Source: a virus
Length of the DNA stretch: 64,000 bases
Virus record (IMG/VR): IMGVR_UViG_3300045988_181613
Direction: 5' to 3' (one strand)
This document shows positions 1 to 64,000 of this stretch, one piece after another; the stretch's first letter is position 1; each line of letters opens with the position of its first letter. Both the position numbers and the translations under genes were made by a program. The notes beneath the pieces are model-generated. The model worked only from the letters and a program-made list of their open reading frames with translations, ran no database searches and was not told where the DNA came from.

Positions 1-626
1 TTAATGAAAGAAGGTACATATTTTTGATAAGATTTTCCTAAGGATTTAAAGAAATTGATAAATTCAATTTGATTTTTCTTTATATAAATTTCTATTCTTT
101 CCTTTTGTAAAGAAACACTTGGAAATATTTTTTTACAACAATTGAAGATTATTTCTCGAGAATCTTTTAATTGGCTTATATTTATTCTTTTTGTAGATTT
201 ATATTCAGTATAAGATCCTTCAGATAAATAATATCCCAGAAATTCACAGAATAATTTCATATCATATTGATTTCCATCAAATGTAATATATTTTTTTTCT
301 ATTCCTTTCCAAGAAGGTAAATAAGTGAGAAATGAATATTCTTCTGTTAATTCAGACTCTTTTCTCAAACAAATATTTTTACCAGATTTATATTCATACT
401 GAGTTCTACCGACATGATAATGATTAGGAGAGGTACAGAGATTAAAATCTCTACTAATTCTTTCTATCATCTTTCCTTTATAATGAATAGAGAGGTAATG
501 TATGGCTTTAACATACTCACCTTCACCCGTTTCTGGATTAACTGATAAAAATTCTTCATCTCCTTTTAAATCAGAAAATAATATGAAACCATTTTTAGTA
601 AGTACTTCTGTTTGATCATCATAACA
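1..626 (-). mobile_element. Intein, partial (N-terminal splicing blocks + LAGLIDADG endonuclease), inside the head-morphogenesis gene
   Basis: Cys1 codon at 626..624 after GTTHPF; block A CYDDQTEVLTKNGFILFSDL; block B LCTSPNHYHV (TxxH); LAGLIDADG-type motif FCEFLGYYLSEGSY. C-terminal junction lies beyond position 1. Confidence 0.7.
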
Positions 627-1412
627 GAAAGGATGAGTAGTTCCGAGAACTGGCTTCCAATCTTTCGCTTTTCTTCCAATATTATCTCCATTCGATATAA
701 GTTGAGATATCTTAAATATACGGGGCTTACTTCCAATTCCTCCTGTAGTATATAAATGTCTACAATGAGAACATGCTTGTGGAAAAACATGTTTGTAAAC
801 CAGAGCTTCTGTACCATGTTTTTCCATTATAATTTGAGCTTTTCCAAGACAATAAATATCCTGCATCTCTGTTTCTACAATCCTTCCCCAATCTCTATTC
901 CAATCTTGCAATCGATTTGATATATTATTTGTAATTGATTGCACAGATTTCCTTCTCAATATCCCTTCTTTTACAGAATTATCCAATTGGCGATACTCAA
1001 CTGTATTTTTTATTTCTTGCTCTGAAATAGCATTCGAGATCGTTTCTTTAAAACGATGTCCCATTCCTTTTATATAAGAATAGGTTCTTGTAGCGGCAGC
1101 TCGATATTCCGCTTTTTCTCTTTCAGTTAGTTTTTGATAATCTCTTCTTTCAATATAAGTAGTTAAATCTTTATAATCTAATTGTTTCGTTTGAATCGGA
1201 CTCAATAAAGCAGAAACTCTACCAAATAAAAATGCCTGGTAATAAGGAGGTAACTTTATAAGTTCTTTCTCGATATCAAAACCATTCTTTTTTAACAATT
1301 CTTTATCCTCAGACGTTAAAAATTCTTTTCCTAAAACGTCTCCAACAATACGTGCCAATCGATAATCGACAATATTGAAAAGTTTTTGTATTTCCGCTGG
1401 TGTAAAAATCAT
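1..1412 (-). CDS. Head-morphogenesis / minor head protein (Mu F, SPP1 gp7-like), N-terminal part; interrupted by an intein and truncated by the window edge
   Basis: Absent from ORF track (no stop inside window). Own translation from ATG 1412..1410 (ATGA overlap with upstream stop): MIFTPAEIQKLF...ACSHCRHLYTTGG...WKPVLGTTHPF, then intein sequence. Lies directly downstream of the portal gene. Confidence 0.6.
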   Translation of the reverse strand, partial: MIFTPAEIQKLFNIVDYRLARIVGDVLGKEFLTSEDKELLKKNGFDIEKELIKLPPYYQAFLFGRVSALLSPIQTKQLDYKDLTTYIERRDYQKLTEREKAEYRAAATRTYSYIKGMGHRFKETISNAISEQEIKNTVEYRQLDNSVKEGILRRKSVQSITNNISNRLQDWNRDWGRIVETEMQDIYCLGKAQIIMEKHGTEALVYKHVFPQACSHCRHLYTTGGIGSKPRIFKISQLISNGDNIGRKAKDWKPVLGTTHPFCYDDQTEVLTKNGFILFSDLKGDEEFLSVNPETGEGEYVKAIHYLSIHYKGKMIERISRDFNLCTSPNHYHVGRTQYEYKSGKNICLRKESELTEEYSFLTYLPSWKGIEKKYITFDGNQYDMKLFCEFLGYYLSEGSYTEYKSTKRINISQLKDSREIIFNCCKKIFPSVSLQKERIEIYIKKNQIEFINFFKSLGKSYQKYVPSFI

Positions 1413-1609
1413 TCCTTTACAATATCAACCATTTCCTTTACAATATCTTTAAACATATTATTAGTCTGGGTTACGAAAATCGCTTGTGCTAAATTTTCGT
1501 AACCACACTGAACCTTAGGATACCTGATAGGATCTTTTACATGAGGCTTAATAGCAGGTGCTTTCTGCATATCATTAACCTTAATTCCCTTCACATATTT
1601 ATATTCCAT
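1409..1609 (-). CDS. Hypothetical small protein
   Basis: Track ORF 1409..1660; internal Met at 1609 begins just past the portal stop (1611); stop overlaps next ATG (ATGA). Confidence 0.35.
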   Translation of the reverse strand: MEYKYVKGIKVNDMQKAPAIKPHVKDPIRYPKVQCGYENLAQAIFVTQTNNMFKDIVKEMVDIVKE

Positions 1610-1610
1610 A

Positions 1611-3302
1611 TCAATTCTTATAAAGATTTTTTGCAATATATTCCATTGCAGCAGCTTCAATAGGATTATTCTCTATAGATTTTTCATATTGATCAAAAGG
1701 ATTCTCTCCATCCTCACCCGGTACGGGTTCTGCATACATAGCAGAATTCATTTCATTCATCTTTGCCGTTTGATATACAGAATTTAAAATAGTATCTGTA
1801 TCAGGATTAAATTGTCTTCCAGAATATTTACGGAAAATATCTTCCATAGATACCATTCCACCATCTAATTTCTTTTTATCTAATTCAACTTGTTTAGATT
1901 CATCTTCAATTTCAATTCCGGTAAAGGCGAATTCAAATTCTCCATCAAACATTTCATCCACTATATAATGATTGATGATGTTCTGGAGAAAAATCAATAA
2001 AGGTTTTAATCCTTTATCTCTACTATGATTCAAACGCTCATGTTGTCCATTTTGACCAAATATTTGTGTTTGATCTTTAAATTGGAATCCAAGTTCAGAA
2101 GGATCGATTCGATAAACAGAACAAGTAATTACAATCAAGAATTTTACCCATTCTGTAAATTCCATATCTCTATTTGATTTCTGTAAGTCAACCCATTCCA
2201 AATCTATTCCTTGCATTATAGGAGTTCGATGTGAATTACCTACCCCTCTCATTGTTTGGGTCCAAGCTTGCCGAAATTCATTTAAAGTTGCATTATCGAT
2301 ATTTCCATTCTTAATATTAATAAAACCTTTCGGTTGAGAACCTTTAGAAAAGAAATTACCGTTATATTGCATACCCCAAAGAATCCAGGTTATAATCTCA
2401 ACAAGAGTTTCAAGTTCCGAAGTACCGTAACCATTTCTATAAATAGATGTGCTTTTATTTCGAATACCATAGCCTAACTCCCATGGATAAAAAACTACTG
2501 ATTCATGAGTTGTAGGATTCTGAAGAATTTGTCCCTGCCAAGACATACAAAAACGGGGTAGATAACCTTTGAAACGATATCTTTCAAATTCATCGCGATA
2601 GCGTGGATCTACACTGTCTAATAGTCTGATCAAAGAGGCATCAATAGCCCGAAAACGTGCTAAATTCCATCCACGATCTCTTGTTATTTCAAAAGCTAAC
2701 TGATCTAACGTCAAGCTATCAAATACAATTTTCCTTCCAAAATCTTGGAAAGTATCATAATTAGCCCATTTATCATTTAAACCACCATTTTCAAGAAACT
2801 TGATTATATGCTCAATCTTTCCCTGGTCGCCTTCTTCAATTTCTTTGTTCTGAAAATCCTTCTCGAAAAGACTTTTCTTTTTTCTTATGGTGTAACCTTC
2901 TTTCTGTTCATCAACACTAAAATGCAGGAAATTTTGTACTTGTTCTACTCGTGTATTAACAACACTACGAACAATAAAAATATCCCCCATTCTTCTTAAT
3001 GTATCAAAAGAAAGGGCACCTCTATTTTCTTTATATCCTTTTCCAGAATCGCCTACATCATTTGGATTGAAAAAAATTGATTGCATTTTTCCATTATCCA
3101 ATCTATCTCGTTGATTCAAAAAAAGATTTGCTTTCATGATCTCTTCAAAATCATTAGAAGCGGCCATTTGTTGAATTTTTGACTCAAGTAATGTTGGAAT
3201 GGTCTTTTGCAATCCCGAAATTTCTTCCAAAGACAGACCAGCCAGACCTTTTAAAAGGTCTGGCTTTTCTTCTTTATTTATCTTCTTTCTACGACTGCTC
3301 AT
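1611..3302 (-). CDS. Portal protein (putative)
   Basis: 563 aa; size and position upstream of head-morphogenesis gene; segment ALSFDTLRRMGDIFIVRSVVNTRVEQVQNF resembles portal-family core. No search run. Confidence 0.6.
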   Translation of the reverse strand: MSSRRKKINKEEKPDLLKGLAGLSLEEISGLQKTIPTLLESKIQQMAASNDFEEIMKANLFLNQRDRLDNGKMQSIFFNPNDVGDSGKGYKENRGALSFDTLRRMGDIFIVRSVVNTRVEQVQNFLHFSVDEQKEGYTIRKKKSLFEKDFQNKEIEEGDQGKIEHIIKFLENGGLNDKWANYDTFQDFGRKIVFDSLTLDQLAFEITRDRGWNLARFRAIDASLIRLLDSVDPRYRDEFERYRFKGYLPRFCMSWQGQILQNPTTHESVVFYPWELGYGIRNKSTSIYRNGYGTSELETLVEIITWILWGMQYNGNFFSKGSQPKGFINIKNGNIDNATLNEFRQAWTQTMRGVGNSHRTPIMQGIDLEWVDLQKSNRDMEFTEWVKFLIVITCSVYRIDPSELGFQFKDQTQIFGQNGQHERLNHSRDKGLKPLLIFLQNIINHYIVDEMFDGEFEFAFTGIEIEDESKQVELDKKKLDGGMVSMEDIFRKYSGRQFNPDTDTILNSVYQTAKMNEMNSAMYAEPVPGEDGENPFDQYEKSIENNPIEAAAMEYIAKNLYKN

Positions 3303-3315
3303 GATAAATTATTTT

Positions 3316-3933
3316 TTATACGCCTGCTGTTTGACTCAATGTAATTGAAGCCGTAGCTGGTGAATCGCCTTCCAACTGAGTAATTGTTACTGTACCAGAT
3401 CTTCCAGCTCCTGTATTGGCAGATGCAATTACCATATCTTTAGTGTCATTCAAACTAAATCCATCTCCGGTAATTTCCACCTTATATTTTACATCGACAA
3501 TCATTCCTTTTACAAAGCCTTCACTGGTAACTGTTTTTGTTGATTTTACAGCAAAACTATCAGATCCTCCTGCAGCTGCAAAAGATAATTCTGTCGGATC
3601 TGCCTCTACTTTATAATCTCCAAATTCCATCTTCTCAGGAAGTAATTCAATCGGAGAAATTTCTCCGAGACCTTCATTCCATTGAATAAGCTGAAGACCA
3701 TTATTCAAAGCAAACAACAAAAAATCAAGATGTTCTCTTTCCGTACCTGCGACAAAATCAAACCCCATTTCCAAAATAGCAGAATTAGGATTATCAATTG
3801 CAGACGTGTTTCCGGGAATAGGAATACCTCTTGGAGTTTCAGTAATAAATACTTTTTTCTGTTCTCCAGAACCATCCGTAGCTACTACTACATCAATGTT
3901 TTTATCTGAGTTTTTAAATTCATATAGTCTCAT
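3316..3933 (-). CDS. Virion-associated protein with C-terminal Ig-like (BACON/Big-type) domain (putative)
   Basis: C-terminal ~90 aa PTELSFAAAGGSDSFAVKS...NTGAGRSGTVTITQ...ITLSQ fits the beta-sandwich repeat pattern of Bacteroidota Ig-like domains. Confidence 0.45.
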   Translation of the reverse strand: MRLYEFKNSDKNIDVVVATDGSGEQKKVFITETPRGIPIPGNTSAIDNPNSAILEMGFDFVAGTEREHLDFLLFALNNGLQLIQWNEGLGEISPIELLPEKMEFGDYKVEADPTELSFAAAGGSDSFAVKSTKTVTSEGFVKGMIVDVKYKVEITGDGFSLNDTKDMVIASANTGAGRSGTVTITQLEGDSPATASITLSQTAGV

Positions 3934-3964
3934 AATCTCAATATATTAAATTAAACGAATTTAC

Positions 3965-4441
3965 TTATGATTGCGGCTTCTTTACAAAACCATTTTCATC
4001 AAAATCTTTTAAATATTTTCGTATCCATACAGGTACTAATTCAGGATTAATTTTCCCGACATTTTCTACTATAGAAATTGCCTCTCTAACTAAAAGTGCT
4101 GTACACATTAAAGATCTAAACCAGGTGAAGGTATTATTTGGTTGTCCATCAATCGTAAAACTTCCAAGTACGTGAGCTACAATTAATAAAGAGGTATATA
4201 CTAATAGCTTCATAAAAATCATAGCAAAACCTTTACTTGAAAAATCTTTATGAATCAGATGATAGGTCCAGCTTACAATAGTATCTATCGTAATGAGAAC
4301 GATTAGGTATTTGACGAACTCCCAATCTTTAAACATGTATTTTTCTATCCAATCTACTATGGGTGACAATGGAATTGCCATTAATAGTGGATAAAAGAAA
4401 CTCGCCGCATAATTGATCACTTTATCTAAAATTTTACGCAT
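3965..4441 (-). CDS. Holin (Phage_holin_4-like)
   Basis: 158 aa, 3-4 hydrophobic helices, LVREAISIVENVGKI matches the E-x-x-S-I-x-EN signature of that holin family. Confidence 0.6.
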   Translation of the reverse strand: MRKILDKVINYAASFFYPLLMAIPLSPIVDWIEKYMFKDWEFVKYLIVLITIDTIVSWTYHLIHKDFSSKGFAMIFMKLLVYTSLLIVAHVLGSFTIDGQPNNTFTWFRSLMCTALLVREAISIVENVGKINPELVPVWIRKYLKDFDENGFVKKPQS

Positions 4442-4525
4442 TTTTTCTCAAACTTAAATGTTTCACGAAGTAAAACATTTTGCCAAACCTTACCCTAAAA
4501 ATTCCCTTAAAAACCTAATCGGATG

Positions 4526-5089
4526 CTAATCCTCTTTCTCATTGTCTTTAGAAGTGTGTTTATTGGTAACATCAGCAATCTTTTTAGATAACTCTGCTAC
4601 TTTGGCTTTATCACCTCTTTTTACAGCACTTGTATATTCAGCTCTAAGTTTAGCTAAATTACCAGCTCCTTCATTGAAGTCTTCTGCTTTTGTATCACCA
4701 TAAGGTTTACCTACAACACCCTTCTTACGATTTTCAGGAGTATCTTTATAATATCCTGTCTTGGATTTTATTAAAGTATCGGGATTAATTTCTTCCTTCC
4801 ATTCAATCTGAGAAGGTCTCCAGAATAAGATCGATTTGCTTAAATCATCGTTCACAACAGTGACTCTATTCAAAGAAACAAAATCTATCGCTCCATACTC
4901 TTTTTCAATAGGATCAATACTTTTAAGAACATCTTGTGAAAATCTTTTCACTTGCTCCTCAGTATATATTTCATATTCTGGATTATCAAATTTAGAAAGG
5001 AATTCCTTTCTTGTCATATCTGCATATTTTTTCATAAACTTCTTATATTTACGAGTATCGTATTTTACAATGCCTAAATATAAGAACAA
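4526..5089 (-). CDS. Hypothetical protein
   Basis: 187-aa ORF; true start may be the Met at 5035 (MKKYADMTRKEF). Confidence 0.5.
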   Translation of the reverse strand: MFLYLGIVKYDTRKYKKFMKKYADMTRKEFLSKFDNPEYEIYTEEQVKRFSQDVLKSIDPIEKEYGAIDFVSLNRVTVVNDDLSKSILFWRPSQIEWKEEINPDTLIKSKTGYYKDTPENRKKGVVGKPYGDTKAEDFNEGAGNLAKLRAEYTSAVKRGDKAKVAELSKKIADVTNKHTSKDNEKED

Positions 5090-5130
5090 TAAATCTAATA
5101 GTCAATATTTTTCTTTGAAATAAATCATTT

Positions 5131-6150
5131 TCAAATTACTAAAGGCGAATATCTACTCTGGAGTTCTAAATAAAATTCTTTTAATAAACTTGTTTCTTTT
5201 ATATTAGAAGCCTCTCTTTCTAATCGATGTGCCATTAATTCTGTGATCTCACCCATTTCTGCAAGTTTCGTTAAAAAATATTTGATCTGTAAAAGGTATG
5301 AATTAAAATGCTCTTCAATACTTTTCCATTGTTCTTTTCCTTCTTGTAACTTATCTAATTGAATTTCAACAATTTGAATCATACGTGACCAATCTAAAAT
5401 AGAAAGATTAGCACCTTTTAAATTTGCTTTATCTAATTTTAATTTTTCTTCTGGAGTTACAATTTTATAACGTGAATATTTTATATCATCTTTATTAGTA
5501 AGTTCCATTATTTTTCTCATAATGATACTCTTCCATTGAGATCTTTCTGGAATTTCAAAATTCCAAGAATAAAAATTCTTATAAATACCATAACGTTTAG
5601 TTATCTCTTTTTTTGTAGGGGGTCTATGGAAAGAATCGCCGAAATATAATTTTAATTTTTGTATGGAATTTCTAACTTCACTGTAAGTAAAATCTATATT
5701 TTCCATAGATAGATTCCTGCAAATATAATCTATTCCGAAAAAGTAAGATTCCTCCGAATTAGATTTTTGCTCTATATCTAATTCATTTTCAAAGACATAA
5801 TGAATATGCTTGGCTTTTCTATATATCATACATAGAATTTTCCAGTCTTTGATATCCAAATGATATTTAGCATCTGGAATTTGATTTGTCAATAAAATAT
5901 AATCAGGAACTCTATCATATTCAATAGAAGGGATGAATTTCATTCTGTGAAGCTTATTATTATCAAATAATACTTCGCCAGATTGAATCATTTGATCCAA
6001 GGTCTTTTTTATAGTTTGTTTACTCCATCCTATATTTGATTCGATTGTTTCTATAAGATGATTAGGTGAATTAAAATAATTTCCTTTATTTCCTTTCCAA
6101 CCTGCAATTCTTGTAAGTTGACTTCTTAATATGTTTAATTTTTTCTCCAT
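5131..6150 (-). CDS. Hypothetical protein with N-terminal winged-helix-like segment
   Basis: 339-aa ORF; SKQTIKKTLDQMIQSGEV resembles a wHTH recognition region; follows the 6151-6641 non-coding region. Confidence 0.5.
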   Translation of the reverse strand: MEKKLNILRSQLTRIAGWKGNKGNYFNSPNHLIETIESNIGWSKQTIKKTLDQMIQSGEVLFDNNKLHRMKFIPSIEYDRVPDYILLTNQIPDAKYHLDIKDWKILCMIYRKAKHIHYVFENELDIEQKSNSEESYFFGIDYICRNLSMENIDFTYSEVRNSIQKLKLYFGDSFHRPPTKKEITKRYGIYKNFYSWNFEIPERSQWKSIIMRKIMELTNKDDIKYSRYKIVTPEEKLKLDKANLKGANLSILDWSRMIQIVEIQLDKLQEGKEQWKSIEEHFNSYLLQIKYFLTKLAEMGEITELMAHRLEREASNIKETSLLKEFYLELQSRYSPLVI

Positions 6151-6221
6151 ATATACTTTTATTTTTGCTAACGTAAAATTACAAGTTTCTTTTTATTTAG
6201 ACAACTCCTTTAAAAAGAAAA

Positions 6222-6240
6222 AGTGACCATAAAGGTCACT
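6222..6240 (-). terminator. Intrinsic terminator
   Basis: AGTGACC/GGTCACT 7-bp stem, then TTTTCTTTTT on the minus strand. Confidence 0.6.
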
Positions 6241-6314
6241 TTATTTCTTATCGAATAACAAAAATAAAAGTATATAAATTATCGTGTTTCACAACACCTC
6301 TTTATATCATACTC

Positions 6315-6322
6315 TAAAGATA
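6315..6322 (-). promoter_or_regulatory. TATCTTTA promoter-like box followed by a short terminated leader
   Basis: Box, ~75 nt, then terminator 6222..6240; no ORF in between. Confidence 0.4.
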
Positions 6323-6405
6323 CAGCTTATATCCTTATTTACCAAATATTTTCAAAGAAAAATCCTTATTAGGGTGGATCTTCTTTTTATCTATTCTATA
6401 ACTAC

Positions 6406-6550
6406 TTGATAATCAACTGGTCAAAATTGCATCTAATATATAAGCTAAAGCTTAGATATATCTTTTATATTTATAATAGGAATAAGAGAATAAGTCTATC
6501 AATGTAATTGATATATATTATATACGATTTTGACCAGTGTTGATTATCAA
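6406..6550. repeat. Long-range inverted repeat (22/24 nt arms, ~99-nt AT-rich spacer)
   Basis: TTGATAATCAACTGGTCAAAAT (6406..6427) versus ATTTTGACCAGTGTTGATTATCAA (6527..6550); identical apart from a 2-nt bulge. Confidence 0.8.
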
Positions 6551-6594
6551 TGAATTATTGAGAAAAATATTTACTACCCTTATAAAAATAAAAA

Positions 6595-6625
6595 AGACAC
6601 GAAATTTATCATATTTTTCGTGTCT
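6595..6625 (-). terminator. Intrinsic terminator after gene 6642..7034
   Basis: AGACACGAAA/TTTCGTGTCT 10-bp stem, T-rich tail on the minus strand. Confidence 0.7.
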
Positions 6626-6641
6626 TTTCCTTCTATAAATA

Positions 6642-7034
6642 TTATACGGTTTTCTTCTTGGTAAATAAACTAAATAGCCATTCGATTAATCCGGTATCAA
6701 ATAAACCATTAGAGGCTAATCCTGCTCCGAGGCCCCATAGTAATGCTTGCCACCAATCCAATCCATTAAACATTCCCAAATGAAATCCCCATGCAAACAT
6801 ACCTAAAATAATTCCTATAAGCCACGAAATAATTCGCTGAACCCAAGCTGTTGGTTCTACTTTAAACAGCTTCTTGATAAATTCAGTGATGATACTCGTA
6901 ACAGAAACAATTCCCGCAAAAGTCGCAAAATAAGCCTCGTAATCAGTTCCTACTGGAGGATCTACTGTCTGTGCTGTAAGAATACCAATAGAGCACAGTA
7001 ATCCAAAAATAAGTGCAATAATAAAATTCTTCAT
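6642..7034 (-). CDS. Membrane protein
   Basis: Start moved to Met17 (MKNFIIALIFGLLCSIGILTAQ) because the TATCTTTA box at 7072..7079 lies inside the longer track ORF; four hydrophobic segments. Confidence 0.6.
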   Translation of the reverse strand: MKNFIIALIFGLLCSIGILTAQTVDPPVGTDYEAYFATFAGIVSVTSIITEFIKKLFKVEPTAWVQRIISWLIGIILGMFAWGFHLGMFNGLDWWQALLWGLGAGLASNGLFDTGLIEWLFSLFTKKKTV

Positions 7035-7071
7035 AACTCTTTTAATTTTAATTGTTATTATTAATTCGTGG

Positions 7072-7079
7072 TAAAGATA
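7072..7079 (-). promoter_or_regulatory. TATCTTTA promoter box
   Basis: 38 nt upstream of ATG 7034. Confidence 0.55.
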
Positions 7080-7095
7080 CAAATTATCTTTTTAG

Positions 7096-7446
7096 TCACC
7101 TAATTTTTTCGTAAAAATAACATTTATCTTCCACATGAACTGTCATGAGAGTAATTTTTCCGTAAGTAAAATCAACTTTCCAGTTTCCTCTTTCTTTATT
7201 ATCAAGATTATAAATAAAGAGGTGAGAACAATCTGCTGTATAAAAATACTGATAATTATAAACCTCTATATTTAATTTTGGACCCATATAGACTGAATCT
7301 TCTTTAAAAATCATAATGTCATCAGTCTTATGTTCGGTACTTGTAATCTGTTTCCAGGTTCCAATGAATGGATTGATCTCTATTTCTGCTTTATTGCAAG
7401 CGACTAATCCTATTACAAGGATTAGAAAGACAACTATCTTTTTCAT
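7096..7446 (-). CDS. Lipoprotein
   Basis: MKKIVVFLILVIGLVAC: signal peptide plus lipobox Cys. Confidence 0.65.
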   Translation of the reverse strand: MKKIVVFLILVIGLVACNKAEIEINPFIGTWKQITSTEHKTDDIMIFKEDSVYMGPKLNIEVYNYQYFYTADCSHLFIYNLDNKERGNWKVDFTYGKITLMTVHVEDKCYFYEKIR

Positions 7447-7945
7447 AATTTACTCTATAAATAGTATCAAATTTATATCCTGTATAAACAGGATTTCTGA
7501 TCATATTATTAATATCTGCATGCCATAATTTAATCTTAGGATGTTTGTAATATAGTCCAATAAGTTTGATAACATCTAAATTATTTTCAGCAACGAAAAT
7601 TTCTGTCACAATTCCTTTTTCAATTTTCTCCATTAAATTATGAAGAAGCAATCCTATCCCAAGACCTCCAATAAAAACTTTTCCAGTCGCCTTATTTATA
7701 ACTTCAGAATTACTTTTTAATTCCATAGGAGTATCTGACATAAAAACAGTTCCGTTTATTTTCAAACGAGTATAAGTTCCATTTTCAATGCAAAAGAGAT
7801 CTGTACCTCTATCTCTTATTTCTCTTAGTTTTTGCATCATTAAAGTAGTGTTATCCACCTCTACTTTAATACAATCAAGTTCTGCAATGCCGATTTCTTT
7901 TCGATCACCTACTTTCATTTTAAATACTTCGTTTACTTGTTTCAT
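7391..7945 (-). CDS. Class I SAM-dependent methyltransferase / spermidine-synthase-fold protein (putative)
   Basis: GKVFIGGLGIGLLLHNL (motif I GxGxG), FVAENN acidic beta-2 end, KLWHADINN; 3' end overlaps next gene by 56 nt. Confidence 0.45.
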   Translation of the reverse strand: MKQVNEVFKMKVGDRKEIGIAELDCIKVEVDNTTLMMQKLREIRDRGTDLFCIENGTYTRLKINGTVFMSDTPMELKSNSEVINKATGKVFIGGLGIGLLLHNLMEKIEKGIVTEIFVAENNLDVIKLIGLYYKHPKIKLWHADINNMIRNPVYTGYKFDTIYRVNYEKDSCLSNPCNRISRLQ

Positions 7946-7998
7946 TTCTCATTTATTTTTAGTGAGATTCTTTTATCTTCTCTTGTTTTATTATGACA

Positions 7999-8006
7999 TA
8001 AAGATA
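7999..8006 (-). promoter_or_regulatory. TATCTTTA promoter box
   Basis: 54 nt upstream of ATG 7945. Confidence 0.55.
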
Positions 8007-8170
8007 CAAAGAAAAAGTGAAATGAGCCAGATACTGGAACTTATTTTTATATGTTTTTGAGTGTTTTATTTTCGAAGATAATAAAAGCTAAATAAAGTAT
8101 CAGAACCGTATTTTAAAACTCATATAAACAATCAAATTCATTAGATTCTTAGTTGTTTATATAAAAGAAA

Positions 8171-8195
8171 ACAGAGAAGATGGAGACTTCTCTGT
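8171..8195 (-). terminator. Intrinsic terminator (T-runs on both strands)
   Basis: ACAGAGAAG/CTTCTCTGT 9-bp stem; TTTCTTTT follows on the minus strand. Confidence 0.7.
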
Positions 8196-8287
8196 TTTTA
8201 ATTTCGTTAAACGTCATCTCGACGTCTAAGAAATCGTACATATGAAATTAAGCTTTCTATACTAAAAGTTTTACTATAACGATTTGG

Positions 8288-8295
8288 TAAAGATA
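8288..8295 (-). promoter_or_regulatory. TATCTTTA promoter-like box followed by a short terminated unit
   Basis: Box (GGTATATCTTTACC), ~95 nt, then terminator 8171..8195; no TTTG at -33. Confidence 0.35.
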
Positions 8296-8305
8296 TACCA
8301 AAATT

Positions 8306-9496
8306 TTATAGTGAGGTCAGATAATTATAAAAATTATATGTTATTAAATAATCTAAAGGATTATTCATAGTTCCTGTAGAAACAGGTTCAGGATATTCAT
8401 CCAGAAATTTTTTAAGTATCATAGGATCGAATGATTTAAAATTACCTGATTTCAAAGCTTCGATAAAAGATAATTCAAAAAATTCCCCTCTCTTAAAACA
8501 TTTAGAAAGATGTTTTAAGAAGTTTTTCCTTCCTCCAAACCAAACCTCTCCCGATACAGCTAAACAATGATAAGAATTGTTTTTTATTTGAGTTCCAAAA
8601 ATTCTGTGCATAATAGGAAAATAAATCTTCTCAGCACAGAAAGTAAGTGGATAATAAATAAGAGAGTACAAGAATGATACAAATTTAGAATACTTTCCAA
8701 TTATACAATTCTTCTCAAAAGTTTTTCTAAAACCATAAGCATAATACCAATTGTTAGCACCTCTCTTTACTTTTATCTTATATTTAAGATGATCTTCTCG
8801 ATCTTTTATTCTATCCCAAGGTTTTACTTTATTTGTATTAAAAGTGGGGAGATAAGTCCAGTAGTGATAAATAGAAGACCAATATGGATTATAAATCGTG
8901 TGATTGTTTTTAATCACGAAATCTAATATATTGGTCAATATTTTTTGTGACATTGCGACAATCCAGGGGTCTTTAATAATTTTACCCTTTGAAAGGAAAG
9001 AAAGAATAGGAGCGAGATTCCAAATTTGATCTTGACTTACAAAGGGTGAGAAACAAGGATCTTCATTTTTACCTTCATAAAGCATTCCATATGCACTTGT
9101 AATCTCTTCAGTTTTAAAAGATTCTTTCATTTGGATTGAAATATCATCTCTTAAAAAGAATCCAGGCTCATAACTAAAATTTATACCTGGATATTGTTCA
9201 AATGCCTTTTTTAAGGGAGTTTCAGATAAGCGATTTAGAGCCTGTAAAACATCTCCAATACGATTGATACATATCTCCTGATTTTGTTCTTCACAAACTA
9301 AATACTTAGAAACTAAGTAAAGAAGATATTGTGCCATGTTAATAGTTCCATCTCCAACATTTAAAGATTTAGATTTACCATCTTTAAATACAACAAAGGA
9401 AGCAGGAATATTAGATCCCTTTATACACAGACCTTCAACTATAAAATAATCATAGAAGAGGTCTGTGTATTCACTGTATTTTTCTTCATTTGTCAT
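8306..9496 (-). CDS. Hypothetical protein
   Basis: 396-aa ORF, no motif recognised. Confidence 0.6.
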   Translation of the reverse strand: MTNEEKYSEYTDLFYDYFIVEGLCIKGSNIPASFVVFKDGKSKSLNVGDGTINMAQYLLYLVSKYLVCEEQNQEICINRIGDVLQALNRLSETPLKKAFEQYPGINFSYEPGFFLRDDISIQMKESFKTEEITSAYGMLYEGKNEDPCFSPFVSQDQIWNLAPILSFLSKGKIIKDPWIVAMSQKILTNILDFVIKNNHTIYNPYWSSIYHYWTYLPTFNTNKVKPWDRIKDREDHLKYKIKVKRGANNWYYAYGFRKTFEKNCIIGKYSKFVSFLYSLIYYPLTFCAEKIYFPIMHRIFGTQIKNNSYHCLAVSGEVWFGGRKNFLKHLSKCFKRGEFFELSFIEALKSGNFKSFDPMILKKFLDEYPEPVSTGTMNNPLDYLITYNFYNYLTSL

Positions 9497-9717
9497 GTTG
9501 TAGGTCTGCTTTTCATTCTTGCTTTAGCTTCCAGATTTTCAACTATAATAGCTAAAGCATTAATGTTAGTGTTCTCAATAATCTGAACTCCCGGAATGGT
9601 AGTACGGAAGATCAATTCACCATTATCACCTATAATTCCAGACTGTACAATAGCATCGGGATGAATTTTTAAAATTCTTCCTTTGAGCTCTTCAAATTTT
9701 TTTTCGTATTCTGACAT
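9493..9717 (-). CDS. Hypothetical protein
   Basis: 74-aa ORF, ATGA-type overlap with next gene. Confidence 0.5.
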   Translation of the reverse strand: MSEYEKKFEELKGRILKIHPDAIVQSGIIGDNGELIFRTTIPGVQIIENTNINALAIIVENLEAKARMKSRPTT

Positions 9718-9755
9718 AATCTATTAATTTTTAAATGAAACCAATTTTTAAAAAA

Positions 9756-9783
9756 GAAGGAGTATTTTCGCAAACACTCCTTC
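9756..9783 (-). terminator. Intrinsic terminator / leader hairpin
   Basis: GAAGGAGT/ACTCCTTC 8-bp stem followed by TTTTTT on the minus strand. Confidence 0.65.
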
Positions 9784-9839
9784 CAGGAAAGAAAAACTGC
9801 CAAAAAATCGGAAAACTTTTTCTACTCTTTTGTTCTTGC

Positions 9840-9847
9840 TAAAGATA
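9840..9847 (-). promoter_or_regulatory. TATCTTTA promoter-like box with terminator hairpin in the leader
   Basis: Box, ~55 nt, terminator 9756..9783, then ATG 9717. Confidence 0.35.
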
Positions 9848-9872
9848 TAAACAATTTTTGAGAAAGAAAACT

Positions 9873-10046
9873 TTATGAATACCAAATTTCAGAATATTGG
9901 GGTTTGGTATCTAACTGTTCCTTTTCGGTGCTCACAGGAACAGTTTCTGTGTTCCTAAATTGTTCCTCTTTTTGACTGTAATATTCTTCATATCCATAGG
10001 ATTCTTTTCGAAAATCATCTCTCATATTAATAATTCTCTTCTTCAT
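9873..10046 (-). CDS. Hypothetical small protein (57 aa, below track cutoff)
   Basis: Own translation MKKRIINMRDDFRKESYGYEEYYSQKEEQFRNTETVPVSTEKEQLDTKPQYSEIWYS; starts 4 nt after stop of 10051..10311. Confidence 0.4.
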   Translation of the reverse strand: MKKRIINMRDDFRKESYGYEEYYSQKEEQFRNTETVPVSTEKEQLDTKPQYSEIWYS

Positions 10047-10050
10047 AATC

Positions 10051-10311
10051 TTAAAAGTAAACTGTTATCCAATTGTAATTCTCTTTCTGTAAAACTCTTT
10101 GTTTTACCCACATATGATTTCTTCCAAATCCATGAACAAAGAAATGATCATATCCAGGTATCTCCTCTTTAATCTTTCTCATTCCAAGCACAAGTTCTGA
10201 ACCGTTTTTAGCATCTAAAATCATGTTCAGGATCATAATCGCAATAGCAGGAGTAGGATCTCCGAGATGAACATTCACTAACTTACTGTCAATAGAAACG
10301 TTTAACTTCAT
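10051..10311 (-). CDS. Hypothetical protein
   Basis: Start moved to Met17 (MKLNVS) because box 10326..10333 lies in the longer ORF. Confidence 0.5.
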   Translation of the reverse strand: MKLNVSIDSKLVNVHLGDPTPAIAIMILNMILDAKNGSELVLGMRKIKEEIPGYDHFFVHGFGRNHMWVKQRVLQKENYNWITVYF

Positions 10312-10325
10312 ATTCTTTTTTATTC

Positions 10326-10333
10326 TAAAGATA
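10326..10333 (-). promoter_or_regulatory. TATCTTTA promoter box
   Basis: 15 nt upstream of ATG 10311. Confidence 0.45.
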
Positions 10334-10355
10334 CGAAGAAAGAGAGATCCTTTCT

Positions 10356-10685
10356 TCAATCTGGATCTCTCTTTACTTTATTTAACATTTCCCAGGTATC
10401 AATCATTTCATCTGCCTGTTCTTCCTCCGTAGGTCCTTTCTTTGGATTCTTTCGAAGATAATCACAAGCAGCTTCCAGAATCCTCTGGAAGACAGGTTTA
10501 CGGTAAGCCGTAACAATAAGACTGTCACAAATAAGATCAGCTGTTCCGTTAGATACAGAGAAAACTGCATTTCCCTCTCTTTCCATTAATTGGATGTGAT
10601 AAGCCAAAGACGGATATTTTTTAAGTAGATCAAACATCTCCTTAGAAGCTGAAAGTAATTCATCAGAAACTTCTTTTTTGTTCAT
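10356..10685 (-). CDS. Hypothetical protein
   Basis: 109-aa ORF. Confidence 0.55.
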   Translation of the reverse strand: MNKKEVSDELLSASKEMFDLLKKYPSLAYHIQLMEREGNAVFSVSNGTADLICDSLIVTAYRKPVFQRILEAACDYLRKNPKKGPTEEEQADEMIDTWEMLNKVKRDPD

Positions 10686-10834
10686 AAACTTTCTTTAATT
10701 AAATTGTTGTTGTACTCCATGCAATCTTGTTTATCCGTATAAGGACATTTATCTTTATAGGAGCAACGATTGCAATTATGATTGCTCCTACGTTCTACAT
10801 CAGGCAGAACTTTCTTAGTTACTTTCTTACTCAT
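10682..10834 (-). CDS. Cys-rich small protein (50 aa, below track cutoff)
   Basis: Own translation MSKKVTKKVLPDVERRSNHNCNRCSYKDKCPYTDKQDCMEYNNNLIKESL; ATGA overlaps at both ends couple it to its neighbours. Confidence 0.45.
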   Translation of the reverse strand: MSKKVTKKVLPDVERRSNHNCNRCSYKDKCPYTDKQDCMEYNNNLIKESL

Positions 10835-11013
10835 TGGAAAAATATTTTTAGATCGCTAAATAGAACAAAGTAGAAGAAATTTAAGAAGAGAATTATAATT
10901 CCCATTAAAACAAATCCCATATCATTCATGATATTACCATACTCATTCTTAGGCTGAGCTTTCCACCAATCGAGTGACTTGATAATTACTTTATCTCCAA
11001 CTTTTCTTTTCAT
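10831..11013 (-). CDS. Hypothetical small membrane protein
   Basis: 60-aa ORF with hydrophobic C-terminus. Confidence 0.4.
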   Translation of the reverse strand: MKRKVGDKVIIKSLDWWKAQPKNEYGNIMNDMGFVLMGIIILFLNFFYFVLFSDLKIFFQ

Positions 11014-11447
11014 ATTATTTCCTCCTCTGTAATTAATTCAACTAATGTATTTTCAAAAAAATAAACTCCAGTCTTAGCAGTACCATCAATAATATGTCCA
11101 TAAATAATCGCATCATTAATCTGGACATTATCATGTTTCAATATAAGAAGTTTTGAAATATTAACTTTTGCTTTTTTGAAAGCATCGCTATCACTTAGCT
11201 TGTGAAGTTTGTAAAGACCTTCATATTCCATCTTTCTCAATTCTCCCATTGTGACAATCTTCTTTGATTTGAAATATTCTTCAAGAGCTTCTTTTACTCG
11301 CATCAATTCCCCTTCTGTCATGTAGGGAAGACAAGTTGTTTGATGATTCATGCAGACACTCAAAGACAGTTTTCTATTAGTCCCTGCATCTTCCTCCTTC
11401 TTAATCTCTACTTTGATCTGGCGATCTTTCTTAAATTTCTCTTCCAT
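11010..11447 (-). CDS. Hypothetical protein
   Basis: 145-aa ORF. Confidence 0.55.
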   Translation of the reverse strand: MEEKFKKDRQIKVEIKKEEDAGTNRKLSLSVCMNHQTTCLPYMTEGELMRVKEALEEYFKSKKIVTMGELRKMEYEGLYKLHKLSDSDAFKKAKVNISKLLILKHDNVQINDAIIYGHIIDGTAKTGVYFFENTLVELITEEEII

Positions 11448-11453
11448 ATCTTT

Positions 11454-11732
11454 TTATTTTTTAGTATATCTATCTCTGAACTCTTCTATATCATAGGTCA
11501 TCTCAATATCCAGAAATCTGGGATTTATATCCTTTATTATTCGAAATTTAACTATAGTCTCTCTATAGTCATTTCTCCTTACATCCAATACTTTTACCTC
11601 TTCGAGAGACTCTTCGAAAGGATCATTCGTCTTTTTCCTATAGATAGCTCCTACTTTAGGTGCTTTGAATACTTCGATTATCATAAAGAGTGTTCCGAGA
11701 ATGCCGATTATAATTCCTATTGATATCATCAT
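11454..11732 (-). CDS. Hypothetical protein with N-terminal TM helix
   Basis: MMISIGIIIGILGTLFMIIEVF; box 11757..11764 is 25 nt upstream. Confidence 0.55.
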   Translation of the reverse strand: MMISIGIIIGILGTLFMIIEVFKAPKVGAIYRKKTNDPFEESLEEVKVLDVRRNDYRETIVKFRIIKDINPRFLDIEMTYDIEEFRDRYTKK

Positions 11733-11756
11733 ATCTTTCTTCTTTTTTGTTATGCC

Positions 11757-11764
11757 TAAAGATA
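11757..11764 (-). promoter_or_regulatory. TATCTTTA promoter box
   Basis: GCAGTATCTTTAGG, 25 nt upstream of ATG 11732; first gene after the 1.5-kb non-coding region. Confidence 0.6.
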
Positions 11765-11821
11765 CTGCTTTTCTTCGTGCGAGCCTCGAAAGTGGATTGT
11801 TTTTCTTTTAAAATTCTATTC

Positions 11822-12067
11822 TATCTTAAAAATCGGACATAAGATTTGGCCTAACCTCGGTGTATTTTTAAGCATGTCTTAGTTTTATCTTAAAAATCGG
11901 ATACTACTTTAATAGTTCACCCTTGTATCCGCCCTAATTTTTTGCCTATATAAAGACCTTTTTGAAAATCTTATATACTCTCGAGTCTGTGTTTTTGAGT
12001 GGAGTTCCATGGTACGGGACTCAAATTTTTGCTTATATAGGTGATTTTGAAAATTTTATATATAGGA
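11822..12067. repeat. Two pairs of direct repeats in the non-coding region
   Basis: TATCTTAAAAATCGGA at 11822..11837 and 11886..11901 (exact). About 45-nt imperfect copies TTTTTGC(C/T)TATATA...TTTTGAAAAT(C/T)TTATATA at ~11936..11980 and ~12023..12067. Confidence 0.8.
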
Positions 12068-12256
12068 GCTATTGGGTTTTGGGAGCTTGTGTTTCATAAT
12101 CAATCTCAAAAAATAAGGATTGTTCTTTTTGGGTTTTTTGTACAAATATTGCTCCATAACGCTCCATCAATATAATCTATCTTCTTGATAATCAACATCT
12201 ATCGCTCTCGTCTTGATAGATCCTCTCGATCTCCCTTGATAAATTTCATTTCATCG

Positions 12257-12294
12257 CTTCTATCTATATATATTATAATATATATAGATAGAAG
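12257..12294. repeat. 38-bp perfect palindrome
   Basis: CTTCTATCTATATATATTA|TAATATATATAGATAGAAG checked base by base. Confidence 0.95.
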
Positions 12295-12339
12295 GTATCA
12301 TCTGTTTGATCGAGTATATCAATCCCTCCCTTCGTTTTA

Positions 12340-12700
12340 ATAGGTTTTATTTAATCGCTCGTTTCTATCTGATTAGTTATATTGATAGCTTTTATTTAAT
12401 CGATTAAACTAATCAAAACAAGCTTATTTATCGATTCTATTTAATAGATCTTATCTATTAACTGCTTGATAATGATCGATGTTATCTAATAGGTGTTCTC
12501 TATCATATGGGCTCTCTCGATAGCTATGGGTTAATCGATATTGTCTCTTATATAGATAAGGTTTCTTGATCACGCTCGATCGCTTTTATCTCTCAATCCA
12601 ATCGAATCCCTCTATCCTTTCAATCAATCTTATCTGGTATTCCCTCAATCATCTTTACCTCTCTCCTCGATTGATTCTATCGATCTCCCATTCCTTTTCT
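12340..12700. repeat. Iteron-like field rich in ATCGAT / TTATTTAATCG / CTTGATA motifs
   Basis: TTTTATTTAATCG twice (12347, 12391). 14-nt palindrome TTTAATCGATTAAA (12395..12408). ATCGAT recurs near 12431, 12474, 12533 and 12679. Confidence 0.6.
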
Positions 12701-12839
12701 CGATCTCCTCGATAACTTCCCTCTATCCTTCTTTCCCTATCGACTACCTCTATTTCTCCCATAGGGAATATCTATCAATAGTTCCCCTCTTACTGGAGTT
12801 CCAAACTTGACTTTTCTTATTACATTTTTATTCTCTTTC

Positions 12840-13091
12840 TATACCTTTATTAGGATTAATACTATCAAAAGGTTTCCAGTTCCCTTACATATATACCTTA
12901 TCCCTATTCTTCTTAGTCTATTTCTTGCCTAATCCTATACTTATCTCTTACCATATTATTTCTTATTTTAAGGCGATCTAATACATTTACTCCATCTTAC
13001 CCTACCTTCTATACCTTATACCTAATATCATTCTTTATACCTTCTTATATTGATCTTATTCCTTTATTATTTTCTTTTCTCCCTATACCTT
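12840..13091. repeat. Array of five exact TATACCTT octamers in a G-poor, pyrimidine-rich tract
   Basis: Copies at 12840, 12892, 13010, 13036, 13084 (plus variants TATACTTA, TATACCTA); 76-nt G-free run 12976..13051. Confidence 0.8.
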
Positions 13092-13222
13092 TGATCAATA
13101 TTTTCTATCTACATTTTATTCCTTCTTTCTTGATTATCTCCTATCTATCAATTAGGATCGATAATATCTATCTTATGGAGCAAAAGAAAAGGTAGTATTT
13201 CTACTACCTTATTTCTATTTGA

Positions 13223-13681
13223 TCAATTCATGTCCTCTTCTTGTACATATTCGATCTTTTCTTCTTGGTTGGCTAACCAATCCAACCTTTTCTGTTTGAA
13301 AAACTTATCAAATATTCTCTTGGTATTGTGGCTCGGAGTTCCCAAAACCTTGCAGCACTTGTAGATGGTACAATTCTTATCCATATAATGCTTTTCGAAA
13401 TACTTATAGATTTCATAAGCTTGCGATCCGTCTCTTGGAATATCGTAGCTTATTGATCTTCCTTTTCTCTTTTTAGGTTCTTCTACCTTCATTGCTAAAT
13501 CCTGATAGATGATTGCTGGTAGCAAACTTACCTGTTGGATTTCCTGGATCTCTTCAATTTCCTCTGATTGATTTTCTTTCTTAGCCTGATCGATTAAAAC
13601 GATCAATTCTTCTTTTGCATACTTGGTATAATTCTTGATACCTAATTTGCTTGCTTCTTTTCTTAATTCATTCGTTGTCAT
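13223..13681 (-). CDS. HeH/Rho-N (SAP-like) domain DNA-binding protein
   Basis: MTTNELRKEASKLGIKNYTKYAKEELIVLI matches the HeH/Rho_N motif; paralogous ends with 54196..54882. Confidence 0.55.
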   Translation of the reverse strand: MTTNELRKEASKLGIKNYTKYAKEELIVLIDQAKKENQSEEIEEIQEIQQVSLLPAIIYQDLAMKVEEPKKRKGRSISYDIPRDGSQAYEIYKYFEKHYMDKNCTIYKCCKVLGTPSHNTKRIFDKFFKQKRLDWLANQEEKIEYVQEEDMN

Positions 13682-13726
13682 GATTGTAATGTTTTTATTG
13701 TTAATATTGCTTTTATTATTATGATA

Positions 13727-13734
13727 TAAAGATA
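13727..13734 (-). promoter_or_regulatory. TATCTTTA promoter box (proximal of a tandem pair)
   Basis: Minus strand AATTTGGCGAGCTAAAATAAAAGCCTTATCTTTA: TTTG about 20 nt upstream; 46 nt from ATG 13681. Confidence 0.6.
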
Positions 13735-13838
13735 AGGCTTTTATTTTAGCTCGCCAAATTATTTTGCTTAAAATATTTAAACGCTCTCCTAATAAATCTT
13801 ATCAATACATCAATGATCTTTTCTCTTTTTCTTATACC

Positions 13839-13846
13839 TAAATATA
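13839..13846 (-). promoter_or_regulatory. TATATTTA promoter box (distal of a tandem pair)
   Basis: Minus strand TTTTTGTAGGTATAGGAATAAGCCGTATATTTAGG; shares the upstream TTATTAGGAGAGC...TTTAAGCAAAATA module with the proximal copy. Confidence 0.45.
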
Positions 13847-14177
13847 CGGCTTATTCCTATACCTACAAAAATATTTTGCTTAAAAATGCTTCAGGCTCTC
13901 CTAATAAATACTACTGTATTTTTGATAGATTTTATTTATACCCTTAATAGATCTACTTTATCCTCTGATTTATTTTAAAGCGATTTAAACAGCGATCTAT
14001 ATTTTAGCTTAGGAAGACTATAGTTTTAATATTTTTCTTCAGTAAATCGCTTTAAAACTATATATATGCGATTCATTTATATATTTCATTATGCTATTTT
14101 GATAAATAGTTTCTATCAATCATAGCGATCCTATAGATATTTTCTATCATTATTTTCATCCTTTTTAATCCAAATAT

Positions 14178-14209
14178 TTTGGCTCGCCAATAAATAAGCC
14201 CTATATTTA
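14178..14209 (+). promoter_or_regulatory. Plus-strand promoter (TTTG, 20 nt, TATATTTA)
   Basis: ATTTTGGCTCGCCAATAAATAAGCCCTATATTTAGG; mirrors the minus-strand TTTGGCGAGC promoters; 25 nt from ATG 14235. Confidence 0.55.
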
Positions 14210-14234
14210 GGTATAAATAAAAACAAACAATAAA

Positions 14235-14513
14235 ATGAGAGCAACCCATATTTATACGGAGCAATTCGATACCAACAGAAAGTTGGCGAATAGGGCATTA
14301 AAAGCCATGAATGATATTTCTGATGCAGATAATGGTACAATTAGAAATCCTTTTGAACTTGCAAGTTCAACAATGAAAGATGGGAGAACCTTGATCCAAA
14401 CTATCTATGAAGATGGTGAAGTAAGGTACTTGGATTTCTCCAGAATCCTTTGTTACTATTACCAGTATCATATCTCCTTGTTTGATTTAGTTTTTTTGCT
14501 ATTCATGTGTTGA
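14235..14513 (+). CDS. Hypothetical protein; only plausible plus-strand gene in the window
   Basis: Plus-strand TTTG (14178..14181), 20 nt, TATATTTA (14202..14209), then ATG 25 nt later; coding-like composition; 3' end converges on 14468..14680. Confidence 0.5.
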   Translation: MRATHIYTEQFDTNRKLANRALKAMNDISDADNGTIRNPFELASSTMKDGRTLIQTIYEDGEVRYLDFSRILCYYYQYHISLFDLVFLLFMC

Positions 14514-14680
14514 TGAACCATCATTAGAACGGAGTTGATTGCCTCTTTATTCTTATCCACTTCATCACGTGGGCAATCGGCTATGAAGTCCTCTATGCCT
14601 ACATACAACTTTGATAGTTCTTTAACTGTCATAGTGTAACGTTGTGCGCCAAATTCATCTATTATCATGAGGTTATGCAC
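14468..14680 (-). CDS. Hypothetical protein
   Basis: Track start is GTG 14680; first ATG at 14668 (MIIDEFGAQRY). Confidence 0.5.
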   Translation of the reverse strand: MHNLMIIDEFGAQRYTMTVKELSKLYVGIEDFIADCPRDEVDKNKEAINSVLMMVHQHMNSKKTKSNKEI

Positions 14681-14683
14681 TAT

Positions 14684-14701
14684 GCAGGGCTTTCGCCCTG
14701 C
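14684..14701. other. GC-rich hairpin between two minus-strand genes
   Basis: GCAGGGC tttc GCCCTGC; no U-tail on either strand, so not a classical terminator. Confidence 0.5.
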
Positions 14702-14712
14702 TGGTTAAAAAC

Positions 14713-14892
14713 TTAGTTTATCTCGTAATAGGGTTGTTCGCCTCTAATAACTCTCTTGGCATCAGCGATGCTAGCGTACAGCTTTGAATAGTCGCCATCT
14801 ATAATTGCAAACTCTTGGCTAAAGGCATCTTTAAACATTGTTACTGTGTGACCTTTGTAACTTACTTCTTTCAAAATCTTATTTGTTGCCAT
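14713..14892 (-). CDS. Hypothetical small protein (59 aa, below track cutoff)
   Basis: Own translation MATNKILKEVSYKGHTVTMFKDAFSQEFAIIDGDYSKLYASIADAKRVIRGEQPYYEIN; box 14937..14944 is 45 nt upstream. Confidence 0.5.
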   Translation of the reverse strand: MATNKILKEVSYKGHTVTMFKDAFSQEFAIIDGDYSKLYASIADAKRVIRGEQPYYEIN

Positions 14893-14936
14893 AATCGTAT
14901 ATCTTTTAATTGTTATTATTGCTTCTTTTAGTATTA

Positions 14937-14944
14937 TAAAGATA
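14937..14944 (-). promoter_or_regulatory. TATCTTTA promoter box
   Basis: 45 nt upstream of ATG 14892; upstream TTTTGGCGATCC. Confidence 0.6.
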
Positions 14945-15026
14945 CTGCTTATTTATAGGATCGCCAAAATAATATTCTTAAAAAAGATAAAAATTATCAT
15001 CGAAAATATCTATCTGATCAATTAGA

Positions 15027-15380
15027 TTATGTATAGAGATCTATCACTTTTTCCAAAGTAATTAATGGATCATTCAAATAAATTAATACCAGTACCTTAA
15101 AAGATAAAGGATATTTATTTCTTCCTCTCCCTATTTTAACATATATAGATTCTAATATTTCAAAATCTCCTTTCAAGAAATGAACGGCCCATTCATGAAA
15201 AGTTTTTTCTAATTTTGGGCCATCTATTTCCAAATTGTAGTTTTCAATATCACCAATCCAACAAGGGTTCAAATTTTTCAAAAGATCCATCAATAAAATA
15301 TCTTTTGAAAGATAATTTATAAGGTAAATGGAAGTACCACGTTTACCTTTACTTATAAATAAAGGAATTTTATTATTCAT
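15027..15380 (-). CDS. Hypothetical protein
   Basis: 117-aa ORF with box 15422..15429 upstream. Confidence 0.55.
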   Translation of the reverse strand: MNNKIPLFISKGKRGTSIYLINYLSKDILLMDLLKNLNPCWIGDIENYNLEIDGPKLEKTFHEWAVHFLKGDFEILESIYVKIGRGRNKYPLSFKVLVLIYLNDPLITLEKVIDLYT

Positions 15381-15421
15381 GATTAATTCTTTTAATGTTT
15401 ATGTTTCTTTTTATTATATCA

Positions 15422-15429
15422 TAAAGATA
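15422..15429 (-). promoter_or_regulatory. TATCTTTA promoter box
   Basis: 42 nt upstream of ATG 15380. Confidence 0.6.
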
Positions 15430-15519
15430 CAACTTATAGCTCTCCTATGCAAATTATTTTGCTTAAAAAAGATAAAAATAGTGATAGAAAGTTCCACTCT
15501 ATAAGAGAAATAGAATTGA

Positions 15520-15999
15520 TCATTTAAAGGAAACTATAATCTCCAATTCATTATTTTCTGGATCACTATCACGTTTAGTAATAGAAAAAGGATTGCAATC
15601 AATAGATATTTCAAACCCTAATTCTTTTGTTAAATTTTCTTCCAGTTTTGATACCTTAGAAGCGAATCTATCCTGAATTGTTTCGAATCGCTTCGGCGAT
15701 TCATATGGTGGTCTGTAAATATATTTTTTGAAGGTACATTTAAAGTAAACGTTAAAAGCTGATTGATCCCCTTTTGGATCAATATAAGGATTATAATAAT
15801 TCCCCATCCAATCCTCATAAACTGGATTTTTAAAACCACTTTTATGAAGAATTTCTTTTATTTTAGAAAGATGTTGGATTGCTCTTTCTTTATTTTCTTC
15901 ATACCATTTCTGATATTTTCTCATATCTTCTATTTCGATCAAATTTCTATCGATCATTTTCTGGACTTTTTGAGAGCCGTTTTCAATTACTTTTTCCAT
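15520..15999 (-). CDS. Hypothetical protein
   Basis: 159-aa ORF with box 16029..16036 upstream. Confidence 0.6.
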   Translation of the reverse strand: MEKVIENGSQKVQKMIDRNLIEIEDMRKYQKWYEENKERAIQHLSKIKEILHKSGFKNPVYEDWMGNYYNPYIDPKGDQSAFNVYFKCTFKKYIYRPPYESPKRFETIQDRFASKVSKLEENLTKELGFEISIDCNPFSITKRDSDPENNELEIIVSFK

Positions 16000-16028
16000 G
16001 ACTTACTTGTTTTATTGTTTCTAATGAC

Positions 16029-16036
16029 TAAAGATA
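16029..16036 (-). promoter_or_regulatory. TATCTTTA promoter box
   Basis: 30 nt upstream of ATG 15999; upstream TTTAGCTCGCCAAG. Confidence 0.6.
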
Positions 16037-16151
16037 CTGCTTATTTCTATGCAAAAGCTTATCTTGGCGAGCTAAAATAAAAAAGGATTGACTAATCTCA
16101 CGATCCGTCAATCCAGAAACAATAAAACATTATTTAATAATCATGACCTAA

Positions 16152-16454
16152 TCACCCTTCTCTCTTTTCAAAACAGAGACGGTGATAATAGATATCTTTA
16201 TATTTGGTCCATCCTCCAGTTTCATAAACTTCTAATCCACAAACAGGACAGATTCCCACTATTTCTTTATTACATAACCTTGCTTTTGGTAAATTATTTT
16301 CAATTTGATACCCTTTCGTTTGCCAAGCTCTCTTGACTGCTCCTACTGATGAAGAACGAAAAGGATATATTTTACTTATTGACTCTACTCCATTTTTATC
16401 AATAGAGCGGACAACAAATTTTTCTTTATCCACTAATTCAAATATTGCCTTCAT
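16152..16454 (-). CDS. Hypothetical protein with C-terminal Zn-finger-like motif
   Basis: CPVCGLEVYETGGWTKYKDIYYHRLC (CxxC...HxxC). Confidence 0.5.
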   Translation of the reverse strand: MKAIFELVDKEKFVVRSIDKNGVESISKIYPFRSSSVGAVKRAWQTKGYQIENNLPKARLCNKEIVGICPVCGLEVYETGGWTKYKDIYYHRLCFEKREG

Positions 16455-16470
16455 TTTCTTATCGTTTGCC

Positions 16471-16478
16471 TAAAGATA
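16471..16478 (-). promoter_or_regulatory. TATCTTTA promoter box
   Basis: 17 nt upstream of ATG 16454. Confidence 0.5.
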
Positions 16479-16484
16479 CTACTT

Positions 16485-16715
16485 TTATTCATTAATATCC
16501 TCTTCAGGATCTTCTTCTTCAGTTAATTTTGTCTCCCAAATTAAATACATAAGGCACATTCCAATTGCAAGTGTGCATAAATAATCCAAAGGCTTATCTG
16601 GATTACAAGCACTTATCAATACAACTATAACCACTATTACAGATAAGGAAATTTGCAATAATACTCCGATTCCCTTTAATAAAAATGTTAGGATGGATAA
16701 TAATACTCTTTTCAT
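16485..16715 (-). CDS. Small membrane protein
   Basis: Start moved to Met32 (MKRVLLSILTFLLK) since box 16750..16757 lies inside the longer ORF; two TM helices, acidic tail. Confidence 0.5.
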   Translation of the reverse strand: MKRVLLSILTFLLKGIGVLLQISLSVIVVIVVLISACNPDKPLDYLCTLAIGMCLMYLIWETKLTEEEDPEEDINE

Positions 16716-16749
16716 TGTTTTATTGTTTTTATTTGTTTTAATTATAACG

Positions 16750-16757
16750 TAAAGATA
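16750..16757 (-). promoter_or_regulatory. TATCTTTA promoter box
   Basis: 35 nt upstream of ATG 16715; just downstream of terminator 16783..16819. Confidence 0.6.
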
Positions 16758-16782
16758 CTGCTTATTTCGATATAAAAGATTA

Positions 16783-16819
16783 TTTAGGAGTGTTAAAAAC
16801 AAAATCAAACACTCCTAAA
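16783..16819 (-). terminator. Intrinsic terminator after gene 16825..17421
   Basis: TTTAGGAGTGTT/AACACTCCTAAA 12-bp stem. Confidence 0.6.
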
Positions 16820-16824
16820 TCTAA

Positions 16825-17421
16825 TCATTCAATAGTTATCAGTCCATTCAACATCTTTATACAGTTGGTCAACTCAGTTATCATTTCAAAGTCACTACCA
16901 ACTACCTTGGCTTCAATGGCTCTTGTAAGATAAGAAATGGTCTTCTCCATTCTTCTGATTATCTCTACATTAGGAGAGGGTTGCTTGATATAATTTTTCA
17001 GCTCCTCTATTTTCCTCTCCAGTGCTTCTTGATTCTTTTTCAATTCCTCATTCTCACTTTTAAGGATATCATTCTCCTGGTACAATTTTTTGTTTTCTTC
17101 TTCAGGGGAATTTTCATCGGGAATAATTGACCTTATCGGCCCTGGACTAACAATAGGAGGTAATTGTTTTTGTACATCAATAGTCACTATTTCTTTCCCT
17201 AATGAAGCAGCAACCTCTTTTAAAAGAGTAGATGATCGTTTCCCTCTCACTGAATTTTTCACCAGAAAAATATCCGATAAAACCTTTGAAATTTTCTTAC
17301 CATCTATAGTATTAATTAATGCCTTTCGAATACCATCTTTTTTAATAATATCAGTGACAGTACCTGCACTAATTTCACCTTTTTCGTCAACAAATTTGAC
17401 AATTTTCCCAGCTGTGATCAT
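16825..17421 (-). CDS. Coiled-coil protein, translationally coupled to the sigma factor gene
   Basis: 198 aa; ENDILKSENEELKKNQEALERKIEELK coiled coil; 4-nt overlap with 17418..17945. Confidence 0.55.
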   Translation of the reverse strand: MITAGKIVKFVDEKGEISAGTVTDIIKKDGIRKALINTIDGKKISKVLSDIFLVKNSVRGKRSSTLLKEVAASLGKEIVTIDVQKQLPPIVSPGPIRSIIPDENSPEEENKKLYQENDILKSENEELKKNQEALERKIEELKNYIKQPSPNVEIIRRMEKTISYLTRAIEAKVVGSDFEMITELTNCIKMLNGLITIE

Positions 17422-17945
17422 AATTCTATATTTTTAAAGTGTTCCAATATTCTTGTTCTTACAAGGTGTATTCTTGATTTTAATGTTCCCATTGGGAGCT
17501 CAAATATTTCTGATAACTCTTCATAGGAAAATCCATTTGCAAATCCAAGCATAATTTTTCGGTTTATGCTTGATTCATTCTTTTCCAGATATTCCAACAA
17601 CTTATTATAAAGAAACCTATTTTCATCCTGGGTATCAGAATATTTTTCATTTATTTCCCAAGAAATATTTTCATTTTCTTGACTGGATGTCTTATTTACA
17701 GCGGAACTTCCTAAATAATTAAGAGCTCTATTACGTGCTAATATACACAACCAAGCTTGAAAAGAACCCTCTCCTTCCCATGTAAATTTATCATGTTTTT
17801 GTAAAGCTGTTAAAAAGATATGGGAGGAAATATCTTCAACTTCTTCATCATCCAAACTTCCTGCAAATTTCTTTCTTAGATAATTTTGCAGGAAGTTCCA
17901 GTATTCTTTATAGTGGATTGCGATATCCTCTTTTACGTCAAACAT
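17418..17945 (-). CDS. RNA polymerase sigma factor, ECF-like (sigma-70 regions 2 and 4)
   Basis: Region 2-like VEDISSHIFLTALQKHDKF...FQAWLCILARNRALNYL; region 4-like FSYEELSEIFELPMGTLKSRIHLVRTRI. Confidence 0.7.
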   Translation of the reverse strand: MFDVKEDIAIHYKEYWNFLQNYLRKKFAGSLDDEEVEDISSHIFLTALQKHDKFTWEGEGSFQAWLCILARNRALNYLGSSAVNKTSSQENENISWEINEKYSDTQDENRFLYNKLLEYLEKNESSINRKIMLGFANGFSYEELSEIFELPMGTLKSRIHLVRTRILEHFKNIEL

Positions 17946-17972
17946 ATAAGTAACTGTTTCATTATTTATGAC

Positions 17973-17980
17973 TAAAGATA
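17973..17980 (-). promoter_or_regulatory. TATCTTTA promoter box
   Basis: 28 nt upstream of the sigma factor ATG 17945. Confidence 0.55.
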
Positions 17981-18014
17981 ATATAATTATGAAACAAAAA
18001 TTTGATATTGGAGT

Positions 18015-18170
18015 TTAAAAAGTCTTTCCATATATTTTCTTATAAGCCTCATTCAAACTATTGTAAAAACGAGTATGTCCGTTTACTTTAACAATAATAG
18101 TGCCACTCATACAAATGGCTGTCGAATGACCGTCTTTCTCTAATCTTCTTCTAATATATTCTTTCTTCAT
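18015..18170 (-). CDS. Hypothetical small protein (51 aa, below track cutoff)
   Basis: Own translation MKKEYIRRRLEKDGHSTAICMSGTIIVKVNGHTRFYNSLNEAYKKIYGKTF; box 18198..18205 is 28 nt upstream. Confidence 0.45.
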   Translation of the reverse strand: MKKEYIRRRLEKDGHSTAICMSGTIIVKVNGHTRFYNSLNEAYKKIYGKTF

Positions 18171-18197
18171 GATTACCTATGTTTTAATTGCTATGAC

Positions 18198-18205
18198 TAA
18201 AGATA
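18198..18205 (-). promoter_or_regulatory. TATCTTTA promoter box
   Basis: 28 nt upstream of ATG 18170; downstream of terminator 18256..18279. Confidence 0.55.
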
Positions 18206-18255
18206 AGTCTTATTTCGTTTTCATTATTTATTTTGGTTTGCTTATTTAAAAAGAA

Positions 18256-18279
18256 AGGAGAACCTTCACAAGTTCTCCT
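18256..18279 (-). terminator. Intrinsic terminator after gene 18320..19456
   Basis: AGGAGAAC/GTTCTCCT 8-bp stem followed by TTCTTTTT on the minus strand. Confidence 0.7.
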
Positions 18280-18319
18280 AACCTAATTAGAAACACATAA
18301 AACAAAAACCGGGCAGCTG

Positions 18320-19456
18320 TTAACCTTTTTTAGTGATTCTCCTGATCCTTTCGAGAATTTCACTTTTCTTTTTATCAGCAATTTCCACTTCTTCATAAGA
18401 AGCTTCTTCTATTGGAGTAGACATTTCTCCCAAGAATTTTTTATTCTTTTCTCTTAAATCATCCCAATCATAAGTTCGAATATAATCTCCTGGTAATTGA
18501 ATATTATCTTTACCAAGGATCATTTGATTAAATCCATTAAAGTCTTTATAATAAGAGGTTGCTAATTGAGAGATGATAACAGTAGGATTTAACCCCACTT
18601 TTGCTGCCACTAATCCAATAACTATTGAATTAATAGGTACACATCTCATAATTCTATCAGTATTTTCTACTCCATGTAAAGTGGCAGTAATATCAATCTT
18701 ACCATCAACAGTAAGTTTTAATTCATTACCTTTTACTTCTTTTCTGGCTTGTTCCAGGATAGCACGAACTTCTTGAGAATATACTTTTACAAGGGCATCT
18801 TTACCCTGCTCCAATCTATCTTTATATTTTAAAAGCATATCAGTCAACAGGGTATTTAAAATCTCTAAACGCCCTGCGTCTGTTGCTATTTTGTATTGAT
18901 TGGAACTGTGTAAGTATTCCTCTTTGCGTTTCTCAATTATGGCTTTATTGGAATTGTAAAATTGTGTTAGTTCAGTAATTCCAAGTTCTGTTCCAGTTTC
19001 AGCTTTAATGATCTTGATTATTTCTTCTACTGGATTGAACTTACCAAATAATTCTAATAATCTTTCAGTGTAAATACCAATAGCAGCTCCTCTATTTTTT
19101 TGTTCTCTTATTGCTTTCTGTAGGGAAGCCTTTTTCTCACCAAGATCTTCTATAAGTTTTGATAAGACACTATCTTGGATAGCAATTGCATCATCAACAT
19201 CTTGTTCTGTGCCATATTTGCTTAAAATGATGCTTCTTATGGATTTGTTCTTTAAATCCACAGTCTGTCTCTCTTTTAATTTATTTCGGAAGGTATACCA
19301 TCTATCTGGATGCTGATCCAACATTCGTCTTGCATATTCATACTGGATATATGATTCAACAAGCTCTGTACCACCTTCTTGGATATAATCAGGAGCATTT
19401 TTCAGAATGTCCTCTCTGTCATCGTAGCCTATATCGTAAAATACCCTTGTTTTCAT
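18320..19456 (-). CDS. Hypothetical protein
   Basis: Start moved to Met15 (MKTRVFYD) because a TATATTTA box (19476..19483) lies inside the longer ORF. Confidence 0.6.
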   Translation of the reverse strand: MKTRVFYDIGYDDREDILKNAPDYIQEGGTELVESYIQYEYARRMLDQHPDRWYTFRNKLKERQTVDLKNKSIRSIILSKYGTEQDVDDAIAIQDSVLSKLIEDLGEKKASLQKAIREQKNRGAAIGIYTERLLELFGKFNPVEEIIKIIKAETGTELGITELTQFYNSNKAIIEKRKEEYLHSSNQYKIATDAGRLEILNTLLTDMLLKYKDRLEQGKDALVKVYSQEVRAILEQARKEVKGNELKLTVDGKIDITATLHGVENTDRIMRCVPINSIVIGLVAAKVGLNPTVIISQLATSYYKDFNGFNQMILGKDNIQLPGDYIRTYDWDDLREKNKKFLGEMSTPIEEASYEEVEIADKKKSEILERIRRITKKG

Positions 19457-19475
19457 GTGTTTTATATTTATGGCG

Positions 19476-19483
19476 TAAATATA
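19476..19483 (-). promoter_or_regulatory. TATATTTA promoter box
   Basis: 20 nt upstream of ATG 19456; downstream of terminator 19538..19566. Confidence 0.5.
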
Positions 19484-19537
19484 CCAAACCTTTTTCAAAT
19501 TAAAAACAAAAAAGGGTTTTTAAATCACATTAAAAAC

Positions 19538-19566
19538 GAAGGAGGAGTTAACAACTCTCCTCCTTC
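19538..19566 (-). terminator. Intrinsic terminator after gene 19765..20088
   Basis: GAAGGAGGAG/CTCCTCCTTC 10-bp stem followed by GTTTTT on the minus strand. Confidence 0.7.
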
Positions 19567-19764
19567 TATGTAATATTATTAACAACTTTGTTGTTGGCTA
19601 CTCTATTTCAGGATTTTCGCCTTCCTCCTTGTGAAAGATAATTTTTTAAATAGATCTCCGAATAATTTTTCGAAGTATTGTTATGCTAATCATAAAAAGG
19701 CCAACTGTCGTCATACATGGTCACACCTCCCTTCAAAATTTTTAATAGGTTAATTACTTAATTT

Positions 19765-20088
19765 TCAATCGCCGCTATATACAGTATTATCCTTTTCCAG
19801 ACATCCTTTTTCAAACCCTCTCAAGGGATGGAACTGTGCTTCACCTCCTCCTCCGGAACCAATTGGGGTTTCAAAGATTTTTGAAATAACATCTGTGATC
19901 TCCTCTACATCTACAGTTTCTTTTATCCGGTCCTTTTTCTTATCATAGAGGAGGACGATTCTCTCAGGTTTTAAAGCATATCGATCTCCGTCTTCATCAC
20001 TGACTACTGTTGTTTCCTCAAGTCCCACTACTGTGCAAGTAAAAACTTCTCCTTTTGCATCAATGCAAATCTTTTCTCCTGGACGCAA
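19765..20088 (-). CDS. Hypothetical protein, start uncertain
   Basis: Track start is TTG. The frame is open up to 20145 without an ATG. An ATG at 20126 lies in the -1 frame and could join through AGAAAAC (20115..20120). Confidence 0.45.
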   Translation of the reverse strand: MRPGEKICIDAKGEVFTCTVVGLEETTVVSDEDGDRYALKPERIVLLYDKKKDRIKETVDVEEITDVISKIFETPIGSGGGGEAQFHPLRGFEKGCLEKDNTVYSGD

Positions 20089-20145
20089 ATCAATTGCTTG
20101 AACTGCTAAAAATGTTTTCTTTCCATACTCTAAATTTATTAATAG

Positions 20146-20337
20146 TTATACTAATTCTATTGCTTTTTCAGGTACACATATTATAGTCCATGTCTTACCT
20201 TTCTTCAAGTAATCCACTGAATATTGTATTTCTCCAGTGCATAGATTGGTGTCGATACTGGTAATAGTTCCATATATTTTATTACCATTCTTCACTGTTA
20301 CTATTACCGCTTGATCTTTTTTAAACTTTGCTTTCAT
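20146..20337 (-). CDS. Hypothetical protein
   Basis: 63-aa ORF. Confidence 0.5.
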   Translation of the reverse strand: MKAKFKKDQAVIVTVKNGNKIYGTITSIDTNLCTGEIQYSVDYLKKGKTWTIICVPEKAIELV

Positions 20338-20343
20338 AGACCT

Positions 20344-20562
20344 TTATTTTGCGAATTTGAATCTTTCTATTTTGAGATTGTCATTAATGATGAACTTACG
20401 ACCACATTCTAAAATTACGTGGGTATCTGTGATTCTTTTTATCACTCTTACCACATCTTCATGTACTACATTCGGCGTACCATCTGCATAGTGACCGTTA
20501 GCTAAATCACCAGATACTCTATATCTCAAACCAATCTCTACTTCTTTTATATTCATAATCAT
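20344..20562 (-). CDS. Hypothetical protein
   Basis: 72-aa ORF; box 20588..20595 is 26 nt upstream. Confidence 0.55.
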   Translation of the reverse strand: MIMNIKEVEIGLRYRVSGDLANGHYADGTPNVVHEDVVRVIKRITDTHVILECGRKFIINDNLKIERFKFAK

Positions 20563-20587
20563 ATCTTTTTACTTTGTTTCTAATGAC

Positions 20588-20595
20588 TAAAGATA
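20588..20595 (-). promoter_or_regulatory. TATCTTTA promoter box
   Basis: 26 nt upstream of ATG 20562. Confidence 0.6.
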
Positions 20596-20634
20596 CTGCT
20601 TATTTCGATAGGAATTCCTATTGTGGAGAGCTGA

Positions 20635-21620
20635 TTATTTAAACCATTTTCTTTTATTAGAAACCGCAAATAAACGCCGTTCAATCATTTTCATGGCTGA
20701 TTCATCATTCTTTGAGATCGGGCGTTTCCATTTATTTTTATATTTCCACCAATTAATGAGTTCCATTATTATATCTTCATAAGTCAATCCCTTTTTAGGA
20801 GCAAGATTTCTTTTTTGGCATTCACCAATTAACATTAAACAAAACTGATCTTCTTGATCTTGCTCTTCGAGAAGATGTTTCTTGATCGTTTTTAAAATAG
20901 GAAGGAAAGCTAAGTAATTTGATCGGTCTGTTCTATCATTGATATAAAAGTCAACATCGTCAATATCAATTCCATCATAATTGAGAATCTGTCTTTCTTT
21001 TTTAAGATCGATCAAGAAAGATATATTATTCTTTCTGTCAAAATATCCACTCCAAGTCCAATAGCCCCCTCCAGGATTGTATTTGATGCAATTATGTTTT
21101 GTTTCTTCGTATTTTTTCTCTCCCTGCTTCCAATAATGTTTCTTTTCGACACATTCTTCAACAATATATACTCCATCACCTGGGTATTCTGGAATATTAT
21201 ATTTATCATAATATCTGAGAAACCGTTTTTCAGAATAAGATCCTTTATTTCAGATGACATTTCAGTTCCTTCGTCATCATCATGAATATCATCAGTCACT
21301 CCATGAATAAGAATATAGTTGGCTTCTTCGATCAATTTATCTAAATCTTGAATAGGGGATTCTACACAATAACTTCTATAAAACTCAGTAAAATTACTGT
21401 ACCCATAATTAGTCCAGGTTCGTTCTATAAGATCAGTTATTCTTTCGTATCGATATTGAGTTATAGCGTGAGCTCCTGCTCTATATTGTTGATCAAAGAT
21501 TTCTGTAATCCGAACAATCTCTCCTCCTCTACGACTGAGAAACATCATTCCAATCCTAAGAGATTCTTTTAATTGTATCTCCCTTAATTGTTGAGCTTCA
21601 CTTTTTGTTAATTCTCCCAT
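20635..21620 (-). CDS. Hypothetical protein encoded in two frames (track ORFs 21012..21620 + 20635..21015); needs a -1 shift at an A5 run
   Basis: Frame of 20635..21015 stays open up to 21249 and encodes YPGDGVYIVEECVEKKHYWKQGEKKYEETKHNCIKYNPGGGYWTWSGYF. The 3' third of 21012..21620 is low-complexity. The frames meet at A-run 21226..21230. Confidence 0.5.
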
Positions 21621-21852
21621 ATCCTTCTCTTTCTAAGTCAGTTGATTTTAATTCTTCTGGTATCGTTTTGATGCGTTTATAAACACCTCTATCGATTCTG
21701 TCAATATATCCAGCTTTCATAAACCATCTCACTGTTTTCCGTAATGTGTTTGGTGACATATCATTACAACTACATAAATCATAATTCTCAAACGGACGAT
21801 CCATTGAGTTGATCTTTTCCTTTAATTTTTGGAACTCAGTTTTTATTTCCAT
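21598..21852 (-). CDS. Winged-helix DNA-binding protein (putative)
   Basis: NTLRKTVRWFMKAGYIDRIDRGVYKRI resembles a wHTH recognition helix plus wing. Confidence 0.5.
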   Translation of the reverse strand: MEIKTEFQKLKEKINSMDRPFENYDLCSCNDMSPNTLRKTVRWFMKAGYIDRIDRGVYKRIKTIPEELKSTDLEREGYGRINKK

Positions 21853-21872
21853 AATGTGTTTCTTTTATAGAG

Positions 21873-21880
21873 TAAAGATA
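21873..21880 (-). promoter_or_regulatory. TATCTTTA promoter box
   Basis: 21 nt upstream of ATG 21852. Confidence 0.55.
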
Positions 21881-21923
21881 CGAAGAAATCTGAGATGAAT
21901 TTTAAATCCGGAGATCGTTTTTA

Positions 21924-22466
21924 TCAATTATTATTTGTACTGAGACTCACCCCAAAGCCATCTCCCACAGCTTCAACAATCCTACTTCTAAATTCAGGAT
22001 TCATGAAAGTAATAGCTGGAGGATCTAATTCACTTCCTTCTAAAATATATTTATAAGAAATTCCTGTACCTAAATCTCTTATAAATATAAATGCAGTATC
22101 CGCTATGGTGATTGTAAAATCACTTTTTCTTCTAAAATCAACATCTTCCGCAATACAAATTTTCTCTAATGTACCAATCACTTCAGATGCAAATTTAAGT
22201 GGTATCATACATTTAATTGCTATTGGTTTTTTAATTTTTGACCAGCTATAAGCTTCACTTAAAGCCACTCCAAGAATATCATAACAAAGTTTGATAGTAT
22301 TTCCGCATCCTCTTCCTGATAATTCTTCCAGACAAACTTTATGGAGACGATCTATATCAAGAACAAAGTTTGTCGATCTCTTCATAATAGGTTGTTCCTT
22401 TCCGAAGAACCTCTTTAGCTTTTGCATCACACCAATTATTACATCTCTGTCTACCATTCTTTCCAT
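21924..22466 (-). CDS. Hypothetical protein, start uncertain
   Basis: 180-aa ORF overlapping the upstream gene by 110 nt; internal Mets at 22427 or 22385 are more likely starts. Confidence 0.5.
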   Translation of the reverse strand: MERMVDRDVIIGVMQKLKRFFGKEQPIMKRSTNFVLDIDRLHKVCLEELSGRGCGNTIKLCYDILGVALSEAYSWSKIKKPIAIKCMIPLKFASEVIGTLEKICIAEDVDFRRKSDFTITIADTAFIFIRDLGTGISYKYILEGSELDPPAITFMNPEFRSRIVEAVGDGFGVSLSTNNN

Positions 22467-22827
22467 GTTGATGTCCCTTTATTATTTTAGGATAGCAAGT
22501 TATAAAACATTCCATCTGTTGTGTAATATAACTTGCTAAATGTTCGTATTTCTTATTTACTTTTATTTTTTGAGAGACTATACCTCTTACTGTTGAGTTA
22601 TCACAATTAATCACTACAGTGGTAGGATTGAATCTTGATTTTATCAATAGATGAAGGGAGTTTATCAGTCCTTTAATTTCCGCTTCATTTGAATCTAAAC
22701 AAGGTTCTCTGAAAGAACTTGCTGCCTTAATTATTAAATCATCAGAGACAATAAGGCAAGCAAAAGACCCTTTCTTAATCTTATGATCAAATGAAGCATC
22801 TACATTAATAGTACAGAATCCTCTCAT
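22357..22827 (-). CDS. RNase H-like (RVT_3-type) protein
   Basis: INVDASF...SNEAEIKGLINSL...INCDNSTV...GHQHGKNGRQRCNNWCDAKAKE follows the D-E-D...D order of RNase H-fold proteins. Confidence 0.5.
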   Translation of the reverse strand: MRGFCTINVDASFDHKIKKGSFACLIVSDDLIIKAASSFREPCLDSNEAEIKGLINSLHLLIKSRFNPTTVVINCDNSTVRGIVSQKIKVNKKYEHLASYITQQMECFITCYPKIIKGHQHGKNGRQRCNNWCDAKAKEVLRKGTTYYEEIDKLCS

Positions 22828-23126
22828 TCTATTTCTTTATAAAGTTTCCATTTTAGAAGTGTTCGAAAATCTTCTCTTCTTCCATTTCGAATCATATCAT
22901 ATCTATCCTGAGCATCCTCTTTTGCTTTTTGAATTTCTCTTTGGGAATAAGTTTCTCTAAAACGAATAGGAAAATCGATACCAAATTCTATATGATATTC
23001 TTCTGAACCATCTGTTTTACAAATCTTCCCAATAATATCAACACTTCCTTGATAGATAAGATATTCGTCCTTTCCTTCTTTCTTATTCTTTTTGAAACGA
23101 AGTTTGACCCATTCTCTTGCTGCCAT
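22824..23126 (-). CDS. Hypothetical protein
   Basis: 100-aa ORF. Confidence 0.55.
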   Translation of the reverse strand: MAAREWVKLRFKKNKKEGKDEYLIYQGSVDIIGKICKTDGSEEYHIEFGIDFPIRFRETYSQREIQKAKEDAQDRYDMIRNGRREDFRTLLKWKLYKEIE

Positions 23127-23130
23127 AAAA

Positions 23131-23397
23131 TTATTTTAAAAAAGATTCTACATAAGCAAAGTCCATTCTTGGATCAGGACCAAAGTAATAAAGATCGACA
23201 CTATTGTAACGAGTAACTTTCTTTATTACTTTTTTCTTTCCACAATTCTTTTTCATTGCATCAATGAAAACAACTCCGCTAATTGGATCTGAAAAACCTA
23301 TTCCTGGTTTATACTCCAAATCCTTACGTAATTCCTCTTCAGTTTTTACTGTTACGGAGTCACCTACTTTGAATTTCAAATATTTAATCTTTTCCAT
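23131..23397 (-). CDS. Hypothetical protein
   Basis: 88-aa ORF. Confidence 0.55.
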   Translation of the reverse strand: MEKIKYLKFKVGDSVTVKTEEELRKDLEYKPGIGFSDPISGVVFIDAMKKNCGKKKVIKKVTRYNSVDLYYFGPDPRMDFAYVESFLK

Positions 23398-23400
23398 ATT

Positions 23401-23727
23401 TTAACTTTTTGACCATTCAATTAATTCTTCTTTAGTTGCTTCGAGTCTTTTTCGATGAAAAAATATCATTCCATCACCGTCATCCCAATAATTAGCTATA
23501 TACTCGATCCAATTTAATTTTTCTTCCTCGATCTTTTTAGAAATCCTCGAACAAATTCCAGAGATTTCTTTTCCTTTAAAATGTCTGCCTTTAGCTATAT
23601 CAGAAGTACAATATCCATACTCTATTGTTGGTTCTTCATCTCCTTTGAATAAACAATCGGTATCTCCCCCATAATCCATAACGTAGGCAATCTTTGATCG
23701 CCTGTATTTGTTTTTCTGTGAAGACAT
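23401..23727 (-). CDS. Hypothetical protein
   Basis: 108-aa ORF; box 23769..23776 is 42 nt upstream. Confidence 0.55.
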   Translation of the reverse strand: MSSQKNKYRRSKIAYVMDYGGDTDCLFKGDEEPTIEYGYCTSDIAKGRHFKGKEISGICSRISKKIEEEKLNWIEYIANYWDDGDGMIFFHRKRLEATKEELIEWSKS

Positions 23728-23768
23728 TGAATAATTCTGTTTTCATAACTCTTTGATTTTTATTTATC

Positions 23769-23776
23769 TAAAGATA
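23769..23776 (-). promoter_or_regulatory. TATCTTTA promoter box
   Basis: 42 nt upstream of ATG 23727. Confidence 0.55.
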
Positions 23777-23956
23777 CAAATAATCTACTGAGTAAAATTA
23801 ATTTTGGAGTTCTTTTAAAAAGAAAATAGGAGATTTTCACAAACCCCCTATTCCAAACCAACTTAATTGTCATGAAAAACTAAACCAAACCTTGTACTAC
23901 TTCTTCTTGTTATTGTTATGTACAGCTAAATATACAAAGTTTTTAATTAACTACGT

Positions 23957-24403
23957 TTATAATGGGGTTAAAATCGCAGTAATTTTTGTCTTTGTTATAT
24001 TTAGAACTTCACAATCGTCTTTGTGAGACCATTTATTCATAAGTTCTTTGGCCCTGGCAGCTGCTTCTTTAGAATCTGAAGATTGGACTAAGATTGCACG
24101 TTTATATGCTTTTCTTTTTCCCTTTTCGTTGATATCATAATATATGCAACCACATTTAAACCAAGGAACATCAGTAGGTTCACCAGGTAGAGGATGATAA
24201 TCTTCTATTTTCATTTCTTTAATAGGATTGATATCAAAATCCTCTACTGTGATATCGGAGCCATATTCCGTTGCCAAAGCTTCAGCATCTGTATAATTGA
24301 TTGCTTGACACAGGACATGTTTGTGGACATGTACATTAACATCCTCACCTGTGTTTTCGTCCACATCTTCTTCCCAAAAATTAATTACTGCTTCGAAATA
24401 CAT
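23957..24403 (-). CDS. Hypothetical protein
   Basis: 148-aa ORF. Confidence 0.55.
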   Translation of the reverse strand: MYFEAVINFWEEDVDENTGEDVNVHVHKHVLCQAINYTDAEALATEYGSDITVEDFDINPIKEMKIEDYHPLPGEPTDVPWFKCGCIYYDINEKGKRKAYKRAILVQSSDSKEAAARAKELMNKWSHKDDCEVLNITKTKITAILTPL

Positions 24404-24405
24404 AA

Positions 24406-24903
24406 TTATTTATTTTTAAATTTCCATTTATAACCATAGGCTGTTGTATTCCTTGATATACTTTGTTTTATCGTAGGAATATCAAACCCATACCTTTTCT
24501 TAGCTTCAGTTAAAGACGCCAAGACCTCTACTACCTTATTATTTAAGTCCATTTTAATAAGAGGTCTCTTTTTCATTTCATTAAACGCATTCAACCTTTC
24601 TGTTTGTACTTCAATGAAATGAGGGTGATTACAATTTTCCTTGTGAGTTACCCATCGAAGATTAGAGGAAATATTGTTAGATCGATTAGTATCTATATGA
24701 TCTATTTCAGGCTTATTTTCAGGATTTGGAACAAAAGCTTCCGCAACAAGACGATGTACTCTTTCGAGTTTACCAGCAACCCATACTTGTAAATACCCGT
24801 CAGGATTTTTATTCAAATGCTTTAACTTTCCTGATTTAATAGACAAAACTTTTCCATAATTAGAAACTTTACAATCTCCAATAATTTTCCATTCTTCTTT
24901 CAT
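24406..24903 (-). mobile_element. Free-standing homing endonuclease gene (NUMOD4 + HNH_3 type)
   Basis: EWKIIGDCKVSNYGKV (NUMOD4-like); VHRLVAEAFVPNP...IDHIDTNRSNNISSNLRWVTHKEN (HNH_3); C-terminal ...NTTAYGYKWKF DNA-binding tail. Confidence 0.75.
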
Positions 24904-25487
24904 TCTTCGAATTTTAAATCATTTAAACGATTGATCCAGCCTTTTAAAAATTTCTGTTGAGAAGGGTTTTTTTCAACAATTCTATAATAAAAGGCAGTTT
25001 GTGCTTCACGAACTTGATTAAAGATAACCTCAGGATTGAACTTATTTAATGCCTCAATAGTTTTTGGTCCGACGATTCCATCTGCAGTGACTCCTAATAA
25101 CTTTTGTGGAATTTTTATTCCATTTACGCCAGACCCCCAAACCCAATTTACCAAAATATTGGCAACTGATTGATTAAATATCAAATCCGCTTTCCAACGA
25201 TCCCAATATTCTTTGGAAAGTATAGTAAGCCAAGTTTCGAAATCAATATTCTTTAAATCCTCAACTGTCGGATTTGCCTTGATCATGTTCTTTTTACAAT
25301 AAGTAGTAAAAGTACCAAAGGTTACTCCAATGACTGTTGCACCACCTCTATCATCTGGATCATTGACAAAACCATATTTACTGTTTTTCGCTCTTTGAAA
25401 CAAGGCTTCAAGAGGTTCATCTCTTTTCTGTTCGATCCCACATTCCCATTTGATGAGAAAGGGAATTAATCCTTCAATTTTCGCCAT
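24900..25487 (-). CDS. Endolysin (GH108 lysozyme + peptidoglycan-binding domain)
   Basis: KWECG...NDPDDRGGATVIGVT (GH108 motif) and C-terminal LGVTADGIVGPKTIEAL (PG_binding_3-like). Confidence 0.8.
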   Translation of the reverse strand: MAKIEGLIPFLIKWECGIEQKRDEPLEALFQRAKNSKYGFVNDPDDRGGATVIGVTFGTFTTYCKKNMIKANPTVEDLKNIDFETWLTILSKEYWDRWKADLIFNQSVANILVNWVWGSGVNGIKIPQKLLGVTADGIVGPKTIEALNKFNPEVIFNQVREAQTAFYYRIVEKNPSQQKFLKGWINRLNDLKFEE

Positions 25488-25950
25488 ATTCTATTGATTT
25501 AATTTCATTAATTTCCGCCCATCGTATACTTCCAGTAGTATCTACATAATTAAAACTTGCCGGCTGTCCAATTCCATCTTGCCATTCATTATATTTCTTT
25601 CCTTGAATAGCAATAATTTCACCTCCAGTACCATCGAAAAGATTTACTACCATTCCAATCCTTAAATCTTTTTCACCTAATTTCCCTGCAGGCTTGAATT
25701 GCTTCCATACTGAAATCATATAATCAGCAAGTTCAGCCCTTTCACTTTCTGTCAAAGGTAATTGTTCTACCTCTTCCATATTCATGAACTCTTCTTGCAA
25801 AATATCTGTTTCCAAATACATGCCATTTCCAGAATAAATAGATAGATCTTCTGGATTTATTCCCACTACGTGATTAGTTGTAGCTAATCTCCTTCCAGAA
25901 GATAATATCAAATATTCACGAGAACCGTTTTCTTCTTTCTTCCATTCCAT
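25474..25950 (-). CDS. Hypothetical protein
   Basis: 158-aa ORF. Confidence 0.55.
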   Translation of the reverse strand: MEWKKEENGSREYLILSSGRRLATTNHVVGINPEDLSIYSGNGMYLETDILQEEFMNMEEVEQLPLTESERAELADYMISVWKQFKPAGKLGEKDLRIGMVVNLFDGTGGEIIAIQGKKYNEWQDGIGQPASFNYVDTTGSIRWAEINEIKSIEYGEN

Positions 25951-26183
25951 TAATAAGTCATTTTAAAGCGTTTATCTGCTCTTTCTTTTGAAATACCATA
26001 ACTCTTACAGTATTCTTTTTTCTTCTTTTGTAACAACGGAAAACTACCTTTAGCAAAGATTTTTCCATCTAATAAGAGTGTGCCGATCTTTTCTCCTCGA
26101 ATATTAGGATTTATCTTTTTAGGAGTGATCGGTTCAGGCCAACCATTTTTATTCCAAACAAATTTTTTCAATTGTTCTTCCAT
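25950..26183 (-). CDS. Hypothetical protein
   Basis: 77-aa ORF; box 26200..26207 is 17 nt upstream. Confidence 0.5.
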   Translation of the reverse strand: MEEQLKKFVWNKNGWPEPITPKKINPNIRGEKIGTLLLDGKIFAKGSFPLLQKKKKEYCKSYGISKERADKRFKMTY

Positions 26184-26199
26184 GCTTTTTAATTATGTA

Positions 26200-26207
26200 T
26201 AAAGATA
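26200..26207 (-). promoter_or_regulatory. TATCTTTA promoter box
   Basis: 17 nt upstream of ATG 26183. Confidence 0.5.
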
Positions 26208-26245
26208 AGAATAAGTCTTTAACTATTGTGCAATTAGGGTATCTT

Positions 26246-27173
26246 TTAGTCGATTTTTAAAGCCCTTTTAATTTCAAAATACAATATTTGATAATTTGGA
26301 GGAATTTTTGAAGATTTCTTTAAATTATCTTTAGCCCATAAGGGCTGGAGGTTTCTATAGTTGAAACAAATCCTTTGATTTTCCTCAATGGAAAGATCAA
26401 AATATTTACAAGGAATGATATGGTCCAAATGCCAACCATCTTTTCCTTGATTTTCCCAAGTCATTCCTTCTTGGAACTGAGATTCGATGTGAAGTCTAAA
26501 TTCTTCAATGGAACAACCAAGAAGGTCAAGGGTGTGAACGGATTTTTTAGCTCCTACTCTTTTTAAAGAAAACCAAAGGCGATTATACAAATGTTCCTTT
26601 ATTTTAAAAGAAGGATCTTCCTTTCTTTTCTTTTTGTAATATTCAACAACCTTACCTTCTTCCTGTCTTTTTTTATGACTAATTTTCGTAACTAACTTTC
26701 CTTTTTCCGTTTTATTGTATTCCCTGTGAGATTTATTACTGATTTCTTTTCTTTTTTCTGCCCCCTGCCTCCCTTTTTCAGAAGACAAGTAATTGTTTCG
26801 AATTTCTTTATATCTTTCAGAAGCTCCGTAGGCTTTTCTTTGATTTATTTCTCTTTCAGACTTAATACGAGAACGTGCTCTTTCCTTTATACAGGATTTA
26901 CAATAGCATAAGTGTCCGTCAGCGCGGCCTGTAGATTTATAAAACTCTTCTATTGGTAAATCCTTACCGCAGGAAGGGCATATTTTATGAGATCTATTCA
27001 CATCAATAAAATGCAAAGCCCTTTGCTTTTTAGTTTTTTTTGCAGAAACACATTCTTTACAATAACAATCAACCCCTAAAAATCTATTTTTTTGATTTAT
27101 GAAACTTATCTAAAGAAAGACTTCGCTTGCACATAGGGCATAATTTAACCAGTTGTTCTTTATTTTCTCCCAT
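26246..27173 (-). mobile_element. Zn-ribbon + HNH homing-endonuclease-like gene (family member 1), frame broken at an A7 run
   Basis: ATG 27173: MGENKEQLVKLCPMCKRSLSLDKFHKSKK, stop. The next frame continues NRFLGVDCYCKECVS...ALHFIDVN into track ORF 26246..27016 (TTG start). Break at A-run 27087..27093. C-terminal WHLDHIIP...NLQPLWAKDNLKK. Confidence 0.65.
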
Positions 27174-27189
27174 ATCTATTAAATTTTGA

Positions 27190-27197
27190 TAAAGATA
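27190..27197 (-). promoter_or_regulatory. TATCTTTA promoter box
   Basis: 17 nt upstream of ATG 27173, the upstream-frame start of HNH family member 1; supports that start. Confidence 0.5.
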
Positions 27198-27251
27198 CGC
27201 AGGAAATGAAAAAGTAACAACTGGTTAAAGACTTTTTGGTTAAGATTAAGA

Positions 27252-29570
27252 TTATATAAGACAGGCGCCACCACTGCAAGCTGTTCCTATTTGACTACCG
27301 GCTTCCTTAAATTCTTGCTCCCATTCAACGGAAGTCCAATCAATAGATTCTTGCTTCTTAATTTTATGCCATTGATGGAAAATATTTACATGCTTTAAAC
27401 AATTAGCACATTTATATTCATCACCATCAAAATAATTAGCAGCGAATTTTTTGAAACGTCGAACCCAATCGATTCTTAAATGTACTTTATGCTGTAAATG
27501 AGAGGAAATTGCATTTACATCCGAGACACAAAGACCATCAATTTCAACAAGAAGTTTACCATTATCGAGATGTTTCTTAATGTAAGAAAGCAAATATTCA
27601 TCGGAATACTTCAATAAATCATCTGCTTTGCCAAGAGCTGCATTACAAGCTGTCCAGATATCATTGAATACATTCAATCCATCAACAATCAGTCCTGAAG
27701 AAAGAATAGCTCCTGAACCATATGTTTCTGCCAATTCTTTTTCATTGAGATAAGAAGTATAAGGTGCTTGAGGATAATCAAGATCTCCTCTTTCTGGTAA
27801 GAAAGAAAGTCCGCAAAAACCTTCTCGATGTGACCAAATCCATTCAGCGACCTTTTCCCATTCATCATCTCTAACGGAAACTGTGCAGCTTACATTCATT
27901 CGAATATCAGGCCACATCTTTGTAGATGGATGATCCCAATTAGTTCCATCTTCAATCCAATTCATCTTTGTCGAATAGATTCTCTTCAGAAAATCAATTG
28001 TAGAAAAATCGGTACGAACCATTGTATCTTCATCTAATTCAATAGGAAATGATACAACGCTTTCTCTCTCTGGATTCCAGAATGATTTTGATACAATTTC
28101 AGGATATACTTTTTCAATCTCATGAAGTGCCTGTTCATTATTGCTTGCCTGAATGTTGCGGATATACTTTCTAAAATGATAAGCATGAATACCGCTTCCG
28201 CAACCAAGTAATTGAGAAGCATTTCCTGAAGGCTTGATTACCGTTGTTCTTGCTGCTGGATTAATACCGATTATCTCAGCTACCAGTTTATTCGTGCTCT
28301 TTATTATCTCAGCACCATTTCTTTGAATTTGCTCATTAAACAAAATAGTCGGATTATCAGCCATTCCAGTAATTCCGACTCCAATTAAAGCATCTCTTTC
28401 CGCAATTTTCTTTGAAGCCTCTGAAAGTACTGGGAAATCAGTGTAAGCAGCTTGTAATGTACCTAAAATAGCAGCGGCTTCACAAGCCTTATAAAATTCC
28501 TCTTCTGTTCTAATCTTGGCACCATTGATTTCACATAAGTTACAAAAACCGAAACCATATTGTCTTCTACCAAAATCATCCTGAACATAAGGAATCATGG
28601 AAACTTCAGCACATGGATTAAGTACTTGATCTGGATGCGATAAGAAAATAATTCCAGGTTCACCATAATTTTGAATATACTGAATTAGATTCAGATATTT
28701 TTCTTTTGGAGTATCTTCAAAAATCACCGCTGAATTATTACAACGACACAATTCTTGATGAGTAATAAACCAATCACCTGTTTTACAAGAGAGCATTTCA
28801 TTATCATCGATATCAAATAGGGAGATCATTGCACTCCTTCTGATTCCTCCACTTATTACGGCATTTGCAATAACACAAGTAATGTAATGTAGCTCAAAAG
28901 GTCTTAATTGACGCATTTGTACCTTATCAAAAATCTTTCTGATTTTATCGTGACAAATCTTCAGTGGTTCATGACCTGGCGCTTTGAAACCACCTGAAAT
29001 AAATGCACCTGAAGGGCGGATCTGAGAATAATCAAATTCAATTTGCGGAAGATGATAATAATAATGTTCAATCAACATTCCAACAGATCTCGCCCAACCT
29101 TCAATAGAATCTGGAATGATAAAAGTTTCTCTTCTTGATTTATCTATTCCTAATAAAATAGGAAGTTGATTCGTATGCTGCTTTTGGACGGAATAACCCA
29201 CTCCAGCTCCAGCAAGTAATGCTTCCATACATTCTTCGAAAAACTCAACCCTATTCAAATAACTCGACATACAGTTGTATAATCGTAGATGGTTTTTAAG
29301 TAGTTGAGGGCCTCCATATTGAAGAGCTCTTTGACTTCCAAGAATCAATTTATCGTTATAAGCACCCCACGCTTTTTGGAATACTTCTTGGAAAGCATCT
29401 TTCTTTTTATCAAGTATTTTCCCTTCAAAGTATTGCCAATGCATTGCCATTACACGTGAAACTGATTCATTCCAAGTTTCTTTTTTACCATCTGATTTTA
29501 CTCGACTGTATTTCGAATAAAAAACATAGTCGGAGATTATATTCCGACTGTCAACATGTTCATTCTCCAT
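27252..29570 (-). CDS. nrdJ: Adenosylcobalamin-dependent ribonucleoside-triphosphate reductase (class II, monomeric type)
   Basis: 772 aa; active-site loop VLNPCAEVS; C-terminal redox pair GTACSGGACLI as in the Lactobacillus leichmannii-type enzyme. Confidence 0.8.
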   Translation of the reverse strand: MENEHVDSRNIISDYVFYSKYSRVKSDGKKETWNESVSRVMAMHWQYFEGKILDKKKDAFQEVFQKAWGAYNDKLILGSQRALQYGGPQLLKNHLRLYNCMSSYLNRVEFFEECMEALLAGAGVGYSVQKQHTNQLPILLGIDKSRRETFIIPDSIEGWARSVGMLIEHYYYHLPQIEFDYSQIRPSGAFISGGFKAPGHEPLKICHDKIRKIFDKVQMRQLRPFELHYITCVIANAVISGGIRRSAMISLFDIDDNEMLSCKTGDWFITHQELCRCNNSAVIFEDTPKEKYLNLIQYIQNYGEPGIIFLSHPDQVLNPCAEVSMIPYVQDDFGRRQYGFGFCNLCEINGAKIRTEEEFYKACEAAAILGTLQAAYTDFPVLSEASKKIAERDALIGVGITGMADNPTILFNEQIQRNGAEIIKSTNKLVAEIIGINPAARTTVIKPSGNASQLLGCGSGIHAYHFRKYIRNIQASNNEQALHEIEKVYPEIVSKSFWNPERESVVSFPIELDEDTMVRTDFSTIDFLKRIYSTKMNWIEDGTNWDHPSTKMWPDIRMNVSCTVSVRDDEWEKVAEWIWSHREGFCGLSFLPERGDLDYPQAPYTSYLNEKELAETYGSGAILSSGLIVDGLNVFNDIWTACNAALGKADDLLKYSDEYLLSYIKKHLDNGKLLVEIDGLCVSDVNAISSHLQHKVHLRIDWVRRFKKFAANYFDGDEYKCANCLKHVNIFHQWHKIKKQESIDWTSVEWEQEFKEAGSQIGTACSGGACLI

Positions 29571-29958
29571 TTTTAAGAGATTTTTTATTACGAATTTCTG
29601 GTACTATGAAACAAACAGGTATCCCGGGATACTGTCCAAATAACGCGATATGACCACTTTTCTCTACGTTATTATTCTTCTTTTTCATTTCATTTAATAT
29701 ACCGGTAAATATACTCTTTTCAACAGTTACTACAAACGGTTTGGGTTTGTAATTTTTATCCTTTTCAAGTTTTATACGCTGAATTTGAAGATGTGTTATC
29801 AAAGCTTCTTCAAACGGAATAATATCTCTTAAAATAGGTATTTTATTTGCGTTTAGAAGAGTTGCTTGCATCTGCTTTGAGACTTCATTATATAAACGTT
29901 GTTTCTCATTTAAAACAGGTATATACAACTTAGCTCTTCTTAATTTGATCGTGCTCAT
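29560..29958 (-). CDS. Hypothetical protein
   Basis: 132-aa ORF. Confidence 0.5.
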   Translation of the reverse strand: MSTIKLRRAKLYIPVLNEKQRLYNEVSKQMQATLLNANKIPILRDIIPFEEALITHLQIQRIKLEKDKNYKPKPFVVTVEKSIFTGILNEMKKKNNNVEKSGHIALFGQYPGIPVCFIVPEIRNKKSLKNGE

Positions 29959-30057
29959 TTTTTATATAATTTTTACATTTGCAATATTTCATTTTTTGCA
30001 TGACAAAAGCCATCATAAACACATGAATAACACAAAGCTATTCTTCCATCTTTATTT

Positions 30058-30273
30058 TCATAAAACATCACAGAATTTTTGTCCTTTATCTTCATTTAAC
30101 CATTTTGCATTATCAGGCATTAATTCTTTGAAACATTCAGGAACATCACCCTGGTGCCACCAGTTATTAGAAGTAATAACTTCACCGTTATTTTTAATTG
30201 CTGTCATCACTCGGCCGCCACAACCAACAAAATTCATAGAGCGATTAAATCCAGAGGCTACTGGACCTGCCAC
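30058..30273 (-). CDS. Hypothetical protein
   Basis: 71-aa ORF with GTG start; a 31-codon ORF (MFYENKDGRIALCYSCVYDGFCHAKNEILQM) overlaps its end in another frame. Confidence 0.35.
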   Translation of the reverse strand: MAGPVASGFNRSMNFVGCGGRVMTAIKNNGEVITSNNWWHQGDVPECFKELMPDNAKWLNEDKGQKFCDVL

Positions 30274-30292
30274 CCAAGATTCTCCTTCTATT

Positions 30293-32683
30293 CTAAATTG
30301 TACAATACACGAGTTCGTGACGAGCTCTTGTTACCGCTACAAATCTCAAACATTTTTCTGAATATAATGCTTTTTCCGATGTAGCCTTCGGTGATGGGAT
30401 TAAATTTTGATTTAAAAAGAATACCCTGTCAGCTTCCAAACCCTTACTTTTATGAATAGTAGAAAGAACGATCCCTTCTGTTTCATCTACAAAAATTTCA
30501 CTGATCCTATTTCTAAGTTCAAAAATACTTGGCCATCGTTTGAACAGCAAACGAAGAATCATACATTTCTCTTCTAAAAGAGCATAACTGGGGTGATTGA
30601 TAGCAACAGCCTCTGGAATTCCTTTTTCCATCAAAGATTTTTTCTTTTCTAATAAAAGAACATCTAAGTCTTTGATTTCATTGATTTTATCCAGAATTAA
30701 TAATAAATTTTCACCAAAATCTTTTCCCTTTATTGTAGCTTTCTTTTTTAACTCTAAAAATATGATAAATGCTGCAACCAGTGGAATGTTATTACGACAA
30801 AGAACAAAATCGCCTTCTTGCGCTTCTTTCAACTCTCCATTTCTTACAACACCTTCTTGCGCAAAAGGTGAAGCTTCTATTTTATCTGCAAAGGTCTTCT
30901 TAGCTTCCGCAACGATAGCCTTATCACAACGATAGGAGATACTCAAAGGTAAAGTAATAGTATTTTCCATTCTTTTATAAGATTCAAATATTTCCACTGT
31001 ACTTCCCATAAAAGAATAAATACAATTATGCGTTAAAATACCATCAGCCACATAATTTTGATTCCATCCAACTTCTAAAGAAAAGACTTTTCCTTTATAA
31101 GAAATTTTCTCCCAATTTTCAATATCTTTATAAATAGGCTTCGCCCTTGAACATTGAGAAGCTTTGTTATAATTAAAACCATCATAAATTATTACCTGCA
31201 TTAATTCTGGAAATATATTACAAGCATATGTATTAAACATATAAGAAATACCCGTTTTCCAACGTGAATCTTCTTTTTCTTTTTTAAGAAAAGGACATTC
31301 TATTTTTCTATCAAATACCTTTAATAGATTTATTGCATTTTGTTTTAATTCCCCATTAAATCTATTAAAAAAAGTGTTAAGCCCCTCTTGACCAAACATA
31401 ACATCTTTCTCTTTTCTGCAATTAAAAATAGTTTGAGGGATTCCAAATTTATATGAATAATATAATTCATCTAACCTGGCTTGTGATTTATCATCATACA
31501 AATTTAAAAGCCAAAGTCTATCTGCCTCTTCGCAATAAAATCGAAATAAAAGTCCTCCAGATCTTTTTGCACCTGTTACATAAGGAGTAATTCCTATCCG
31601 AAACCAATCTCCTTTTTGCATTAAATAAAGAGCAAATTTATTTTTTATAGAAGGTTTCCATCGCACATAACATATATGCTCCGGTGTATATTTAGAAGTA
31701 AAATCACCTGTTGTTACTTTATAAAGAATATCATCATATTCTCTCTGGGCAATTTTTAAAATTTTACTTTTAGAATTTTCACACAATTTTTTATATTGCT
31801 GTAATGATTTTTTCTTAATACGTTCATAATTTCCGACAAAACAATTATCATGCCGATATTCATAAGAAACAACACTTTCTCCAATTTGAACGTCTTCAAT
31901 GTTTTTTTTGGTTCCATCTGACATTAAAATCTTAGTACCTTCAGGTTGACATTGATAAGGATCTCCTACTGTAATAAATCGACCTCCTGGTTTAATATAA
32001 TTCAAGATCATTTCCCTTTGCAAAATATTAGAATCTTGTGCTTCATCTGTAAACACGACCCCATACTTAGGAAAATTCTCAGAGGGTATCATCATATAAG
32101 GAATCCAAAGCATATCGGTAAAATCCATAATAAATTCACTGACTATAGAAATCTTCTTTAATTGTTTTCTCCATTCTGCTTCAATCAAAGTTATGTCCTC
32201 AATCATTCTCTCTCGAAATTCTATATCTTTTTCCCAACAAATAGGAGGTATATCGTTTCGATAATCAATCGAAAGCATTTGCCGTAAAAAATTCCAAATT
32301 ACTTGGAGTTCGAATAAATATTTAGCTTGCTTTTTACTTCCCCCCTCTATGTCGTCCAAATCTAAAACTTTCTTTCCAATTTGAAAACATTTATTCTCTG
32401 AAATCTTAAACCTTACTCGGACATTTTGTAAAAGAGTTTTTAATCCTTTACTATGAAACGTTGCCACTTCAACTTGTTCGGGAACTTTAGTTTTCAATTC
32501 TTCTGCTATACTTTTATTGAAAGCCATGAATAAAACTCTTTTTCCCGGTGAAGTTCTTTTATTTAATTCCAGTAAAGTACTACTTTTGCCAGCGCCTGCT
32601 GTTGCTTCTACAACTATATTTTTTCTGGTATTTTCATACGCATCAAAAATTGCAAGCTGATATTTACTCCATTCTTTTCCCAT
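30293..32683 (-). CDS. UvrD/PcrA-type SF1 helicase containing an intein
   Basis: Walker A ATAGAGKS; FTDEAQD; motif III split as VGDPYQ / CIYSFMGS; TIHKSKGLEADRVF; FVAVTRARHEL. Confidence 0.9.
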   Translation of the reverse strand: MGKEWSKYQLAIFDAYENTRKNIVVEATAGAGKSSTLLELNKRTSPGKRVLFMAFNKSIAEELKTKVPEQVEVATFHSKGLKTLLQNVRVRFKISENKCFQIGKKVLDLDDIEGGSKKQAKYLFELQVIWNFLRQMLSIDYRNDIPPICWEKDIEFRERMIEDITLIEAEWRKQLKKISIVSEFIMDFTDMLWIPYMMIPSENFPKYGVVFTDEAQDSNILQREMILNYIKPGGRFITVGDPYQCQPEGTKILMSDGTKKNIEDVQIGESVVSYEYRHDNCFVGNYERIKKKSLQQYKKLCENSKSKILKIAQREYDDILYKVTTGDFTSKYTPEHICYVRWKPSIKNKFALYLMQKGDWFRIGITPYVTGAKRSGGLLFRFYCEEADRLWLLNLYDDKSQARLDELYYSYKFGIPQTIFNCRKEKDVMFGQEGLNTFFNRFNGELKQNAINLLKVFDRKIECPFLKKEKEDSRWKTGISYMFNTYACNIFPELMQVIIYDGFNYNKASQCSRAKPIYKDIENWEKISYKGKVFSLEVGWNQNYVADGILTHNCIYSFMGSTVEIFESYKRMENTITLPLSISYRCDKAIVAEAKKTFADKIEASPFAQEGVVRNGELKEAQEGDFVLCRNNIPLVAAFIIFLELKKKATIKGKDFGENLLLILDKINEIKDLDVLLLEKKKSLMEKGIPEAVAINHPSYALLEEKCMILRLLFKRWPSIFELRNRISEIFVDETEGIVLSTIHKSKGLEADRVFFLNQNLIPSPKATSEKALYSEKCLRFVAVTRARHELVYCTI
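31025..31951 (-). mobile_element. Intein (309 aa, class 1) in UvrD helicase motif III
   Basis: Cys1 at 31951..31949 (CQPEGTKILMSDGTKKNIEDVQIG); block B YTPEHICYV; ends VADGILTHN (Asn codon 31027..31025) followed by Cys+1. Central ~170 aa has no LAGLIDADG or HNH motif. Confidence 0.85.
31878..31915. repeat. 38-nt stretch identical to 52673..52710 (intein block A region)
   Basis: TCTCCAATTTGAACGTCTTCAATGTTTTTTTTGGTTCC in both; encodes GTKKNIEDVQIG(E/D) of the UvrD and DnaE inteins. Confidence 0.9.
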
Positions 32684-32701
32684 TATGTTTCTAAAATTAT
32701 C

Positions 32702-33397
32702 TTAGTTTTCCAATTCTATATCTAATTTACCAGTATCATATAAATCCATAAGCCAACCAAAATTATTATTTTTACAAACCTCTCTTAATTCAGATATATC
32801 TCTCTGCCTGCATGGACCAATATGATGAGTAAATTCATTTTCATTACCAAAATCACAATCTTCTCTTTCGACAATAATAACATCCGAATTTTCATGATAG
32901 AAGTAAGCTAAATTATTTACCAAATCAATTTCATATTCTTTGAATTGTTTATAACTTGCCAGTTGATCTGCTATAAAATTACCTCGTGTGAGTGGATTCT
33001 CATAATCCTTTTGATGACCTGGAATCCACTTCAATTTCAACCTCATTAATCGATGTTTTTGTATTTCCTTGAAAATAGCATCCAATAAATCAAAATTTTC
33101 AAATTGAAATTCCAATAAATTGTTTTTCCAATCAAAAATTTTTTCTTGAATCATTTTTACTGAATACTCGGAATCACTATAAAGATAAACAGTTACAACT
33201 TGATCTACTTTAACAGCTCTCAATGCATATAAGATAGCCCTTAATTCCATCCGGCTTATTGTCGTATTTTTATATCCTTTCTGAATGGTAAATTCTTTGT
33301 CTTCCCATTGGATATAAACGCCAAAGCCACCTCTTTTTTCAGGATCTTTGGCATAACAAGAACCATCTGTAAATATTGTTATCTCTTTCTTTTTCAT
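32702..33397 (-). CDS. rnhA: Ribonuclease HI
   Basis: FTDGSC...GGFGVY...TISRMELRAILYAL...YSDSEY...IPGHQ...GNFIADQLA: canonical D-E-D-H-D RNase H1 order. Confidence 0.85.
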   Translation of the reverse strand: MKKKEITIFTDGSCYAKDPEKRGGFGVYIQWEDKEFTIQKGYKNTTISRMELRAILYALRAVKVDQVVTVYLYSDSEYSVKMIQEKIFDWKNNLLEFQFENFDLLDAIFKEIQKHRLMRLKLKWIPGHQKDYENPLTRGNFIADQLASYKQFKEYEIDLVNNLAYFYHENSDVIIVEREDCDFGNENEFTHHIGPCRQRDISELREVCKNNNFGWLMDLYDTGKLDIELEN

Positions 33398-33432
33398 ATA
33401 TAAATATACAAAGATTAATTCAATAATCCGAT

Positions 33433-36180
33433 CTACTTGGTATCTCTATAACTACTAATTAATTCTAACGATACATCATCTACAAATCCCTTATTAATTG
33501 TATCTGCAACTTCTTTCTTTTCTTTCAATAATTTCCAAATTTTCATATCAATGGTTTCAGTACTTAACAAATAATAAATATTAATGTTTGATTTTTGTCC
33601 CATTCTTTCAAGTCGACCAATCGCTTGAACTAAATCACTTGGTTTCATAGGAAGCTCAATAATTAGTGCATTAGAACAGGCTTCTTGCAAACCATCAACT
33701 CCAGTGCCAATACACTGAATATTTGCAAATAAAATTCTTGTATTTGGATCAGTAATAAACTCCTCCTTAACTTTCATCTTTTTAGAAAGAGAAAGATCCC
33801 CTGTGATCAAACAACTATTCTCTATTTGTTGAGCCATTTCTATTAAAGGTTTCTTATGGATACCGAATACAATCAATTTTTCATCTTCATTTGCTTCCAT
33901 CCATTCTTTTATAAAAACAATCATTTGTTTTTGTTTCCCTTCTACAGAAAGCTGGAACAAAACATTTAATTGAACCAATTGATCCGCTCTTAATGCTTTT
34001 TCTATCTGATCTGGATTTACCTTTTCCAAATAATTAATAAGATCTTCCTCAGCCTGTGTATAAACTTTTTTATTGCTGATTTTCATTTCAATGAGCTGTT
34101 CTGTAATAGGAGGGAGCTCGTTTAATACTTCTCTCTTTTCTTTTCTAAAATAACAGTAGTGTCTTAACAACAAATGGAGTTCTTCAATATTACTACAACA
34201 AGAAACATCCCTTCCAAACTCTGTTACTTTCGCATTACAGTACCTGAAATCAAAATAATTGCTATCTGGAAATATATCAGTAAAGCGACCTAAAAATTTC
34301 AAAACATTTTTAAGTTCGCTTGGACGATTCATTATTATTGTACCACTTAAACCAATTCGTGTATTTATTTTAGAAGCTATTTGAATAAAAGCTTGGCTTC
34401 TCATAGCTTGACGATTTTTTAGAAGGTGAATTTCATCACCTACAATTGCATAATATTTATTTTGAATAAGTTCTGGAAATTTTACAATAACTTGCTTCTT
34501 TACTTTATTCAATAATTTTTTCTCTTCAAATTTTCCCAATAAATCATAGTTGATAACAACAACATCAGCTTCCCAATTCTGTTTTTTACCTGAATTAATT
34601 ATAGAAAGAGATCTATTTGGATTCCAAAGACTCCATTCTTTTTTCCATCCTTCCTTTACTGTTGAAGGGCAAACAATAATACAGGGAAACAAATCAAGTA
34701 ATTCTAAATAAATAATGGTTTGTGCTGTATTATGTGTCAATAAGCAATCTTCTCCACAAACATATAAAGCATCAGGGTTAGATACTTTAATACACTGCAT
34801 TTCCTTTTTTCCAATATATTCAACTTTGCAAATACTTCTATTAGGTGCTGTTTTTTTTGAATCGAGCAATAAATCTCTTTTTCTTTTTAATCTACAAGGA
34901 ATTATATCAGAGGGAAGATTGATTCCAATTCTATAATGTTCTCTACATTCCACTTTTTCTTTTTTAGAATTTACATAATAACTTCTTTTAGTTCTAATAG
35001 GATTGTGTATTCCTCCCAAACTTTTAACAATAAAGCCAACTTGCTCAACCAATTTTTTAGAAGTACAACCGAACTCTATAAGACCTGATTTAGAAATATA
35101 ACCATCAGAATCTAATATTCCTTGTAAGATCGCTAAACGAATTTCTTTTTTATTATAAATATAATCTTCAGGAATTTCTTTTTCATAAGAATATTTTTCC
35201 ATTAAATTATATTGTTCCAATATTTTTTTTACTCGATTTTGTCTTTTACTTATAGAATCAATAATATTGTAATCAAGTTTCTCTCCTGTCTTTTTCAAAA
35301 AACAACCTTCTGGGAACTTTAAATAAGTCAATATTTCTTTATCCGCACAAGATACTTTGGGATTTCTCCTTAAACAACCGTCTCCAATTAAAAAACCTAA
35401 AGTATAAGGATCAAGTAAAATTTTTCTTTCTTCAAATTCAATAGGATTTTTTATTATAGGGAGTTTCCATTTCCAATATCCCTTACTTTCATGTCCTTTT
35501 ATTCTTGTATTATTGCAAGATTTACCTCTTAATGGTGCATTCATTATTTCTTTTAAAGTTATGACTTGCAATGGATTCGTTTGCTTCCATGCACGAACAG
35601 ACCAAAAATGTTCATCGCAACATTCGACTGAAGATCCATCTGTAAAAGTTACTTTATAACAATCTTTTATTCCTTGAGGATAAACAGCTTCTATTTTTTG
35701 AGAATATCCATCTGAACCAAAAATTATATCGCCAGATTTTAAATCTCCAAAATTAACTAATCCTTTAGGTGTCGGAATTTTCATATCCAAAGGCTGAGCC
35801 TTACCCAAACCTACATCTGATCCATTTATACAATTTCCATGATTAAGCATGTAATGGATACCTTCGATCTGATAATCACGAGGTATCCTTTTTAAATTTA
35901 ATTCTGGTATCAGTAGTTTAACATCTTGAATAGAAATTTTTTCTCTAATAGGAGAAAGCTTAACATCTCTTTCCCTTTCTGGATATGCTTCTTTGAATTT
36001 ATTTTCCTCAATAAATTTATTGAGTATACCAATATTCCAAATTTCGGCTTTGACATACCATTCAAAATTTGCAGGATTCCAACTTCCTTTAAACCTGTTT
36101 TTAATCTCATTTAAGAGATCTTGATTATAGTCAAAACCGAAATAATAATAACCTTTCTCCTTATAAAAATATCTTTTCAT
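33433..36180 (-). CDS. SNF2-family helicase containing an intein
   Basis: DYQIEGIHYM; motif I split as DVGLGK / TAQTIIY; DEIHLLKN; LSGTIIMNRPSEL; QAIGRLERMGQKSNINIYYL. Confidence 0.9.
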   Translation of the reverse strand: MKRYFYKEKGYYYFGFDYNQDLLNEIKNRFKGSWNPANFEWYVKAEIWNIGILNKFIEENKFKEAYPERERDVKLSPIREKISIQDVKLLIPELNLKRIPRDYQIEGIHYMLNHGNCINGSDVGLGKAQPLDMKIPTPKGLVNFGDLKSGDIIFGSDGYSQKIEAVYPQGIKDCYKVTFTDGSSVECCDEHFWSVRAWKQTNPLQVITLKEIMNAPLRGKSCNNTRIKGHESKGYWKWKLPIIKNPIEFEERKILLDPYTLGFLIGDGCLRRNPKVSCADKEILTYLKFPEGCFLKKTGEKLDYNIIDSISKRQNRVKKILEQYNLMEKYSYEKEIPEDYIYNKKEIRLAILQGILDSDGYISKSGLIEFGCTSKKLVEQVGFIVKSLGGIHNPIRTKRSYYVNSKKEKVECREHYRIGINLPSDIIPCRLKRKRDLLLDSKKTAPNRSICKVEYIGKKEMQCIKVSNPDALYVCGEDCLLTHNTAQTIIYLELLDLFPCIIVCPSTVKEGWKKEWSLWNPNRSLSIINSGKKQNWEADVVVINYDLLGKFEEKKLLNKVKKQVIVKFPELIQNKYYAIVGDEIHLLKNRQAMRSQAFIQIASKINTRIGLSGTIIMNRPSELKNVLKFLGRFTDIFPDSNYFDFRYCNAKVTEFGRDVSCCSNIEELHLLLRHYCYFRKEKREVLNELPPITEQLIEMKISNKKVYTQAEEDLINYLEKVNPDQIEKALRADQLVQLNVLFQLSVEGKQKQMIVFIKEWMEANEDEKLIVFGIHKKPLIEMAQQIENSCLITGDLSLSKKMKVKEEFITDPNTRILFANIQCIGTGVDGLQEACSNALIIELPMKPSDLVQAIGRLERMGQKSNINIYYLLSTETIDMKIWKLLKEKKEVADTINKGFVDDVSLELISSYRDTK
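34729..35799 (-). mobile_element. Class 3 intein (357 aa) with LAGLIDADG endonuclease, in SNF2 motif I
   Basis: Starts with Ala (AQPLDMKIPTPKG, codon 35799..35797). Block B CDEHFW (Trp at B:12); block F MQCIKV (Cys at F:4); ends LLTHN (Thr at G:5; Asn codon 34731..34729) with Thr+1. LAGLIDADG motifs LGFLIGDGCL and LQGILDSDGYI. Confidence 0.8.
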
Positions 36181-36653
36181 TTATTCTTAAACACCTTTAC
36201 CAATACAAGAATTATAATTCCAAGAACTATTAAGGCTCCACTTGTAAATCCTTTCCAAAACCAATTCCATTTATTGGGAGCTGCTTTAACTTCTTCTTGT
36301 AATTGTTCATTCTGCTTATTGACCTTCGTTAATTCTTCAGTTAATACTTGGATCTTCAATTCTAAACTATCACAAGATGCAGTTACAAGTAACGTCCCAT
36401 CTTCTTGTTTCTCAACCGAGACAGTTGCTTGTCCTTTTTTCTCTTCTTTCTTCTCACCTACATCTAACTTATCTGGAAGTACAACTAAAGGTACATATGA
36501 TCCTGGTATTTTTATCAAACTATCTCCTGATGTTTTTTTCCAATACAAAGAATCATTTAAAGTTACAGTGAGATTAGTATTCTTGGTAGGAGTACTTCTA
36601 CAACCTACCAAGATACACATAAACACAAATACTATGCAAAACAGTTTCTTCAT
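36177..36653 (-). CDS. Lipoprotein with C-terminal TM anchor (u-spanin-like topology)
   Basis: MKKLFCIVFVFMCILVGC lipobox; coiled coil LELKIQVLTEELTKVNKQNEQLQEEV; C-terminal TM GFTSGALIVLGIIILVLVKVF. Confidence 0.55.
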   Translation of the reverse strand: MKKLFCIVFVFMCILVGCRSTPTKNTNLTVTLNDSLYWKKTSGDSLIKIPGSYVPLVVLPDKLDVGEKKEEKKGQATVSVEKQEDGTLLVTASCDSLELKIQVLTEELTKVNKQNEQLQEEVKAAPNKWNWFWKGFTSGALIVLGIIILVLVKVFKNK

Positions 36654-37960
36654 TTTTCAATAGTGATTAGTTCACTTGCATATGGAAGTGACTCGATCCA
36701 TTCACAAAATTCATGCCATACTGGCAATCTATGATTTTTTCTTTGAAAATAGATCCTACGAAGTGTCTGATAAGAAAATACTTGGATTCTTTTTTGAATA
36801 AAAGATTCTGGAAGTAATTCTTTGATCCTTCGTACATATTCGAAATCTTCGGTTTCTTGATACATAGAGGCTAATTCGTTGATAGAATCAATAGTCTGCT
36901 CATATATAGAAGCTAAACGAAACCAATAAGCAAGCTCTGAATCATATTGATCTAACTTTCCTTCAGTATATTTCCATATAAAAGACGAATCTACATTATA
37001 TAATTCAGCAATTTCTTTTAAAGTTTTACCTTCTTTCCTGAGACTTTTCCATTCTTTTATAGAATCATCAGACCATTTCGAAGAATTTTTAAAAGCAAGA
37101 TATCTTTGATGTAAAGTAGTCTCTCTTAAACCTGTATCAAAAGCATGTTTAGTGTTAATACTACTTGTACACCATTCAAGATTCGACGGAGAACAATTCC
37201 CTTTGTTACCATCAATATGATTTACAACTGGAAATTCATTAGGATTTGGACAAAAAGCCTCAGCTATTATTCTGTGAACAGAATAAGTTTTACCATTTAT
37301 CTTTCCTCCTAATCTCACTTGATAATAACCTTGTTGATTTCTAGTTACACCCAATTTGATTTTCTTCTTTTCAAAGTGTCGGATTCTTTTAATTCCGTTT
37401 CCCAAATCTTCTTCTCTATCGTAAGGCAAAGAAAAGATTTCTCCGTTATTCCATATCTCATATTCTCTACCTCCGTAAACTTTGACAATACTCTTTAATT
37501 CTTTAGGAGTTTCAAAAAACAAAGGCTGAATGATTCTTTCTTCTTTCTTAGGATCTAACATATCGACAACGATATCAGGTACATCAAAATTTCTGATAGA
37601 GAGATTTCCTTTACCTATTGTATGCATCGTCGATTCAGAAGATAGACGATCAGTCCCAACTCTATATGTGTCCAATTCTTGCCATATTTCTCTAGGGGCT
37701 TCAATTTCTGCATATACTTGCAATCCTCTGATAGCTTTCGCATGTTCATCACCTCTTTTGACAAGAGTTGACATAAGTTGCAAGTCTCTTTCATCAATAC
37801 AAAAATTACTTTTAAATGAGAGTCCTGTGCCCCTTGATGCCGGACCAGGAAGCCATTCTGCATCACTTCTCATTTCTTTACCAAAAGGCAATCTTAACGC
37901 TGCTAATACACTGACAAACCCTGCGATTTCCAATGTCGAAATCTTGAATCTTTCTTTCAT
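36650..37960 (-). CDS. ThyX-like (FAD-dependent thymidylate synthase fold) protein with degenerate catalytic motifs and an in-frame HNH endonuclease insertion
   Basis: DERDLQLMSTLVKRGDEHAKAIRGLQVYAEIEAPREIWQELDTYRVGTDRLSSESTMH parallels the ThyX core around RHR/SxRY. C-terminal VFSYQTLRRIYFQRKNHR parallels the ThyX NxRxLxxFxxxR helix. Confidence 0.6.
   Translation of the reverse strand: MKERFKISTLEIAGFVSVLAALRLPFGKEMRSDAEWLPGPASRGTGLSFKSNFCIDERDLQLMSTLVKRGDEHAKAIRGLQVYAEIEAPREIWQELDTYRVGTDRLSSESTMHTIGKGNLSIRNFDVPDIVVDMLDPKKEERIIQPLFFETPKELKSIVKVYGGREYEIWNNGEIFSLPYDREEDLGNGIKRIRHFEKKKIKLGVTRNQQGYYQVRLGGKINGKTYSVHRIIAEAFCPNPNEFPVVNHIDGNKGNCSPSNLEWCTSSINTKHAFDTGLRETTLHQRYLAFKNSSKWSDDSIKEWKSLRKEGKTLKEIAELYNVDSSFIWKYTEGKLDQYDSELAYWFRLASIYEQTIDSINELASMYQETEDFEYVRRIKELLPESFIQKRIQVFSYQTLRRIYFQRKNHRLPVWHEFCEWIESLPYASELITIEK
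36941..37489 (-). mobile_element. NUMOD4 + HNH_3 + HTH endonuclease module fused in frame inside the ThyX-like ORF (approximate limits)
   Basis: YEIWNNGEIFSLPY; YSVHRIIAEAFCPNPNEFPVVNHIDGNKGNCSPSNLEWCTSSINTKHA; GKTLKEIAELYNVDSSFIWKY. No intein junction residues at either side. Confidence 0.65.
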
Positions 37961-37967
37961 TTTTCTG

Positions 37968-39878
37968 CTATAAAGTTAATAATATATTTTCAAATTCTTC
38001 CGTATTTAGGATTGTAATTCCTAATTCCTGGGCTTTTTTAATTTTAGAAGAAGAACTATTCTTATCTTTTACAATAAGATGTGTGGTATTCTTTGAAACA
38101 CCGCTTACTACTTTATGCCCTTTATTTATAAGAGTATTCTCCCATTCTTTATTTCTGAAACCTGAAAAACAAACCGCTATTTGATTTTCAGCTGCTTCAA
38201 TTTTTTTATTCCAAACCATTGAAATTTTAATAGGATCTGCGTCTAACATAGAATATCTCTTGATACCTTCATTAAACACCATTGCAGTTGTTTCAGCCAC
38301 GCCTTCAATTGAAATTAGAATTTCAATAGGAAGTTCTTTAAGATCTAAAACACGTTCCATTGCAAACTCAGGTAACTTATCAAAAATCATTTGACAGGTC
38401 TTTTCACCAAAAGTTCCATTGAAAACATTGTAGGCTGTTAATAATTTAGCAAACGGAACTCCTTCTGATTTTAATTTACCGAATTGGTTAGTTAAACTTT
38501 CAACTAATGAAGCTCCAATTCCTTCGATTTTATCAAAATGTATTACATTAGAAATGATATCGTTTACAGTCTGATATCCCGCTTCGTAAATTTTTCGAAT
38601 TGTCGGTTCTCTAAAATTATCTATTCCCAATGTAGTAAAAAAGAAAACAAGCTTCTGTATTTTCTTTTCTTTACAATCAGAATTTGTACAAACGAGTTCC
38701 GTCATTGTATTATCCCATACTAACGGTTCTCCACAAGAAGGACAAATCATCATATTATCCATTTCACGCCTTCTGTCCTCTGCATTGGAACGAATAGTTT
38801 TAATGTGTTTAGGAATAACATCTCCTGATCTTGCAATTACGATAACAGCATTTTCACAAATATCGTTATCACAAAGATATCTCGCATTATGAGCGGTTGC
38901 TCTTTGAACTGTTGCACCACAAAGATCGATAGGATCAAAAATCAATACTGGTTTTGATTTTCCATCTTTGGAAATATTCCATTCGATTTTTTTTACAATC
39001 GTTTCTGCTCTCTCTGACCATTCTGGATTTTTAAAAGCAACTGCATAGCGAGGATTACCATTAGGCAAGCGACCAAGTTTCTTCCTCAAAAGAGAATTAT
39101 TAACCTCAATAACAAGCCCGTCACACTTATATTCATTCAAATTCTTGAAAATACCATCTAAGAATTTTAAAATAGAAGCATTATCATTATTAAAAACACT
39201 GGCTGTTGTAACCCAATACGAAGTACAATAGTTGAATATTCTTTGTATTTCATCCAGTTGAACTACTTTATCAAGATCATCCCTTGAAGTCCCATAACGC
39301 ACATATTGCACATGCTGCAACATGTCTTTATTTATATCCGGGGAATTAAATAATCCTGCTACACAATTCCGAGCCGATTTATATTCACCCTTATTTTTTA
39401 AGAAATCTCTTATTGGGAAAATCGCTTCACCAAAAGTATATTCAAAACATCCAGGTTTAGTTGCATTGATGACTCCATTTTGGATAGCTTCATAATGTTC
39501 ATCTGAACGTTGTCCTTCCACTCCGTCTCCTCTTGTATACGCTTCACGCGACCATTCGTCAACACAAAGACTAATTCCGTCATACTTAGGAGTAATAATA
39601 ACTTTATCAGTTGGTGTAAGTTGCCAGTTATTTTGAATAAATTTCTTTAACTCCTCAACATCTTTAATTTTTTCCAGAGAATACATAGGAATGGGAAGTT
39701 TTTCCATTCGTGTATTAGATTTCTCTATTATTCCTCTTTCAAAAATTTTATTTCCAGGATCCATACTTTTAAGTTGATCTATCAATAGATCATACTCAGT
39801 ATCACTAATTAAAGGCTCACCTTTTCGATAAGCTTCATTACAAGTGATAATTCTTTTTTCTAACTCTTTTACTGTCAT
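37968..39878 (-). CDS. ligA: NAD-dependent DNA ligase
   Basis: 636 aa; adenylation motif PKYDGISL; Zn finger CPSCGEPL...CTNSDC; HhH region; C-terminal BRCT-like AVCFSGFRNKEWE...THLIVKD. Confidence 0.9.
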   Translation of the reverse strand: MTVKELEKRIITCNEAYRKGEPLISDTEYDLLIDQLKSMDPGNKIFERGIIEKSNTRMEKLPIPMYSLEKIKDVEELKKFIQNNWQLTPTDKVIITPKYDGISLCVDEWSREAYTRGDGVEGQRSDEHYEAIQNGVINATKPGCFEYTFGEAIFPIRDFLKNKGEYKSARNCVAGLFNSPDINKDMLQHVQYVRYGTSRDDLDKVVQLDEIQRIFNYCTSYWVTTASVFNNDNASILKFLDGIFKNLNEYKCDGLVIEVNNSLLRKKLGRLPNGNPRYAVAFKNPEWSERAETIVKKIEWNISKDGKSKPVLIFDPIDLCGATVQRATAHNARYLCDNDICENAVIVIARSGDVIPKHIKTIRSNAEDRRREMDNMMICPSCGEPLVWDNTMTELVCTNSDCKEKKIQKLVFFFTTLGIDNFREPTIRKIYEAGYQTVNDIISNVIHFDKIEGIGASLVESLTNQFGKLKSEGVPFAKLLTAYNVFNGTFGEKTCQMIFDKLPEFAMERVLDLKELPIEILISIEGVAETTAMVFNEGIKRYSMLDADPIKISMVWNKKIEAAENQIAVCFSGFRNKEWENTLINKGHKVVSGVSKNTTHLIVKDKNSSSSKIKKAQELGITILNTEEFENILLTL

Positions 39879-40389
39879 TTTTCTTCGGTAATTTGTGAAA
39901 GTTGTGCCCTCAATCCTTCAATGGAATCACATCGATTAGGAACGATTTTTTCTGCTTTATCTACCTTTTCAATGAGAATTTTGTATGCTTCAGGGAATTG
40001 TTCTTGTAATTGTTTATACGTATTGATTGTATCAAGAACACAACTTGACTTCCCTCGAATCTCTTTTCTGGTTTTCTCCAATCTCATAATCTTGGGAAGG
40101 ATTGTATTCTTAATTTTTTCACAACCTTTACTTGCATTAAAACGATCCCAAAATTCTGGAATTGCACCACTAACTTTTGGTTGAGATAATGGAATATGAC
40201 AACCTTCTATTTTATGCATTAAGCACTTTATGTAATTGTAATAAAACCCCTTTTCGATATTGCAAACATTAGGGTACTTCTCGGCGAACTCGAGAACTTC
40301 TTTTGGTGTATTTGCTACGACAAACTCATCTACTACCTCACCGATTTCTTTACGATCTTTTCTTTTTGATACTGTGCTATTCGTGCCAT
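39875..40389 (-). CDS. Hypothetical protein encoded in two frames; needs a -1 shift at an A5 run
   Basis: Track ORF 39875..40219 stays open upstream without an ATG (…KDRKEIGEVVDEFVVANTPKEVLEFAEKYPNVCNIEKGFYYNYIKCLMHKIEG). ATG 40389 (MARIAQYQK) is in the other frame. The frames meet at A-run 40363..40367. Confidence 0.45.
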
Positions 40390-40392
40390 AAT

Positions 40393-40710
40393 TTAAAATT
40401 TATCATTTGTTATTGATTTATACCATTCAAACTGATCATGAGAGAAAGAGAAATTTCTTTTCTCAATACTTAGAATTCTTTGTTCCAGAATTACTTTATC
40501 TTGGATTACAGTATGTGCTCCAAAGTTTTCAATAATACTGGTAACCTCTCTTCCTCCCATAACTTCATTAGCAAAGAAGTCTCTTGACTTGGGTCTAAAA
40601 TCATCAAAAGTATAAAATTTTATACTTCCAAATTGGCCAACAACTATGAGCTGTTTTTCCATAGCACGAACAAAAGCCCATGCATTTTCTATAAGATTAT
40701 CTACTGTCAT
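40393..40710 (-). CDS. Hypothetical protein
   Basis: 105-aa ORF. Confidence 0.55.
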   Translation of the reverse strand: MTVDNLIENAWAFVRAMEKQLIVVGQFGSIKFYTFDDFRPKSRDFFANEVMGGREVTSIIENFGAHTVIQDKVILEQRILSIEKRNFSFSHDQFEWYKSITNDKF

Positions 40711-40713
40711 AAT

Positions 40714-41043
40714 TTAATTTCCAAAAAATCTTTTTAACGTATTATCTGCATGAAACTTTGCCTCTTCTTTTGTATTAGAAGACATGGTATGCTCTTGATG
40801 TCTTTTCTTCAAAATATCAGCCTTTTGTTCTGCACTCATGCCATTAAATTCTCCAATATTGATATTGGGAACTGTAGAATTTCTCTCTTCAATAAGAGCA
40901 AGAGGTTCACCACAATCTCTACAATTTGGTGTACGGGAAGGAACTAATTTGCCTTCTCTCAATACATACTGAACTTTATGTCCAGCAATCGTTTTCCTAA
41001 AACCAGGACAATCCGGATTTTCACAAAAGAATTTTAATGCCAT
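40714..41043 (-). CDS. Zn-ribbon protein
   Basis: CENPDCPGF...CRDCGEPL. Confidence 0.5.
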   Translation of the reverse strand: MALKFFCENPDCPGFRKTIAGHKVQYVLREGKLVPSRTPNCRDCGEPLALIEERNSTVPNINIGEFNGMSAEQKADILKKRHQEHTMSSNTKEEAKFHADNTLKRFFGN

Positions 41044-41044
41044 T

Positions 41045-41218
41045 TTATTCCTCCTTAATTGAATTTAACAATCTCGACATATCATTGAGCTTAGCTTGAA
41101 ACCAGATCCATTTATCTTTATTTTTTGAATGATTATCGATTAAATACTGGATATCTCTGCTTACGCCTTCTAATCTATCTTCGATTGAAGATACGAAGAA
41201 TTTTTCTGTTTTACACAT
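41045..41218 (-). CDS. Hypothetical small protein (57 aa, below track cutoff)
   Basis: Own translation MCKTEKFFVSSIEDRLEGVSRDIQYLIDNHSKNKDKWIWFQAKLNDMSRLLNSIKEE; tightly packed between neighbours. Confidence 0.45.
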   Translation of the reverse strand: MCKTEKFFVSSIEDRLEGVSRDIQYLIDNHSKNKDKWIWFQAKLNDMSRLLNSIKEE

Positions 41219-41220
41219 GA

Positions 41221-41721
41221 TTATAGATTTTTTCGTCGACCATATTCCGCTATTAATAACCCATCCATATCCTTATGTTTGGATATAACGTAATTAGGAA
41301 ACAATCTTGTTCCTATTTCAAGAGAAGCTTTTTTCAACTCTTCAGAACCTTTGATTCCTTTTGGTAAAAGCTCTTTTTGCCACTCCTTGCTATCAATAAA
41401 TTGATAAGGTATTTTTAAAGTTTCAATAATTACCAGAGTTGCTTCAAAAGCTCTCAAAGCTGTTACTGTTGATTGAAATCTTGTTGGATTAACCATAGGT
41501 CTTTCAATCAAAGCTAAAACCTGTAAATTCGGACCAGGAATATAAACACTTAATTTTCTTTGCAATTCAGTTCCTACTATTCTGGAAATTTCTTTCTTGG
41601 CCTTTGTATAATCTTGTCCTTTTACCACTGGCGTTTTGAAAAAATCAATAACACCTTCATCTCTTTCAATAACACCTATAGTTCCGGTAGTGCCATTGTC
41701 AATACCAATCCATATTTTCAT
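41221..41721 (-). CDS. RuvC-like Holliday junction resolvase (putative)
   Basis: N-terminal MKIWIGIDNGTTGTIGVI matches the GIDxG catalytic-Asp start of RuvC-fold resolvases; 166 aa. Confidence 0.55.
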   Translation of the reverse strand: MKIWIGIDNGTTGTIGVIERDEGVIDFFKTPVVKGQDYTKAKKEISRIVGTELQRKLSVYIPGPNLQVLALIERPMVNPTRFQSTVTALRAFEATLVIIETLKIPYQFIDSKEWQKELLPKGIKGSEELKKASLEIGTRLFPNYVISKHKDMDGLLIAEYGRRKNL

Positions 41722-42059
41722 TTCAACATAATTTTATCATAAAAATTTTTCGTTACCCATTTAAGATCTCCTCTATTTAAAATCTTAACAACTTTAAATA
41801 AGAGCGGACCTTTAAATGGATATAATCCACATACAAATATAGAGCCCCAATTTGCTCTACCGCCATGGGGAGCACAAATTGGCCCCTTTTTGGATTTATC
41901 ATGTAAAATCATAGCTTTCATCCTGTAGGTCCTTTTATCTGTCTTTACCTTATAATTAACCTCACAGCCTCGATATTGAGCTCTAACTATTTTACTTCCA
42001 CCTTTACCTATAAAGATATCTGTATTTGCATCCTTCGAATATCTTACTGAATATTTCAT
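41718..42059 (-). CDS. Hypothetical protein
   Basis: 113-aa ORF. Confidence 0.55.
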   Translation of the reverse strand: MKYSVRYSKDANTDIFIGKGGSKIVRAQYRGCEVNYKVKTDKRTYRMKAMILHDKSKKGPICAPHGGRANWGSIFVCGLYPFKGPLLFKVVKILNRGDLKWVTKNFYDKIMLK

Positions 42060-44038
42060 ACCACTCTACTTATTCCGTCCACCTTTTCAACTTTTAAGGC
42101 AGCACATTTTACATTTTGATTACTTACCTGAGTCGTAATTAAAACAGGATACTGTATAAAATTTAACGCCTCAATTACATTATAGAGACCTTCTTCTGAG
42201 AGACCTTCTGTGATCTCATCCAGATAAAGTAATTTCAATCCACCATATCTATTTGTTGCGTTAATCATTGTTTGAATTGCCAAAATTAACGCAATTTCTA
42301 CCCGAGCTCTTTCACCTCCTGAATAATACCAGAAACTTTCTGCCTGCTCCCGAAATACATAAGGTGTTATTTCATCCTTTACATTTCCTTTTGAATCCTT
42401 TTTGAAAGATTCGATGATTAATCTCAAATCACTTCGTTCTTTCTGAAGAATTGTATTCGCCTGTGCTTGTATATTTTTAATTTGCTCAATAGCCAAGTAC
42501 ATTTTAAATTCCTTAAATCTATTGATCCATTGATTCTTCTTGAAAATCTGATCCGTAATTTCCGTGATCTTATCAGATTCAACTTTAATATTACCAGTAA
42601 TTTCCGTGATCTTATCTTCAATGAATTTGGTATCAATATCTTTAATTTCTTCATCTACTTGATTGATCTTCTTTTCCAAACTTTCAACTTCTTTCGCTCT
42701 ATCTTCCAATAAAGTTAAAGCATTTTCATTTCTTTCCGTTATAGATTTCATTTTCAATCTTACAGAAGATAAATCAGAAGTTGCTGATGAAATTTGATTT
42801 TCTAATCCTCGGATTTTATTGCGGGCTTCTTCCTCTTCTTCTTCCACAGAGTTTTTAGCGGTAATATAATCAGAAATTACAGCTTCATATTCTTTTAATT
42901 GATTAGTAATTTCCACATCACGTGCTGCTAAATCTTTATCCTCTTTGAATAATTTTTTCTGTTTTGCAAGTTCCAATTCTAAAGAGGTATCTTTCAATGT
43001 CAAAAATTCATGTTTACATTTAGGACAGGTAATTTTCCCTGCTAAATTGATGTGAATTTTCTGAAGTTCTTGTTTAATTTTCCCTCTTGTATGATTATTA
43101 ATTTCTTGCTTATTCAAATAGGTGTTTTGGCTTTCCTTTAATTGGAAAAGCTCATCTTTCAATTCCTTAATCGTTTCCTGGAAAGAAGTGATATCTGGAA
43201 GATCCTTTCTTTTATTTTCTAAGAGTTTTAAAAACTCCTCTTTTTCAGCCGCTTTCCTCGATAATTCATTATAAGTTTGATTTCTTTCTTCAATACCCTT
43301 ATCAATTGTTTCGACTTCATCCGCCAGTGCGTGGATCTTAGCTTCATAAGATGCAATTTTTTCTTCCCGCTCCTTTTTTAGATCTCGATTTAATTCCTTT
43401 TCCAATTGCTCTGAATAAACAATAAGCTTACCTTCCAGAATATTCTTTTCTTGTTCATAAGATCGTTTCTTTGCGTTTAAAGCATCGATCTGTGAATTGA
43501 TAACATCTTTCGTTTCGTCTATATAAGAAAAGTTAATAAAACGACTTATAAGAGCTAATTTCTCAGTATTTGAAGATCTGAAGAAAGACTTATAACATTC
43601 TTTGCAAATGATATAATAACTTTTCAGATCTTCTGGAGAAATTGCTAACCATTCTAAAATAAACCTATTACCATCCATAACATTGGCAAAATTCACTGGA
43701 TTACCATTTATTTTTAATGATAATTTACTACTCCCTTTAATAGGAATAGTCCTTTGAATTTCCAAGGTTTCTTTTCTTTGAGGGCAATAAGTTTCCAGAA
43801 GAACCCAAGCTTCTTCCGTTCCTCTTCGAACTAATTTTCTATCCAATACATTACGGATATTATTTCCTGTATATGCATAATAGATCATTTGTTGGATTCC
43901 AGATTTACCAGAACCATTACCCCCTTGATCTTCCTCTGTCTTATTATCCCCTGAAAGTGCTATAACACGATCTTCAAAAGAATATTTCAAATGAGCCCAG
44001 GAGAGGAAGTTCTTTGCTTCTAAATTAATCGGTTTCAT
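42056..44038 (-). CDS. sbcC: Rad50/SbcC-type ATPase
   Basis: Walker A GGNGSGKS; long coiled coil with central zinc hook CPKC; signature YSGGERARVEIAL; Walker B LLYLDEITEGL. Confidence 0.85.
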   Translation of the reverse strand: MKPINLEAKNFLSWAHLKYSFEDRVIALSGDNKTEEDQGGNGSGKSGIQQMIYYAYTGNNIRNVLDRKLVRRGTEEAWVLLETYCPQRKETLEIQRTIPIKGSSKLSLKINGNPVNFANVMDGNRFILEWLAISPEDLKSYYIICKECYKSFFRSSNTEKLALISRFINFSYIDETKDVINSQIDALNAKKRSYEQEKNILEGKLIVYSEQLEKELNRDLKKEREEKIASYEAKIHALADEVETIDKGIEERNQTYNELSRKAAEKEEFLKLLENKRKDLPDITSFQETIKELKDELFQLKESQNTYLNKQEINNHTRGKIKQELQKIHINLAGKITCPKCKHEFLTLKDTSLELELAKQKKLFKEDKDLAARDVEITNQLKEYEAVISDYITAKNSVEEEEEEARNKIRGLENQISSATSDLSSVRLKMKSITERNENALTLLEDRAKEVESLEKKINQVDEEIKDIDTKFIEDKITEITGNIKVESDKITEITDQIFKKNQWINRFKEFKMYLAIEQIKNIQAQANTILQKERSDLRLIIESFKKDSKGNVKDEITPYVFREQAESFWYYSGGERARVEIALILAIQTMINATNRYGGLKLLYLDEITEGLSEEGLYNVIEALNFIQYPVLITTQVSNQNVKCAALKVEKVDGISRVV

Positions 44039-45047
44039 CTTCTTCCTCCTTTGCTTCAGCCTCTTGAATAGCTTGTGTAGTTAAATCCTTTATTTCTTCT
44101 AACAAAGCAGAATCCTTTGCTAAAATCTCACGAACATTTGCCATACCTTGACCTAAACGATAAGAATCATCTCCTGATCCATAATAAAAGAAAGAACCTT
44201 TTTTAGTACAGATTTTATATTCAATCGCTAAATCAACAATTTCTTGTATCTGGTCGAAACCTATACCAAAACGAATCAAAATATCACATTTCCTGTAAGG
44301 TTTTGCTACTTTATTTTTCTTTACAGTGATTCGTGTTTTATTAGCAACGGTTTCCTCACCTTCTTTTTCAGAACCGATTCTTGCCATTTCAGCTCTTTGA
44401 CTGGAATAAAATCTTAATGCCCTACCTCCAGGAGTTTGAGTAGTAGCCGCTCCAAATCCAAAACCTCCGCCTACTTTATCTCGAATTTGATTAATACAAA
44501 ACAAGATGCAATTATTTTTCTTGCAAATATTTTTTAAAATATTTAATTGAGCAGACATTAATCTTGCTACTAAGGCCACTTTAGCATCCCCTGCTTCACC
44601 CATTAAAGTAGCAGTGGGAGTCAAGCCTGCAACGGAATCTAATACTACAAGACCAATAGCTGGTTCTTCACACATAATACGAACGATTTCCATTGCCTGT
44701 TCTGCATTATCTGGCTGAGATAAAATAAATTTTTCATCACTCATATCCAATCCAAGAGATTGCATATATTCAGGATCCATTGCCTGTTCAACATCCACGT
44801 ATCCGACTGCACGACCGGTTTTTTGCATTTCAACAGCTGCATGAATAGCTGCAGTAGTTTTCCCACAAGACTCTGGTCCATAGATTTCAATAATACGACC
44901 AATCGCCCAACCTCCACCTAAAGCTATATCTAATCCGAAAGAACCAGAATGTAAAAAATCAACATTTGCTGTTCCATGAGAAACAGCTTCTTTTCCAAAT
45001 TTCTTTTCGATTCGAGAAATCAAATCTTTAACCCCGTTTGTCGCCAT
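44025..45047 (-). CDS. recA: RecA recombinase
   Basis: SGSFGLDIALGGGWAIGRIIEIYGPESCGKTT...VGYVDVEQAMDPEY: near-canonical RecA core. Confidence 0.95.
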   Translation of the reverse strand: MATNGVKDLISRIEKKFGKEAVSHGTANVDFLHSGSFGLDIALGGGWAIGRIIEIYGPESCGKTTAAIHAAVEMQKTGRAVGYVDVEQAMDPEYMQSLGLDMSDEKFILSQPDNAEQAMEIVRIMCEEPAIGLVVLDSVAGLTPTATLMGEAGDAKVALVARLMSAQLNILKNICKKNNCILFCINQIRDKVGGGFGFGAATTQTPGGRALRFYSSQRAEMARIGSEKEGEETVANKTRITVKKNKVAKPYRKCDILIRFGIGFDQIQEIVDLAIEYKICTKKGSFFYYGSGDDSYRLGQGMANVREILAKDSALLEEIKDLTTQAIQEAEAKEEEDETD

Positions 45048-46074
45048 AAAGTATTTCTTTTAAAATTGTCATTCCTTCTTCATAATCATAAGAATTTTCT
45101 TCACAGAAGTTTTTAAATCGATCTGTGATATCCTCAGCAGAGAGAGCATTTACAGCTGAAATTCTTTCATCTGCATCAACACCTTCTATTTCATTAACCT
45201 TTTTCTTGATATCAATGCCAAGTTCCTGATATTCATGACTATCAAAAGATTGTACAGAATCTCCATTTCCTTTAACAATTACACGAAGATTAGCGCCTTC
45301 GTTTTCTTTTTTAAATTGATAGATTAATTCTTTAACCTGTTTTTGAGATACTTCCTCTAAATTAATTTCCAGTTTCTTAAAAGACACTCCTTTTGAAGGA
45401 ATCAAATCGAAGAAGATCTCTCCTTTTTCAAGAGAAAGTAACCAGAATCCCTTAAATTCATCATCACTAAAATCATTCTGAGAAAGACTTCCTAAATGCA
45501 GAATATTCCCTCCTATTTCTTGATAATTATGATAATGTCCAAGAAATACTTTTTGAAAGCTTTTAAACATAGAAGGCTTTATCCGATTCTCGACTTTTGT
45601 ACCATCATTATTAACACTTCCTGAAACGGCAAAATGACCAAACAAAAGACCTTCTTTTCCTTCAACTGCTTCCAGATTTTCATATAAAAGTTTATCTTCA
45701 AAAAAAGGTGCAAAATAGCAGTTGATCCCTTCTATATTTCGTACATCAATATCATCAATCAAATCAAAAGAAGGATGATACTTATATGCATCTAAAAAAG
45801 AATCTCTACTGTTATAATTCGTTTTATCATGATTTCCAGGAATACATATAATCTGATGACCGGCTTCATCATACATCTCAATTATACGCGTCAATCCATT
45901 TAATATATCCTGTCTTTGGCTTACTCTTGAATCAAAAATATCTCCTAACCAAATATGTAATTTAGTTCCATGATTATTTGCTTCAATAATTTCTTGTTCA
46001 TTGAGCTTTATAATCTGTTCCAAATTTTTGGATTGAAGATGCCAGTCAGTACTTATTACTGCTATATTTTTCAT
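45028..46074 (-). CDS. sbcD: Mre11/SbcD-type nuclease
   Basis: Phosphoesterase motifs DWH, GDIFD, GNHD, GHFA, GHYH in order. Confidence 0.85.
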   Translation of the reverse strand: MKNIAVISTDWHLQSKNLEQIIKLNEQEIIEANNHGTKLHIWLGDIFDSRVSQRQDILNGLTRIIEMYDEAGHQIICIPGNHDKTNYNSRDSFLDAYKYHPSFDLIDDIDVRNIEGINCYFAPFFEDKLLYENLEAVEGKEGLLFGHFAVSGSVNNDGTKVENRIKPSMFKSFQKVFLGHYHNYQEIGGNILHLGSLSQNDFSDDEFKGFWLLSLEKGEIFFDLIPSKGVSFKKLEINLEEVSQKQVKELIYQFKKENEGANLRVIVKGNGDSVQSFDSHEYQELGIDIKKKVNEIEGVDADERISAVNALSAEDITDRFKNFCEENSYDYEEGMTILKEILYGDKRG

Positions 46075-46330
46075 TATCTTGCTTATAATTTATCTAACAT
46101 TTTGTCGCCCATTTCCTGCCAATCATCACTCGCACTTATACATAATCCTATAAGAGTTAATGATAATAATAGAGTTGTGATAATCCAAAACAAAAAGCAA
46201 ATAAAGACATAAAACATTTCATAATTTCAATTATTAAGATAAATCGCTCATGCCACTATCTCCATGATAAGGATTAATCCAAATACTTATAATACAAATA
46301 ATGGCAATGAGCGATATGATATACCCCATT

Positions 46331-47683
46331 TTATGATCTTCTGTTTTTAGTCAGATTTGCTAATCGACTTTTTGCAGCAGAGAGAGTGTCATCTCCTTTT
46401 GTAGTTTTCGATTCATCAATAGGAGAGTCTTCGTTTTCTCCTGTTTCATCAAAAGGGAGTCCATCAGGATCATTTTTGTATTCTTCAAAAGGAAGCATTC
46501 GACCCTCCATGGCAAGATCGTACCAACGGCGTAATTCGACCAACGGAAGATCTTCCGGTAATTTTTCGGTATCTTCATACTCTGTCCGAATATAATCTTC
46601 CAGAAAAGCTTTCAATTTAATCAAAGGAGGATACTTTTGCACTTGACTGGCAGCTGCAGCTGCTGCCGGACGTGTAATATTTTGAGCCGGTACTGCTTTC
46701 GTATCGCGTGTAGTTTTTTCTTCTTGGTGTTTAGCTTCCTTATCTTCTGAAGATTTATCTTCTTCCGGAAGAAGAGCTTCCATTTCTTGAAGTTCATCCA
46801 GAAAAGCATCATTTTGGAAAATATTGTAACCCTGTTCTTCATCGAAACGCTGCAAACCGTCTAATGCCATATCCCAATCTTTGCGGCCATAACAATTGAC
46901 ATAAGCTTCATCTAAAGAAGGGACTTTAGTCAATTTTTCCAGAAAAGCATCTGACAATGCTGATGCTTCAAAAAATTCTTCCCAAGATTGACCTCTTTGC
47001 AAAGAAGCAGCATAAACAATAAACTTAGCCTTCTTCTTTCCTTTCTTATCCTCTTCATAAGTCTTTTCAATACAAAGGGGATATCCTTCTGTAGGATCAC
47101 TGAAAATATCCAGAGACAAAGTATCTTTTGAGCTGGCCTTGATACTTTCAGTTTTCATATCCTTCATCCACTGAGGTCTGAGCTGAAGTTTCTTTACTTC
47201 GCCGTTGTCGTTGACATAACAAACATATCCTAAAATAGGACTGATTCCCCAAACCCAACCTTTCTTACCATTATAACCGGTAATAGGAGCCAAGAATTTA
47301 TTTTTTTCATCGGTATCCTGGATTTCATCTGCTAATTCATATGCATACTTAATATATGATGCAATAGGATCCTTTCCTCCTAAAACATCTGTTCCATGAA
47401 CATCAGCACAGAAAACATTTTTGTCTTTCACCTCTTTACCGGTTACATTTCCTTGTCCGTCATAAACCGGAACTTCTACTGGTAACTTTGAAGTTTTTAC
47501 AGGCGCATAAGCCATTCCTGTTTCAGAAGGACATACACGAAAAACATTCAAACCATCTTCCACAGTAACAAATTGAACCCAATTACTACCACCGGAAGAT
47601 GGCATTGTTGCTTCAGCTTTTTTTGAAATAGTTTCAATTGCCTGTAAACTCGTTTTCTTAAATTTTGATCTGTCAAATGCCAT
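46331..47683 (-). CDS. Single-stranded DNA-binding protein, gp32-like (tentative)
   Basis: N-terminus (MAFDRSKFKKTS...GGSNWVQFVTVEDGLNVFRVCP) parallels T4 gp32 layout; Ala-run linker; acidic C-terminal tail; replication-module context. Confidence 0.4.
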   Translation of the reverse strand: MAFDRSKFKKTSLQAIETISKKAEATMPSSGGSNWVQFVTVEDGLNVFRVCPSETGMAYAPVKTSKLPVEVPVYDGQGNVTGKEVKDKNVFCADVHGTDVLGGKDPIASYIKYAYELADEIQDTDEKNKFLAPITGYNGKKGWVWGISPILGYVCYVNDNGEVKKLQLRPQWMKDMKTESIKASSKDTLSLDIFSDPTEGYPLCIEKTYEEDKKGKKKAKFIVYAASLQRGQSWEEFFEASALSDAFLEKLTKVPSLDEAYVNCYGRKDWDMALDGLQRFDEEQGYNIFQNDAFLDELQEMEALLPEEDKSSEDKEAKHQEEKTTRDTKAVPAQNITRPAAAAAASQVQKYPPLIKLKAFLEDYIRTEYEDTEKLPEDLPLVELRRWYDLAMEGRMLPFEEYKNDPDGLPFDETGENEDSPIDESKTTKGDDTLSAAKSRLANLTKNRRS

Positions 47684-47688
47684 TTTCT

Positions 47689-47982
47689 TTACTTTTTAAA
47701 TTGATTAATATTTTTCTTTAACTCTTTTAAAATTTCTCCTTGAATCTTTTCAAATTTCTCCACAAATTGTTCTAAATTCATCTTTTCTTCTTGCGTCATA
47801 TCTAATTCATAAAATGCAGCTTTCTTTGCAATAAATTCAAGATCTAATCCAGAAGAGACGTTCTTTTCCACTTCTTTCATTTCTCCTTTACGGATTCCTT
47901 TAGAAACTGTGTATAAGTCCCATGCAAATGGAGCATACGCACATTGTTCGATAAAAATATTTTTAGTTAAATAAATTCTCAT
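47689..47982 (-). CDS. Hypothetical protein
   Basis: 97-aa ORF. Confidence 0.55.
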   Translation of the reverse strand: MRIYLTKNIFIEQCAYAPFAWDLYTVSKGIRKGEMKEVEKNVSSGLDLEFIAKKAAFYELDMTQEEKMNLEQFVEKFEKIQGEILKELKKNINQFKK

Positions 47983-48554
47983 CCTTCTATCTTTTTAATT
48001 GTAATTGTATTAACCACACCTTCAATTAATTCATCAAAAAACTCTTTTGGAGTTATTTTGGGTAAAATATTATTAAGCTTCTTATCTTTAGATTGTAAAG
48101 CCCAATAAAGAGAATCTACATAGCCTAAATCTTTTTCTGCTGAGATAATTCTTTTTTGTAAAACCTGATAGCCTCTGTCTCCAATAATAGCTTCCATTAA
48201 ACTATTTTCTGTCAGCTTAATCGAATCATCTCCAAGTTTAACTCTTCCGCCATTTAGCAGTGCTTCCTTGCGAAACTTTCTTTTTAAATCCGCTTCGTAA
48301 ATATTGCATTCTAACTTTACAGAAGATAGAATTGCCTGTGCATCAGCTCTCAATCCACCTACCTTATTCATCAATGCAGCACAGGTTACAGCTTCTCCAT
48401 AGATGTTTCCGTAATCAATAGAAGTTACGACATCCATATCAATTTCGGAAACATCATCACTGGAAATCAATACTATGTTTCTCTTATCATCTAAAGGAAT
48501 TAATTGTCTCATATTTTCTTTTCTTATTAATGTATGTTTCAATCCACGCTTCAT
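47979..48554 (-). CDS. Hypothetical protein
   Basis: 191-aa ORF; TATTTTTA box 48588..48595 is 34 nt upstream. Confidence 0.55.
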   Translation of the reverse strand: MKRGLKHTLIRKENMRQLIPLDDKRNIVLISSDDVSEIDMDVVTSIDYGNIYGEAVTCAALMNKVGGLRADAQAILSSVKLECNIYEADLKRKFRKEALLNGGRVKLGDDSIKLTENSLMEAIIGDRGYQVLQKRIISAEKDLGYVDSLYWALQSKDKKLNNILPKITPKEFFDELIEGVVNTITIKKIEG

Positions 48555-48587
48555 AAAGACGCGACATTCATCTTTCTTATTAATGTA

Positions 48588-48595
48588 TAAAAATA
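48588..48595 (-). promoter_or_regulatory. TATTTTTA promoter-like box
   Basis: 34 nt upstream of ATG 48554; variant box. Confidence 0.35.
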
Positions 48596-48625
48596 CGAAG
48601 AATTTTTCTTATAAACAATATCCCT

Positions 48626-50633
48626 TTAAACAATACTCATCCCAATAAACTCAGTATAATTACTTGTCTGAAGCACATATTCATCATGGAATTTATTATA
48701 TAAAATAAAGCCATTTAACAATAAAAGATTTCCTTCACAACCTCTCAAAAATTCACCATAATCTTCGAAAAGTTCTGGATAAACAAGCACTTTTATAAAC
48801 TCATAATTACTTTCAAGAACTAAATTACAGAATGGTCCTTTTTTAGATTTTCTCTCTTGAATCTCTAAAACATAACCTCCCATTGCAACTTGATTGTCAG
48901 AAGTGGCTTTCCATTTCTTCAAATCTTCAGCACTTATAAAATTGACATCCTTTCCAATATTCGGAGAAAGATAAGTCTTTACAAGTGTTTTATAATCAAA
49001 GAAACCAAAACCTGATTTTTTCTTTTGTTGCAGTTGCCACCACCATTCTAAAGATGTTTTTCCTTTTTCATGCGCAATTGTATAGTCATCTTTAGTAGGA
49101 TCGATCTTAACCTTTTGATTTTTCCTATACTGTTGCAATAAGGTTTCTCTCTGTAAAAACGGTGAACCATCACTTTGATTTAATTTATCAAAAGCACCTG
49201 AATAAATTAAATTTTCTATGACAGATTTATTTACAGCCGATCCTTTAAAAAGATGCCTGTCAAGAAATTCTTCAAAAGAAAAATAAGGTCCATTTTCTTT
49301 CCTTTCTGAAATAAGTTGCGCCTGTGCTTTTTCTCCAACCTGATCGACTGAATTTAATGCCCAATACATACTATTGGTGGTAGGATCACTTATAATATTT
49401 ATCTCAGATTTGTTGATGTCAACTGGACGAATTTCTATATCACCAGAATTTCTAATCTCATTAATATAATAAGGGAAATCATCCATACTACCTCGACTAA
49501 ATGCTACTGACCAAAATTCAATAGGATAATGAACTTTCAGCCATTCACAATTATATCCATTTATTGAGTAAGCTACTGAATGCGACTTATTAAATAAATA
49601 AGAGGAAGCTTTTACAATTTCATCCCAAAAATCCTTTGCATATTCTGGTGTAACGCCATGACGAGAACAATATCCTTCAATAAACTTTGTTTCCAAAGAT
49701 TTAATTACATCGATCTTTTTCTTACCCATTGCCTTACGAGCAGTATCACAAGTAACAAGATCCATTCCAGCTAATTCATGCATCAAAGCCATTACCTGTT
49801 CTTGATATACAAATAAGCCGTAAGTCTGCCCTAATATTTCTTCTGTTCCTATATGATATTCTACTTCTCGTTCTCCAGATCTTCTAAGTAAGTACTCATT
49901 GTGGAAATTATTTTCTATTGTACCAGGACGATATAAAGCTGCGCAGTCGCTAAGTTCATCAATACTCGAAGGACCCATCTGAACACAATAAGAAGACAAA
50001 CCTTTTGCACCAAAGTGAAATACATCTCCTAAGAACCCTTTCTGGAAATAAGAAAAAACTTTTTTATCATCCAGAGGAATATCTTTGTAGAGATCGATTC
50101 TTTTTCCGTGATGTTCTTCAACAAGATTCAATATATCTGTAAATTTATCCAATTGCTCAATTCCAAGAACGTCTTCTTTTAAGAAACCAGCAGCATCTAA
50201 TTCCCCACCTTCCCATTCACTGACAATCATATCTTTTTGCTTTCGAACAGGCACCCACTCATACATTGTTTTATTATCAGGGAAAATCATCATAGCGCAT
50301 GCATGAATAGAAGCTGCTTTTGGTTGTCCGAGAATAAGTAACATGTCATTGAACATGTCCGAGTACTTCTTCACAAAGTTTCTCAATTCCTCACTGGCAC
50401 AAACTGTTTTCCAAAAGTCATCTGCTGTTTTTTCTTTTTCTAATCCTAATTTACTGGTAAATCGTCTAACCGTAGGAATATCAACTCCTTCTTGACGGCA
50501 AAGGTCTGTTATAGCTGCCTTTAATTGCAAAGTAGTATAGGTACCTACGGAACATACTTGTGATTGACCGAATCTTTGTTCCATATATTCTTTTACTAAA
50601 GGACGTTGTTCTCCACCGAAGTCAGTATCGACT
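48626..50633 (-). CDS. dnaE: DNA polymerase III alpha subunit, C-terminal coding segment (3' exon)
   Basis: The frame is open from just after a TGA (50636..50634): (V)VDTDFGGEQRPLVKEYMEQRFGQSQVCSVGTYTT. It aligns residue-for-residue with the DnaE catalytic PDxDxDF...R..V..Y....YG...TFGT block. There is no start codon before Met 50584. Confidence 0.85.
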
Positions 50634-50701
50634 CACTCAAATATCCGGCAGCGACCCACCTTGAAGTCTTTGCCGGATATTCTTCTTTATAGTTTTAATT
50701 G

Positions 50702-51487
50702 TTAACATTTTATTTCTCCTCTCAAATTATTAATTAATTCTTCTACGTTTTCAGGAACTTTATTAGATTTAGACGGGTTGTCTTCAGCCCATAGAGGTTG
50801 TAAATTTCTGAAATTGAAACAAATCCTTTGTTGCTCTAAATCAGAAAGATCAAAGTAATCACAAGGAATAATATGATCAACATGCCATTCTCCCATATTT
50901 TTCCAGGTCATTCCTTCTTGGAACTGAGATTCAAGATACTGCTTTAACTTTAAAGGAGTACATCCTAACAGTTCAATCGTTTTTGCACATTTACATTCTC
51001 CGATTAAAGCACTATGAAGTCTATGTCTTAATCTTGAGATTAACCTTTTTAAGGGATCTCTTTCTCTAATACGAGACCATTCCTTTATCTTTTCGGGATT
51101 GTTAATTCTATAATCCTTTATCTTTTCAATAATAATATCCCTGTTTTTTTGATAATATAAAGGATTATATTCTTTCATGTACCCAGGATTTTCTGTTCTA
51201 AAAATTTGTAACATGTTCTTATTACATTCTTTACAAGAACAACTATACCCATCAATTCTACCAATATCTTTATTAAAAAAACTTATTGGTAAGATTCTTC
51301 CACAACGTTGGCATTTCTTTTCAAAAACTTCTTTTTTTTCTTTATTTCTATTATTTTTTCTATTTTTAGCAACCTCCTTTTTATTACATTCCTTGCAATA
51401 AGAATTATATCCATCCTTACTGGCAGAACATTTATAAAATTCTGAGAGCTCCTTATTTTCTTTACATTTTATACAATATTTCATCAT
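50702..51487 (-). mobile_element. Zn-ribbon + HNH homing-endonuclease-like gene (family member 2), inside the dnaE intron
   Basis: Two CxxC...C(K)xC modules (CIKCKEN...YCKECN; CQRCGRI...CSCKECN), then LLGC...QFQEGMTW...WHVDHIIPC...NLQPLWAEDN. Confidence 0.8.
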
Positions 51488-51509
51488 TTAAAATTTTATC
51501 GTTCTTCTG

Positions 51510-51517
51510 TAAAGATA
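51510..51517 (-). promoter_or_regulatory. TATCTTTA promoter box inside the dnaE intron
   Basis: GCATTATCTTTACAG, 23 nt upstream of ATG 51487 of the intron-borne HNH gene. Confidence 0.5.
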
Positions 51518-51615
51518 ATGCTTTTATTTCAATTATTTGATCGTTTCTTGAAATTTTTAATATTTTTTCTGCCTCTATTTCAAATTCATCGTTTATTAAA
51601 ATCATTTCCACATCA

Positions 51616-51728
51616 ACTTTCTTACCTAAACGGCCAGATGATAAAAATCTTTCAAAAAGAAGATTATATTTCAATGGATTTACATTAGTAATTCCAAGTA
51701 AATAGGAACATAGACATCCTGCTGCTGA
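51616..51728 (-). CDS. dnaE: DNA polymerase III alpha subunit, middle coding segment (between intein and intron)
   Basis: SAAGCLCSYLLGITNVNPLKYNLLFERFLSSGRLGKKV: the DnaE GxGRGSAAGSLV..LGIT..P....LLFERFLN motif. The rest of track ORF 51462..51893 is intron read-through. Confidence 0.8.
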
Positions 51729-51836
51729 ATTATGAACAGTTATATTATTTACCGTATAAGAATGATGTCTATTATCAACCTGAAGATCATAAACCTTCCC
51801 TGAATAATTTATATATTTCTTCTTTTGTAATTTCAT
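51729..51836 (-). mobile_element. DnaE intein C-terminal splicing segment (36 aa)
   Basis: MKLQKKKYINYSGKVYDLQVDNRHHSYTVNNITVHN followed by Ser+1 (51728..51726). Same length and block F/G pattern as split-intein C-fragments. Different frame from the N-part, overlapping it by 50 nt. Confidence 0.75.
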
Positions 51837-52746
51837 TTTTCTTAAATTTTTGCCATCTAAACCCTTTATAACTCTTATTTGATTTCCCTGCAACAGTATT
51901 TATCGAATTTATGATAAAACCTGTTTTGTTTTTTAAATCTAAAGGAGAGTCATAGATATGAAGAATTTCCCCTTTTTTCGATAATTGCACAATATAAGAT
52001 AATGAATTCTTTTCAGAAAATCGTTTACATAATTCAGGTGTCATTAATTTATTATTCTTCATTCTTTCAGAATTAATTTTTCTTTTTTCTTCAGTCCACC
52101 TTTCACTTGTTTTTACACCTACAGAAATCTTTTCCTTAATAGAATTCATATATTCAGAACCTAAGACTCCATATATATTACCACCGTCACCTCCTGGTGC
52201 TATATTATAAACCAAATCACCAAATTTAGATCTATATTCTTCTATATAAAATTTTTCTCGATTGTTTAAATTAGAAGGATTTTCAACATATTCAATAATT
52301 TCCCATAAAAAAGATTCCCATCCATTTTTCTCTATTGATTCATAAAAAGGAGTTCTTATTTCTTTGTTCTGAAAATCCTTTTTATGAAAATTAATTCTTT
52401 TCTCCAGACCTTGAGTTGTTTTACCTATATAGATCTCCCCGGTTTTTAAATTCGTTGCTTTATAAATTAAAGGTCCTATATAAATAACATTGTCTTCTTC
52501 AGTTAATTTATCTGCTTCTACCCAACCACGATTCTTTGTGTAAAATTGATGATCTTTAGTACATTGAATTTTTATACCCGCCTCAAATTCTAATTCAACT
52601 ATCTCTTCATTACAATCATATTCAAATCGATTAATTACCTGATTCTTCTCATTCCAATAAGTAGAAAGATTATCTCCAATTTGAACGTCTTCAATGTTTT
52701 TTTTGGTTCCGTCTTTTAAAAGGACTTTTTGTCCTGGAAGAAAACA
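51787..52746 (-). mobile_element. DnaE intein N-terminal splicing domain fused in frame to a GIY-YIG homing endonuclease
   Basis: Cys1 at 52746..52744 after LLGAGRG. CFLPGQKVLLKDGTKKNIEDVQIG, block B CTKDHQF. Then IYKATNLKTGEIYIGKTT...R..H...E...N (GIY-YIG), NUMOD3-like repeats, tail YKGFRWQKF. Stop at 51787. Confidence 0.8.
52673..52710. repeat. 38-nt stretch identical to 31878..31915
   Basis: See partner copy. Confidence 0.9.
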
Positions 52747-54096
52747 ACCTCTACCCGCACCTAATAAAATATTGTTTTTCTTACACCAATTTACAATATC
52801 TCTTAGGATCAAGAAGTAATCAATAACATCCCCTTCTGTAATTACTTTGATTTCCCTATCAATTCTTTCTCCCACGACATCAATTCCATAATCTTCAATA
52901 AGATCAAGATGATCTTCCATTCCCTTAAAAACAAGTTCAGTGAACATAGTTTTATTATCAGGATAAAGTTTCGATTCCTCTTCTGTCATGTAATATTTAG
53001 GTAGATGTCTTTGGCCGGTTTCAATTGTATAATCACATTTTGAACATACATCTTTTAAATTATTCACAGCAGCTTCAAACACATCGAAAAACGAATCAAA
53101 ATCACCAAATAATTCACCTAATTCGAAATAATATTCTTGATTGTTTTTAAAATATTGGTTTTGGCTTTCATAACTCATAGTTCCAGCTATTTTATTTAGC
53201 CTAACTCGGTTATATGCATATTCTCTCTCCAAATAATATGCATCACACATAGCAATCGGAGAAAAATTAGAATCAAAAAACTTTTTTAAATTCTGTAAGT
53301 ACCATTTATCACGATCTTCCTTTTCATAGACAACCGTATCTAACTGGTAATAAAATTGTTGGCTAAACATTTTCCAAAGTTTGGAAACATCCTCAAATTC
53401 AATTGTTTTAGGATCTAAAATAATTATTAAACCCTCTCTTAATTGTTCGATTTCCTTTTCAGTAACATAGCCATTCTCGACATTAATTATGCGATTAATC
53501 TCTAAAATATTCAGCCAACCCTGTTCATTTTTAACAAAAGCTTTTACAGTATATTGCAAATCTTTCTCTTCAACCTTTATTGGAATTTCCATTCCAAAAA
53601 TAGGTCTGATATTTGCTTTTTTACAAGCTTCCTGAAATTTTAAAATTCCTGCAAGAGTTCCTTTTTCACATATACCAAGACTTTTGATGCCTAAAAAATT
53701 AGCTTTCTGGCACCATTCCTTATACAATCCACTTCCGTTTAAAAGTTCGAAAGGACCGTGGACTCCTAAGAAACAATCTACTTTTAAACATGGTTCTGAA
53801 AACTCAGCATTACCAAGCCAAAGTACTCTTTCTAATTTTACAGAACTTTCTTCTCCCGCTTTTAAGCGATACCAAATACCACCAAACCGGAAAATATAAT
53901 AATCATATTCCGTTCTATCACTATCCCAACAAAAACTTTCATCAAAAAACGAACCTTCATTATTAGGAAGTGACAATTGATGCTTCTCCCCATTGATAAT
54001 CACAACTGGACGTTCATCATTTAAAATTTGTAGAATGGAATATGAAATGAAATGTTCTTCTAAATATCTTTTTAAATCTTCAAACAGTTCTTCCAT
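52747..54096 (-). CDS. dnaE: DNA polymerase III alpha subunit, N-terminal coding segment (PHP domain to GAGRG)
   Basis: PHP-like FLGVHGPFELLNGSG...IRPIFGMEI; ends ...NNILLGAGRG immediately before intein Cys1. Confidence 0.85.
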
Positions 54097-54195
54097 ATTG
54101 ATAAAATTAAAAAAGACTCTGGATATTCTCCTGAATCCACTAAATATGGATTATAGAGTTCCCAGAGTCTTTTAGCATTAACCTAAAAATTTTTT

Positions 54196-54882
54196 TTATT
54201 CTGCAGCTTCTTGAGAATCAGTAGTCTCAGCGCTCTGGGCCTCAGTTTTAGCTTCAGCAACAGCTTCGGTGGCTACTGGCTCAAAATAGGTTTCGGCGAT
54301 TCGCCGTACCATATTGTAATGTGAGCCTAAATCACGGGCAATCGTTCCATAAGATCGGCCGTCATTCTTCAACAGCTCTGCATAGATTTTTTTACTGGTT
54401 TCTGCTTTCAATACCGGTTCGATACCTTCTTTCGGACGAATATTCGTCATTGCTGCTGCGGGACGTTTAGCTGCTTTGAGAGCTGCTTTAGCAGCCTTCT
54501 TCTCTGCCTTCTCAGCTTCTTTCTTTGCTTTTGCTTCAGCTTTCTTTGCCTCTTTTTCTTTGGCGGCAGCTTCTTTCTTTGCTTCACGTTCTGCAGCTTT
54601 GGCAGCAGCCTTCTCTTCTTTGGTCAACTTCGGTTTCTGATTGGGATCAATTTCAGCAGCCTGTTCTGCTGAAATTTCTTCAGCACCGTCTTCGGCAACT
54701 TTTTCTTTCAGTTCCTGTTTGTCTTCCTCAGTAACAATGGTTTCCGGATCCTGTACTATGTCCTGACCTTGTTTTTTTGCGGCGATCACTTTTGCCAACT
54801 CTTCTTTCGTGTACTTAGCGTAATTTTCAATTCCTAACGCCTGCGCTTCTTTACGAAGTTCCAATAAATTCAAAACTTTCAT
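54196..54882 (-). CDS. HeH/Rho-N domain protein with Lys/Ala/Glu-rich repeat region (histone H1-like)
   Basis: Start moved to Met24 (MKVLNLLELRKEAQALGIENYAKYTKEEL) because box 54922..54929 lies in the longer ORF; KAAEREAKKEAAAKEKEAKKAEAKAKKEAEKAEKKAAKAALKAAKR. Confidence 0.6.
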   Translation of the reverse strand: MKVLNLLELRKEAQALGIENYAKYTKEELAKVIAAKKQGQDIVQDPETIVTEEDKQELKEKVAEDGAEEISAEQAAEIDPNQKPKLTKEEKAAAKAAEREAKKEAAAKEKEAKKAEAKAKKEAEKAEKKAAKAALKAAKRPAAAMTNIRPKEGIEPVLKAETSKKIYAELLKNDGRSYGTIARDLGSHYNMVRRIAETYFEPVATEAVAEAKTEAQSAETTDSQEAAE

Positions 54883-54921
54883 CTTTTTATAAATTAAAAT
54901 TGTTTGTTTCTTATAACACTC

Positions 54922-54929
54922 TAAAGATA
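54922..54929 (-). promoter_or_regulatory. TATCTTTA promoter box
   Basis: 40 nt upstream of ATG 54882. Confidence 0.55.
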
Positions 54930-54986
54930 CGAACTCTATTTGATATAACAAAATGTTAGCTCGCTTTTTCGAAAAAATTTTCTTTT

Positions 54987-55661
54987 TTAGACTCCCTCTT
55001 TAATCTCTTTTAGGAGCTGTGCATAATTAGGAGGTAAGTTATTTGATTTTCTTAAATTATCTTCTACTTTTAAAGGTTGAAAATTTCTCCAATTCCAACA
55101 AATATAAAGATTTTCTTCAATAGAGAGATCAAAATAAGAACAAGGAATGATATGATCAAGATGCCAATAAGTGCCTTTATTCGCCCAAGTCATATTTTCA
55201 TCAAATTGAGATTCAATATATTCTTTAAAATCATTCCAAGAACAACCAAGATATTCCCAAGAGCAATGTTTACGGCCATAAGAACATTTTTGATTTATAT
55301 AAGTTCTAAAATCTGTTACCAGCTTAAACAAAGGATCTTCTTTTCTTCGACGCCTTCTTCTTTCTGCAGATTTACCTGAAACAACTTCTCGCTTATGACT
55401 CTCTTGATGTTTTTCAGATCCATAATATTTCTGATGGGCTTCTTTCCCTTTTTTAGAATGATTATATTCTCTTTGACATTCTTTGCAACGGTAAAAAAGA
55501 ATTCCGTTTTTTAAAACAGAAAATTCTTCAATAGATTTCCATTTCTTACAAACCCTACATTCTTTTTTACCATCGACAATAGATCTCTTATCCCCTTTTT
55601 GCATGCTCGGTAATTTCCTTTTCGCATACCTCTTTGAAAAACTCTTTATTATCTCCCTCAA
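54987..55661 (-). mobile_element. Zn-ribbon + HNH homing-endonuclease-like gene (family member 3)
   Basis: CRVCKKWKSIEEF...YRCKECQ; YLGC...QFDENMTW...WHLDHIIPC...NFQPLKVEDNLRK. 5' end overlaps queC; start may be Met 55604. Confidence 0.75.
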
Positions 55662-56379
55662 TCAACGACTCTAATCCATTGCAATAAAGAGCTAAATTTC
55701 GCTCACAGCAGGTACCGCAACGATTACAAGGATTTCCATCTTTATCAGGTCCTTTATAACAAGACCATGTATTATTAATAATATCAGCCTGCTCTCTTTT
55801 TGAGAAATTCAAAAAATCCATGGCATAGATTCCTTCTTTCAAAACATCTATTTTATCAAGATTCACAAAAGGTGCTTGATAAGAAATCTTATCACTATCC
55901 CAATTAGAGATCTTGAATGCATTTTCGCAAGCAAAACGACTTTCTTCAGTGCAGTCCGGGTAACATGTTGAATCCCCTTTATGAATCCCTAAAAAGATTT
56001 CAACATTGGTATCATATTTCTTTGCCAAGGAAAGAGCTTTTCCATAAATAATAGAAGCAAAAATAACATTTCTATTTTCTATTACGGTGGATTTCATATT
56101 TTCATCAGCATAATGACCTTCTGGTATTTTTTCACCATTCTGATGCAGAGAGGATTGACTGTCGCTAAAACAATCTCTTAGATCGATACACTGTAACTCA
56201 ACTGGATAACCCTTTCCAGAAAGAAAAGAAATATTCTGTTTGAGTTTGTGCTGTTCCACAATATGTTTCTGCCCATAATTAAAAGAATAACATTTTACTG
56301 TATATCCTTCCATTAAAAGCGAAAGTAAGAGGCAGGTACTGTCCAAACCCCCTGAAATACTTAAAACTGCTAATTTCAT
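55588..56379 (-). CDS. queC: 7-cyano-7-deazaguanine (preQ0) synthase
   Basis: Start moved to MKLAVLSISGGLDS (box 56402..56409 is 23 nt upstream); PP-loop SGGLDS; C-terminal Zn cluster CNRCGTCCER. Confidence 0.85.
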   Translation of the reverse strand: MKLAVLSISGGLDSTCLLLSLLMEGYTVKCYSFNYGQKHIVEQHKLKQNISFLSGKGYPVELQCIDLRDCFSDSQSSLHQNGEKIPEGHYADENMKSTVIENRNVIFASIIYGKALSLAKKYDTNVEIFLGIHKGDSTCYPDCTEESRFACENAFKISNWDSDKISYQAPFVNLDKIDVLKEGIYAMDFLNFSKREQADIINNTWSCYKGPDKDGNPCNRCGTCCERNLALYCNGLESLIEGDNKEFFKEVCEKEITEHAKRG

Positions 56380-56401
56380 TTTCGTTCTTATTTTAATACT
56401 A

Positions 56402-56409
56402 TAAAGATA
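56402..56409 (-). promoter_or_regulatory. TATCTTTA promoter box
   Basis: 23 nt upstream of queC ATG 56379. Confidence 0.55.
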
Positions 56410-56419
56410 CAAAACTAAA

Positions 56420-56983
56420 TCATTTAACAGGCTTAAAAAGGATCGCTTTAATAGCCTTCACTCTTTCTTCTACAGATCCATGCATAATTAAATGTGAAAT
56501 CAAATTACTATGCAAAATCTGATGAATTTTTCCGTCAATTTCTTTTTGATATTCTTTATCGATAGAGCGGACGCCATCGGCAACAATTTCAAATTCAATA
56601 GGGAAATAACAAACTAATCCTAATTCAGACTTTCTTTGAATAATTTCCTTCTCTTGTTTCTGCTCCAATTCTATCCATTTATCAATATTACTCATTGCAG
56701 CATTTCGACCGGATGCTGTATAAGCGCATACATCAATAATACAACGATCAGAAACATAAGAATTTTGCTTACTCAAAACATTTTCATAAGCTTCGAATAA
56801 AACTTCCTGAGTTTCTGGAGTACCTTGTTTATTAATTGTTATCCCCTTTTCTTTGACAAAGTTACGAACAACTTCTGTCACAAATTCAAATTCAGCAAAT
56901 TCAGGATCTTGTTGAAGTGCTTTTAAAACACTTGTTTTCCCGGTTCCCTGAGCTCCTGTAAAATTAATTCTTTTGATATCCAT
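56420..56983 (-). CDS. P-loop NTPase, AAA_28/NadR-kinase-like
   Basis: FTGAQGTGKTSVLKAL Walker A; overall layout like NadR-type nucleoside/nucleotide kinases; embedded between queC and dpdA-like. Confidence 0.55.
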   Translation of the reverse strand: MDIKRINFTGAQGTGKTSVLKALQQDPEFAEFEFVTEVVRNFVKEKGITINKQGTPETQEVLFEAYENVLSKQNSYVSDRCIIDVCAYTASGRNAAMSNIDKWIELEQKQEKEIIQRKSELGLVCYFPIEFEIVADGVRSIDKEYQKEIDGKIHQILHSNLISHLIMHGSVEERVKAIKAILFKPVK

Positions 56984-57821
56984 GAAATTCTTTGATATTT
57001 TTTATTACACAATTGTATTGTTCCGGATCAAGTGACATTCGAAAATATTCATCGATACTAATCTTTTCTTTTTCACCTGCATCTAAATGAGCTTTCATAA
57101 TCCCTTTAGTTACAGGGAAAGAAGTGTCCATTGAAGTAATCCATTCAAATTCATCTCTCATTGGATTTCTATATGTTAGCCATTGTAATTCTGCTGCCCA
57201 ATGACAACCAAGAAGATGATATTTTTTTGAATCATCAATCAATTTCTCTTTTATCAAATACTGTAAAAGAAAACAACGACCCTGTGCATAAGCCATATCA
57301 GCATTCCACTTAAATGCGAGATGCTCGTGCTTCGACAATACTTCATATATTGCAGTTCCTAAATCCCAGAAGAAGTCATTGTGAAAAGGAATTCCAATAT
57401 ATTCAAAACCTCCTTTATTTAGCATTTCTTTATAACAAGATAGCCAATCTTTAAGAGATTTTCCCTGAGGAACTACCATTCTTTTATGTCCATTTAATCG
57501 ACCGCCCCAATAACGGAATTTCATCATTGTCTCTGGATAATCCATCAACACATCAGGAACAATAAAATAAGTAGGATTAAATTCCTCTACAATTTCGGTA
57601 AATGTCTGAGGATCAAATTTACCACCATCTCGATAAAATTCATAAGCTGAATTATCTAAAATAGTCATTCTCTTCCCTTCTTTCATTACCTGGGAAAAGA
57701 ACCTCCTATAGTCCTTATCTTTGACGAATAAATGATATAATATAAAATCATAATCATTTAGTTCCTCGCTTTTAGATAAAAGTTCCATAGGAAGTTCACA
57801 ATTTAAAAGAATTTTTTTCAT
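56964..57821 (-). CDS. dpdA: DpdA-like DNA (guanine) transglycosylase, TGT-fold (putative)
   Basis: Ordered barrel motifs ILDNSAYEF / FIVPDV / YIGIPF / YHLLGCHW / ITSMDTSFPV parallel the TGT DSGGFQ...LMGVG...GVDMFD; context with queCDE/folE. Confidence 0.6.
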   Translation of the reverse strand: MKKILLNCELPMELLSKSEELNDYDFILYHLFVKDKDYRRFFSQVMKEGKRMTILDNSAYEFYRDGGKFDPQTFTEIVEEFNPTYFIVPDVLMDYPETMMKFRYWGGRLNGHKRMVVPQGKSLKDWLSCYKEMLNKGGFEYIGIPFHNDFFWDLGTAIYEVLSKHEHLAFKWNADMAYAQGRCFLLQYLIKEKLIDDSKKYHLLGCHWAAELQWLTYRNPMRDEFEWITSMDTSFPVTKGIMKAHLDAGEKEKISIDEYFRMSLDPEQYNCVIKNIKEFHGYQKN

Positions 57822-58465
57822 CGTATTACTTTTATTTCACTTTTTAAAAATTCAACTAATTCTTCTACATTTCCCGGAACTTTATCAGATTTCTTTCGAT
57901 TATCTTTCCACCATAAGGGTTGAAGATTCCTGTAATTGAAACAAAGTTTTTGTTGTTCTGGATCAGAAAGATCAAAATATGAAATTGGGATAATATGATC
58001 TATATGCCAACCTCGATATCCATGATTTTCCCAGGTCATACCTGGTTCAAACTGAGATTCAATGTAATTACGAAAATCTTTCATAGAACAACCGAGAAGA
58101 TCAAGAGTTTTATAAGCTTTTTTAGAACCAATTCTTTGTAAAATCCTTCTTAATCTAACTCTCAATTTCGATAAAATATAACTTCGAGAATTTTTTGTCT
58201 GGCAAAATCTTTTCTTTTGGTTATATTTTCGAACAACTTCTTTTCTTTTTTCAGGATTTTCTAATCTCCAAATTAACGATTTACTACTTGTATAACTTCG
58301 TCCCTTTTCACTTCTTCTCCATCTAAAATCTGACTTTTTCTTACATTCTTTACACTGACAATAAAGACCATCGGGAGATGAGAGTGCTTTAGGAAACATA
58401 GAAAGAGGTAGCTCTCTTTTGCAGTGAGAGCATACCTTCAATCCAGTTTCAAAATTTGCTTTCAT
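57818..58465 (-). mobile_element. Zn-ribbon + HNH homing-endonuclease-like gene (family member 4)
   Basis: MKANFETGLKVCSHCKRELPLS...YCQCKECK; LLGC...QFEPGMTW...WHIDHIIPI...NLQPLWWKDNRKK; 4-nt overlaps with both neighbours. Confidence 0.8.
58405..58459. repeat. 55-nt stretch identical to 63946..64000 (5' ends of two HNH family genes)
   Basis: AGAGGTAGCTCTCTTTTGCAGTGAGAGCATACCTTCAATCCAGTTTCAAAATTTG in both; second copy cut by the window end. Confidence 0.9.
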
Positions 58466-58992
58466 CGAATATCAGAGTCTCCAGAACCATGTAAACAATT
58501 ATTTGCTTTTCTTTTAGCAAGTTTTTTAATATTATCTTCGGCGATTGCTTCTAAAGATACATTAAAATACTTTCCAGCCATACTTTGAAGATTCTGAAGA
58601 ATTATTGTCAAAGCTTCATGAATTTTTTGCTTGCGATCTTCAGAAAGTTCTTTCATAGGTTCTTCTTCGTTCCAATCATCACGCAAATATTTTTTCATTT
58701 GCTCTGCAATTACTCCAACATTTGCCTGAATAAGAAATCCCGCATTTTTATCCATTCCTTTTGCCGATGGCCATTCAATTGGATCCAAATTCAATTCTAC
58801 ACGAATAGCTGCTGAATACCAGAGGATATCTCCAATTTCTTTCAAAACAAGATCTCTCGCCTCTACTTTCAAAAGTTTTTCAAAAAATTCCCCTGTCTCT
58901 CCGCACAAGCCTAATACAACATAAGGAAGAGCTACTTTGGGAGAATAGACTCTTGTTGTAATCGCTTTTTCTTCGTACTCTTTAAAATTCAT
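58462..58992 (-). CDS. mazG: MazG-like nucleoside triphosphate pyrophosphohydrolase
   Basis: GLCGETGEFFEKL...KEIGDILWYSAAI: the ExxE...E..D MazG helix pair. Confidence 0.75.
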   Translation of the reverse strand: MNFKEYEEKAITTRVYSPKVALPYVVLGLCGETGEFFEKLLKVEARDLVLKEIGDILWYSAAIRVELNLDPIEWPSAKGMDKNAGFLIQANVGVIAEQMKKYLRDDWNEEEPMKELSEDRKQKIHEALTIILQNLQSMAGKYFNVSLEAIAEDNIKKLAKRKANNCLHGSGDSDIR

Positions 58993-59010
58993 TTTTGATA
59001 TTGTTTAAAA

Positions 59011-59592
59011 TTAAAAAATAAAACCTCTCTTTTCCAGATCTCTAAAAGAAGTAAAAAGTTCATCTGGATATAATTCATAAAAATGTTTTCTACGTTCTGC
59101 ATTAATTATTTGTTGTTGCTTTCGTAGAAGGGAAATTTCACGAAGCATTGCTTTATGTTCTTCTTTTATTCGCAATCTCCTTCTCTTTTCCCATCTTTTA
59201 TTTTTACTCTTTACCCATTTAATATGTTCTTTTCTTTTCCTTCTATTTTCTATAAAAATCTTTCGATCTTCTTCTTTTCGAGCTTCTCTTTCTGCTTTAC
59301 GTTGTTTTTCAAATTCTTTTCTTTTTGCTCTTTCTGCTTTATACTGAGCTTCTTCCTCTCTTTTTCTTTTAAAATAAAGACCTACTTGTTTTGTATTACA
59401 AGTTTTGCAGAAAGCAAAATATCCATCTTTTGATCCTCTTTTCGTTTTATAAAATTCTGAGATGGGCTTAAATTCTCCACAACGAGTACATCTTTTAAGC
59501 CCAGTCTCAGGATTATAATGATAAGCCTCAGGATTATCAGGATCATAAAATGGATTAAGATATTTTACTCTTGGATTTCCCGGACTTGCCAT
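59011..59592 (-). pseudogene. Zn-ribbon + basic-linker remnant of the HNH family (family member 5; nuclease domain absent)
   Basis: CTRCGEFKPISEFYKTKRGSKDGYFAFCKTCN matches the family N-module, followed by a long R/K/E-rich helix. No DHIIP/NLQPLW block. The ORF itself is intact. Confidence 0.5.
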
Positions 59593-59594
59593 TT

Positions 59595-60269
59595 TTATTT
59601 TTCTGCAGATTGAATTATTCTCAAAAATTCATCGCGACTATTCAAATCATTGTCCATAAAACAACCAGAGCAATAATTTGTTACCATAGTACTGTCATCT
59701 TCAGCTCCTCTCATAGAAACACACATATGTTTTGCTTTAATATAAACCGCGATTCCTTGTGTATCTCCGAGAACATCACAAAGATGATCATGAATTTGTT
59801 TTGTTAACTGTTCTTGTAATTGAGGTCGTTTTGCATACCAATGAACAATTCTATTTAATTTAGAAAGTCCAACTACTTTTCCTCCTTTTACAGGAACATA
59901 ACCTACATGACATACTCCAATAAAAGGAAGGAAATGATGTGAACATAAAGATTTTACTTCAATATTACATTGTGTAACCATTCCTGTGTAACCATAACTC
60001 GGGAAAGTAGTTATACGAGGCTCTGGTGTATATGCGCCTGCTGTAATTTCTTTTAACATCATTTTAGCAACTCGATAAGGAGTTTTTACCATATTAGGAT
60101 CGTTTTTCCAATCATATCCTAATGCTGATAAAAATTCTCCATATTTTTCAGCCACTTGTTCGATTCTTATATCGAAACCGTCATCATCAAGAATTATATT
60201 TTCTCCTGCTTTTAACATGTTTAACTTTGTTTTAAAATATAAATTTACGAAATTAATATAAGATATCAA
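59595..60269 (-). CDS. folE: GTP cyclohydrolase I
   Basis: CSHHFLPFIGVCHVGYVP...VVGLSKLNRIVHWYAKRPQLQEQLT: canonical FolE core. Start may be Met 60218. Confidence 0.9.
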   Translation of the reverse strand: MISYINFVNLYFKTKLNMLKAGENIILDDDGFDIRIEQVAEKYGEFLSALGYDWKNDPNMVKTPYRVAKMMLKEITAGAYTPEPRITTFPSYGYTGMVTQCNIEVKSLCSHHFLPFIGVCHVGYVPVKGGKVVGLSKLNRIVHWYAKRPQLQEQLTKQIHDHLCDVLGDTQGIAVYIKAKHMCVSMRGAEDDSTMVTNYCSGCFMDNDLNSRDEFLRIIQSAEK

Positions 60270-60274
60270 CTACC

Positions 60275-61114
60275 CTATCTTTCTCTTTCATTACCAAAAG
60301 CAACGATATGTAATCGATCCGAATAGTTGAATCCTAACTTTATACAAGTATCCATAAGCCAAGCCCTTTTTTCTTCCAATTGTTCTTTCGTAATACCTGC
60401 AGGCATTAAATAAATAGAACTATTGGAGATCCGACTCTCGAAATCTTTTGGCAAATCTTGTTCTTTTTCAATTTGCATCAAAATTCTTCTTTGTTCTTCT
60501 TTGGGACGGCCTGTCACATAATCTGCAATAGACATTGTAAGGATATGCTCTTTTATTTCATAAAGATCTTCCTCTCCATTTACCACATATTTTAATTGAA
60601 AATCTTGAGCTCCCAAAATCCAACTCATTAACGCTTCTAAACTGAAACGTAAAATATCATGTGCCTGCATTTTAGGAGTATACTTTATCCCCATTTTAGA
60701 ACACTTATCTTCTGTCGGAACAGAACTACTTAATTTAGGAGAAATAGAAGCGAAATCTACTTTGGAAGCGGTTTCAGGTGAAAGAATAACTGTCCCATTA
60801 GTTTCTACTAAAAGAAAATGATCTGGATAAGTATCTTTTAAATAAGAAATTAATTCGGGATATAGTCCAGGTTCACCTCCACTTAATGATAATTGACGAA
60901 TCTGTGGATATCGTTTTATCATCTCGTCTACATCTTCTAAAGTAAATTTATCCTTTTCAGGAGTAAATGAACTATATGGTGTATCACAAATTGAATTTTC
61001 AAACATACAGCAAAGATTGCAACCGGATACACGGATCATTATCATGGGGGATCCCATGAAAGCACCTTCACCTTGAATAATAGGATGAAGATCTACTATT
61101 GGAAATTTCTTCAT
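60275..61114 (-). CDS. queE: 7-carboxy-7-deazaguanine synthase (radical SAM)
   Basis: IIQGEGAFMGSPMIMIRVSGCNLCCMFENSICDTPY: QueE-type Cys cluster and SAM-binding start. Confidence 0.85.
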   Translation of the reverse strand: MKKFPIVDLHPIIQGEGAFMGSPMIMIRVSGCNLCCMFENSICDTPYSSFTPEKDKFTLEDVDEMIKRYPQIRQLSLSGGEPGLYPELISYLKDTYPDHFLLVETNGTVILSPETASKVDFASISPKLSSSVPTEDKCSKMGIKYTPKMQAHDILRFSLEALMSWILGAQDFQLKYVVNGEEDLYEIKEHILTMSIADYVTGRPKEEQRRILMQIEKEQDLPKDFESRISNSSIYLMPAGITKEQLEEKRAWLMDTCIKLGFNYSDRLHIVAFGNERER

Positions 61115-61698
61115 TTGATTTTCGGATTTATAAAGTAAATTTTGTCAGGATGAACTGTACCTATTTCATCAATGAAATGAGTTAAATTTGCATTCCAATC
61201 TTTTCTCACTCCAGAAGAAAAACTTAATGAAATCGCCTTTGGTAACCAATGATATATGTCACTACAAAAAGCTTCTGCATATCCTGTTGCAGTTTCATGT
61301 ACACGAACGGATTCTAAACGGATACCATTTTCTCCATTTAAAAAATCTGTGGCTTTTAAAATCCCTTCGATAAAATAATAGAACATTGCGGCAAAATTTT
61401 CAGCCGAAGGATTTATCGACATTTCAATCCAACGTTCATTATTTTCTTTAAAAAATGACTTAACATCCTCTGATTCCTGTGAACTGATAACATGTGTATG
61501 ATCAAAGGAATCAATAAACATCTTTACATTTTTTAAAAGATGAAAATCACAAACCATTCCTGCATTATCCGGACCATCCGAACTTAGAAAAACTTCTACC
61601 ACATAAGAATGTCCGTGAAACGATTTTTTACAACGATCCGCTGTACAGTCTAAAACTCTGTGCGAACCTTCGAATTTAAACAACTTTCTAATAATCAT
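61111..61698 (-). CDS. queD: 6-carboxy-5,6,7,8-tetrahydropterin synthase
   Basis: FKFEGSHRV...CKKSFHGHSYVVEV (CxxxHGH motif); box 61721..61728 is 23 nt upstream. Confidence 0.8.
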   Translation of the reverse strand: MIIRKLFKFEGSHRVLDCTADRCKKSFHGHSYVVEVFLSSDGPDNAGMVCDFHLLKNVKMFIDSFDHTHVISSQESEDVKSFFKENNERWIEMSINPSAENFAAMFYYFIEGILKATDFLNGENGIRLESVRVHETATGYAEAFCSDIYHWLPKAISLSFSSGVRKDWNANLTHFIDEIGTVHPDKIYFINPKIK

Positions 61699-61720
61699 AA
61701 TCTTGTTCTTTTTAATATGA

Positions 61721-61728
61721 TAAAGATA
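61721..61728 (-). promoter_or_regulatory. TATCTTTA promoter box
   Basis: 23 nt upstream of queD ATG 61698. Confidence 0.55.
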
Positions 61729-61734
61729 CGATTA

Positions 61735-62223
61735 TTATTTTAATTTAGCTCTCAAAAGGGTCTTCAATCCTTTGATTTTTATGTCTGTATATGGTAACAA
61801 GACAAAATCACCATTTACAAGGATTTGTACATATTGAGAGTTAGGATCGTTACCGTCAATTTTATATGTTTTATTTTTATAAATAACTTCTGTTCCTGGT
61901 TTTAAAAGATAAAACATATCCCAATAAGCTACTGCTTTCTTTTTATCTGTATTCAATCCATATTGGAATTTAGGTAAGCCAAATTCCTGAAAAAAATTCT
62001 TTTCACAAAATCCTGTAAATTGTTCTTCTGAATCGAAAATACAAAGCAGTTGAAATTTCTTAGCAATTTCCAAGATTTTTACCTTCTTTTTACTTGCAAT
62101 TTCACGGCTCATTTTTATAAACTCAGGTTTTACATATATAGCCTCTCTTAATTTATGGCTTAAATACTCAAGTTGTAATACCTTTAAATATTCTATAGCT
62201 GATATTTGTCTACTTCCATTCAT
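61735..62223 (-). CDS. Hypothetical protein
   Basis: 162-aa ORF. Confidence 0.55.
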   Translation of the reverse strand: MNGSRQISAIEYLKVLQLEYLSHKLREAIYVKPEFIKMSREIASKKKVKILEIAKKFQLLCIFDSEEQFTGFCEKNFFQEFGLPKFQYGLNTDKKKAVAYWDMFYLLKPGTEVIYKNKTYKIDGNDPNSQYVQILVNGDFVLLPYTDIKIKGLKTLLRAKLK

Positions 62224-62271
62224 GATATATAACCTTTTAAGCCTAAAATAACGAATAATTTAGCAGATAAC

Positions 62272-63280
62272 CTACCATCTTTTATCTAATTTATCAACGT
62301 AAAAATTAATAGGATCTGTTAAATCAGAAAGAGCTTCTAATAATTCTTCTTCAGTCGCGTCTCCTGGATCTTTTTTTACATCTTTTAATAAAGCTATCCA
62401 GGTATTAAAAGTCTTTTGAAGTATGAGGGCGTTGCTTTTAATCTCAGATAATTTATCTGGATCATACATTAAAATAACTGTTTTTATTCCTTTCTTTTTT
62501 AGAAGGTTTACTTGATCTTTACTGACACTATTTCCGAAAGTAAAAACACACCGAATTTGTTCATCTTCTCTCAGTCTTAGTTTATTATCTACACCAATAT
62601 AATCAAATAATCCTTCCACCATAATTACAATTTCAGTTTTATCTGTTATATTATCATAACCTCCTAATATTTTCGTAAAATTGGTTTCACTATTTTCATA
62701 ACGTAAAATTGGTTTGATACCCTTTTTCTTTGATTCCTTTAAATTTTTTTCATGCCATTCTTTTGTCTTTCTTGATCTCGCTAACCAGGCAATTACCCTA
62801 CCATCCATTTTTAATTTAAAAATAATATAATCCCATAATTTTTTCTCAAGAAAAAAATTAGTAATAGATGGTTCAAATTCTTTATAATGTATTTCCCGAA
62901 ATCCTCTTCCATCTAAATAAGGATCATTGATTAATAATTCCAATCTTTTCGGTAAAGCGACTTCCTTTATTTCTTCTTCCTTTATTTCTTCTTCCTCATC
63001 TACCAGACTAACTAAACTCGACTTTATTGAATTTTCATAATGCGCCTTAATTAAATCGAGCCTGTTTATTTCTTTTAAATAATTATAAGCATTAGTTTTT
63101 GTCCCACACTTCCAACAATGAAAAACAAAAGAAGTTTCACTGTCATTAAAATGTATTCCCCATTTATTTTTTTTTTTGACAGAACGGACAACTTTCATTT
63201 CTGTTCTGTAGCCAGTTTTGCGCACCAAAAGGTCTGAGATTTAATTCTTGTAGAATTTCATTCTTATCTATTCTTATCAT
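62272..63280 (-). CDS. DNA primase (Zn-ribbon + TOPRIM), frame broken at an A11 run
   Basis: ATG 63280: MIRIDKNEILQELNLRPFGAQNWLQNRNESCPFCQKKK, stop. The next frame continues NKWGIHFNDSETSFVFHCWKCGTKT (completing a CxxC...CxxC ribbon) into track ORF 62272..63228. TOPRIM VIMVEGLFDYI and MYDPD. A-run 63167..63177. Confidence 0.7.
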
Positions 63281-64000
63281 TTTTAATATCCTCCAAAATT
63301 TCTATATAATTATCAGGAATCCTATCTCTTTTACTACTATTTTTGTCTTTCCATAGAGGCTGTAAATTTCTAAAATTAAAACAGATATACTGCTGTTCTG
63401 GATCAGAAAAATCAAAATAAGAACAAGGGATTATATGATCAATTTCCCAACCATTTTTACCATAATTATTCCAAGTCATACCTTCTTGAAACTGTAATTC
63501 GATATGCTGTTTTAACTCTAAAGGAGTGCAACCTATTAATGATATAAAATGATCTGATTTTAATTCTTTTATATCACGAAAGCGTCTTCTTAAATTTTCT
63601 TTTATTTTAAAAAGAGGATTTTTTCTTCTTTTATCTCTTAAATAACTTGCAATTTTTCCTCTTTCTATTCTATTCCTATAACATTTCAAAGAAATCTCTT
63701 TCCCTCTTTCTGTTTGCTGGTAATTTTTACAATAAATAAGCCTTTCTTCTTTATGATTATCATAATAAATCTTTTGATATGCTCTACGTTGGATTTTATT
63801 GTTTTGATAATATTTTTGAGAAAAATTTTTAGACTTTTCTTTTCCCACTCCTGTTCTTTTATATTCTTTGTCATATAAAGCGATACAATTTTTGCACTGA
63901 TAAGTATAGCCATCAGAACTTTTCTTATTTTTTCTAAAATAATTTAGAGGTAGCTCTCTTTTGCAGTGAGAGCATACCTTCAATCCAGTTTCAAAATTTG
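63264..64000 (-). mobile_element. Zn-ribbon + HNH homing-endonuclease-like gene (family member 6), 5' end beyond window
   Basis: KVCSHCKRELPLNYF...YQCKNC; LIGC...QFQEGMTW...WEIDHIIPC...NLQPLWKDKN. The last 55 nt of the window are identical to 58405..58459, so the true start (MKANFETGL...) lies past 64000. Confidence 0.8.

Follow-up and report, generated by a model that had tools for sequence, protein, structure and literature searches.

The closest described relatives of the locus analyzed here are the 'fractured genes' (Dassa et al. 2009, PMC2677866; AceL NrdHF, PMC7891396), in which the N-extein with IntN, a nuclease, and IntC with the C-extein follow each other in this order on one strand. 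The affected genes serve phage replication or nucleotide metabolism, and DnaE is one of them. The nuclease may be a GIY-YIG enzyme, and the break is found at the canonical nuclease-insertion point. IntN has 88–105 amino acids and IntC 33–54, while the nuclease is a separate ORF, placed after a non-coding spacer of 27–51 nt which usually has a regulatory hairpin. Canonical inteins with LAGLIDADG or HNH nucleases, such as PI-SceI, carry the nuclease at the same place of the Hint domain, after block B, and home into the intein-free allele. The GIY-YIG family was listed as 'not known to be present in inteins' (Dassa 2009, PMC2677866). The Ssp and Npu DnaE inteins have a 36 amino acid IntC and Cys1 plus His-Asn chemistry, their halves are found at distant loci, they have no nuclease, and they are fixed. 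The intron-encoded I-TevI is a modular GIY-YIG enzyme, with an N-terminal catalytic domain whose N-terminus is free and a C-terminal DNA-binding region, and its homing leaves co-conversion tracts.

The window, that is, the whole 64,000 nt stretch of viral DNA that we have analyzed, contains a dnaE gene on its minus strand, as are all the features described below (-). This gut-phage DNA polymerase gene is broken at 52746..51729 by a class 1 intein. In our opinion it is quite probable that this element is a mobile intein which is truly split and asymmetric, with a fusion of IntN and a GIY-YIG nuclease acting both in trans-splicing and in homing. The comparison with 'fractured genes', already made in the earlier note on this DNA, is apt: The order of the parts and the position of the break are the same, and IntN and IntC have about 91 and 36 amino acids. 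The difference is that in the window neither a stop nor a spacer separates IntN from the nuclease, which lacks its own start codon and overlaps IntC over its last 50 nt. We read the window as a variant of the 'fractured gene' arrangement, fused on one side, a type of fusion which is not unique. In contrast to canonical inteins, the nuclease belongs to the GIY-YIG family, only one of its sides is covalently joined, and the polypeptide stops short of blocks F and G. The Ssp and Npu inteins share the host protein, the size of IntC and the chemistry, but they are found at another insertion site, and the intein of the window is polymorphic; the structural similarity between the IntN model and Npu DnaE is weak. 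I-TevI has the same catalytic fold and residues (TM 0.83 to 1MK0), a probably similar modular layout and, likewise, co-conversion tracts, but in the window the nuclease is found behind an intein half, and we have detected neither NUMOD3 nor any other named DNA-binding module.

The first reading frame, ORF1 (54096..51787, 769 amino acids), contains the N-extein, IntN and the nuclease in a single frame, with Pfam matches to PHP, DNA_pol3_alpha, Intein_splicing (6.5e-8) and GIY-YIG (1.5e-7). The N-extein (52747..54096, 450 amino acids) comprises the PHP domain and the start of the Pol III alpha palm (Pfam PHP 2.3e-14, DNA_pol3_alpha 1.6e-9), ends in …LLGAGRG, and is collinear with the uninterrupted 1158 amino acid alleles P0039/P0040. 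ORF1 ends with a TGA (51787..51789), which is an ordinary stop in the window, because TGA terminates 20 of the 47 long ORFs. Recoding of TGA is ruled out, as the window has no tRNA genes and read-through restores neither frame. ORF2 matches Intein_splicing and DNA_pol3_alpha; its extein part is a middle segment of 33 amino acids (51630..51728, Pfam DNA_pol3_alpha 2.4e-11, aligned with the uninterrupted allele). The rest of dnaE (48626..50629) begins with DTDFGGEQRPLVKEYMEQRFG…, runs to the stop, and contains the Pfam finger and HHH_6 domains. The first start codon in this last frame is the Met at 50584, downstream of the catalytic Asp residues.

IntN (52474..52746, about 91 amino acids) begins with Cys1 (52746..52744), immediately after …GAGRG, and contains the TxxH motif of block B as C62-T63-K-D65-H66. 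Besides the Pfam match, it is detected by phmmer, and it shares 54–62% identity with IntN from other split DnaE proteins, far more than chance would give. IntC (51729..51836) has 36 amino acids, MKLQKKKYINYSGKVYDLQVDNRHHSYTVNNITVHN. It has its own ATG (51836..51834), in a frame which differs from that of ORF1, and its first 50 nt (51836..51787) overlap the end of ORF1. It matches positions 121–155 of the Pfam Intein_splicing profile and ends as …ITVHN|SAAG, with the terminal Asn codon at 51731..51729. We have aligned the element with two split relatives (L002 and L004) and one contiguous relative, all of them from the same site. C1, T63, D65, H66, H128, N129 and the +1 residue S130 are invariant in this alignment, so that all the residues involved in splicing are conserved. 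IntN is 59% and 57% identical to the inteins of L002 and L004, and the IntN of related split inteins stops exactly where the polypeptide of the window runs on. When the DNA is aligned with an uninterrupted allele, the insert falls exactly at 52745..51728, or equivalently at 52746..51729. Excision of the latter gives GAGRGSAAG, which is also the sequence of the 1158 amino acid alleles and of Pol III alpha in the Taq and E. coli structures. The intein sits in the DnaE palm, within its Gly-Ser motif (…GAGRG|SAAG…), which corresponds to G363|S364 of E. coli. In sequence, this clean in-frame insertion into a conserved motif, with Cys1, TxxH, and His-Asn followed by Ser, corresponds to a class 1 intein. 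It does not correspond to a contiguous nuclease-containing intein with blocks A to G in one polypeptide, since IntC lies in a frame other than that of ORF1, which stops at 51787. No protein with Hint-N, GIY-YIG and Hint-C together is found among the 32 matches of one search or the best 150 of another.

The nuclease (51790..52473) is in frame with IntN, and matches Pfam GIY-YIG as given above and phrog_314 'homing endonuclease' (2.8e-24, covering residues 4–224). The junction between both, from …NRGWVEADKLTEEDNV to IYKATN, contains no stops and no ATG, GTG or TTG: The fusion is genuine. Since there is no stop to release IntN, all translation of ORF1 gives the fusion. The catalytic domain corresponds to intein residues 93–190 approximately, and is followed by an unclassified C-terminal region, presumably DNA-binding, which ends in …YKGFRWQKF. 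When compared with 11 homologues, Y95, Y106, H121, E164 and N181 are invariant, R117 nearly so. The AF2 model has a pLDDT of 88–97 over residues 90–170, with low confidence after residue 190. Foldseek matches this model to the I-TevI catalytic domain (1MK0/1LN0, TM 0.82–0.84, rmsd 1.7–2.0 Å), and the best PDB match is 1MK0 (TM 0.83, rmsd 1.7 Å); a phmmer search with the nuclease against PDB sequences gives no match. Judging from the conserved catalytic residues and the modelled fold, the nuclease is intact. In free-standing homologues the catalytic domain is normally found at a free N-terminus, while in the window it sits behind IntN, or behind 540 residues, a position which speaks against the proposed activity of the fusion. 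Most of this anatomy had been described in the earlier note: The coordinates of the intein, the ORF1 stop, the IntC start and the 50 nt overlap all check. The Hint N-lobe is borne out by its Pfam match and by the identity with split DnaE IntN, the likeness of IntC to split-intein C-fragments by its Pfam match and its homology to the free-standing IntC of L002 and L004, and the GIY-YIG endonuclease by Pfam, phrog_314 and the I-TevI-like fold. On the other hand, the NUMOD3-like repeats claimed there do not appear: Pfam finds no NUMOD in the C-terminal region of the nuclease, even at E<=10.

The same architecture is found in other genes. There are NrdJ proteins in which N-extein, IntN, GIY-YIG and NUMOD3 are fused. 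They form at least 29 protein clusters, with 43–100% identity. In the one locus we have read, L022, IntC–NrdJ is a separate gene, whose ATG overlaps with the stop of the fusion ORF. The architecture had been called unusual, a term to be qualified, as the same layout recurs in many NrdJ genes. At present these proteins bear the annotation 'NUMOD3 domain-containing DNA-binding protein' or 'group I intron endonuclease', under which their architecture goes unnoticed. We have found no description of IntN–GIY-YIG fusions in the literature; our coverage of it was incomplete, so this does not prove their absence. Within dnaE, a single fragment, P0115, hints at a diverged relative which shares the in-frame junction. 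Other elements are found at the same dnaE site: a contiguous mini-intein (P0022/L030), split inteins with a free-standing nuclease (L002 and L004), and an IntN joined to that same nuclease, which is DUF7487/TnsA-like (P0002). Together with the window, this site shows every stage of nuclease acquisition by inteins, so far a model without observed intermediates. The form found in the window looks like a natural intermediate in this gain, and it belongs to a nuclease family which had been listed as absent from inteins.

The element is present in some phages and absent from others. Intein-free dnaE alleles of 1158 amino acids are found in near-identical phages, where the target reads …TTAGGAGCAGGTCGTGGA|TCAGCAGCAGGATGTTTATGC… (…AATATTTTATTAGGAGCAGGTCGTGGATCAGCAGCAGGATGTTTATGCTCT… in L006). 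The flanks of the intein differ at synonymous sites only, over tracts of variable length. The upstream flank reads GGTGCGGGTAGAGGT or GGGGCAGGTAGAGGT with the intein and GG(A/G)GCAGGTCGTGGA without it, while the downstream flank CTATGTTCC is found in only two of the six intein-bearing loci. Co-conversion tracts of this kind, together with the intein-free alleles, indicate that the element is homing now. All copies of the intein we have found are 100% identical, so recent history gives no substitution signal of selection on the junction. The gut-phage population contains all four allele states of this element and of a second one, described below, with a background identity near 100%. It provides a ready system to measure homing and co-conversion, and what each element costs.

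Is the split real? The A5 run at 51840..51836 is the critical point: With one A fewer both frames fuse cleanly (…WQKFKK-MKLQ…), as …WQKFKKMKLQKKKY…, and the present form is one single-base deletion away from a contiguous GIY-YIG-containing intein. The earlier note had left two readings, a split intein with the nuclease on its N fragment or a contiguous intein disguised by an A5-for-A4 homopolymer error in one assembly. The second reading is effectively excluded, its probability is close to negligible. We have compared six assemblies, from different samples and assemblers: The 1018 nt element is base-identical in the window, L009, L010, L011 and L027, and so are the 974 nt present in L025, which rules out a sequencing error. 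ORF1 has four distinct protein variants, all of them with 769 amino acids, the 744 amino acid IntC–extein protein is called on at least 10 contigs, and the coverage of the window contig is about 196x. In L002 and L004 IntN is closed by a stop and IntC is a separate gene, found 1.4–2.9 kb downstream, which begins at the homologous Met (MKLKNKKYF…, as compared with MKLQKKKYI… in the window). The same arrangement in two ORFs is found in the NrdJ family, where the junction is a different one (ATGA). The first reading stands, supported by the identical assemblies, the constant length of ORF1 and the Met of the relatives. On the sequences compared, and because six assemblies are identical and the IntC of relatives starts at the same Met, we conclude that the split state is real and not an artefact. 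The A5 run could also act during expression, with programmed +1 frameshifting or transcriptional slippage giving a contiguous intein as a meaningful share of the product. On AAG-AAA-AAU, re-pairing of the tRNA-Lys in the +1 frame is conceivable, and dnaE may already use recoding elsewhere. Nevertheless, an A5 run is short for slippage, a stimulatory element is not evident, NrdJ junctions have no comparable slippery run, relatives cope with IntC genes which are kilobases away, and trans-splicing does not need such a product. We consider this very unlikely as a meaningful contribution, though low-level +1 recoding at A5 may yield some contiguous product.

Another question is whether the fused protein matters. 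The junction might be incidental, if the active nuclease came from a non-canonical internal start and the IntN–nuclease protein were a tolerated by-product. Free-standing homologues do start 1–3 residues ahead of the GIY motif, ATT and ATA codons are found just upstream of it, and P0115 has an in-frame Met directly ahead of it. But from block B to the GIY motif the window has no in-frame ATG, GTG or TTG. Five of the NrdJ fusions (from the at least 29 clusters) have been read, and none has a Met at the junction, so the fused form itself appears to be maintained; an incidental junction is unlikely. Even less likely, and by a wide measure improbable, is a decaying element with a dead splicing or nuclease function, in a dnaE allele which is non-functional or dispensable. 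The allele of the window does contain two disruptive elements, the second of which leaves a frame-breaking 10 nt insert. Against decay, every catalytic residue of intein and nuclease is intact, the element is found in several genetic backgrounds with fresh co-conversion tracts, and the carrier phages are present at high coverage in many samples.

For the split, mobile intein that we favor, the following mechanism may be proposed. The first gene would give a single polypeptide with the N-extein, IntN and a complete GIY-YIG endonuclease. The second one, overlapping and in another frame, would give the 36 amino acid IntC and the downstream extein. Both proteins would come from the same transcript, and translation of IntC would start at the AUG of IntC itself, where the sequence is very rich in A and U. 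Association of IntN and IntC would rebuild the Hint fold. Cys1, the TxxH block, the terminal His-Asn and the +1 Ser would then carry out protein trans-splicing, joining …GAGRG to SAAG…. The excised IntN–GIY-YIG·IntC complex, or the precursor, would be the homing nuclease. It would cut intein-free dnaE alleles in co-infection, and repair would copy in the element plus a short tract of flanking synonymous changes. As to its origin, an invading nuclease gene in a 'fractured gene' may have lost its own start and become fused to IntN. We infer splicing, the nuclease activity of the fusion protein and this order of events from the features described. The model of nuclease acquisition predicts such fusions (Dassa 2009, PMC2677866; Gosselin 2025). 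The intein may be useful as a new split intein with Ser at +1, whose IntN naturally tolerates a 230 amino acid C-terminal cargo.

A second cassette (51629..50630) splits dnaE again, ahead of the catalytic PDIDTDF motif, at a site which without insert reads …CCTGATATTGATACAGATTTC…. It begins with a 55 amino acid C-terminal 'tail' on the N-side DnaE fragment (51465..51629, LGKKVDVEM…ILYKM), absent from uninterrupted alleles, whose stop (51464..51462) lies just within the next ORF. This tail is homologous at the protein level to a different tail in L012 (z = 7.3, none of 2000 shuffles reaches the score); a search with it finds only the tail itself and a 97% variant. The next ORF (50702..51487) codes for a 261 amino acid homing endonuclease of the endonuclease VII/HNH-like (ββα-Me) type (phrog_1035 'endonuclease VII', 1.8e-27), whose relatives are free-standing between phage genes. 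A variant with 213 amino acids is found at the same site in L012, L026 and L027. Three-frame translation shows a new start of the C-side DnaE fragment (50640..50708), where an 18 amino acid N-terminal extension, MLTIKTIKKNIRQRLQGG, is followed by the native SLPDI. Its ATG at 50708 overlaps the endonuclease stop (ATGTTAA), and in this segment the window and L025 have five differences, four of them synonymous and one from Ile to Val. Pattern scans for more copies of this cassette give no matches in IMG/VR and only two chance matches in JGI metagenomes.

Other explanations for this cassette have been considered and rejected. A group I intron with an HNH-like ORF does not fit: Rfam gives nothing at E<=1 over 48000..55000, and no P1/P10 pairing or ωG which would restore the protein has been found. 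Besides, a 55-codon ORF with conservation at the protein level makes up the 5' part, and the 3' part has a pattern of substitutions at third codon positions. A second intein is excluded too, as …GR is not followed by a nucleophile, and SLPDI is not preceded by His-Asn. The similarity of the tail to IntN is not significant (z = 1.4–2.0). Neither is its similarity to the downstream exon, of which it might have been a diverged duplicate giving the catalytic Asp; the L012 tail has Q-I-E and not D-x-D.

The cassette ends with a 10 nt insert, TGAGTGAGTC (50630..50639), between the Ile and Asp codons of PDI/DTDF, as shown by alignment with uninterrupted alleles, which read …GATATT|GATACA… at this point. 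It is a candidate untranslated coding gap. The insert is identical in all seven cassette-bearing loci. It gives each of the two frames, incoming and outgoing, a TGA, so simple ±1 frameshifting across it is impossible. Eight of the nine substitutions flanking it are synonymous, each in its own frame: A frame-breaking insert has selected coding sequence on both sides, in different frames. Because both flanks evolve as coding sequence, this suggests translational bypassing similar to that of T4 gene 60. A predicted RNA hairpin (50639..50682), with a 12 bp stem (GAAUAUCCGGCA/UGCCGGAUAUUU) and an inner 5 bp stem, holds in its 3' arm the last codons ahead of the gap. The 117 nt fold which contains it (50712..50596) has an MFE of -31 kcal/mol (z = -3.27). 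Two substitutions of L025 fall on paired positions, and both pairs remain (G·U becomes A-U, U·G becomes C-G; z = -3.63).

The closest systems to this second element are T4 gene 39–mobA–gene 60 and Aeh1 nrdA–mobE (PMC3045599), where a nuclease of the ββα-Me/HNH type also splits an essential replication gene next to a metal-binding motif. As in the window, the two fragments have C- and N-terminal extensions, and the new start is soon followed by a short insert which breaks the frame. This insert begins with a stop codon, and a GAG precedes a possible landing codon by 6 nt. The differences are that the host is dnaE, and not a topoisomerase or nrdA, that the gap has 10 nt instead of 50, and that the hairpin is 5' of the take-off site, which is in its 3' arm and not in its 5' arm. 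It is conceivable, though we would put it slightly below an even chance, that a single dnaE gene is rebuilt by three repair routes, each imposed by a selfish nuclease. One would be trans-splicing by a 'one-and-a-half-piece' intein, stable and recurrent, with a functional IntN–GIY-YIG fusion as its N half. Another would be the non-covalent assembly of two DnaE fragments by means of the extensions derived from the endonuclease VII/HNH-like cassette. The third would be a programmed 10 nt ribosomal hop over UGAGUGAGUC (50639..50630), driven by the 12 bp hairpin re-forming behind the ribosome, which would take off from AUU while UGA occupies the A site, and land on GUC or GAU. If true, this hop would be the second independent natural family of bypassing linked to homing endonucleases. 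T4 gene 60 would no longer be a one-family curiosity, and a shorter and simpler bypass signal would be available for mechanistic work.

The codons that might be used in such a hop differ in their match. With take-off at AUU followed by UGA, the landing codon GUC is only a near-match (G·U at the first position). GAU and GAU match exactly, but no stop follows the take-off codon, and two residues would be dropped. The predicted junction is LQGGSLPDIDTDFGGEQR for a 10 nt hop (AUU to GUC), and LQGGSLPDTDFGGEQR or LQGGSLPDIDFGGEQR for a 16 nt hop.

The dnaE gene of this phage is interrupted by an intein element of 1018 nt (52746..51729, minus strand). ORF1 (54096..51787, minus strand, 769 amino acids) starts with 450 amino acids of DnaE, which cover the PHP domain and the beginning of the palm. 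They are followed by the N-terminal part of an intein (IntN), CFLPGQKVLL…CTKDHQF…NRGWVEADKLTEEDNV, which continues without a stop codon into IYKATNLKTGEIYIGKTT…, until a TGA at 51789..51787. The C-terminal part (IntC) has only 36 amino acids and is found in another frame: It starts at an ATG at 51836 on the same strand, overlaps ORF1 by 50 nt, and reads MKLQKKKYINYSGKVYDLQVDNRHHSYTVNNITVHN followed by SAAG, where the extein resumes. According to Pfam, ORF1 contains Intein_splicing and GIY-YIG domains, and the IntC ORF matches DNA_pol3_alpha and the C-terminal end of Intein_splicing. The features described in the earlier note are all present at their coordinates, except for one that finds no support: NUMOD3-like repeats in the nuclease, for which Pfam gives no match at E<=10. 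We conclude that this dnaE gene carries a naturally split intein which is currently mobile, and whose IntN is fused to a GIY-YIG homing endonuclease.

Two interpretations had been proposed: a split intein with an IntN–nuclease fusion, or a contiguous intein hidden by one base too many in an A5 run. The former is right, while a sequencing error is effectively excluded by the identity of the element in different loci and by a shared IntC start. The 1018 nt, including the A5 run, are identical base for base in the window and in four loci from related phages (L009, L010, L011 and L027), and the 974 nt present in another one, L025, are also identical to the window; these loci come from different samples and different assemblers. 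In four more distant relatives (L002-L005), the DnaE N-extein and IntN end with a stop right after …NRGW(I/V)KADELT(D/E)ED(E/D)I…; the IntC gene, which comes after one to three unrelated ORFs, starts with MKLKNKKYF(Q/H)YKG(K/Q)VHDLEI…VVHN-SA(V/A)G. Since these genes begin there, the IntC Met of the window is the one that starts bona fide separate IntC genes. A cluster look-up gives four distinct ORF1 variants, every one with 769 amino acids, as well as uninterrupted DnaE proteins of 1158 amino acids and an IntC–C-extein protein of 744. When joined, IntN and IntC of the window are 59% and 57% identical to the inteins of two split relatives, and 40% identical to P0022, a contiguous mini-intein at the same site; C1, T63, H66, H128, N129 and S+1 are invariant in this alignment.

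Excision of 52746..51729 gives GAGRG-SAAG, exactly the sequence of the uninterrupted alleles. An alignment with Pol III alpha proteins of known structure places the intein site in PGRG-SGAGS, between G363 and S364 of the E. coli protein (counted on the printed alignment). This is the Gly-Ser motif of the nucleotidyltransferase palm.

PHROGs classifies the fused nuclease as a homing endonuclease. Y95, Y106, H121, E164 and N181 are invariant in a comparison with 11 GIY-YIG homologues, in which R117 is nearly invariant. An AlphaFold model based on a 22-sequence alignment has a moderate mean pLDDT (67), with residues 90-170 at 88-97; its best PDB matches are structures of the I-TevI catalytic domain (TM 0.82-0.84, rmsd 1.7-2.0 Å). 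Free-standing homologues have the GIY motif 1-3 residues behind the initiator Met. In the window, where IntN precedes, there is no in-frame ATG, GTG or TTG ahead of this motif, so that the nuclease would only be made as a fusion, barring a non-canonical start.

Near-identical phages present all four combinations of this intein and a second cassette found in the same gene: Neither is present in L006-L008, only the intein in L009-L011, only the second cassette in L012, L026 and L028, and both in the window, L025 and L027. The flanks of alleles with and without the intein differ at synonymous sites only, and the length of the affected tract varies. Upstream, the window and L009-L011 have GGTGCGGGTAGAGGT and L027 has GGGGCAGGTAGAGGT, compared with GG(A/G)GCAGGTCGTGGA in intein-free alleles; downstream, GGATGTCTATGTTCC is found in the window and L010 only. 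Identical copies in several backgrounds, flanked by co-conversion tracts of varying length, are the classical mark of recent homing by double-strand-break repair. The element is therefore currently mobile. Since the carrier phages are abundant, we infer that both the fused nuclease and protein splicing are functional.

Fusions of this type are also found elsewhere. In an exhaustive phmmer search against 1.84 billion representatives, several proteins (P0055, P0091, P0124, P0157 and P0106) have a single alignment stretch covering both IntN and GIY-YIG, all of them with N-exteins of class II ribonucleotide reductase (NrdJ). They read C-FHPDT…NRGW(V/I)EA..LT..DD(L/I)V, then IY(K/R)(I/F)TN…YIG and NUMOD3 repeats, without IntC. 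A follow-up search raised the NrdJ fusions to at least 29 clusters at the 90% level (P0157, P0191-P0218), with full-length coverage and 43-100% identity. Databases name some of them "NUMOD3 domain-containing DNA-binding protein" (Chromatium okenii, a Minisyncoccota MAG) or "group I intron endonuclease", so their intein context has been missed. In the one NrdJ locus that we have read (L022, 3001..4700), the TGA of the fusion ORF overlaps the ATG of the next one (ATGA), a separate ORF which starts with MKISSVTPIIDEQDYYDITVEDTHNFLLADGSIVHN-CGTGVGF… and contains IntC and the NrdJ C-extein.

At the dnaE site, the fragment P0115 has a related IntN in frame with a GIY-YIG domain. In P0002, IntN is in frame with a different domain, 32% identical (E = 7e-18) to a free-standing ORF located between IntN and IntC in L002 and L004; this ORF matches DUF7487 and, weakly, TnsA-like endonucleases. 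The region with this putative nuclease spans 6831..9684 in L002 and 8762..9875 in L004. The fused layout is a recurrent architecture rather than a one-off. Further ORFs are found between IntN and IntC, of 564 and 90 amino acids in L002 and of 73 in L004. The C-terminal part of DnaE (L002, 9668..12568; L004, 9881..13450) has further inteins at other sites, a mini-intein in L002 (FNK-C…VTSN-SHS) and a LAGLIDADG-containing intein in L004 (LTYG-C…LVHN-CLLFQEQ), so the dnaE gene of this phage group has been invaded at no fewer than three intein sites, besides the nuclease split site.

Fractured genes consist of N-extein–IntN, a non-coding spacer of 27-51 nt, a free-standing endonuclease gene (GIY-YIG or Vsr-like) and IntC–C-extein; three loci in the original set are DnaE, and such nuclease invasions were proposed as the route by which inteins gain nuclease domains (Dassa et al. 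2009, PMC2677866). The same study gave the GIY-YIG family as not known in inteins. The window locus has the same order, but its endonuclease is not a free-standing ORF, and the locus does not qualify as a contiguous intein with a nuclease inside either. "Half-fused intermediate" describes it best, and it fills a predicted step in the acquisition of nucleases by inteins, since fusions of this kind are expected from the model (Dassa et al. 2009; Gosselin et al. 2025). We have found no description of IntN–GIY-YIG fusions in the literature, of which our coverage is incomplete.

The second cassette (51629..50630, minus strand), found in the window and six other loci, splits DnaE again before the catalytic PDIDTDF motif. 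The DnaE frame is lost after a 33 amino acid extein segment, SAAG…FERFLSSGR; in uninterrupted alleles, the sequence is FERFLNEGR-AKV-SLPDIDTDFGGEQRPLVKEYMEQRFG. In the alignment with the E. coli protein, D401 and D403, the catalytic pair, match the first two Asp of PDIDTD. The cassette contains a 55-codon tail on the upstream DnaE fragment, a gene for an endonuclease VII/HNH-like protein with 261 or 213 amino acids (51487..50702, minus strand, phrog_1035), a new ATG at 50708 which overlaps the endonuclease stop, a head of 18 new codons (MLTIKTIKKNIRQRLQGG) followed by native codons for SLPDI, and a 10-nt insert, TGAGTGAGTC (50639..50630, minus strand). DTDFGGEQ… follows in a different frame. 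Simple frameshifting cannot join both frames because the insert sets a TGA in each of them, and the downstream DnaE frame has no start codon before the Met of Met-Glu-Gln-Arg-Phe-Gly, which lies past the catalytic residues.

Both flanks of the insert evolve as coding sequence. Over 1089 positions, there are 10 differences between the window and L025, nine of them within 90 nt around the insert: four synonymous changes and one Ile to Val in the new-start frame, and four synonymous changes in the DnaE frame (8/9 synonymous in total), with none inside the insert. The U of UGA is the last base of a hairpin with a 12-bp stem and, within it, a stem of 5 bp. The 117-nt region containing this hairpin folds with z = -3.27 in the window and z = -3.63 in L025, whose substitutions at paired positions both keep pairing. 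Two very different variants of the cassette have tails that are conserved as protein sequence (z = 7.3). A group I intron at this site has been rejected: Rfam gives no match at E<=1 over 48000..55000, the tail is a protein-level ORF, and the 3' part evolves as coding sequence.

In an unrelated phage (L030, 4700..5705), dnaE is split at this position too; the pieces have extensions, but there is neither nuclease nor insert: …FERFFNAGR plus 19 amino acids, and an overlapping ORF with an 84 amino acid head followed in frame by SLPDIDMDF. A two-piece DnaE cut here, with the catalytic motif in the C piece, is thus viable. The dnaE gene of L030 is also interrupted by a contiguous mini-intein, at the GRG-S site.

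The layout of the second cassette matches the T4 gene 39–mobA–gene 60 element, whose HNH-type homing endonuclease interrupts an essential gene at a metal-binding motif and adds C- and N-terminal extensions, and where ribosomes bypass a frame-breaking insert that shields the carrier from its own nuclease. The extensions also recall those of Aeh1 nrdA/mobE (PMC3045599). By analogy, ribosomes starting at the ATG at 50708 would stall once AUU occupies the P site and UGA the A site, and hop 10 nt; peptidyl-tRNA-Ile would re-pair with GUC, with a G·U pair in first position, and decoding would restart at GAU, giving wild-type SLPDIDTDF. A 16-nt hop from GAU to GAU would give SLPDTDF, which keeps P-D-x-D. 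P-site re-pairing has been reported to tolerate mismatches, and some MobA elements use Asp codons. A GAG in the insert lies 6 nt ahead of GAU, as has been reported for the landing signal of T4, and refolding of the upstream hairpin on leaving the ribosome could provide a forward pull, as proposed for T4. We give ribosomal bypassing of the insert close to an even chance, perhaps slightly less; the main alternatives are that the insert is taken out of the RNA by some other route, or that this dnaE allele is defective but still propagating. If bypassing does take place, the cassette may represent a second, gene-60-like family of programmed translational bypassing.

The window belongs to a phage with the standard genetic code: TGA is the stop codon of 20 of its 47 ORFs of at least 150 amino acids, all 47 on the minus strand. 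Its G+C is 32%, and no tRNA genes were found in it. The exact ORF1 protein is present on an 81-kb MEGAHIT contig (ENA assembly ERZ19617594, about 196x coverage); close relatives are contigs of 20-112 kb from human gut and other metagenomes. The dnaE gene has only distant similarity to annotated phage genes, for example in Cellulophaga phage phiST. Just upstream (55588..57821) are genes for QueC (7-cyano-7-deazaguanine synthase) and an AAA_28 protein. This neighbourhood suggests that the phage DNA is modified with a 7-deazaguanine derivative, which, if true, could alter target recognition by homing nucleases. In queC (55588..56412), the last third has been swapped for divergent sequence adjoining a third homing-endonuclease-like gene (54987..55661, minus strand), of the same phrog_1035 family as in the second cassette. 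This gene follows queC and is missing from the otherwise near-identical locus L006. Directly upstream of dnaE, a 251 amino acid ORF (54196..54951, minus strand), with no Pfam match on record, has a long low-complexity centre rich in Ala, Lys and Glu; its counterpart in related loci is a conserved gene of 228 amino acids.
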